NCBI GenBank assembly: GCA_028713935.1
Contig: JAQTNI010000034.1
Location: forward strand, 1-14,607
Reading direction: 5' to 3'
Origin: Candidatus Iainarchaeum sp.
GTDB lineage: Archaea; Iainarchaeota; Iainarchaeia; Iainarchaeales; GCA-2688035
Length of the DNA stretch: 14,607 nucleotides
The notes beneath the pieces were generated by a model. It saw only the letters and a list, made by a program, of their open reading frames with translations. It was not told the origin of the DNA and searched no databases. Both the position numbers and the translations under genes were made by a program. How positions within the stretch are numbered: position 1 is the first letter of the stretch; every line of letters begins with the position of its first letter. This document shows, in pieces, positions 1 to 14,607 of this stretch.

Positions 1-870
1 TTCTTTTCCCCAGCTGATTGCATTGATTACTTTGCCGCCGCCTGCGCTCCAATAAACAGGCAATCCGCTTTCCCTAATCTCTTCAACATCAATCACTGCG
101 TTCATCATTTCTTTTTTCCTGCATCTTTTGCCTACTGATTCAATCAAATAATGGGCATTTGCGCAATTTTCTTCTGTAACAGAAAAAACCATGTTCCAGT
201 CCTTGTTCACCAAGCCCAGCTTTATTTTTGCAATCCACTGCGGAACCATTTTTAATCTGTATTCGTAAAAAGGGTTGCTTCTTGTCAACTGGAAAATTTC
301 TTCTGCAGAAATTCTTGTTGGATAATCAAAGCCCATTGCAAAAATTCTTATTTCTTTCAAGTCTTTTTCTGAAGCAACCTGCTTTCCATATGGCGCGCCT
401 GGGCCGTCCACTACCATAATGTTAATTCCTCCGTAAATCGCCCTTATTGCGGATTCAGAGATTTTCATTCCAAGCTCTGCAATTTTTTCAATTGTGTAAT
501 TTGTTTCAAACAATTCATTCAAGGCAACAACCAGCGCGGCTGCCCCTGCATCGCTGCTTCCGGAATAAATTGCATAATTTGTTGATTCCACTTTTATGCC
601 AAATTTTTTTCCGGAATCTTTTTGGAAAATTTTCAAAACCTCTGCAACGCTTCTTGTCCTTTCTTCCGGCAGTTTTTCCTTGCCGACAACAAAAGAGTCC
701 AGTTTCCCAGAATTTGTTTTCTCAACAATTGTTTCTGTCCTTGTCTGCTCTTTTAAATCAGTAACAGCCAATCCCATTGTGTCATGCAATGGCCATCTGT
801 TATCTCTTACACTTGAAACAAAAACAATCGGAATAGTTGGATATGCAACAGCTTTTACTTTTTCAACCAT
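1..870 (-). CDS. GHMP-family enzyme of the mevalonate diphosphate decarboxylase superfamily, mevalonate-3-kinase-like; C-terminus runs off the left edge
   Basis: Absent from the ORF track because it is open to the window edge. From ATG (rc of 868-870) the minus strand reads 290 sense codons to position 1 with no stop: MVEKVKAVAYPTIPIVFVSS...STNYAIYSGSSDAGAAALVVAL...ISESAIRAIYGGINIMV...PVYWSAGGGKVINAISWGKE. GHMP phosphate-binding motif SGSSDAGAA at 535-564. SD-like GGTGAGG (rc of 879-885) lies 8 nt before the ATG. SAGGG (34-48) occupies the place of the canonical DAGPN of true decarboxylases. Confidence 0.75.
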   Translation of the reverse strand, partial: MVEKVKAVAYPTIPIVFVSSVRDNRWPLHDTMGLAVTDLKEQTRTETIVEKTNSGKLDSFVVGKEKLPEERTRSVAEVLKIFQKDSGKKFGIKVESTNYAIYSGSSDAGAAALVVALNELFETNYTIEKIAELGMKISESAIRAIYGGINIMVVDGPGAPYGKQVASEKDLKEIRIFAMGFDYPTRISAEEIFQLTRSNPFYEYRLKMVPQWIAKIKLGLVNKDWNMVFSVTEENCANAHYLIESVGKRCRKKEMMNAVIDVEEIRESGLPVYWSAGGGKVINAISWGKE

Positions 871-914
871 TTAAAAAACCTCACCAATTATTTATGTGCA
901 ACATTTTTAATGGC

Positions 915-1799
915 TTATCTCCCAGCTCTTCTTCGCCTGCGAAGGGGGGTTATTTTTGTATTTGCCCTTCTCTGCAACCTTACTTTTTCCCCTCTTTCTG
1001 TATGCATAAGCGTCCCAAGAAGGTCTTTTGCATGTTGCAGAACCAAGCTGGGCCTTTCATTTGGAGACAGCTTTTTTACTCTTTCAAGGCTTGTGTTTCC
1101 AGTCAAGACTAATGCAGACCTCAGTCCATTTGCTTTTGCATCCTTTATTCCGCTTAAAGAGTCTTCTATTACCCATTGCCTTCCAGGCTTTATTCCTTGC
1201 GCCAAAAGCCTTTTTGATACTTCTGCAAACATTCCCGCTTTTTTTACCTTGTCTTCCCCATAAAATAAACTTTCCTGCCTGAAATAATGCATTATTCCGG
1301 CTTCTTTCATGAATGCATCTGCATCAACTTTTTTTCCAGCAGTTACCAGTACAATAGGAATTTCTTTCTTGTTTGCCCAGTAAAGCATTTGCCTTATTTT
1401 TTCAAGCCTCGGTTCTTTTGCTTTTATTACAATTGGCTTTTTTCCAGGCACTTGCAGGCTGCCATGTGTCCTTAGAGCGTCAAATCTTTTTACAGCTTCA
1501 TCAATTAAGCTCCATTCTTGGGCAGTTAAACCCTGCCTTTTTTCTGCAACAATTCTTGGGCTTGTTTTTGCTTGTTCAAAAGAAATTCTTTCTTTTTGCA
1601 TTACATACAGCCCAGAAAGAAAATCCCTTGTAATGTGAAATTCTCCTTCGCTCCTCAACTGGTACATTTGCGGAGTGATATTAACTGCAATTCCAACAGA
1701 GCCAAGCGCTTTTGTTGCAACTTCGCACTGCCTTCTTGTATGGTCAATCAGCACTCCTTCCAAATCAAAAATAAAAGCAATTCGTTTTTGTTCCGGCAT
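915..1799 (-). CDS. HAD-superfamily hydrolase (subfamily IA-like, large cap insertion)
   Basis: ATG start with GGGGT SD-like element upstream. HAD motif I FIFDLEGVL, motif II IVLVTAG, motif IV VIEDSLSGIKDAKANG. About 110 aa lie between motifs I and II. Arg-rich C-terminal tail (PLRRRRRAGR). Confidence 0.8.
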   Translation of the reverse strand: MPEQKRIAFIFDLEGVLIDHTRRQCEVATKALGSVGIAVNITPQMYQLRSEGEFHITRDFLSGLYVMQKERISFEQAKTSPRIVAEKRQGLTAQEWSLIDEAVKRFDALRTHGSLQVPGKKPIVIKAKEPRLEKIRQMLYWANKKEIPIVLVTAGKKVDADAFMKEAGIMHYFRQESLFYGEDKVKKAGMFAEVSKRLLAQGIKPGRQWVIEDSLSGIKDAKANGLRSALVLTGNTSLERVKKLSPNERPSLVLQHAKDLLGTLMHTERGEKVRLQRRANTKITPLRRRRRAGR

Positions 1800-1837
1800 G
1801 ATTTACCCCATTATTCTTAAACACGTTAACATGAAGC

Positions 1838-2581
1838 TTATATTTTAAGGATTGCCCAAGTAGGATTTCCCTTATGCCCAAATTTGAATCCAAACGTTTC
1901 ATAATACCTCTGAAGCTTTTGTATATCCCCTGTGGATTTAACTGCCCTTGCTATTCGTATTTCGTGGATTCCTTCTTTTCTTGCAATTTGAATTGCCTCA
2001 TTTAATACTATCCTAAAAAAGTTCAGGCCTGTTCTTGTGGCTTGTACAGGCACAAAGTTTGTTTGTTGTGGTGCATTAAAATTAAGCGGTCTTTCTTCGG
2101 CTTCTATGTCAGCCATTGTCATTCTAACATGCCTAAAATCACTTATTTTTTCAGGCAGTTTTGCCCCAAACTCAACTGCATTCGCCTCTTCTATATCCAC
2201 TATTCTTCCTAGTTCGCTGATATGTGCCCAAAAAACACTTGGCATTCCTGCCCTGTCAAGGCTTACTATTTGAACCATATAATTATTTGCATGCACAGGA
2301 AATTTTAAAACTCCAAATCGTTTGCAGTTTATTCTATAAAATTTTGTTGTAATGTTACTGTACTCTGTTTTTGCCCAGCTCTCTTTTTTCCATTCCCTGT
2401 TTTTTCTAAAGTGGGAATAATCATCATAAATTTCCTCTGCCCTTTTCCTAAATGTTTTTTCTTCTTCTAGTGCCAGTTGCGTACGTTGCAACCTTGGCAT
2501 TGCTCTTCTTTTTGGGTTGGCTCTTTGCAGTTCCTTATACGTCTGCTCCCTTTCAGTAGCTTTCCTGGGTGGTTTTTGCAT
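1838..2581 (-). CDS. Hypothetical protein with basic N-terminus and GNAT-like (acyl-CoA N-acyltransferase fold) C-terminal region
   Basis: ATG preceded by GAGGGGGAT SD. C-terminal pattern VQATRTGLNFFRIVLNEAIQIARKEGIHEIRIA...LQRYYETFGFKF resembles GNAT motif A/B (RxxGxx ... YexxGF). The fold assignment is by eye only. Confidence 0.45.
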   Translation of the reverse strand: MQKPPRKATEREQTYKELQRANPKRRAMPRLQRTQLALEEEKTFRKRAEEIYDDYSHFRKNREWKKESWAKTEYSNITTKFYRINCKRFGVLKFPVHANNYMVQIVSLDRAGMPSVFWAHISELGRIVDIEEANAVEFGAKLPEKISDFRHVRMTMADIEAEERPLNFNAPQQTNFVPVQATRTGLNFFRIVLNEAIQIARKEGIHEIRIARAVKSTGDIQKLQRYYETFGFKFGHKGNPTWAILKI

Positions 2582-2654
2582 TATCCCCCTCTTCTTTTTG
2601 ACAGGTTCTTATAGTTGCAGCCATTGCTTTTGGATACAGTCTATTTTTTTCCCT

Positions 2655-3059
2655 TTACTCCACAACTTTGAATTTGTATCCATAAGCAATTGCCCCTTCC
2701 GGGTCAATATCGCTTATTTTTCTGAATTTTTTTGTTACTCTGGCCCCTGTCTTGATTTTTTCTTTTTTTGAATCCACTATCTGCGCTAATATTTTTGCCT
2801 TGTTTTCCATTTCAATTATTGCGAGAAAATAAGGAGTTTCATTTTCAAATCCAAAGGGCGCTACAGACACTTCTGTCCAGGAAACAATTTTTCCAGTGAA
2901 AGGAGTGTCTTTTTCCACTAATTTTCCTTTTCTCCTGCAGTTCGGGCAAATGCTTCTTTGAGGAAAAAAGCTTGTTTTGCAGTTTTCACAATAATTTCCT
3001 TTCAAGTAATACCTTTCAGGGTATTTTCTCCATTGCAATGGCAATGCATTGTGCACCAT
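2655..3059 (-). CDS. DUF35 Zn-ribbon/OB-fold protein, scaffold subunit of the archaeal thiolase/HMG-CoA synthase complex
   Basis: 134 aa. Zn ribbon CENC...CPNC followed by an OB-fold-like C-terminus. Perfect SD AAGGTGAT 5 nt before the ATG. Same strand as the thiolase and HMG-CoA synthase genes. Confidence 0.85.
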   Translation of the reverse strand: MVHNALPLQWRKYPERYYLKGNYCENCKTSFFPQRSICPNCRRKGKLVEKDTPFTGKIVSWTEVSVAPFGFENETPYFLAIIEMENKAKILAQIVDSKKEKIKTGARVTKKFRKISDIDPEGAIAYGYKFKVVE

Positions 3060-3071
3060 TCAAATCACCTT

Positions 3072-4343
3072 TTAGTTTTTTATAGAATATGCAAATTTGT
3101 TTCCTGTTTTTTCTCTTGAAATTAATCCTTTTTTAAGGAGGCTTGTTAAAATTTCTCTTATGTGCCTTTGGTTTCTTTTGCAAAAGTTTGAAATGTTCTC
3201 TGCGTTCAGTTCAATATTTTTCAGGCGTAATTCTTTAAGTTTTTGAAGATAGTGTATTGTTGCTTCATTTCTTGGATAAAATTCTAAGCCTTCAACATAT
3301 CTGTCCAGCACTTGCTTGAGCTTTTCTTGTTTTCTTTGCAAGCCAAAACCAATTTTTTCATAAAATTTTTGCTGGTTTTCTTTGCCAGTTATTCTTATTT
3401 CCCAGTTAATTGTTATTTCTTCAGCATTCTTGGCGTTTTTCTTGTAATTGCAAATTTTTGATTTTATTTCAAATTCTTCAAGAATTTTTTTGATATCAAT
3501 CAATATTTGGGGTTCTTGCCTTGTTTGCTCTTTCGGATAGGTTATTGGCGCTGTGAAGCTGACGCAGCGGCTATTGTGATGGTTGAAAACAGTTCCGTCA
3601 TCATCGTACAAGCGTTGCAGCAAAGCAATTTTGATTTTTTTATCCGTAGAACCCAAAAATATTTTCGGGATTCCTTGATATGGCTTGTAATTTTTGTTTC
3701 CATCTTCCAGCCCAATTGTTTTCAAAATAACGCCAATTATTTTTGGAAAAATCACGCAGGGAGCCCCACTTAATGAATGATGCCTTGCAAAATTAACTTC
3801 TCCAAAACAAGATTGCACTGCTTTTGTAAAACTTTCAATTTGCTCTTTTTCCCTGTTGAAATACCAAATTCTGCACTTGTTTTTTTCAATTCCCCCATCT
3901 CCCAAGACTGCGCCAACAACAAGCGCAAATTCGGGAGTTATTCTAAATGGCAGTTTTGGATTTTTTATGCTTTCTTTTGATTTCATTGTTTTTAATTCAA
4001 TTGTGTTTTTCTGAATCTGTTTTTCACTGATTTTCAAAATTCTTGCAATTTTTAACACTAAAGGCAAGGGCAATCCGCTTCTTTCAACGCGGTATCTCCT
4101 TGTGCTTTCGCCTCTCTTTAAACCCAAGGCTTTTGATATTTTTCCAAAAGAGCCATATTTCTTTTTCAATTCAAAAAAAATTTTTTCTCTGAATTCTGGC
4201 TTTAATTTTATTCTAACCTGCTCTTTGGGCAAATCAAACAAAGATATTTCTGCCATTTTTGAATCCCCAAAAATATTATTTTTTGTTATTTTAATTGCTT
4301 TTGAGACTCTGCGTTTCCACTGTTTTTCATCCAACAAGTTCAT
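3072..4343 (-). CDS. Free-standing double-motif LAGLIDADG homing endonuclease with N-terminal HTH and C-terminal winged-helix regions
   Basis: Two LAGLIDADG motifs about 100 aa apart: LVVGAVLGDGG (3891-3923) and LLQRLYDDDGT (3591-3626), both keeping the metal-binding acidic residue. N-terminal HTH-like FGKISKALGLKRGESTRRY. C-terminal wHTH-like HIREILTSLLKKGLISREKTGNKFAY. Own ATG 9 nt after the thiolase stop and own TAA 12 nt before the DUF35 ATG. Confidence 0.85.
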   Translation of the reverse strand: MNLLDEKQWKRRVSKAIKITKNNIFGDSKMAEISLFDLPKEQVRIKLKPEFREKIFFELKKKYGSFGKISKALGLKRGESTRRYRVERSGLPLPLVLKIARILKISEKQIQKNTIELKTMKSKESIKNPKLPFRITPEFALVVGAVLGDGGIEKNKCRIWYFNREKEQIESFTKAVQSCFGEVNFARHHSLSGAPCVIFPKIIGVILKTIGLEDGNKNYKPYQGIPKIFLGSTDKKIKIALLQRLYDDDGTVFNHHNSRCVSFTAPITYPKEQTRQEPQILIDIKKILEEFEIKSKICNYKKNAKNAEEITINWEIRITGKENQQKFYEKIGFGLQRKQEKLKQVLDRYVEGLEFYPRNEATIHYLQKLKELRLKNIELNAENISNFCKRNQRHIREILTSLLKKGLISREKTGNKFAYSIKN

Positions 4344-4352
4344 AATTTTTAC

Positions 4353-5513
4353 CTATGTTTTTTTCATTATGTGAATAACCGCAGTTGCGCCTGAGCCGCC
4401 AACATTGTGGGCCATTCCAATTTTTGCATTTTTTACTTGCCGTTTTCCTGCTGTTCCGTTTAGCTGTTCAAAGATTTCAATTGCCTGTTTTACACCTGTA
4501 GCGCCAACAGGATGCCCGCATTTTAACCCGCCTGAAGGGTTAACTGAAATTTCTGAATTCAAGGAAGTTTTTCCTTTTTCAACTGCTTTTCCGCCTTCCC
4601 CCTTTTTGAAAAAACCAAGGTCTTCTATTGCCAAAATGTTTGCTATTGAAAAGCAATCATGCAATTCAACTAAATCAATGTCTTTTGGTTCCAACTTGGT
4701 TTTTTCATAAGCCTCTTTAACAGCAATTTTTGTTGCCGCCATTTCTGTCAAAGATTTTCTTCCAGTAAGGGCAAGTGAATCAGATGCCTGTGTTGAAGCA
4801 ATTATTTCCACTGCATTTTCCAGCCCCATTTTTTTTGCTTTTTCTGTTTCACACAAAATCAATGTTGCGGCTCCGTCTGTTATTGGTGAACAATCAAGCA
4901 GTTTTAAGGGGCTTGCCACATAGCCTGATTGCATTACGTCTTCCACTGTTATTTCTCTTTGAAACTGGGAATGAGGATTATTAACCCCGTTTTTATGTGC
5001 CTGCACTGAACACATTGCCATCTGCTCTTCTGTTGTGCCGAATTCTTCCATATGCCTTCTTGCCATTAATGCATAAAGCGAGGGAAATGTTGCGCCATGG
5101 AACAATTCTGTTTCCTGGTCTCCTGCTCCGCCAAGCGCAAAGCTTGCAGCTTCAGTTGAAACCTCTGTCATTTTTTCAATTCCGCCAACAGCAACAATGT
5201 CATATGTTCCTGAAGAAATCGCGAGTATTCCGCTTCTAAGTGCAACTCCGCCTGAAGCGCAGGCAGCCTCTACTCTTGTTGAAGGAATCGGATTCAACCC
5301 CAACTGGTCTGCAATCAAAGCCCCAATATGTTCCTGCCCAATGAGCCTTCCAGAAGCCATGCAGCCTCCGTAAATTGCCTCTATTGTTTTTCCCTCTATT
5401 TTTGCGCTTTCAATTGCCTTTACGCCTGCTTCCGCTATCAGTTCGCGAAAACTTTTATCCCAGTGTTCACCAAATTTTGTTAATCCGGTTCCTATTATTG
5501 ATACGCTTCTCAT
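4353..5513 (-). CDS. Acetyl-CoA C-acetyltransferase (archaeal acetoacetyl-CoA thiolase)
   Basis: 386 aa. Active-site Cys context RVEAACASGG, C-terminal CGHPVGATG and NVGGSGAT motifs. SD AGGTGGGG before the ATG. Confidence 0.93.
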   Translation of the reverse strand: MRSVSIIGTGLTKFGEHWDKSFRELIAEAGVKAIESAKIEGKTIEAIYGGCMASGRLIGQEHIGALIADQLGLNPIPSTRVEAACASGGVALRSGILAISSGTYDIVAVGGIEKMTEVSTEAASFALGGAGDQETELFHGATFPSLYALMARRHMEEFGTTEEQMAMCSVQAHKNGVNNPHSQFQREITVEDVMQSGYVASPLKLLDCSPITDGAATLILCETEKAKKMGLENAVEIIASTQASDSLALTGRKSLTEMAATKIAVKEAYEKTKLEPKDIDLVELHDCFSIANILAIEDLGFFKKGEGGKAVEKGKTSLNSEISVNPSGGLKCGHPVGATGVKQAIEIFEQLNGTAGKRQVKNAKIGMAHNVGGSGATAVIHIMKKT

Positions 5514-5522
5514 TTCCCCACC

Positions 5523-6566
5523 TTACAATTCCTTTATTTTTTTCCTGTGCCTTGCATATTCCGCATAATCAACGTATTCTTTTTCTTTTATCATTTCAAG
5601 CACCGGCACTTTTGCCCTTTTCTTTTCAATGTTTTTTGTTGCAGTAATTGAAAAAGCATCACTCCCTGACCCTGACCCATAGCTTGCGACAAGGATTTTT
5701 TCTCCCGGCTTTGCAATGTCAAGCACGCTGCAGAGCCCTATCATGCTGCTTCCCGAATAAGTGTTTCCAATCATTGGGGTTAACAATCCCTGAATTATTT
5801 TTTTTTCATCAATTCCAAAGTTTTTTGCAATCTGCTTTGGAAATTTTCCGTTTGGCTGGTGGAAAACAGCGTAATCAAAATCATTCGGATTCATTTTTAT
5901 TTTTGCAAGCAATCCTTTCACTGCGCCAGTAATATGCTTGAAATAAGCAGGCTCTCCAGTAAACCTGCCAGCATGCTGTGGAAACTCCGCGTGCTGCCTT
6001 CTCCAGAAATCAGGAGTGTCTGTTGTGAAAGAATAAGTGTCATTTATTTCCGCGATTACTTCGTCTTCTTTTCCGCCTATTATCAATGCCCCTGCTCCGC
6101 TTCCAGCAGTGAATTCAAGGGCATCATTCGGCCTTCCCTGTGCAGTATCAGTCCCAATTGCCATTCCATATTCAATCATTCCGCTTTTTACCAGGCCCAT
6201 GCACATCTGCACTCCAGCTGTCCCTGCCTTGCATGCAAACTGCAAATCAGCAGCCATTAATTCCGGAGAAGCCTGTATTGCGTCTCCCACAATTGCCGCT
6301 GTCGGCTTTACCGCATAAGGATGGCTTTCACTGCCAACATAAATAGCGCCTATTTTTTCAGGCAAAATTTTTGCTGTTTCCAATGATTTTCTTGCAGCTT
6401 CAACTGCAAGTGTGCAGGCATCTTCATCAGCAGCAGCCAGTGCCTTTTCCTTTACGCCTATTCCCGCGGAAATTTTTTTCCCGTCTTTTTTCCAGACCCT
6501 TGCAATTTCCTCAACAGTAATTCTTCTCAGGGGAACCTGCACTCCATAACCGACAATTCCAGCCAT
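5523..6566 (-). CDS. Hydroxymethylglutaryl-CoA synthase (archaeal type)
   Basis: 347 aa. Catalytic Cys context LQFACKAGTAG, HQPNGKFP, and NTYSGSS near the C-terminus. Adjacent to the thiolase with a 9-nt gap. Confidence 0.93.
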   Translation of the reverse strand: MAGIVGYGVQVPLRRITVEEIARVWKKDGKKISAGIGVKEKALAAADEDACTLAVEAARKSLETAKILPEKIGAIYVGSESHPYAVKPTAAIVGDAIQASPELMAADLQFACKAGTAGVQMCMGLVKSGMIEYGMAIGTDTAQGRPNDALEFTAGSGAGALIIGGKEDEVIAEINDTYSFTTDTPDFWRRQHAEFPQHAGRFTGEPAYFKHITGAVKGLLAKIKMNPNDFDYAVFHQPNGKFPKQIAKNFGIDEKKIIQGLLTPMIGNTYSGSSMIGLCSVLDIAKPGEKILVASYGSGSGSDAFSITATKNIEKKRAKVPVLEMIKEKEYVDYAEYARHRKKIKEL

Positions 6567-6568
6567 TA

Positions 6569-7135
6569 TTATCCTCTCCGCTGATTTTTTTTAATAATTA
6601 ACTTTGCTGTTCTCTCACGAGCCCTGTTAAATGTGTCCAATTTTTTGCTTCCAATAATGCTTGCCAAAGCGCTATTGTTAATCGCTTGTATAACAGGCAA
6701 CATGGCCCTAGAAATTTCTATTTCACTATTTGGATCCAGTGTTTCAAAATGAGTTATTTCCCTTTCCAAGGCAACCTTTAACCTTTGCCCTTTATCGCGT
6801 ACTGCAGTTGCAACAACATTCGGCAGATCATTAGCTGTTGTTTCTGTTACAATTGGGACATACTCTGCCAGAATCCTAAACAGTCCTTTTGCACTTTTTG
6901 TTGGAATCTTCCAAAAATGTGCTGCGTGCTCAATTAAAATAGAATTTGCCACTAACTGTCTGGCTTTTTGTTGTTCTTGTTCAGGAAGTTTGCGTGTCAA
7001 TCTATCAATTAAATGCAATTGCGATTCAAGAACTAAGTTAGGGCCTAGTTCAGGAGTGCCACTATGCCGAGCTGTTATTTGTCTTAATCTACTTGATAAT
7101 GCCCCTTTTGGCTTTTCTCTTTTAGGTTCAAGCAT
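6569..7135 (-). CDS. Hypothetical alpha-helical protein (188 aa), probable paralogue of 12543-13085
   Basis: The track ORF extends to 7171. I prefer the ATG at 7135 because GGAGG sits 9 nt upstream and ATGCTTGA (7128-7135) overlaps the reductase stop. TAA ends 2 nt before the HMG-CoA synthase ATG. No recognisable catalytic or binding motif. Confidence 0.7.
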   Translation of the reverse strand: MLEPKREKPKGALSSRLRQITARHSGTPELGPNLVLESQLHLIDRLTRKLPEQEQQKARQLVANSILIEHAAHFWKIPTKSAKGLFRILAEYVPIVTETTANDLPNVVATAVRDKGQRLKVALEREITHFETLDPNSEIEISRAMLPVIQAINNSALASIIGSKKLDTFNRARERTAKLIIKKNQRRG

Positions 7136-8423
7136 TTTGTTTTGCCTCCAGTATTTCTTTTGCCCTGTCAACCTTAATATTCTTTTCTGAAATCATTTTT
7201 TCAGCTACTTCGTCAATTTGTTTTCCTTTTGCGCCAGCAAGCACTGCAATGTTTTTTGCATGCAGCTTCATATGCCCGCGCTGCACTCCTTCTGTTGCCA
7301 GAACCCTCATTGCAGCAATGTTGTTTGCCAATCCAACACAAGCCATTATTTCAGCCAACTCCCCTGCACTTTTAACCCCAAGGATTTTCACTGCAATTTT
7401 TGCAATGGGATGTGATTTTGTTGCTCCTCCCACAAGGCCGACTGCAAGGGGCAATTCAATTTCTCCAACAAGATTTCCTTCTTTGTCCTTATAATATTTT
7501 GTCAATGGCTTGTATTTTCCCTTATTTTTCCAGCATGCAAAAGTATGCGCCCCTGCTTCAATTGCTCTCCAGTCCTGGCCAGTTGCAATTGCCACTGCAT
7601 CTATTCCGTTCATTATTCCCTTGTTGTGTGTGCAGGCGCGAAAAACATCTGCTTCCGCAAAGGCATATGCATTAAGGATTGCTTCAACAATTTCTTCTCC
7701 TTTCAAAGAGCTTTCCCTGAAACTTTCTTCCAGGGCTTTTTTTGAAAAAACGGCTTTTGCCTTTACTGTCCTGTAAACAGCCAGATTTGAAATTATTCTC
7801 AACAATACTTTTCCGCTGGTTATTTCCTCTATTTTTGGGGTTATTGCCTCGCACATTGTGTTGATTGCGTTTGCCCCCATTGCGTCCCTTACATCGACAA
7901 GCAATTCAACAATAAGCATTTTTCCTTTTATTGTTTTCAAAACCCTTGCTTCCAATTTTTTTGCCCCGCCCCCAAATTTTACTAGGGTTTGGTCCATTGA
8001 ATTTGCCTTTTCAAGCAATTCTTTTTTTGCCTTCAAAATTTTTTTTCTTGCCTCTTCAGGCTTTTTTATTCCAGTAACCTGAATCTGCCCAATCATCAAT
8101 GGTTCAGATGCCTTTGCTTCAAAGCCTTCTGAAGCCCTTGTAATCTGCGCTGCCTTGCTTGCAGCCGCAACAACGCTCGGCTCTTCCAATGCCATTGGCA
8201 CCAGATAATCTTTTTTGTTTATTCTGAAGTTTGTCGCTATTCCCAATGGAAGTTGCTGCACTGCAACAACATTTTCAATCATCCTGTTTGCCTGTTCAAA
8301 ATCAAGCGCTGCAAATTTTTTCAGCTGCAAGGTTTCTTCTTCGCTTAATTGTGCAAATTCCTTTACAATCGCCAAGCGTTCTTCCAAATTTTTCTTATAA
8401 AACTCTGAAATGTTTGATTCCAT
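7128..8423 (-). CDS. hmgA: HMG-CoA reductase, class II (soluble, bacterial/Thermoplasma/Archaeoglobus type)
   Basis: Class II signatures LPLGIATNFRINKKDYLVPMALEEPSVVAAASKAA, DAMGANAIN, THNKGIMNGIDA, ATEGVQRGHMKLHA. No membrane domain. The track start at 8432 is TTG; ATG at 8423 (MESNISEFYKK) is preferred. Confidence 0.92.
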   Translation of the reverse strand: MESNISEFYKKNLEERLAIVKEFAQLSEEETLQLKKFAALDFEQANRMIENVVAVQQLPLGIATNFRINKKDYLVPMALEEPSVVAAASKAAQITRASEGFEAKASEPLMIGQIQVTGIKKPEEARKKILKAKKELLEKANSMDQTLVKFGGGAKKLEARVLKTIKGKMLIVELLVDVRDAMGANAINTMCEAITPKIEEITSGKVLLRIISNLAVYRTVKAKAVFSKKALEESFRESSLKGEEIVEAILNAYAFAEADVFRACTHNKGIMNGIDAVAIATGQDWRAIEAGAHTFACWKNKGKYKPLTKYYKDKEGNLVGEIELPLAVGLVGGATKSHPIAKIAVKILGVKSAGELAEIMACVGLANNIAAMRVLATEGVQRGHMKLHAKNIAVLAGAKGKQIDEVAEKMISEKNIKVDRAKEILEAKQNA

Positions 8424-8428
8424 AAGTG

Positions 8429-9778
8429 TCAAGCCCCCAGCAATACATCGTGCCTGTTCAGGCCTGTTTCTTCGGTTTTGCTGTTTCTTTGTTTTTTTTC
8501 CTTCAAAAATTGCTGTATTTCCTTTACTGCGTTTTTTGCGGACTGCACTGCATGCACAATTGTTTTCTGCGAGTTTATCGCATCCCCTGCTAAAAAAACT
8601 CCGTGCAGTTCAGTGCTGCAGATTCCCTCTTTGAGGGGCTTTCCTTGCAGCAGGCTTGCCTTGAAAACTGTTTCGTCAAATTCCTGCCCAATTGCAAGAA
8701 CAGCAATTTCAGCTTCCATTTCAATTTCTTCCCCTCTAGAAACAAATTCCTCTTTTTTGATTTCCAGTTTCTGGAATTTTATTTTTTCAAGTTTTTTGGT
8801 TCCAATAAATTCAATTGGGGAAAGCAGGTATTCAAATTTTATGCCCTCTTCAATTGCCTCGTTATACTCTTTTTTCCTGCAGGGCATGAATTCAAGGTTT
8901 TTCCTGTAAGCAATCGTAACATCAAACCCCATTCTCAATGCAGTCCTTGCGCAGTCCATTGCAGTGTCCCCTCCCCCTACAACAACGCATTTTTTTCCCC
9001 TGCCCTGCCTGCCATTTCCATGGCAATATTTTTCCAGGAAGGAATTCCAATAAAAAATTCCTTCAAGCTCTTTTCCTTTTGCATCAAGCTGTTTTGCATG
9101 GCTCTCGCCCGTTGCAATTAACACGGCATCAAATTCTGAAAGTATTTCGCTGAGTGTTTTTTTCCCGCCTATCCCAAAGTTTTTTTCCATTTCAATGCCC
9201 TGATTTTGCATCCATTTTACCTGTTCTTCAAAAACCTTTTTCGGAATCCTGTAGCCGGGAATTGCATTAATTGCAAGGCCTCCAAAATTGCCTTGGGCTT
9301 CAAAAATTTTTCCTTTTATCCCGATTTTTCTCAGTTCAATTGAAGCCGCAATTCCCGCAGGGCCGGAACCGATTATTGCAATGCTGTTTTTTGAAGTGCT
9401 GTCATTAATGTTTTTCATTTCGGAATTTTCAACTGCAAACCTTTCAAGTGCCCTGATTGAAATTGCCTCTCCTTTTTTTGCAAGAACACAGCCTCCTTCG
9501 CATTGCTGCTCTGCATTGCAGGCCCTGCAAGTAAGGCATGGCAAAGAGTCCTGTTCAAGGATTGTTTGCAGCGCGCCCTGAAAATTTTCTTCACAGATTT
9601 TTTTTATAAATTCCTTGCAATTCACGCCTGCAGGGCAGCCAGTTACACAGCCGGGATTTGCGCATTGCAGGCATCTTTGCGCTTCCTTCAAGGCTTTTTC
9701 CCTTGAAAAGCACTGTTCTATTTCATTAAAATTGCCAATTCTTTCTTCAACCCGCAATTTTTCCATTTTTTCCTGCAT
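8429..9778 (-). CDS. GltD/SudA/NfnB-family NAD(P)H-dependent Fe-S flavoprotein oxidoreductase (glutamate synthase small-subunit-like)
   Basis: N-terminal Cys clusters CLQCANPGCVTGC and CLTCRACNAEQQCEGGC. Two dinucleotide folds, IAIIGSGPAGIAAS and CVVVGGGDTAMDCARTA. TGA stop lies 5 nt before the reductase ATG. The track start at 9784 is GTG. ATG at 9778 is preferred but the start is uncertain because the AGGTG SD is only 3 nt away. Confidence 0.85.
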   Translation of the reverse strand: MQEKMEKLRVEERIGNFNEIEQCFSREKALKEAQRCLQCANPGCVTGCPAGVNCKEFIKKICEENFQGALQTILEQDSLPCLTCRACNAEQQCEGGCVLAKKGEAISIRALERFAVENSEMKNINDSTSKNSIAIIGSGPAGIAASIELRKIGIKGKIFEAQGNFGGLAINAIPGYRIPKKVFEEQVKWMQNQGIEMEKNFGIGGKKTLSEILSEFDAVLIATGESHAKQLDAKGKELEGIFYWNSFLEKYCHGNGRQGRGKKCVVVGGGDTAMDCARTALRMGFDVTIAYRKNLEFMPCRKKEYNEAIEEGIKFEYLLSPIEFIGTKKLEKIKFQKLEIKKEEFVSRGEEIEMEAEIAVLAIGQEFDETVFKASLLQGKPLKEGICSTELHGVFLAGDAINSQKTIVHAVQSAKNAVKEIQQFLKEKKQRNSKTEETGLNRHDVLLGA

Positions 9779-9850
9779 AAACACCTAGTCTTTGCATTTT
9801 GCCCTCTATGGCAAAAATCCCATATATTTGAACAATTTTTTTTACAAAGG
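9779..9850 (-). promoter_or_regulatory. Candidate promoter and leader of the mevalonate operon
   Basis: On the minus strand, CAAATATATG (rc of 9821-9830) is a TATA-like box about 47 nt upstream of the ATG, preceded by an A-run. A 7-bp hairpin TTTTGCC-ctctat-GGCAAAA (9797-9816) lies in the presumed leader. Confidence 0.3.
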
Positions 9851-9992
9851 CATTATTTGAGAAAATAAAAAGTGAAACTGCAAATGCAATAAGGCAATCC
9901 TGACTTAAAAGTGCCCAAAGCCAATTAAAAAGCTTACTGTTTCAACGAAACAAAAATCGGCAATAAACGAATTCTTTGGTTTTTTTGGCTTT

Positions 9993-10087
9993 GTGGGGAG
10001 TTTTTCCCACGTTGTAAAAGCTGTGCTTTTACGACGCGCCGCAAACCAAAAGGTTTGCAACGAGGCTTTTTTGCGAGAGCAAAAAAG
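9993..10087. repeat. Array of four phased short hairpins (element copy A)
   Basis: GTGGGGA-gttt-TTCCCAC (9993-10010). GTTGTAAAAGC-tgt-GCTTTTACGAC (10011-10035). GCAAACC-aaaa-GGTTTGC (10041-10058). CTTTTTTGC-gaga-GCAAAAAAG (10066-10087). The last one ends 2 nt from the TAA of the 117-aa gene. Hairpin centres are spaced about 21-27 nt. Confidence 0.8.
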
Positions 10088-10089
10088 GC

Positions 10090-10443
10090 TTAATCTATTC
10101 TCAGGCTCATGTTCTCTGTTGTCTGGTCTTTTACTTCATTAAAGCTGCCTTCGTGTTCTGTCAAAATCAGCCTTACTGGCTCTTCTGTTGAGGAAGCAGC
10201 ATTTTTCGGCCAGATGTCAAAATAAAGTGTTTTTGTTTCCCCTGCCTTTAAGGATTCAATTCTTTTTATGTCACTGGTTTTATAGCCAACCCTGTCAAGG
10301 CTTAACCTTGAACCGAGCTTTATTTCAAGAGTCAGAATCGCATTTGCCTTGTCCTTGTTTGCAAGGTCAACTTTCAATTCAACAGGCCCTCTTCTCGCCA
10401 GAATCATCCTGAAAGGAGAAAACTTTGCATTAATTGCAATCAT
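10090..10443 (-). CDS. Hypothetical small cytoplasmic beta-sandwich-like protein (CARDB/NEW3-like pattern)
   Basis: 117 aa. ATG with GGGTGGA SD. Alternating hydrophobic pattern: VELKVDLANKDKANAILTLEIKL ... LKAGETKTLYFDIWP ... PVRLILTE. No signal peptide. The fold guess is by eye. Confidence 0.55.
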   Translation of the reverse strand: MIAINAKFSPFRMILARRGPVELKVDLANKDKANAILTLEIKLGSRLSLDRVGYKTSDIKRIESLKAGETKTLYFDIWPKNAASSTEEPVRLILTEHEGSFNEVKDQTTENMSLRID

Positions 10444-10607
10444 AAGTCCACCCGCTTAGCAAATTAAATCTGATTAATTTTATTATTTATATTTGGGCAT
10501 TAAGGGCTTTAAAACTTGCGTTTTCAAGAAGCGGAATTTTCCTGCAAAGCCTTAAATACCTCCTTGATAATACTCTTTAGGAAAAGGAAAAAGAATTTTT
10601 CCCAGGT
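10444..10607. promoter_or_regulatory. Divergent promoter region between the 117-aa gene and the wHTH gene
   Basis: A/T block 10461-10496 (aaattaaatctgattaattttattatttatattt) contains TATA-like sequences for either strand. First copy of the AGCGGAATTT direct repeat at 10530-10539. Confidence 0.4.
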
Positions 10608-11093
10608 GTGTTTTTGCAGAAAGCGGAATTTCCAGAATCCGGCCTTGTAAGAAAGACTTTCATTGTGAGACAGATGGATTTGCCTCCAAGCGTAAAGCTC
10701 ACAAAGCGTTCTCTCCTGAGATGGTTTGCGCTTTCCTTCGGTTTAATCAGCAGTGGTGAATCAAGGGACACTGTTCTGCTTGTCCTGGATGCCTTGTTTT
10801 TCCTTCTTTTGTCTTCAAAATCAAGCCCTTCTACAACAGATGTCCAGGCCTGCATAAAGGAAAAATTCCAGAAAAAAATTTCCGAAAAGCTCATCCGCTA
10901 TCATCTTAACAGGCTTATTGAATCAGGCCTGCTTGTGCGCAGAAAAGCAAGGTATTTCATCAACAACAACCCTTATGCAGAGCCGAACAATCTCAAAGAG
11001 TCTTTTGTGCACTGGTTTAGGCAGCCTGCAAACACTGCAATGTCTGACATTGAAACAGTCCTTGGCTCTCTTTCGGAAGCCTACAAAAAATAA
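10608..11093 (+). CDS. Winged-helix DNA-binding protein (putative transcription regulator)
   Basis: wHTH pattern ISEKLIRYHLNRLIESGLLVRRKARYFI. Start uncertain: GTG 10608, TTG 10614 (AGGTG 5 nt upstream) or ATG 10674. TAA at 11091-11093. Confidence 0.6.
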   Translation: MFLQKAEFPESGLVRKTFIVRQMDLPPSVKLTKRSLLRWFALSFGLISSGESRDTVLLVLDALFFLLLSSKSSPSTTDVQACIKEKFQKKISEKLIRYHLNRLIESGLLVRRKARYFINNNPYAEPNNLKESFVHWFRQPANTAMSDIETVLGSLSEAYKK

Positions 11094-11099
11094 GCCTTT

Positions 11100-11289
11100 C
11101 GAAGCGCTCATTGAGCCTTTTTGCTCCTGCAAAAAGCTTCGGGAAAATGCTTCGCAGTATTCGCTTTCGAAAGCCTCGTTGCAAAGCTTCGCTTTGCGAC
11201 GCACAATGCAAACAAAGTTTGCGTTGCATCGGAAAGCATTGCTTTCCAATGTCGCAAACCGCAAGGTTTGCAATGTGGGAAAATACTCG
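11100..11289. repeat. Array of six or more phased short hairpins (element copy B, inverted relative to copy A)
   Basis: CTTTTTGC-tcct-GCAAAAAG (11117-11136). GCTTTCGAAAGC (11163-11174). CGTTGCAAAGC-ttc-GCTTTGCGACG (11177-11201). CAATGCAAAC-aaa-GTTTGCGTTG (11204-11226). GGAAAGC-att-GCTTTCC (11231-11247). GCAAACC-gcaa-GGTTTGC (11254-11271), then GTGGGAAAA. The exact 16-mer AAAGCCTCGTTGCAAA (11170-11185) is the reverse complement of 10054-10069. Confidence 0.8.
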
Positions 11290-11292
11290 CGG

Positions 11293-11559
11293 TTAATCAA
11301 TTGCATTTGGCCAGTGCTGGATGCCTGTTGCAATGTCCTTGTAGCACAAATCCCTGTTCTGCAAATTTGAGATTTTTTCGCAGAGCTCTGTGCTTTTGCT
11401 TATTGTCGCTGTTTCCCAGTAACATTGCTCTTTTGTTTCCTGTGAAGAAATTTTTTCGCAGATTTCCGGTTTTGCATAATCTGGCGAGCCAAGGCAGCCC
11501 ATTGTAAGGAGAAGGCCTATTGCTGCAATTATTGCAATTGAAAAAATTTTTTTCTTCAT
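11293..11559 (-). CDS. Small secreted Cys-repeat protein, probable lipoprotein
   Basis: The internal ATG at 11559 gives MKKKIFSIAIIAAIGLLLTMGC, a signal peptide with a lipobox-like LTMGC. Two internal repeats: EICEKISSQETKEQCYWE and ELCEKISNLQNRDLCYKD. The track start at 11637 would leave only 9 nt before the divergent dtdA. Confidence 0.6.
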   Translation of the reverse strand: MKKKIFSIAIIAAIGLLLTMGCLGSPDYAKPEICEKISSQETKEQCYWETATISKSTELCEKISNLQNRDLCYKDIATGIQHWPNAID

Positions 11560-11646
11560 TTTAATAATGCCTTTTTTGTTTTGGTTCAATTCCAGAATTT
11601 TTGGTTCAAACATGAGTTTTAATCCATTTTTATCCATAATTTTTGC

Positions 11647-12453
11647 ATGTTCACAATTGTTGTTTCCAAATCCGACCTCGCTGGAATGAATTTTTTTCCT
11701 CTGTTCACTGAAAATTTTGGCTTCAGGGAAACAGGCAGAATTTTTGATGGCAGCCCGATTTTTGCATTTGGGAATTTTGAATTGCTCACAATCAATTCCG
11801 TGCAGATTTTTGCTGATTTTTTGGATAAAAGAAAAACAGATTTTTTTATTTTTGCCTCAAAGCATTCAAGCACTGCAAAAAAACCCTCTCTTACAGCGCA
11901 TGCAATTGGCAATTTTTCAAAGGCAGAATTTGGCGGAAAAGATTTTGAATTATGCCCCTCAAGCGCTTTTCTTTCGCGCAATTACCTTCTAAGCCTGAAA
12001 GAACAGCGGGAAAGCCTGGTCTTGCCTGACTTTGAGATTTGCCTTGAAGCAACCCATCACGGGCCTTTTTTGAAAACGCCAAGCATTTTCATTGAGCTTG
12101 GCAGTTCTGAAAAAGAATGGTTATTAAAAAAGCCTGCTGAAGCAGTTGTTGAGACAATTCTCAAAAAAACTTCTTTGCATTCAAATGCGGTTCCCTGCAT
12201 TGGGATTGGCGGAGGCCATTACGCCCCAGGCTTTACAAAACGCGTTCTGAATGAAAATTTTGCTTTTTCCCATATTGCAGCGGAATATTCTCTTCCGCAT
12301 TTCACGGAATTTTCTTTGCAGAAAATGGTTTCAAATTCAATTGAAAAGCCGGAATTGATTGTTGCAGACAGGAAAGGCCTTGGAAAATCAGTGCAAAAAA
12401 ATCGCATCCAGCAGATTCTGCAGGAATCAGGAATTGAAATACTGTTTGTTTGA
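11647..12453 (+). CDS. dtdA: D-aminoacyl-tRNA deacylase, archaeal DTD2 type
   Basis: 268 aa, colinear with the DTD2 family: FASKHSS...PSLTAH, LEATHHGP, IELGSSEKEW, IGIGGGHYAP. ATG start with no SD, so possibly leaderless. Confidence 0.9.
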   Translation: MFTIVVSKSDLAGMNFFPLFTENFGFRETGRIFDGSPIFAFGNFELLTINSVQIFADFLDKRKTDFFIFASKHSSTAKKPSLTAHAIGNFSKAEFGGKDFELCPSSAFLSRNYLLSLKEQRESLVLPDFEICLEATHHGPFLKTPSIFIELGSSEKEWLLKKPAEAVVETILKKTSLHSNAVPCIGIGGGHYAPGFTKRVLNENFAFSHIAAEYSLPHFTEFSLQKMVSNSIEKPELIVADRKGLGKSVQKNRIQQILQESGIEILFV

Positions 12454-12503
12454 AATAATGGGCAATTCCTATAAGAAAACCCTGTTCTGTAAACAATGCT
12501 TAA

Positions 12504-12535
12504 CCCAATTCCTGCATTTCTTTGGGCTGTTTTTT
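12504..12535 (+). terminator. Possible dtdA terminator (weak hairpin plus T6 tract)
   Basis: CCCAA (12504-12508) and TTGGG (12522-26) form a 5-bp stem, followed by TTTTTT at 12530-12535. Archaeal termination typically uses oligo-T tracts. Confidence 0.3.
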
Positions 12536-12542
12536 AAGACAC

Positions 12543-13085
12543 TTAACCTTGTGCCCTACTTTCAATTCTACGTGCAATGTCAAATGCCTTTTTAGTGTCG
12601 TTAGTAAATTTTTCAAAACTATCTTTTCCCAACACTTGTTCCAGTGCTGCCAGATTCCGCGTGATTGCCATTCTGAGAATCATTGTATCTACTACTGTCA
12701 TTGCCTTGTCCTCAGTGTGTTTTAATTTCCGTAAGTCTTCTCTGGCGAAGGCAACAGCGGCCTCGCTTATTTCGTTCGCACACATAGCGCTTCCCAAGGA
12801 AATGTTTACATCCCTTATCAGGTTTTTGAGGATTTCCTTCTTTGTTTTACAGGTAACAGGCCCTTTGTAAGCTGCGAATATTCTCACCTGATTTGCCATC
12901 AACTTTCTTGCCCTATTATAATCTGGTTTTGCTAACCCTATTTTTGAAAGCAAATATAAACGAATTTCCAGAAGCGTTTGGATTTGGCGCATTTGCCTGG
13001 AGGGCTTGTATCTCTCAAGAACGGACTGTATTCTGGCGCGAAATGCCCTCTTATAAGCAGGATTTGCTTTTTTTTCTTTTGGCAT
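12543..13085 (-). CDS. Hypothetical alpha-helical protein (180 aa), probable paralogue of 6569-7135
   Basis: ATG start 29 nt downstream of the idsA stop. Colinear by-eye similarity to the 188-aa protein: ARKLMAN vs ARQLVAN at the same position, CANEISEAAVAFAREDLRKLK vs TANDLPNVVATAVRDKGQRLK, and NLAALEQVLGKDSFEKF vs NSALASIIGSKKLDTF. Confidence 0.7.
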   Translation of the reverse strand: MPKEKKANPAYKRAFRARIQSVLERYKPSRQMRQIQTLLEIRLYLLSKIGLAKPDYNRARKLMANQVRIFAAYKGPVTCKTKKEILKNLIRDVNISLGSAMCANEISEAAVAFAREDLRKLKHTEDKAMTVVDTMILRMAITRNLAALEQVLGKDSFEKFTNDTKKAFDIARRIESRAQG

Positions 13086-13114
13086 TTATTTTCCTTTTTA
13101 ATTGGATAGTCAGT

Positions 13115-14185
13115 TCAGATTTTTCTTTCAATTAAGTAATCCGCAAATTCTTTTAGTGTTTTTTTTGCATTGCTTTCTTTCAGGACAGGGCTTAGTTTTT
13201 TCCATGCGTTTTTTACAAGGGTTTTTGCTTTTTCCTTTGCATACTCAATTGAGCCATTTTTTTTGATTATTCCAATTGCCTCGTTAATCACTGCCTGTTC
13301 TGTTGGATGCGAATTTAAAATTTCAATCAACCTATTTCCATCGGCCTGGCCTGAATTTTTCAATGCGTGCAGCACCATTATTGTCCTTTTTCCCTCGTGA
13401 ATGTCTTCCCCGATTCCTTTTCCTTTCTGGAATTCCTCGCCAACAAGGTTCAGGACATCGTCCTGTATCTGGAAAGCAACGCCGATTGTTTCGCCGAATT
13501 TTCCCAGTGCCTTTTCCTGTTTTTCATTTGCATTTCCAAGTATTGCCCCGAGCTTTGCGGAGAATCTTGTTAAAACCCCTGTTTTATAAACGCACATCTG
13601 CAGGTATTCTTCTTCGGAAATTTCAGTTTTGTTGCCCCTGTGCCACCATATATCTATTGCTTGGCCCATGCTTACCCTTATCATTTCCTGTGCATACAAA
13701 TCATAAATTTTACTGATTTGTTTTTTCTTCAGTTTATAAGGGTTTTTGTAGAGCAAAGTCAATGGAATAAAGTACATTGCAGCCCCATCATTAATGGCAA
13801 CATCAAGGCCATAAAGCAGGTGAGTGCATTTTTTTCCGCGCCTTGTTTCAGAGCAGTCCTCTGCGTCATCCTCAATCAAGGTTCCATTATGGATAATTTC
13901 TACTATCGGCGCTATTTTTAGCGCCAATTCTTTTTTTCCGCCCACAGCCTCGCATGCAAGCATTGCCAATGCAGGCCTCAGCCTTTTTCCGCCCCTATCA
14001 AGCAATTCCCAGATTGGCTCTGCAGCGCTTTTTGTCATTGTTTCCTCATCATATGCAAAATCAGCCTTGTCAAGCGCGTATTCGAGCCATTTTTTTGTTA
14101 TTTTCCTCGGAAAAACTTTTTCAATTTCCCTGTCAATCAGGGGCTGGATTTTTTTCAAGTATTCTTCTATTCCCGCCAAAATCAC
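13115..14185 (-). CDS. idsA: (E)-polyprenyl diphosphate synthase (IdsA/GGPP synthase family; product chain length uncertain)
   Basis: GGKRLRP, first Asp-rich motif DDAED (13856-13870), second motif FQIQDDVLNL, then GEDIHEGKRT. The track start at 14185 is GTG. An SD-like AAGGTG overlaps it, so the exact start is uncertain. Confidence 0.88.
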   Translation of the reverse strand: MILAGIEEYLKKIQPLIDREIEKVFPRKITKKWLEYALDKADFAYDEETMTKSAAEPIWELLDRGGKRLRPALAMLACEAVGGKKELALKIAPIVEIIHNGTLIEDDAEDCSETRRGKKCTHLLYGLDVAINDGAAMYFIPLTLLYKNPYKLKKKQISKIYDLYAQEMIRVSMGQAIDIWWHRGNKTEISEEEYLQMCVYKTGVLTRFSAKLGAILGNANEKQEKALGKFGETIGVAFQIQDDVLNLVGEEFQKGKGIGEDIHEGKRTIMVLHALKNSGQADGNRLIEILNSHPTEQAVINEAIGIIKKNGSIEYAKEKAKTLVKNAWKKLSPVLKESNAKKTLKEFADYLIERKI

Positions 14186-14191
14186 ACCTTT

Positions 14192-14607
14192 TCAACCGAA
14201 TTTGACTAATTTTGTGATTTTTCCTTTTTTAATTATAATGCCTTTCCCTGTTGGAAACCTTAACTGCCCGTCAATCACTGTTTCATATTCAGCGCAGGGG
14301 TCAAGGCAGCTTATCCTAATTTTTGAATCTGCTTTTACAATAATTGGCTTTGGTTTTTTTCCCATCACATTGTACTGCACTATTTCAAAATTGCCTTTGA
14401 AAATTTTTTTTCCGCCAGCAGAAAGCGAATGCCCAGTGCTTCCTGTTGAAGTGCATGCAATTATTCCATCAGCGGAATTTTCAGAAATTTTTTTTTCATT
14501 AAGAAAGAGCGCATATTTGATTATTGCACCGCTTTTTTTGTTCACCAAAAGAACATCGTTTAATGCAGGGGGAACTTTTTTTCCGTCAATAATTGTTCCA
14601 ATGCGCT
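14192..14607 (-). CDS. nadK: NAD+ kinase, C-terminal part (N-terminus beyond the right edge)
   Basis: NAD kinase motif STGSTGHSLSAGG. The track start at 14548 is an internal TTG. The frame stays open to the window edge, reading RIGTIIDGKKVPPALNDVLLVNKK upstream. TGA stop lies 6 nt before idsA. Confidence 0.85.
   Translation of the reverse strand, partial: RIGTIIDGKKVPPALNDVLLVNKKSGAIIKYALFLNEKKISENSADGIIACTSTGSTGHSLSAGGKKIFKGNFEIVQYNVMGKKPKPIIVKADSKIRISCLDPCAEYETVIDGQLRFPTGKGIIIKKGKITKLVKFG

Follow-up and report, generated by a model that had tools for sequence, protein, structure and literature searches.

Apart from the DUF35 scaffold, no regulatory or accessory protein specific to the archaeal mevalonate route is known. 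DUF35 is reportedly the scaffold of the archaeal complex of thiolase and HMG-CoA synthase (HMGCS), a finding ascribed to Vögeli et al. in 2018. The protein under study here, hereafter the target, belongs to a family (FAM) that shares several features with this scaffold: it is small and to all appearances non-catalytic, it is encoded within the upper mevalonate operon, and its gene most often follows that of DUF35 itself. The two differ in that DUF35 is universal with the operon, combines a zinc ribbon with an OB fold and is well conserved, whereas FAM is all-helical, sporadic and fast evolving.

A second comparison is offered by heteromeric prenyl diphosphate synthases, whose small subunits of the HexA/HepS type are small, all-helical and motif-less, and are encoded beside the prenyl synthase. 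In Bacillus, the gene for such a subunit adjoins a gene for a UbiE-like methyltransferase. FAM proteins are likewise small, all-helical and devoid of motifs, and in two loci (L065 and L068) the FAM gene precedes a UbiE-like methyltransferase gene. However, a prenyl synthase adjoins only the paralog of the target, while the target itself and most other members lie elsewhere, the usual neighbours being DUF35 or mevalonate kinase (MVK). No chain of the HexA/HepS type appeared among the Foldseek matches of the target in the PDB (TM ≤ 0.31), and a sequence profile of the family searched against the PDB gave a best E-value of 0.26. FAM can also be compared with selfish genes that fill operon junctions, such as LAGLIDADG genes and ParE/RelE pairs, which occupy the same operon junctions and are, like FAM, patchy and missing from close relatives. 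Unlike them, FAM carries neither a nuclease nor a toxin signature, lacks a partner gene, matches nothing in PHROGs or PADLOC, and prefers isoprenoid loci, a preference for which selfish junction fillers are not known.

The window, meaning the whole stretch of DNA that was analysed (14,607 nucleotides), is an entire contig of 14.6 kb from the MAG of an Iainarchaeia (DPANN) archaeon, deposited as 'Candidatus ainarchaeum sp.'. Nearly all of its genes lie on the minus strand, along which NAD kinase is followed by polyprenyl synthase, the paralog of the target, a deacylase-like gene on the plus strand, small ORFs, a GltD-like gene and HMG-CoA reductase (HMGR), and then by the target, HMGCS, thiolase, a LAGLIDADG/winged-helix gene, DUF35, an ORF of 247 aa and a HAD hydrolase. 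Searches of the whole window found no RNA family (Rfam) and no tRNA (tRNA search), and scans for sigma-70 promoters and intrinsic terminators, whose models are not applicable to archaea, remained at the level of shuffled sequence. The mapped features are as follows.

Before the polyprenyl synthase: NAD kinase (C-terminal part)
13115..14185, minus strand: polyprenyl (GGPP-type) synthase, upstream neighbour of the paralog (PF00348, 9e-69)
12543..13085, minus strand: paralog of the target, 180 aa, family FAM (BLASTP and family profile; annotated PHD95_05600)
Beside the paralog, plus strand: D-aminoacyl-tRNA deacylase-like gene
8429-9784, minus strand: GltD-like Fe-S flavoprotein
7128..8432, minus strand: class II HMG-CoA reductase (HMGR), upstream neighbour of the target (PF00368, 1e-110; TIGR00532, 464 bits)
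7145..7149, minus strand: GGAGG, a Shine-Dalgarno-like motif 9 nt before the target ATG, inside HMGR codons L-E-A-K (read from the sequence)
7128..7135, minus strand: overlap of the target start with the HMGR stop, ATGCTTGA, 8 nt (read from the sequence)
6569..7135, minus strand: target CDS, 188 aa, family FAM (ORF, junctions, family profile and AF2 model; annotated hypothetical protein PHD95_05565)
6570..6578, minus strand: GGAGAGGAT, likely HMGCS ribosome-binding site, made of the target's final codons and stop (read from the sequence)
5523..6566, minus strand: archaeal-type HMG-CoA synthase (HMGCS), downstream neighbour of the target (Pfam)
4353-5513, minus strand: thiolase (Pfam/NCBIfam)
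3072-4343, minus strand: LAGLIDADG/winged-helix gene
2655-3059, minus strand: DUF35/OB-fold protein (Pfam/NCBIfam)
After DUF35: ORF of 247 aa without assigned function, then HAD hydrolase

An earlier note on this DNA had placed the target between HMGR and HMGCS with tightly fitted junctions, and both parts were borne out, the former by Pfam and NCBIfam and the latter by rereading the coordinates. The HMGR gene ends in AAT GCT TGA, with its stop at 7130-7128, and the target ATG (7135-7133, minus strand) overlaps this end, preceded at 9 nt by GGAGG. On the other side, the target TAA (6571-6569) is followed by TA and then by the HMGCS ATG (6566-6564), a gap of 2 nt, and the putative Shine-Dalgarno sequence of HMGCS lies, as proposed, within the last codons of the target (GGAGAGGAT, 6578-6570). 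Mechanically, the target ORF could open from a TTG at 7171; the ATG at 7135 is preferred because the N-termini of the family align as MPKxKK.... Co-directional with both neighbours, the target has the spacing expected of a gene whose translation is coupled to that of HMGR and HMGCS. The paralog begins 29 nt past the stop of the polyprenyl synthase, and the plus-strand D-aminoacyl-tRNA deacylase-like gene runs towards it. The second copy that had been reported next to the prenyl synthase gene proved to be a distant relative of the target (22% identity; BLASTP E = 3e-6) within the same family, the profile built from 12 sequences recovering both, with 181 bits for the target and 171 bits for the paralog.

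Single-sequence word-index searches with the target and the paralog matched only these two proteins, and the same type of search with an 8-sequence alignment added P0004 only. A profile of target and paralog, run exhaustively with HMMER against 1.84 billion representatives, returned six further proteins only, all full length (177-191 aa; E-values from 5e-7 to 1e-3). Later members (L002, L011, L015, L018 and the partial L080) were recognised by the family profile, built from 8 and later from 12 sequences, in loci that had been fetched via neighbouring genes. The family now comprises about 15 detectable lineages and, as far as the sequence searches reach, is confined to DPANN archaea of the Iainarchaeia type. 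Its members have 177-210 aa, a basic N-terminal tail starting with MPKxK, seven predicted helices, a common pattern of hydrophobic core positions and an invariant G162; the target has these traits and is recovered by the family profile.

Pairwise identities within FAM mostly fall between 14% and 45%. In three genome pairs, dN/dS ranged from 0.15 to 0.42, and the dN of FAM exceeded that of HMGCS from these pairs by a factor of 2.6-3.6. FAM thus evolves about three times faster than the adjoining enzymes, under purifying selection; between L065 and L068, for example, the FAM protein is 41% identical while HMGCS and DUF35 are 81% and 86% identical, respectively. The target is a real protein-coding gene, on the basis of full-length conservation in the family, a dN/dS below 1 and a confident AF2 fold. 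Only the initiator methionine and G162 are invariant among the 12 sequences. The conserved columns belong almost entirely to the hydrophobic core and the surface is scarcely conserved; no acidic or histidine residue is conserved, and cysteines number 0-2 per sequence, most members having none and none being conserved. Semi-conserved polar positions are K/R59, H/N/Q64, S65, K/R83, S142, H/N153 and K/R164, of which 64 and 153 co-vary. The target has no recognisable catalytic, metal or nucleotide motif, as had already been noticed, and it is very probably non-catalytic: with only the methionine and G162 invariant and the conserved columns mostly in the hydrophobic core, a catalytic role is very unlikely. 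All 12 members are basic (pI 9.4-10.5), with basic C-termini and, at the N-terminus, a disordered basic tail (MPKxKK). This high pI carries little weight as an indication of nucleic-acid binding, since the local proteome is generally basic: the target has a pI of 10.3, and the HMGR and HAD hydrolase of the same genome have values of 9.2 and 10.2.

The prediction of an all-helical protein of roughly 190 aa agrees with the AF2 model of the 188-aa target, which consists of seven helices with only two tiny strands, preceded by a disordered, basic N-terminal tail. Computed from an 8-sequence alignment, the model reached a pLDDT of 83.4 and a pTM of 0.75, and that from two sequences was poor (pLDDT 63.5). 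The target is accordingly modelled as a compact helical bundle. Foldseek found no similar fold for this confident model in the PDB (best E = 0.39, TM ≤ 0.31) or in BFVD (best E = 0.075, TM 0.15). At the sequence level, none of 12 FAM members matched Pfam or NCBIfam, and searches of PDB sequences gave only chance matches such as designed repeats and Swi5 (best E 0.086 with a single sequence and 0.26 with the 12-sequence profile). The earlier note had named a profile hit to a mobile-element or toxin-antitoxin family as the result that would speak against it, and PHROGs, PADLOC and the corresponding Pfam families produced no match to the target or to FAM (best E = 0.18). Helix-turn-helix (HTH) and winged-HTH domains, as in TetR-like or MarR/TrmB-like regulators, were absent from the 12 members by Pfam and NCBIfam, and no HTH protein figured among the Foldseek matches in the PDB (E ≥ 0.39). 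At the sensitivity achievable, neither phage and plasmid collections searched by tblastn nor the IMG/VR viral contigs queried with three members held FAM relatives, and we found no account of such a protein in the literature. By these comparisons FAM appears to be new as a family, matching nothing known in sequence or fold, which does not imply a new mechanism. About 40 unassigned ORFs that fill operon junctions or neighbour FAM genes were also considered as very divergent members and rejected, hhalign giving a probability of at most 1.4%; they include the window's 247-aa gene that follows DUF35, a 174-aa gene in the HMGR|HMGCS slot of L012, and genes of 188 aa and 296 aa between UbiD and AcnX.

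Among the members found without bias towards a genomic context, four of six directly adjoin mevalonate genes. P0003 and P0006 have DUF35 on one side and, on the other, a UbiE-like methyltransferase gene and then MVK, in complete archaeal mevalonate superclusters that run from GltD-like, HMGR, HMGCS, thiolase and DUF35 through FAM, the methyltransferase and MVK to UbiX, UbiD, the large and small subunits of AcnX, and IPK. P0005 is found between DUF35 and MVK, and P0008 immediately upstream of MVK. The remaining two are unlinked to isoprenoid genes: P0004 has aEF-1beta and an intein-bearing SMC-like gene as its neighbours, while P0007 is flanked by dCMP deaminase and by a gene for a basic repeat protein of 451 aa. 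Of the members recovered through their neighbours, L011, L015 and L018 immediately follow DUF35, the commonest position of the family, and L080 immediately follows MVK. Most clusters have overlaps or spacers of less than 40 nt between the FAM gene and its neighbours, and at least four distinct isoprenoid junctions are used (HMGR|HMGCS, after DUF35, before or after MVK, and after polyprenyl synthase). With roughly ten isoprenoid genes among the 1000 or so of a genome, we estimate the chance of adjacency at about 1-2% per independent event. Such events are few, perhaps four or five, because the members that follow DUF35 may share one ancestral insertion. Judged from these gene neighbourhoods, FAM is enriched at isoprenoid loci, with four of the six unbiased members linked and few independent events behind them. 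The earlier expectation of linkage in other genomes hence largely held, since homologues elsewhere predominantly adjoin isoprenoid genes; P0004 and P0007 are the exceptions.

The slot of the target itself was followed through 63 species-representative loci retrieved via the HMGCS of the window and 80 metagenome loci retrieved via its HMGR, of which four and one (a partial ORF), respectively, contain a FAM member. About 60 junctions have HMGR and HMGCS in the same direction, and only those of the window and L002 are occupied by FAM. Nucleotide identities group the closest genomes as ((window, L001), L002), L004, L003. In the sister L001, whose HMGCS is 93% identical, HMGR and HMGCS are separated by 12 nt without a FAM gene, and the slot is likewise free of FAM in L003, L004 and L075, with spacers of 21-31 nt. 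In the HMGR|HMGCS spacer the target is an addition specific to its lineage, missing from the sister genome. The occupant of the slot in L002 shares only 18% identity with the target (BLASTP E = 0.016), against 91% for the adjoining HMGCS; this occupant is 61% identical to P0007, which lies at a non-mevalonate locus in the same MAG as L004. Flanking genes of the window and L002 share about 91% identity in protein and about 85% in nucleotide sequence, and from the measured rate of FAM, orthologs in genomes this close would be expected to be some 65-75% identical. An identity of 18% therefore means that the slot was filled twice or that a cassette was replaced. By this comparison the two occupants are not orthologs, that of L002 evidently stemming from a different branch of FAM. 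In L003, an empty spacer of 38 nt takes the place of the paralog between the genes for the prenyl synthase and the deacylase-like protein. No meaningful terminal inverted repeats or target-site duplications surround either copy in the window. In L018, the FAM ORF ends in a duplicated DUF35 C-terminus, which reads as the scar of an insertion into the 3' end of DUF35. The target had also been described as an integral, co-translated member of the mevalonate operon core. The spacing suited to co-translation stands, but the slot is empty in L001, L003, L004 and L075, and core membership does not hold: synteny is not conserved, two of about 60 HMGR|HMGCS junctions being occupied, and by FAM branches that are 18% identical.

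Our preferred reading, held tentatively and at somewhat less than an even chance, is that the target is a non-enzymatic accessory of isoprenoid clusters, dispensable and able to relocate, which acts by binding or regulation. We find it the most likely because FAM recurs in isoprenoid clusters and because one genome keeps two diverged copies beside isoprenoid genes; the rarity of the family, the unlinked P0004 and P0007, the frequency of other junction fillers, the non-independence of the linked cases and the scarcely conserved surface count against it. By the anatomy of its junctions, the target is translated from a polycistronic mevalonate mRNA, starting across the HMGR stop from its own GGAGG, and its final codons in turn provide the likely ribosome-binding site of HMGCS. 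FAM genes move or are replaced between junctions of isoprenoid clusters, and occasionally sit elsewhere in the genome, and their products would tune the expression or organisation of isoprenoid synthesis, being neither catalysts nor obligatory subunits; candidate partners are a protein, the RNA or DNA of the operon, or a phosphorylated or CoA-bearing intermediate. A more specific version, which we consider unlikely, casts FAM as the first non-catalytic protein devoted to regulating or sensing archaeal isoprenoid synthesis, a helical bundle of novel fold whose semi-conserved polar cluster would bind a phosphorylated or CoA-bearing intermediate and which would adjust the flux or expression of the host operon. 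If true, it would explain why diverged copies stay beside HMGR/HMGCS, DUF35, MVK and prenyl synthase. FAM is a concrete and cheap-to-test candidate for a regulatory or accessory role in the lipid-precursor synthesis of DPANN archaea with reduced genomes. The target may instead be a passenger of operon junctions, that is, a fast-evolving lineage-specific ORF in a permissive and highly expressed spacer, kept for a reason unrelated to isoprenoids or under weak selection, and this we regard as possible though rather unlikely. Junctions expanded beyond 150 nt were found at HMGR|HMGCS in 9 of 32 loci, at HMGCS|thiolase in 21 of 56 and at thiolase|DUF35 in 11 of 51, nearly all of them in DPANN archaea; many junctions of Iainarchaeia measure 150-2000 nt, whereas outside DPANN the HMGCS, thiolase and DUF35 genes are spaced by -10 to +12 nt. 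The fillers include LAGLIDADG endonuclease-like genes (in the window, L010 and L014), in L021 a ParE toxin paired with a putative antitoxin, and further small membrane proteins and proteins of 77-123 aa with basic C-terminal tails. Because their junctions hold such varied and unrelated genes, the mevalonate operons of Iainarchaeia are permissive landing sites, and because unrelated small genes often fill them, presence in a junction is by itself no evidence of a role in the pathway. Linkage could then reflect junctions serving as landing pads together with one old insertion after DUF35 that was inherited vertically; the sister genome without the gene, the other FAM branch in the slot of L002, the two lineages outside isoprenoid loci, the insertion scar of L018 and the unconserved surface of FAM all fit this picture. 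It sits less well with the adjacency of four of six unbiased members to mevalonate genes, with the use of at least four isoprenoid junctions, one of which (prenyl synthase) is outside the mevalonate operon, and with the retention of the post-DUF35 gene in reduced genomes despite divergence to 14-45% identity and at a dN/dS <1. Nor did we find a transposase, integrase or nuclease motif, terminal repeats, a target-site duplication, or phage or plasmid relatives.

Three further explanations assign the protein a more definite task. A stoichiometric component of a mevalonate metabolon, as scaffold or as subunit, bridging HMGR to thiolase, HMGCS and DUF35, or binding the prenyl synthase in the case of the paralog, and thereby channelling intermediates, would suit the putative translational coupling with HMGR and HMGCS, the commonest position directly after DUF35 and the paralog adjoining the prenyl synthase. 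We nevertheless judge it quite unlikely, as the gene is missing from most genomes with highly similar enzymes, the sister included, its immediate neighbours vary by lineage (HMGR, DUF35, MVK, prenyl synthase or methyltransferase), and two very different members occupy one slot in near-identical backgrounds. The scaffold role suggested in the earlier note is further weakened by the near absence of conserved surface residues in FAM, set against an 80-90% conservation of the putative partner enzymes; a surface so barely conserved argues against a fixed interface with highly conserved enzymes. We hold it very unlikely that the target is a local nucleic-acid-binding regulator, a basic helical protein that would bind the DNA or mRNA of its operon and autoregulate its own clusters. 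The pI of 9.4-10.5 in 12 of 12 members, with basic N-terminal tail and C-termini, would favour such a protein, as would its encoding within the operons to be controlled and the presence of two paralogs in two isoprenoid transcription units of one genome; however, neither Pfam nor NCBIfam nor a Foldseek search of the PDB, where such folds abound, revealed an HTH or another DNA- or RNA-binding domain, and the generally basic proteome of the organism leaves the pI with little weight. Finally, the position of the ORF is all that would speak for a missing pathway enzyme, or for no gene at all, and we consider this almost certainly wrong: FAM has no conserved polar or catalytic residues, the full archaeal set of MVK, AcnX, UbiD/UbiX and IPK is present alongside FAM members in L065 and L068, and full-length family conservation, a dN/dS below 1 and a confident fold contradict a spurious ORF.

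Even if FAM should be a passenger, the mevalonate operons of Iainarchaeia are porous, unlike those of other archaea, and the exchange of FAM genes at one junction provides a useful model of the way in which translational coupling integrates new genes into old operons. In both the window and L002, the C-terminal HMGR codons L-E-A-K form the GGAGG, which is not found in L001, L003 and L004, L001 having L-Q-Q-K instead. These shared codons fit either convergence or a common origin with later loss in L001. In L001, the spacer is of the ancestral type, AAGGGGGCAAGAAA, and likely serves as the ribosome-binding site of HMGCS.

In Iainarchaeia mevalonate operons, the junctions between the genes for HMG-CoA reductase (HMGR), HMG-CoA synthase (HMGCS), thiolase and the DUF35/OB-fold protein (DUF35) are widened to 150-2000 nt (loci L005-L021, L042, L043, L055 and L056, from other genomes or metagenomes); the same four genes are spaced by -10 to +12 nt in non-DPANN archaea. 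The widened junctions house unrelated small genes, including those for small membrane proteins and zinc-ribbon proteins, and in L021 a toxin pair that a small gene in an L020 junction resembles:
L021, 1119-1593: ParE toxin and putative antitoxin

At locus L018, a member of the orphan helical-bundle family lies directly at DUF35:
L018, 8981-9613: helical-family ORF with a DUF35-derived end

This ORF continues into '...AEGLIAYCYKFKIVE', which repeats the C-terminal end of DUF35, and the DUF35 gene on the ORF's 5' side stops early (at ...RAYGYKFK). The duplicated C-terminus and shortened DUF35 bear the signature of the family gene having inserted into the 3' end of DUF35.

LAGLIDADG genes also occupy operon junctions. 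The one in the window, separating thiolase from DUF35 with spacers of 9 nt and 12 nt, has a relative in the same slot of L010. In L014 the HMGCS-thiolase junction holds a different LAGLIDADG gene, and the first residues of its ORF (MRSVSIIGE...) duplicate the N-terminus of thiolase.
3072-4343, minus strand: free-standing 423-aa LAGLIDADG_3 gene with a C-terminal winged-helix (TrmB-like) domain

The post-DUF35 position, held by the helical family in other lineages, is filled in the window by a 247-aa protein without a family match, which hhalign comparison with the helical family showed to be unrelated:
1838-2581, minus strand: 247-aa protein directly after DUF35

The slot between DUF35 and mevalonate kinase repeatedly encodes small helical proteins, 77-123 aa long, whose C-terminal tails are strongly basic (e.g. 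...KRPKKPRRRRV) and which show no detectable kinship to the helical family:
L065, 7738-7971
L080, 9466-9837
L082, 9086-9352
L086, 9593-9931
L088, 9734-10087

Two further genes, within complete archaeal mevalonate superclusters, lie between AcnX and a UbiD of the anhydromevalonate-phosphate decarboxylase type; they have no Pfam match and are unrelated to the helical family:
L065, 12138-12704: 188-aa gene
L068, 12719-13609: 296-aa gene

Upstream, the start of the window's HMGR gene is overlapped by a flavoprotein gene:
8429-9784, minus strand: GltD-like/dihydropyrimidine-dehydrogenase-domain-II Fe-S flavoprotein

Many Iainarchaeia clusters keep a GltD-like gene directly 5' of class II HMGR (L001, L003-L005, L015, L018, L056, L065, L068, L075 and L113), and the product of this gene may be a dedicated source of electrons or NAD(P)H for HMGR.

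Across 10450-11640 of the window, where gene orientation switches and GC skew flattens, ORFs overlap on both strands, no Rfam match was obtained, and the only candidate genes are two possible ones:
10608-11093, plus strand: possible 161-aa winged-helix protein (weak HTH_12 match)
11293-11637, minus strand: 114-aa lipoprotein-like ORF

Follow-up and report, generated by a model that had tools for sequence, protein, structure and literature searches.

Mosaic arrays of short palindromic modules behind two stop codons in an Iainarchaeota contig

Two hairpin arrays between genes

The window analysed here, the whole stretch of DNA under study, is one complete contig of 14.6 kb with a G+C content of about 40%. 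It carries mevalonate-pathway genes for thiolase, HMG-CoA synthase, a DUF35-type protein and HMG-CoA reductase, together with genes for an archaeal D-aminoacyl-tRNA deacylase (DtdA), GGPP synthase and NAD kinase, and for two of its proteins the best homologues carry the label Candidatus Diapherotrites or Candidatus ainarchaeum. The host is accordingly an archaeon of the Iainarchaeota (Diapherotrites, DPANN). Two blocks of palindromic sequence, termed arrays A and B, lie immediately behind stop codons (Table 1). Searches of Pfam and NCBIfam assigned no function to the flanking 117-, 161- and 114-aa proteins, and syntenic relatives retain the order oxidoreductase, 117-aa, 161-aa, ..., deacylase. 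A conserved palindrome upstream of the 161-aa gene, separate from the arrays, has the look of an operator.

Table 1. Positions of the two arrays, their modules and the adjoining genes in the window
Feature	Position	Strand	Remarks
Array A	9987-10089		inserted directly after TAA 10090-10092 (- strand) of 117-aa gene
Tail hairpin GTGGGGAGTTTTTCCCAC	9993-10010		reverse complement includes GTGGGAAAAAC
Core unit CGTTGTAAAAGC-TGT-GCTTTTACGACG	10010-10036	+	T.G on +; 28.3 bits on +; inverted partner of 10037-10062
Core unit CGTTGCAAACC-TTTT-GGTTTGCGGCG	10037-10062	-	read on -; T.G on -; 36.9 bits on -
T-rich hairpin GGCTTTTTTGC-GAGA-GCAAAAAAGGC	10064-10089		T6 on both strands; abuts stop codon
117-aa gene	10090-10443	-	conserved; function not assigned by profiles; array A after its stop
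161-aa gene	10608-11093	+	conserved, Iainarchaeota-specific; weak winged-helix match; array B after its stop
Array B	11094-11292		199-nt block of palindromic modules between two convergent stops
Frame module GCCTTTCGAAGCGCTC	11094-11109	+	directly 3' of stop; partner of 11163-11176
T-rich hairpin CTTTTTGC-TCCT-GCAAAAAG	11117-11136		perfect 8-bp stem; T5 on both strands
Palindromic module GCTTTCGAAAGCCT	11163-11176		left flank of core units
Core unit CGTTGCAAAGC-TTC-GCTTTGCGACG	11177-11201	+	T.G at pair 8 on +; covariance-model 38.9 bits
Core unit CAATGCAAAC-AAA-GTTTGCGTTG	11204-11226	+	T.G on +; covariance-model 28.3 bits
Core unit CATCGGAAAGC-ATT-GCTTTCCAATG	11227-11251	-	C.A on +, T.G on -; 35.8 bits on -
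Core unit (G)TCGCAAACC-GCAA-GGTTTGCAATG	11252-11275	-	C.A on +, T.G on -; 23.2 bits on -
Tail TGGGAAAATACTCGCGG	11276-11292	+	its TGGGAAAA motif closes core block
114-aa gene	11293-11637	-	convergent to 161-aa gene; N-terminus signal-peptide-like

Array B fits exactly between TAA at 11091-11093 (161-aa gene) and TTA at 11293-11295 (114-aa gene). The initial annotation of this DNA had proposed that six or more hairpins fill the 199 nt, and RNA folding bears this out: about eight helices form on the + strand (MFE -80.2 kcal/mol, z = -5.07, with none of 200 shuffles as good), and the - strand folds nearly as well (MFE -78.8 kcal/mol, z = -4.72), giving z of about -5 on both. Near-equal folding of the two strands is expected of a palindrome at the DNA level. 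The corresponding values for array A are MFE -51.7 and z = -4.22. Perfect hairpins with a stem of at least 7 bp and a loop of 3-6 nt number 19 in the window, and seven of these fall inside the 292 nt of the arrays (binomial P = 5e-8).

Both arrays are also richer in G+C than their surroundings, as had been proposed, at about 48% (48.2% in B, 47.3% in the core of A) compared with 39.7% for the window and 24-38% for other spacers. Five overlapping open reading frames across B (10918-11370 on +, 10923-11333 on -, 11017-11229 on -, 11111-11296 on + and 11121-11507 on +) were rightly regarded as spurious. An Rfam search of the whole window at E<=1, which had been recommended as a check, returned nothing in the arrays, and the arrays of four related loci described below (L010, L012, L015 and L040) had no match at E<=0.1. 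Scans of the window for tRNA and tmRNA genes found none, Tandem Repeats Finder found no tandem array, and a scan for bacterial promoters and terminators found no hairpin-plus-T-run site in either array. The region is neither a gene nor a known RNA.

Array B had been described as an inverted, related copy of array A, each with the same orientation relative to the gene that it follows. This holds, and it is strengthened by the empty sites and recurring modules presented below. A T-rich hairpin lies near each stop, at 11117-11136 in B and at 10066-10087 in A (stem CTTTTTTGC-GAGA-GCAAAAAAG), and the two are 89% complementary. Positions 11170-11185 form an exact 16-mer match to the reverse complement of 10054-10069, and this match extends to 20 nt at 95%. 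Both arrays contain the hairpin GCAAACC-N4-GGTTTGCAA (26 nt at 85%), and both terminate with GTGGGAAAA. The similarity goes beyond the 16-mer to a collinear frame of modules.

Two of the original statements need to be narrowed. The 16-mer was held to be very unlikely by chance, and it is indeed rare: when both regions were shuffled with dinucleotides preserved, in runs of 300 and 1000, the longest match reached 16 only once and was otherwise 15 or less. It is nevertheless less extreme than the naive value of 4^-16, because both regions are rich in A/T runs. The two arrays were also said to match in order, which is true of the frame (T-rich hairpin, AAAGCCT, core, GTGGGAAAA) but not of the individual core hairpins, since the GCAAACC hairpin is the second in A, as the reverse complement, and the last in B. 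Collinearity is limited to the frame because A and B are mosaics of interchangeable modules rather than two copies of one fixed element.

The core of array A is one doublet of units (10010-10062), and that of B consists of two nested doublets (11177-11275, with mismatches in the order TG, TG, CA, CA on the + strand). The TGGGAAAA motif that closes the core of B follows the core units in A too. A 5-nt direct repeat, GGCTT, lies at either end of array A (9987-9991 and 10087-10091) and may or may not be a target duplication. An independent Logan contig carries an identical array A; for the interior of B, the assembly of the window is the sole support. In Logan, the contigs of the window organism break off at 11121 and resume at 11329 or 11357; such breaks at both edges of B fit repeated or polymorphic sequence without proving it.

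A family of oriented palindromic units

The core units are a family in both sequence and structure. A unit of about 25 nt (25-26 nt) reads C-N-T-T-G-C-A-A-A-S-C, a loop of 3-4 nt, and G-S-T-T-T-G-C-G-A-N-G, with a stem of 10-12 bp. The arms TTGCAAA and TTTGCGA are near-invariant and the loops are variable. Units always occur as abutting inverted doublets, in which the first carries T.G and the second C.A on the same strand, with a spacing of 0-3 nt and about 70% likeness between units. This arrangement might recall a CRISPR array, a reading that we rejected on the grounds of this spacing and likeness and of the lack of spacers, cas genes and a tandem repeat.

For a closer comparison, 14 units (13 of them distinct) from the window and three other loci were aligned in the same orientation. 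Among the 13 distinct units 97% of alignment cells are paired, a figure that is partly circular because the units were chosen by a hairpin finder; the covariation and the invariant mismatch described here are free of this circularity. Changes on both sides occur at five of 11 stem pairs, and compensatory changes are seen at two of them, pair 2 (GC, CG or AU) and pair 10 (CG or GC). The observed covariation was reached by none of 500 shuffles and collapses when the partners are slid against each other. It is no proof of structural selection, because intrastrand repair keeps the arms of a palindrome complementary.

All 13 distinct units carry T.G, or C.A as read on the opposite strand, at the eighth pair counted from the loop; this pair is never Watson-Crick, so that each unit has an orientation. 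Besides the core units, the arrays use accessory modules, which comprise the T-rich hairpins (T5-T6 on both strands), a TTCGAA-centred palindrome (GCCTTTCGAAGCG / GCTTTCGAAAGCC) and the TGGGAAAA tail. A replication origin of ORB type was also considered on account of GTGGGAAAA...CCCCAC and dropped; no orc1/cdc6 gene or AT-rich unwinding element is present, and relatives lack the motif.

Filled and empty sites, and dispersal in other genomes

The syntenic loci of relatives were fetched by means of the deacylase and the 161-aa protein. The flanking genes are about 80-84% identical between the window and L032, L033, L034 and L040. At the site of array A, five loci (L033, L034/L036, L018, L022 and L041) are empty: a promoter-like conserved stretch, CGATTTTTG...AAGCTTTTTA, comes directly after the stop codon of the 117-aa gene, and in the window this stretch sits about 95-113 nt further away. 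At the site of array B, the gene pair is retained in two relatives, L032 and L034, and these read TAG-TTA or TAG-TCA with 0 nt between the convergent stops, compared with 199 nt in the window. In the 161-aa gene, the DNA of these empty-site relatives is 81-84% identical to that of the window. Judged from these alignments, arrays A and B are insertions relative to the orthologous sites, and the presence and absence could alternatively reflect precise deletions. The pattern and covariance-model searches found no unit in about 85 kb of distinct sequence from the syntenic relatives.

In all fetched syntenic relatives but one, the 117-aa stop leads straight into the conserved downstream stretch; the exception, and the most informative locus, is L040, which holds part of the B frame. 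This Logan contig derives from a sample in which contigs of the window organism also occur, and its homologue of the 161-aa protein shows 89% sequence identity. There, the same 16-mer GCCTTTCGAAGCGCTC follows the TAA of the orthologous gene, and the frame reads TAA-GCCTTTCGAAGCGCTC-(11 nt)-GCTTTCGAAAGCCT/TGGGAAA. The T-hairpin segment and the 99-nt block of four core units are missing, and the site of the core block is unoccupied because GCTTTCGAAAGCCT joins TGGGAAA directly, so that the TGGGAAAA motif stands directly behind AGCCT. This AGCCT/TGGGAAA junction, unoccupied in L040, brackets the core block in both arrays of the window and, as TGGAAAAA, in L012 (L012b). In the A spacer of L040 a core doublet occurs at a different place, where the contig ends, and the position of array A itself is empty. 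Close relatives differ by the presence or absence of whole modules.

The synteny of the relatives also bears on a composite transposon, in which A and B would be inverted ends around the 117-aa and 161-aa genes. This candidate was rejected because the same gene pair is syntenic in all array-free relatives.

A covariance-model search for further copies had been recommended, and the modules do recur at other Iainarchaeota loci. When GTDB was scanned with the core-unit pattern, at one genome per species, matches were obtained in L010 and L012 (two contigs, Ca. ainarchaeum sp. STB_123) and in L015 (a Ca. Iainarchaeum MAG from Lac Pavin), whose hairpin clusters are built from the same modules as the window arrays. 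Eleven bacterial matches were taken as chance because they comprise one unit each, retrieved by the pattern itself. The pattern and the covariance model together give six units in the 14.6-kb window, three in L010, four in L012, two in L015 and one or two in L040, counts (10-11 in the four other loci) that cover about 36 kb of array-bearing genomes. In STB_123 there are several arrays per 6-8 kb.

The genomic sites of these clusters vary. One array lies after a UbiA gene, another between a 176-aa gene and tgt, a third between divergent Ham1 and GH130 genes (L012 3379-3511) and a fourth beside tRNA-Leu(CAA), a gene whose 107-nt intron holds two accessory hairpins. Exact words link the loci, the longest being a 38-mer common to L010 and L015, from genomes of 43% and 53% G+C, and a 30-mer common to L040 and L012. 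Words shared with the window are a 22-mer between B and L010 (in core unit 11252-11275), an 18-mer between A and L012 (in core unit 10037-10062; L012b) and the 17-mer GAAAGCCTCGTTGCAAA between B and L012, from the region of the GCTTTCGAAAGCCT module. Within such matches between arrays the stems are kept and the loops differ. By these matches, at least three further assemblies, two Iainarchaeota MAGs and one Logan contig, carry the units at unrelated loci.

Searches of wider collections were also made. In JGI metagenomes the core-unit pattern retrieved eight loci, all single matches of high G+C or bacterial appearance and none in arrays. Three patterns run against IMG/VR gave 0, 2 and 8 loci, all of them singletons without doublets and hence no sign of a viral carrier, and a blastn search of PLSDB with array B gave no match. 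Among the open reading frames scanned in the window, L010 and L012, no transposase or other candidate mobilising gene was seen, and the loci showed neither TnpA nor TnpB. In the literature searched, hairpin arrays are not described for Iainarchaeota or Diapherotrites.

Interpretation and comparison with known repeats

We consider it probable, with moderate confidence, that A and B are non-autonomous palindromic repeats of the REP/REPIN/BIME kind, restricted to the lineage and present in some Iainarchaeota genomes, with B as a recent insertion. Modules of this kind would insert into permissive spacer DNA and nest inside one another, giving rise to mosaic arrays; in the window, the insertion points would be the positions immediately after two stop codons. 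By analogy with REPs, HUH Y1 enzymes and the ends of IS200/IS605 elements, spread may depend on a trans-acting activity that recognises an extruded single-strand hairpin. The invariant TTGCAAA and TTTGCGA arms and the T.G mismatch are candidate recognition features, much as HUH Y1 enzymes act on REPs. After insertion, the T5-T6 runs and stable stems would probably form bidirectional 3'-end structures, tolerated or of slight use, that separate closely spaced genes, and in this secondary way the arrays may act as 3'-end or terminator structures.

A bolder form of this reading can be put forward only tentatively. It holds that the arrays are an archaeal counterpart of REPINs, in which T.G doublets would be copied after stop codons and at AGCCT/TGGGAAA junctions by a putative hairpin-recognising enzyme, even into tRNA introns, and across Iainarchaeota of differing G+C content.

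The arrays could instead be host-selected, non-mobile 3'-end elements, either bidirectional terminators or insulators or hairpins that stabilise mRNA, which would have arisen in spacers behind stop codons or been copied there, with the T5-T6 runs acting as oligo-T terminators and the stems blocking 3'-5' decay or read-through into convergent genes. Both arrays do open right after a stop codon with a T5 or T6 hairpin that serves both strands, and B separates convergent genes that abut in relatives. A bacterial precedent points the same way, since REPs too lie preferentially 3' of genes and between genes that converge (PMC3733652). However, relatives manage without arrays at the same sites, and arrays are also found between divergent gene starts and in a tRNA intron. 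The core units carry no T-run, and the near-identical units in different genomes are left unexplained. Moreover, an efficient terminator at the T-rich hairpin of A would leave the other hairpins of that array untranscribed, because the T6 run precedes them. We regard this explanation of whole arrays as unlikely; a terminator or insulator role for the T-rich hairpin alone is possible.

The sequence conservation of the arms, which goes beyond pairing alone, and the palindromic hexamer TTGCAA suggest another explanation, that the arrays are clustered TTGCAA/TCGCAA half-sites in alternating orientation for a DNA-binding protein. The binder might be a nucleoid, segregation or regulatory protein, for example the winged-helix-like 161-aa protein. 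Yet the 161-aa gene is kept in all relatives, which have no arrays, and elsewhere the arrays adjoin unrelated genes. The compensatory changes at pairs 2 and 10 favour intrastrand pairing over duplex half-sites, and the palindrome upstream of the 161-aa gene already offers an operator-like site. Such a function is quite unlikely on these grounds.

It is very improbable that the region is a structured non-coding RNA, whether a small RNA or a cis-regulatory 3'UTR element that needs tandem stem-loops, even though its folding is strongly non-random and GNRA-type loops (GCAA, GAAA) occur among the hairpins. The initial annotation had raised the idea of a discrete small RNA, and this finds no support: there is no Rfam match, the arrays are not conserved at the orthologous positions of relatives, the two strands fold almost equally, the composition is mosaic and unit orientation is mixed within one array. 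An assembly artefact such as a chimeric join of repeats, which the Logan contig breaks around B might suggest, is scarcely credible given the identical array A in an independent assembly, the first 28 nt of B in L003, the B frame in L040 and the same units in NCBI MAGs of other projects.

If the arrays are indeed REP-like repeats, they bear on a classic yet poorly understood component of bacterial genomes, one whose spread there is tied to RAYT transposases. The Iainarchaeota family, with small, gene-dense DPANN genomes, clean pairs of filled and empty sites, nested polymorphism of modules and strongly conserved stem features, would offer a tractable system for studying how palindromes move and a lead to a new hairpin-specific enzyme. 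The arrays also call for caution in MAG assembly and gene calling, since contigs are interrupted there and spurious open reading frames arise. Even if the arrays are merely tolerated junk, this value for annotation remains.

Several known systems resemble the arrays in part. Like intrinsic terminators and the oligo-T terminators of archaea, the T-rich hairpin by each stop offers T5-T6 on both strands. An intrinsic terminator is a G+C-rich hairpin followed by a T or U run, whereas here the T-runs lie within the stem rather than behind it, only one hairpin per array has them and the core units have none. Among selfish palindromes of organelles, those of Volvox organelles, the double-hairpin elements of fungal mitochondria and the GC clusters of yeast likewise form families of short, spacer-filling hairpins with conserved stems, variable loops and nested insertions, although their hosts and sequences are unrelated to those described here.

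Elements of the IS200/IS605 type have ends defined by hairpins, lack terminal inverted repeats and target duplications, and insert beside a short specific sequence; their non-autonomous derivatives include the palindrome-associated transposable elements (PATEs) of haloarchaea. The core blocks are similar in that they lie between AGCCT and TGGGAAAA (TGG(G)AAAA) in three arrays and in that both arrays follow TAA. Unlike the end hairpins of IS200/IS605, which are co-oriented and flank a longer body, the array hairpins are inverted and adjacent. Repeats of the MITE type are dense in some DPANN genomes according to a census (PMC11602168), and the arrays resemble them as short, non-coding, intergenic and lineage-specific repeats. 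Terminal inverted repeats and target-site duplications are, in contrast, typical of classical MITEs. In the arrays neither is clear-cut: A and B do not end in inverted repeats, no direct repeat flanks B, and the 5-nt GGCTT at A, the sole candidate, is ambiguous.

Bacterial REP sequences, which typically occur in more than 100 copies per genome dispersed in extragenic DNA, provide a close comparison. The arrays depart from them in their DPANN archaeal host, in their A/T-rich stems with tri- or tetraloops and in units that abut without spacers. In tagged REPs, one end of the palindrome bears an unpaired GTAG or CGTC (PMC3733652). No GTAG occurs in the core units, and their CGT(T/C) lies in the stem, paired with (G/A)ACG. 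An assignment to the CGTC-tagged REPs, suggested by units that read CGTC... on one strand, was rejected because this tag is base-paired. RAYT classes have been reported from bacteria only, and from archaea just IS200-type Y1 transposases and no RAYTs are reported (PMC6006769); no RAYT was seen among the open reading frames scanned in the window, L010 and L012. Because the unpaired tag is missing, we class the units as working like REP and BIME sequences rather than as members of those families. REP, BIME and REPIN sequences are likewise imperfect palindromes of 20-40 nt (Di Nocera et al. 2013, PMC3733652; Bertels & Rainey 2011, PMC3116915), and in both cases a conserved non-Watson-Crick position orients each unit. 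Both form inverted, head-to-head doublets and larger mosaic clusters, with doublet partners that differ at a few stem pairs ('heterodimers'), and both are extragenic, often just 3' of genes or between convergent genes, with a presence that varies among related genomes.

Array B, the stop codon of the 161-aa gene and assembly breaks

In all six relatives compared that lack array B, the hairpin modules downstream of the 161-aa gene (L032, L033, L034, L022, L039 and L041), this gene ends in TAG. Its stop codon is TAA in both carriers of the flanking modules of the array (the B frame), namely the window (11091-11093) and the Logan contig L040 from a relative. The modules may have inserted either inside the stop codon, between TA and G, or following TAA.

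The hairpin arrays appear to be points where assemblies break. Logan contigs from the same organism as the window end 28 nt inside array B (11121) and restart 37-65 nt beyond it (11329/11357), and the terminus of L040 (position 1) falls within a core doublet, a pair of abutting inverted ~25-nt imperfect palindromes. Such breaks may also be a cause of the short contigs (1-6 kb) in close relatives.

Hairpin modules at a tRNA-Leu gene, and a tRNA on L012

In Ca. ainarchaeum sp. STB_123, a tRNA intron seems to have been invaded by the repeat family. On contig L010, the intron of the tRNA-Leu(CAA) gene holds a pair of accessory hairpin modules, GGCCTTTCTTTGGAAAAGAAAGCC and CAATTTGC-TCC-GCAAATTG, the latter followed by a TGGGAAAG motif, and the 3′ end of this tRNA gene adjoins a core doublet array. 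On L012, a second contig of this organism with hairpin clusters, ARAGORN calls the tRNA as tRNA-Phe with a 34-nt intron and an AAA anticodon; because this anticodon is implausible, the identity of the tRNA is uncertain.

Features other than the hairpin modules.
Feature	Location	Strand	Remarks
423-aa ORF	window 3072-4343	-	between thiolase and DUF35 genes
200-aa ORF	window 6569-7171	-	between HMG-CoA synthase and HMG-CoA reductase
Conserved stretch CGATTTTTGTTTCGTTGAAACAGTAAGCTTTTTAATTGGCTT	window 9930-9976	- (sense)	
Palindrome	window 10586-10602; L033 1552-1574; L034 1182-1204; L039 494-510		just 5′ of 161-aa gene start
tRNA-Leu(CAA)	L010 1778-1970	-	intron 107 nt, position 39/40
tRNA	L012 1598-1719	-	Rfam, 45 bits

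Conserved elements near the 161-aa and 117-aa genes

For the palindrome preceding the winged-helix-like 161-aa gene, the window has GGAAAAAGAATTTTTCC, where relatives have AAAGGAAAAA-CAA-TTTTTCCTTT. This palindrome is kept across all close relatives, is probably an operator or promoter element of the gene, and is unrelated to the hairpin arrays. Similarly kept, across all relatives, is the stretch that separates the 117-aa gene from the oxidoreductase/mevalonate operon, which contains a small conserved hairpin (GTTTC-GTT-GAAAC) and is likely a BRE/TATA promoter region.

Additional ORFs among the mevalonate genes

In the 423-aa ORF, a LAGLIDADG_3 domain occurs together with a TrmB-like winged helix, and NCBIfam gives weak matches of the intein type. 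The ORF looks like a free-standing homing-endonuclease-like insertion; at its site, the relatives L018 and L022 have merely a 51-55-aa ORF. Inteins are present in the GGPP synthase and PPDK genes of L018. The 200-aa ORF, with no match in Pfam or NCBIfam, is a further insertion into the mevalonate operon that is specific to the lineage, its two neighboring genes being adjacent in L018 and L022 (~20 nt between).

Follow-up and report, generated by a model that had tools for sequence, protein, structure and literature searches.

The locus and its operon packing

The window, that is, the whole 14,607-nucleotide stretch of DNA analysed here, derives from a Candidatus Iainarchaeum-type MAG. It carries two minus-strand genes for small proteins of 180 and 188 amino acids (aa), each directly following a gene of isoprenoid synthesis. 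The features needed to follow the argument are:

2655-5513, minus strand: rest of the upper mevalonate module, including the next three genes
2655-3059, minus strand: DUF35/OB-fold partner
3072-4343, minus strand: LAGLIDADG-type gene, inserted in the upper mevalonate module
4353-5513, minus strand: acetoacetyl-CoA thiolase
5523-6566, minus strand: HMG-CoA synthase (HMGCS), directly downstream of the 188-aa gene; 68-93% identical to other Iainarchaeota HMGCS
6564-6571, minus strand: stop codon TAA of the 188-aa gene (6571-6569), 2 nt, and ATG of HMG-CoA synthase (6566-6564), an operon-tight packing
6569-7135, minus strand: 188-aa family member (P0002, PHD95_05565), an ORF, also 188 aa in NCBI
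6650-6652, minus strand: codon of Gly162 in the 188-aa gene, the equivalent of Gly153 by alignment
6944-6964, minus strand: ARQLVAN, the paralogous motif copy in the 188-aa gene
7128-7135, minus strand: 8-nt overlap ATGCTTGA of the 188-aa start codon and the HMG-CoA reductase stop codon, read directly
7128-8432, minus strand: HMG-CoA reductase (HMGR), directly upstream of the 188-aa gene (Pfam HMG-CoA_red, 1e-110)
12543-13085, minus strand: 180-aa family member (P0001, PHD95_05600), an ORF, identical protein in NCBI and Logan
12627-12629, minus strand: codon of Gly153 in the 180-aa gene, the sole invariant residue of the family
12891-12911, minus strand: ARKLMAN motif in helix 3 of the 180-aa protein (family motif A-x-x-L-x-A-(H/N/Q)-x-x-R)
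13086-13114, minus strand: 29-nt spacer from the IdsA stop codon to the 180-aa ATG, with AGGA about 9 nt upstream of the ATG
13115-14185, minus strand: IdsA-type short-chain prenyl diphosphate synthase, directly upstream of the 180-aa gene (Pfam polyprenyl_synt, 9e-69)

The top NCBIfam matches of the IdsA gene were IdsA_Meth (266 bits) and GGPP synthase (215 bits), and the HMGCS gene of related loci has precomputed Pfam matches to ACP_syn_III_C and HMG_CoA_synt_C. A conserved winged-helix protein (10608-11093), separate from the helical family, flanks the cluster in several genomes.

For the 188-aa protein (pI 10.3), the supported start is the ATG at 7135 and not the upstream TTG at 7171, because the N-terminus MLEPKREKPKG aligns with the MPKxKK start of the family. 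A GGAGG lies 11-15 nt upstream of this start, within the 3' end of HMGR; CTGGAGGCAAAA is likewise found in the related locus L016, where the slot between HMGR and HMGCS is occupied, and is missing from L015, where it is empty. The spacer between IdsA and the 180-aa gene (pI 10.2, basic N-terminal tail MPKEKKANPAYKRAF) is too short for a separate promoter. Since stop and start codons overlap or nearly abut, and both genes have their own Shine-Dalgarno-like sites, the family genes almost certainly share transcripts with HMG-CoA reductase/synthase on the one hand and IdsA on the other, and are probably translated in step with these neighbours.

A new family of helical proteins

The first-pass annotation had proposed that the two proteins are colinear paralogues, identical at a fifth to a quarter of their positions, and the comparison agrees on both points. 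BLASTP aligned them colinearly, from residues 2/4 to 160/169 (180-aa versus 188-aa protein), with 38 identities in 173 positions (22%) and 47% positives, at 31.6 bits and E 3e-6 for the pair. The Smith-Waterman score of the pair is 88, against 32.3±5.2 (maximum 60-63) for whole-sequence shuffles, 33.8±6.6 (maximum 72) for local-block shuffles, and 34 for reversed sequences; none of the 3 x 2000 shuffles attained the real score (z = 8-11). Furthermore, an HMM built from nine other family members, both window proteins excluded, and searched against 8222 ORFs, matched the 188-aa protein (E 8.8e-21, 73.6 bits, HMM positions 3-183 of 187) as well as the 180-aa protein (E 4.7e-19, 68 bits, HMM positions 2-178 of 187). 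With 94-97% of the profile spanned on both, the two proteins belong to a single family. The family HMM itself matched the 180-aa protein with E 1e-60. The ARKLMAN and ARQLVAN motifs lie where the annotation had placed them, although the DNA beneath them is identical at 17 of 21 nt and not at 16, and the remaining motifs that it quoted are in register in a MAFFT alignment. We are highly confident that the two ORFs are genuine paralogues and that their family is new and enriched in the cluster. To judge from their identity of only about 22%, they are ancient paralogues and not recent copies, and the full-length colinear alignment suggests that they share the same topology. An internal duplication within the protein was considered and rejected.

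The family proteins are about 180 aa long, predicted to be soluble and all-helical, with a pI of 9.8-10.3; hydropathy indicated no transmembrane segment in family members. The AF2 model of the 180-aa protein, which rests on 8 sequences only, reached a pLDDT of 80.6 and a pTM of 0.71, and has seven helices (residues 9-25, 30-49, 53-73, 79-94, 107-120, 134-152 and 154-179). An earlier model, built from only 2 sequences, was of low quality (pLDDT 64), which leaves its Foldseek result without meaning. The sole invariant residue is the glycine of an L-G-x-K-K-F/Y turn between helices 6 and 7, and a buried polar pair covaries, with H/N/Q at position 65 and H/N at position 144. Apart from these, conservation consists of hydrophobic periodicity only, with almost no conserved polar residues. 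In each of the eight representatives checked, the net charge of the N-terminal tail lies between +4 and +6; among the core enzymes, 4% have a tail of at least +4. The overall pI of about 10 carries little information, because the Iainarchaeal enzymes are themselves fairly basic (median pI 6-9.8).

HMMER, run exhaustively over 1.84 billion representatives, returned eight representative clusters: the two window proteins and six more, the latter found by sequence alone, blind to gene context. Mining of 80 related loci added three members, and iteration over 95 loci gave 11 distinct members. One borderline case (L024a) had an HMM E of 0.011 and an hhalign probability of 48%. Two other candidates were rejected: a borderline match in L039, which is an HD-domain protein, and an unrelated 188-aa ORF between UbiD and AcnX in L004. 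The family appears to be restricted to Iainarchaeota-type DPANN archaea, with a patchy presence in a few Iainarchaeota.

Word-indexed homology searches with each protein and with an eight-member profile returned only the query proteins and one further representative (P0005). Searches of Pfam, NCBIfam, PHROGs and PADLOC, with single proteins and with all 12 aligned members at relaxed E-values, gave no consistent or significant match; including PDB sequences, the scattered weak library matches reached E 0.0056 at best. PDB chain sequences gave no matches to one family profile (A1), and those to another (A5) were all noise (E >= 0.1); two family alignments (A2, A3) contained no conserved 7-mer. 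Among IMG/VR viral contigs, three queries found no relatives, at a sensitivity limited to close relatives. A metagenome scan with the pair formed by P0007 and the L016 gene recovered one locus only, 99% identical to P0007; metagenomic copies were identical in DNA. Searching the pLDDT-80.6 model with Foldseek against PDB and BFVD gave nothing better than E 0.2 or TM 0.29. The two best natural-protein matches, TIPE2/TNFAIP8 and apolipophorin III, are up-and-down helical bundles of about 150-185 aa, but the superposition is not significant (E 0.22-0.38, TM 0.19-0.28, rmsd 11-16 Å) and the likeness goes no further than a helical bundle. The literature that we searched nowhere describes the family or the genes that share its slots. 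The family is thus previously undescribed and without known relatives.

Gene neighbourhoods and slot turnover

Nine of the 11 members are located in the Iainarchaeal mevalonate (MVA) supercluster or beside IdsA, and this holds for four of the six further representatives found blind to context, which are in MVA clusters. At least five slots are used: after IdsA, between HMGR and HMGCS, between DUF35 and mevalonate kinase (MVK), between MVK and an MVD-like gene, and between IPK and IDI2. Three representatives (P0003, P0005, P0006) sit at the DUF35/MVK junction, and P0008, also in an MVA cluster, lies directly upstream of mevalonate kinase. The members found later occupy the HMGR/HMGCS (L016), MVK/MVD-like (L027) and IPK/IDI2 (L024) slots. 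In two loci (L004, L007) a gene for a UbiE-like methyltransferase comes after the family member. Members occur in clusters with an AcnX/UbiD-type lower pathway (L004, L007, L024) and with an MVD-like type (the window, L003, L027), which points to a link with the pathway or cluster in general and not with one enzyme variant. A prenyl synthase adjoins only one of the 11 members, the 180-aa gene.

Two of the eight context-blind members fall outside any isoprenoid context: P0004 is flanked by EF-1beta and an SMC/Rad50-like gene, and P0007 by a DHH-family gene with a 451-aa ORF of unknown kind on one side and dCMP deaminase on the other. The P0007 subfamily occurs both within the cluster (L016) and beyond it (L011/L095).

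The slot between HMGR and HMGCS is polymorphic among close relatives. It holds the 188-aa gene in the window and a P0007-type gene in L016 (HMGCS 91% identical to that of the window), and is empty in L017 and in L015, the closest relative (HMGCS 93% identical). The L016 slot gene shares 61% identity with a gene from a non-MVA context, and about 27% with the 188-aa protein of the window. Presence, absence and replacement of genes at a fixed intergenic site, the pattern looked for as a sign of a mobile gene, was thus found at this junction. More broadly, slots were filled in 8 of 29, 15 of 30, 8 of 21, 8 of 18 and 8 of 15 loci, by mutually unrelated ORFs (72 singletons at BLAST 1e-4). LAGLIDADG genes share them, at the THIOL/DUF35 junction in the window and L029 and at HMGR/HMGCS in L038, and in other Iainarchaeota small two-TM proteins (the 'MNWKEF...VKK' family) fill the same slots. 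A comparison of the helical family with about 100 other slot ORFs and with the two-TM family by hhalign found nothing.

A family member was detectable in about 7 of about 31 Iainarchaeal MVA loci, with 24 lacking one. Because so few loci are occupied, the slot is empty or its gene swapped in close relatives, and unrelated ORFs use the same slots, the family is cluster-associated but dispensable and positionally fluid. The annotation had tied the family to isoprenoid lipid synthesis on account of its neighbours. As a statistic of gene neighbourhood the tie is real; as a statement of function it is weakened by the patchiness, by the empty or replaced slot and by the unrelated ORFs, and may be called no more than plausible.

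The genes themselves are real coding genes under purifying selection, as seen between the L016 and L011 members (dN 0.30, dS about 2.0, dN/dS about 0.15). They nevertheless change quickly: orthologues in the same slot of L004 and L007 are 40% identical, against 72-88% for 11 flanking pathway enzymes, a divergence 3-4 times faster than that of the adjoining enzymes.

Possible functions of the family

The explanation that we tentatively prefer, while granting that it may well be wrong, is that the protein is a non-catalytic accessory or adaptor, dispensable and co-translated with the enzymes of the pathway. A non-catalytic helical bundle is suggested by the single invariant glycine and the covarying polar pair in an otherwise merely hydrophobic pattern. 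The basic face and the Lys/Arg-rich N-terminal tail would attach to an enzyme of the pathway, or else to an anionic ligand, lipid or membrane surface. The protein would then serve the pathway as adaptor, stabiliser or modulator and carry out none of its steps, with separate paralogues serving separate neighbours (IdsA, HMGR/HMGCS, or DUF35/mevalonate kinase), and it would be dispensable and readily swapped between lineages.

The working analogy is the DUF35/OB-fold protein, which reportedly scaffolds the archaeal acetoacetyl-CoA thiolase-HMG-CoA synthase complex. Like the helical family on this reading, DUF35 is small, non-catalytic and encoded in the upper-mevalonate operon, and it acts by binding enzymes. 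Unlike the family, it combines an OB fold with an N-terminal zinc ribbon (Pfam OB_ChsH2_C / zf-ChsH2), is near-universal in archaea and keeps a fixed position; between L004 and L007 it is 86% identical, whereas the helical protein is 40% identical. The family has neither the sequence nor the predicted fold of DUF35 (all-helical model, no Pfam match), and the window has a DUF35 gene of its own. Several observations speak against an accessory role. True subunits and scaffolds are usually kept in presence and position, yet most of the MVA loci have no detectable member, and the nearest relative, L015, has an empty HMGR/HMGCS slot. In addition, the two out-of-context members adjoin translation and DNA-metabolism genes, and the P0007 subfamily straddles the cluster boundary.

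In a rather unlikely alternative, the family is a selfish or effectively neutral filler gene that colonises the junctions of an essential, highly expressed operon and is gained, lost and replaced without any isoprenoid role. The cluster association would then mark a favoured landing or retention site and not a function. The polymorphism of the HMGR/HMGCS slot among genomes with HMGCS 91-93% identical, the unrelated singletons and LAGLIDADG genes in the same slots, and the very fast divergence of the family would all be expected. Free-standing LAGLIDADG homing-endonuclease genes do resemble the family in their slots and in their presence/absence polymorphism between related genomes; the helical proteins, however, have no nuclease motif and no alpha-beta core. 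Pfam detected no nuclease, transposase or integrase motifs, and neither Pfam, PHROG nor PADLOC detected toxin or mobile families. Flanking direct or inverted repeats were likewise rejected, as both genes are surrounded by short chance repeats only, and no insertion mechanism is evident. The lack of IMG/VR relatives and PHROG matches, the age of the paralogues, and a dN/dS ratio indicating that the protein sequence matters also argue against a filler.

We consider it unlikely, too, that the family is a small nucleic-acid-binding regulator (of DNA or mRNA) of its own operon, with paralogues for different sub-operons or loci. Such a role would suit the pI of about 10 and the charged tails, and both out-of-cluster members adjoin DNA- or translation-related genes; regulators typically outpace the enzymes they control in evolution, turn over between lineages and adjoin varied targets. 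Against this, no HTH, wHTH, RHH or Zn-ribbon was detected in 12 members with Pfam and NCBIfam at relaxed thresholds (E <= 5), and Foldseek, despite the many DNA-binding folds in the PDB, returned none (the best TetR chain had E = 3 and TM 0.14). The helices, at 14-26 residues, are long and unlike HTH units, and in the alignment the turn with the invariant glycine departs from the classic HTH pattern, position 5 not being small and position 10 not hydrophobic. A mid-operon place with translational coupling would be unusual for a transcription factor, and the conserved winged-helix protein stands beside the cluster already, so that no regulator need be sought in the helical family.

A last possibility concerns the 180-aa copy only, and we regard it as very improbable: the protein would be the small, non-catalytic partner in a heteromeric prenyl diphosphate synthase, pairing with IdsA and setting its product chain length. 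Like HexA and HepS (GerC1), it is a small helical protein with weak conservation, and its gene comes right after that of a polyprenyl synthase in the same operon; the member-then-methyltransferase order in L004 and L007 recalls the Bacillus arrangement gerCA-gerCB(menH)-gerCC. Yet 10 of the 11 members have no adjoining prenyl synthase (the neighbours of most are HMGR, HMGCS, DUF35 or mevalonate kinase), and the IdsA genes of other Iainarchaeota lack a neighbour of this kind. The IdsA of the window belongs to the homodimeric short-chain class (266 and 215 bits against the homodimeric IdsA/GGPPS models, compared with 139 for HepT and 129 for HexB). The family profile matched no PDB sequence, and the best Foldseek matches of the model include no prenyltransferase-fold chain.

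Returning to the accessory or adaptor protein, the two-TM proteins in the same slots fit the idea that slot genes organise or anchor the pathway. A bolder version, which we think improbable, would unite the helical family and the two-TM family in a new class of fast-evolving, non-catalytic organisers, with enzyme-specialised paralogues, that hold the soluble enzymes of mevalonate and prenyl-diphosphate synthesis together in a metabolon close to the membrane. If true, this would be a lineage-specific way of channelling lipid precursors in ultra-small DPANN cells.

What is new here is the protein family and not a demonstrated mechanism; its function is one that we infer. Slot polymorphism indicates that an essential operon can be a hot spot of gene turnover, which matters wherever function is assigned from gene neighbourhood in reduced genomes. 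Iainarchaeota are among the few DPANN archaea with a full lipid-precursor pathway, kept as a single supercluster, and the family, which has no detectable relatives in sequence or predicted fold, offers a concrete and cheaply testable candidate for an accessory factor of this pathway.

Paralogy, sequence and fold of the helical family

The 180-aa protein (P0001) and the 188-aa protein (P0002) of the window are true paralogues. Their colinear alignment, with a guessed identity of a fifth to a quarter of positions in the first-pass annotation, was reproduced by BLASTP (22% identity, 173 positions, pairwise E 3e-6). In the shuffle comparison proposed there, the Smith-Waterman score of 88 exceeded all 6000 global and local shuffles (mean 32-34; z = 8-11), and the reversed-sequence control scored 34. 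The shared ARKLMAN/ARQLVAN motif was correctly placed, though its DNA matches at 17/21 nt and not 16/21. The strongest test of kinship is a leave-out HMM of nine other members, both window proteins excluded, which matched the 188-aa protein (E 8.8e-21) and the 180-aa protein (E 4.7e-19) over almost the entire profile. P0002 scored highest against the representatives P0003 and P0006, and P0001 against P0008 and P0004. As the two are not each other's best relative, the duplication is old.

Word-indexed searches with either protein returned only self-matches. Exhaustive HMMER with the two-sequence profile against 1.84 billion representatives found six more clusters (E 5e-7 to 1e-3; 177-191 aa each), all matched end to end. 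An iterated HMM over 80 HMGCS-centred loci, fetched from GTDB species representatives (~28 Iainarchaeota, plus Micrarchaeota and Methanobacteria), added members in loci L016, L024 (L024b) and L027 and then settled on 11 distinct members. The tandem neighbour of L024b, L024a, was a borderline match. Every member within mevalonate (MVA) loci lies in an Iainarchaeota-type locus, and none was detected in the fetched Micrarchaeota or Methanobacteria loci.

All eight representatives examined are soluble proteins of pI 9.8-10.3, and their Lys/Arg-rich N-terminus usually starts MPK. The sole invariant residue is a Gly within an L-G-x-K-K-F/Y turn. Helix 3 carries A-x-x-L-x-A-(H/N/Q)-x-x-R, and position 65 (H/N/Q) covaries with position 144 (H/N). 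The remaining conservation is hydrophobic periodicity only, a sparse pattern which, judged from the sequences, does not look like that of an enzyme. The AF2 model from 8 sequences has seven helices (pLDDT 80.6, pTM 0.71), and no internal repeat was found in the protein. In Foldseek searches of PDB and BFVD no match surpassed E 0.2 or TM 0.29; the top natural ones were TIPE2 and apolipophorin III, both generic helix bundles. No family library searched, Pfam included, recognises these proteins, and in NCBI, where the MAG is listed as 'Candidatus ainarchaeum sp.', both window ORFs are labelled hypothetical proteins. This is a new orphan family without known relatives.

Operon embedding and gene neighbourhoods

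Genes of the window in transcription order (minus strand unless marked +)
14192-14548, -, NAD kinase C-terminus (cut)
13115-14185, -, IdsA-type prenyl diphosphate synthase
12543-13085, -, 180-aa ORF (P0001), convergent with the deacylase
11647-12453, +, D-aminoacyl-tRNA deacylase
10608-11093, +, winged-helix protein, 161 aa (weak HTH_12, ArsR-like matches)
10090-10443, -, 117-aa ORF
8429-9784, -, GltD-like Fe-S flavoprotein
7128-8432, -, HMG-CoA reductase (HMGR)
6569-7135, -, 188-aa ORF (P0002)
5523-6566, -, HMG-CoA synthase (HMGCS)
4353-5513, -, thiolase
3072-4343, -, LAGLIDADG-type ORF, 423 aa, free-standing
2655-3059, -, DUF35
1838-2581, -, 247-aa unknown
915-1799, -, HAD hydrolase
1-870, -, MVD/M3K-like GHMP enzyme, cut (Pfam MVD-like_N 2e-18, M3K_C 2e-5)

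Both family genes are embedded in operons. The 188-aa gene has a GGAGG ahead of its ATG, which shares an 8-nt overlap with the HMGR stop, and just 2 nt separate its own stop from the HMGCS ATG. A 29-nt spacer containing AGGA separates IdsA from the 180-aa gene downstream. Between L016 and the out-of-cluster locus L011, the family gene has a dN of 0.30 and a dS of ~2.0, which indicates purifying selection. The orthologues that share a slot in L004 and L007 have only 40% identity, against 72-88% for the 11 surrounding pathway enzymes. The constraint is purifying but weak. From their sequences, the family genes are real, expressed-looking and fast-evolving.

Neighbourhoods of family members outside the window
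P0003, P0006 (blind to context): DUF35 on one side, UbiE-like methyltransferase and mevalonate kinase (MVK) on the other
P0005 (blind): between DUF35 and a GHMP kinase, then HAD hydrolase and MVD-like gene
P0008 (blind): directly upstream of MVK
P0004 (blind): between EF-1beta and an intein-bearing SMC/Rad50-like gene
P0007 (blind): DHH-family gene and unknown 451-aa ORF on one side, dCMP deaminase on the other
L016: HMGR-HMGCS slot
L027: MVK-MVD-like slot
L024: IPK-IDI2 slot, tandem pair

The supercluster around P0003 and P0006 reads GltD-HMGR-HMGCS-thiolase-DUF35-...-MVK-UbiX-UbiD-AcnX-IPK(-IDI2). The last three loci are a biased sample, having been mined from MVA loci. Among the six independent, unbiased representatives, four lie inside the MVA cluster, roughly 1-2% of such a genome by our own estimate; the association is real. 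The family is enriched in the isoprenoid supercluster, where it uses at least five different slots. Of the tie to isoprenoid lipid synthesis suggested in the first-pass annotation, the enrichment is shown and a functional link is plausible; the association is loose, and the function itself only inferred.

Several further features accompany these genes. An imperfect 24-nt inverted repeat (12428-12451 / 12491-12514; 71% complementary, 39-nt loop), placed where the 3' ends of the deacylase and 180-aa genes converge, may be their common terminator. The GltD/SudA-like flavoprotein directly adjoins HMGR, as in ~13 related loci (GltD>HMGR>), and may be its dedicated reductant supplier; it belongs to the NADPH-dependent glutamate synthase small-subunit family. 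The window holds no mevalonate kinase. Its cluster ends in the 247-aa, HAD and MVD/M3K-like genes, where L017 (HMGCS 85% identical) has UbiX-UbiD-AcnX-IPK instead; the lower pathway type thus seems to differ among close Iainarchaeota. A ~440-aa protein with a UbiE/SAM-methyltransferase-like core is conserved in the DUF35-MVK region of iainarchaeal mevalonate clusters (L007 10545-11891; L015 7762-9165; L023, L029, L031; L014 2-307) and adjoins P0003, P0006 and P0008. Its C-terminus (…GNVNWM(L/I)V…) resembles that of the window's 247-aa ORF (…GNPTWAILKI). The mevalonate pathway has no known methylation step. Directly upstream of P0003 lies a very basic helical 77-aa ORF (L004 9738-9971; pI 11.4; C-terminus GKRPKKPRRRRV), for which the other loci yielded no homologue.

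Slot turnover in the supercluster

A family member is detectable in only ~7 of ~31 iainarchaeal MVA loci. In L015, whose HMGCS is 93% identical to that of the window, the HMGR-HMGCS gap is 14 nt; L017 likewise has no gene in this slot, and the gene in L016 (HMGCS 91% identical) is 61% identical to the out-of-cluster P0007 and only ~27% to P0002. The slots are fluid, the family is dispensable and its association with the cluster loose.

Slot occupancy
HMGR-HMGCS: 8/29 loci
HMGCS-thiolase: 15/30 loci
Thiolase-DUF35: 8/21 loci
DUF35-MVK: 8/18 loci
UbiD-AcnX: 8/15 loci
MVK-UbiX: 0/15 loci

Occupants are mostly mutually unrelated, small and basic. In Iainarchaeota (L015-L041) the whole pathway forms one co-directional supercluster, and Micrarchaeota and Methanobacteria loci hold HMGCS-thiolase-DUF35 only. 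The iainarchaeal core-gene junctions are either tight (<150 nt) or filled with lineage-specific small basic ORFs (72 singletons at BLAST 1e-4). LAGLIDADG genes also occur as occupants. That of the window, with a weak C-terminal TrmB-like wHTH under the Pfam cut-off, splits thiolase and DUF35, which abut in 13/21 related loci; homologues lie in L029 (12245-13525, thiolase-DUF35) and L038 (7174-8163, HMGR-HMGCS).

A second slot-filling family (~90-200 aa, hydrophobic, apparently two-TM; start MNWKEF/MDWKEF, end ...VKK), which hhalign does not relate to the helical family, occurs in L019 (2682-2996, 3972-4385), L034 (9319-9636, 9633-9998, 11038-11328) and L030 (7154-7762), with similar ORFs in L025, L027 and L028. 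Its paralogues fill the HMGR-HMGCS and HMGCS-thiolase slots within one genome. HD-motif proteins (HxxGH…HD…D) occupy UbiD-AcnX or AcnXL-AcnXS slots (L007 14719-15609; L039 16979-17614; L030 13534-14286), and in L023, L024, L029 and L033 the UbiD-AcnX slot holds proteins clustering with the HAD hydrolase family instead; both are phosphohydrolase-type genes within the lower pathway.

Possible roles of the family

We tentatively favour a role in which the family protein would act as a non-catalytic accessory or adaptor of the isoprenoid pathway. This reading is suggested by the arrangement of the genes for co-translation, by conservation unlike that of an enzyme and by the spread of members over several slots of a single pathway, in both variants of its lower part. 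The slot polymorphism and the LAGLIDADG company would be best accounted for by a selfish or neutral filler gene, a reading that is somewhat unlikely for a family without any mobility machinery; no transposon-like repeats were found flanking the window's family genes, and no relatives on viral contigs.

Charge and turnover would also agree with a nucleic-acid-binding regulator, an improbable role for proteins without a DNA-binding fold. A more conventional candidate regulator is the 161-aa winged-helix protein, and its separate presence again favours the accessory or adaptor reading. With the divergent 117-aa ORF it forms a conserved pair adjoining the supercluster in several Iainarchaeota (window 10608-11093, +, and 10090-10443, -; L007 19900-20373, 62% identical to the window's winged-helix protein; L017, L025, L026, L027). 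That the 180-aa copy alone is the small subunit of a heteromeric prenyl synthase is very improbable, because the window IdsA belongs to the homodimeric class and other members have different neighbours.

Neither the helical family nor the slot phenomenon is described in the family libraries or literature searched, and what is new is the protein family itself. In this hot spot of gene turnover guilt-by-association has limits, and the helical family is a well-defined, testable candidate for an accessory role in archaeal isoprenoid synthesis.
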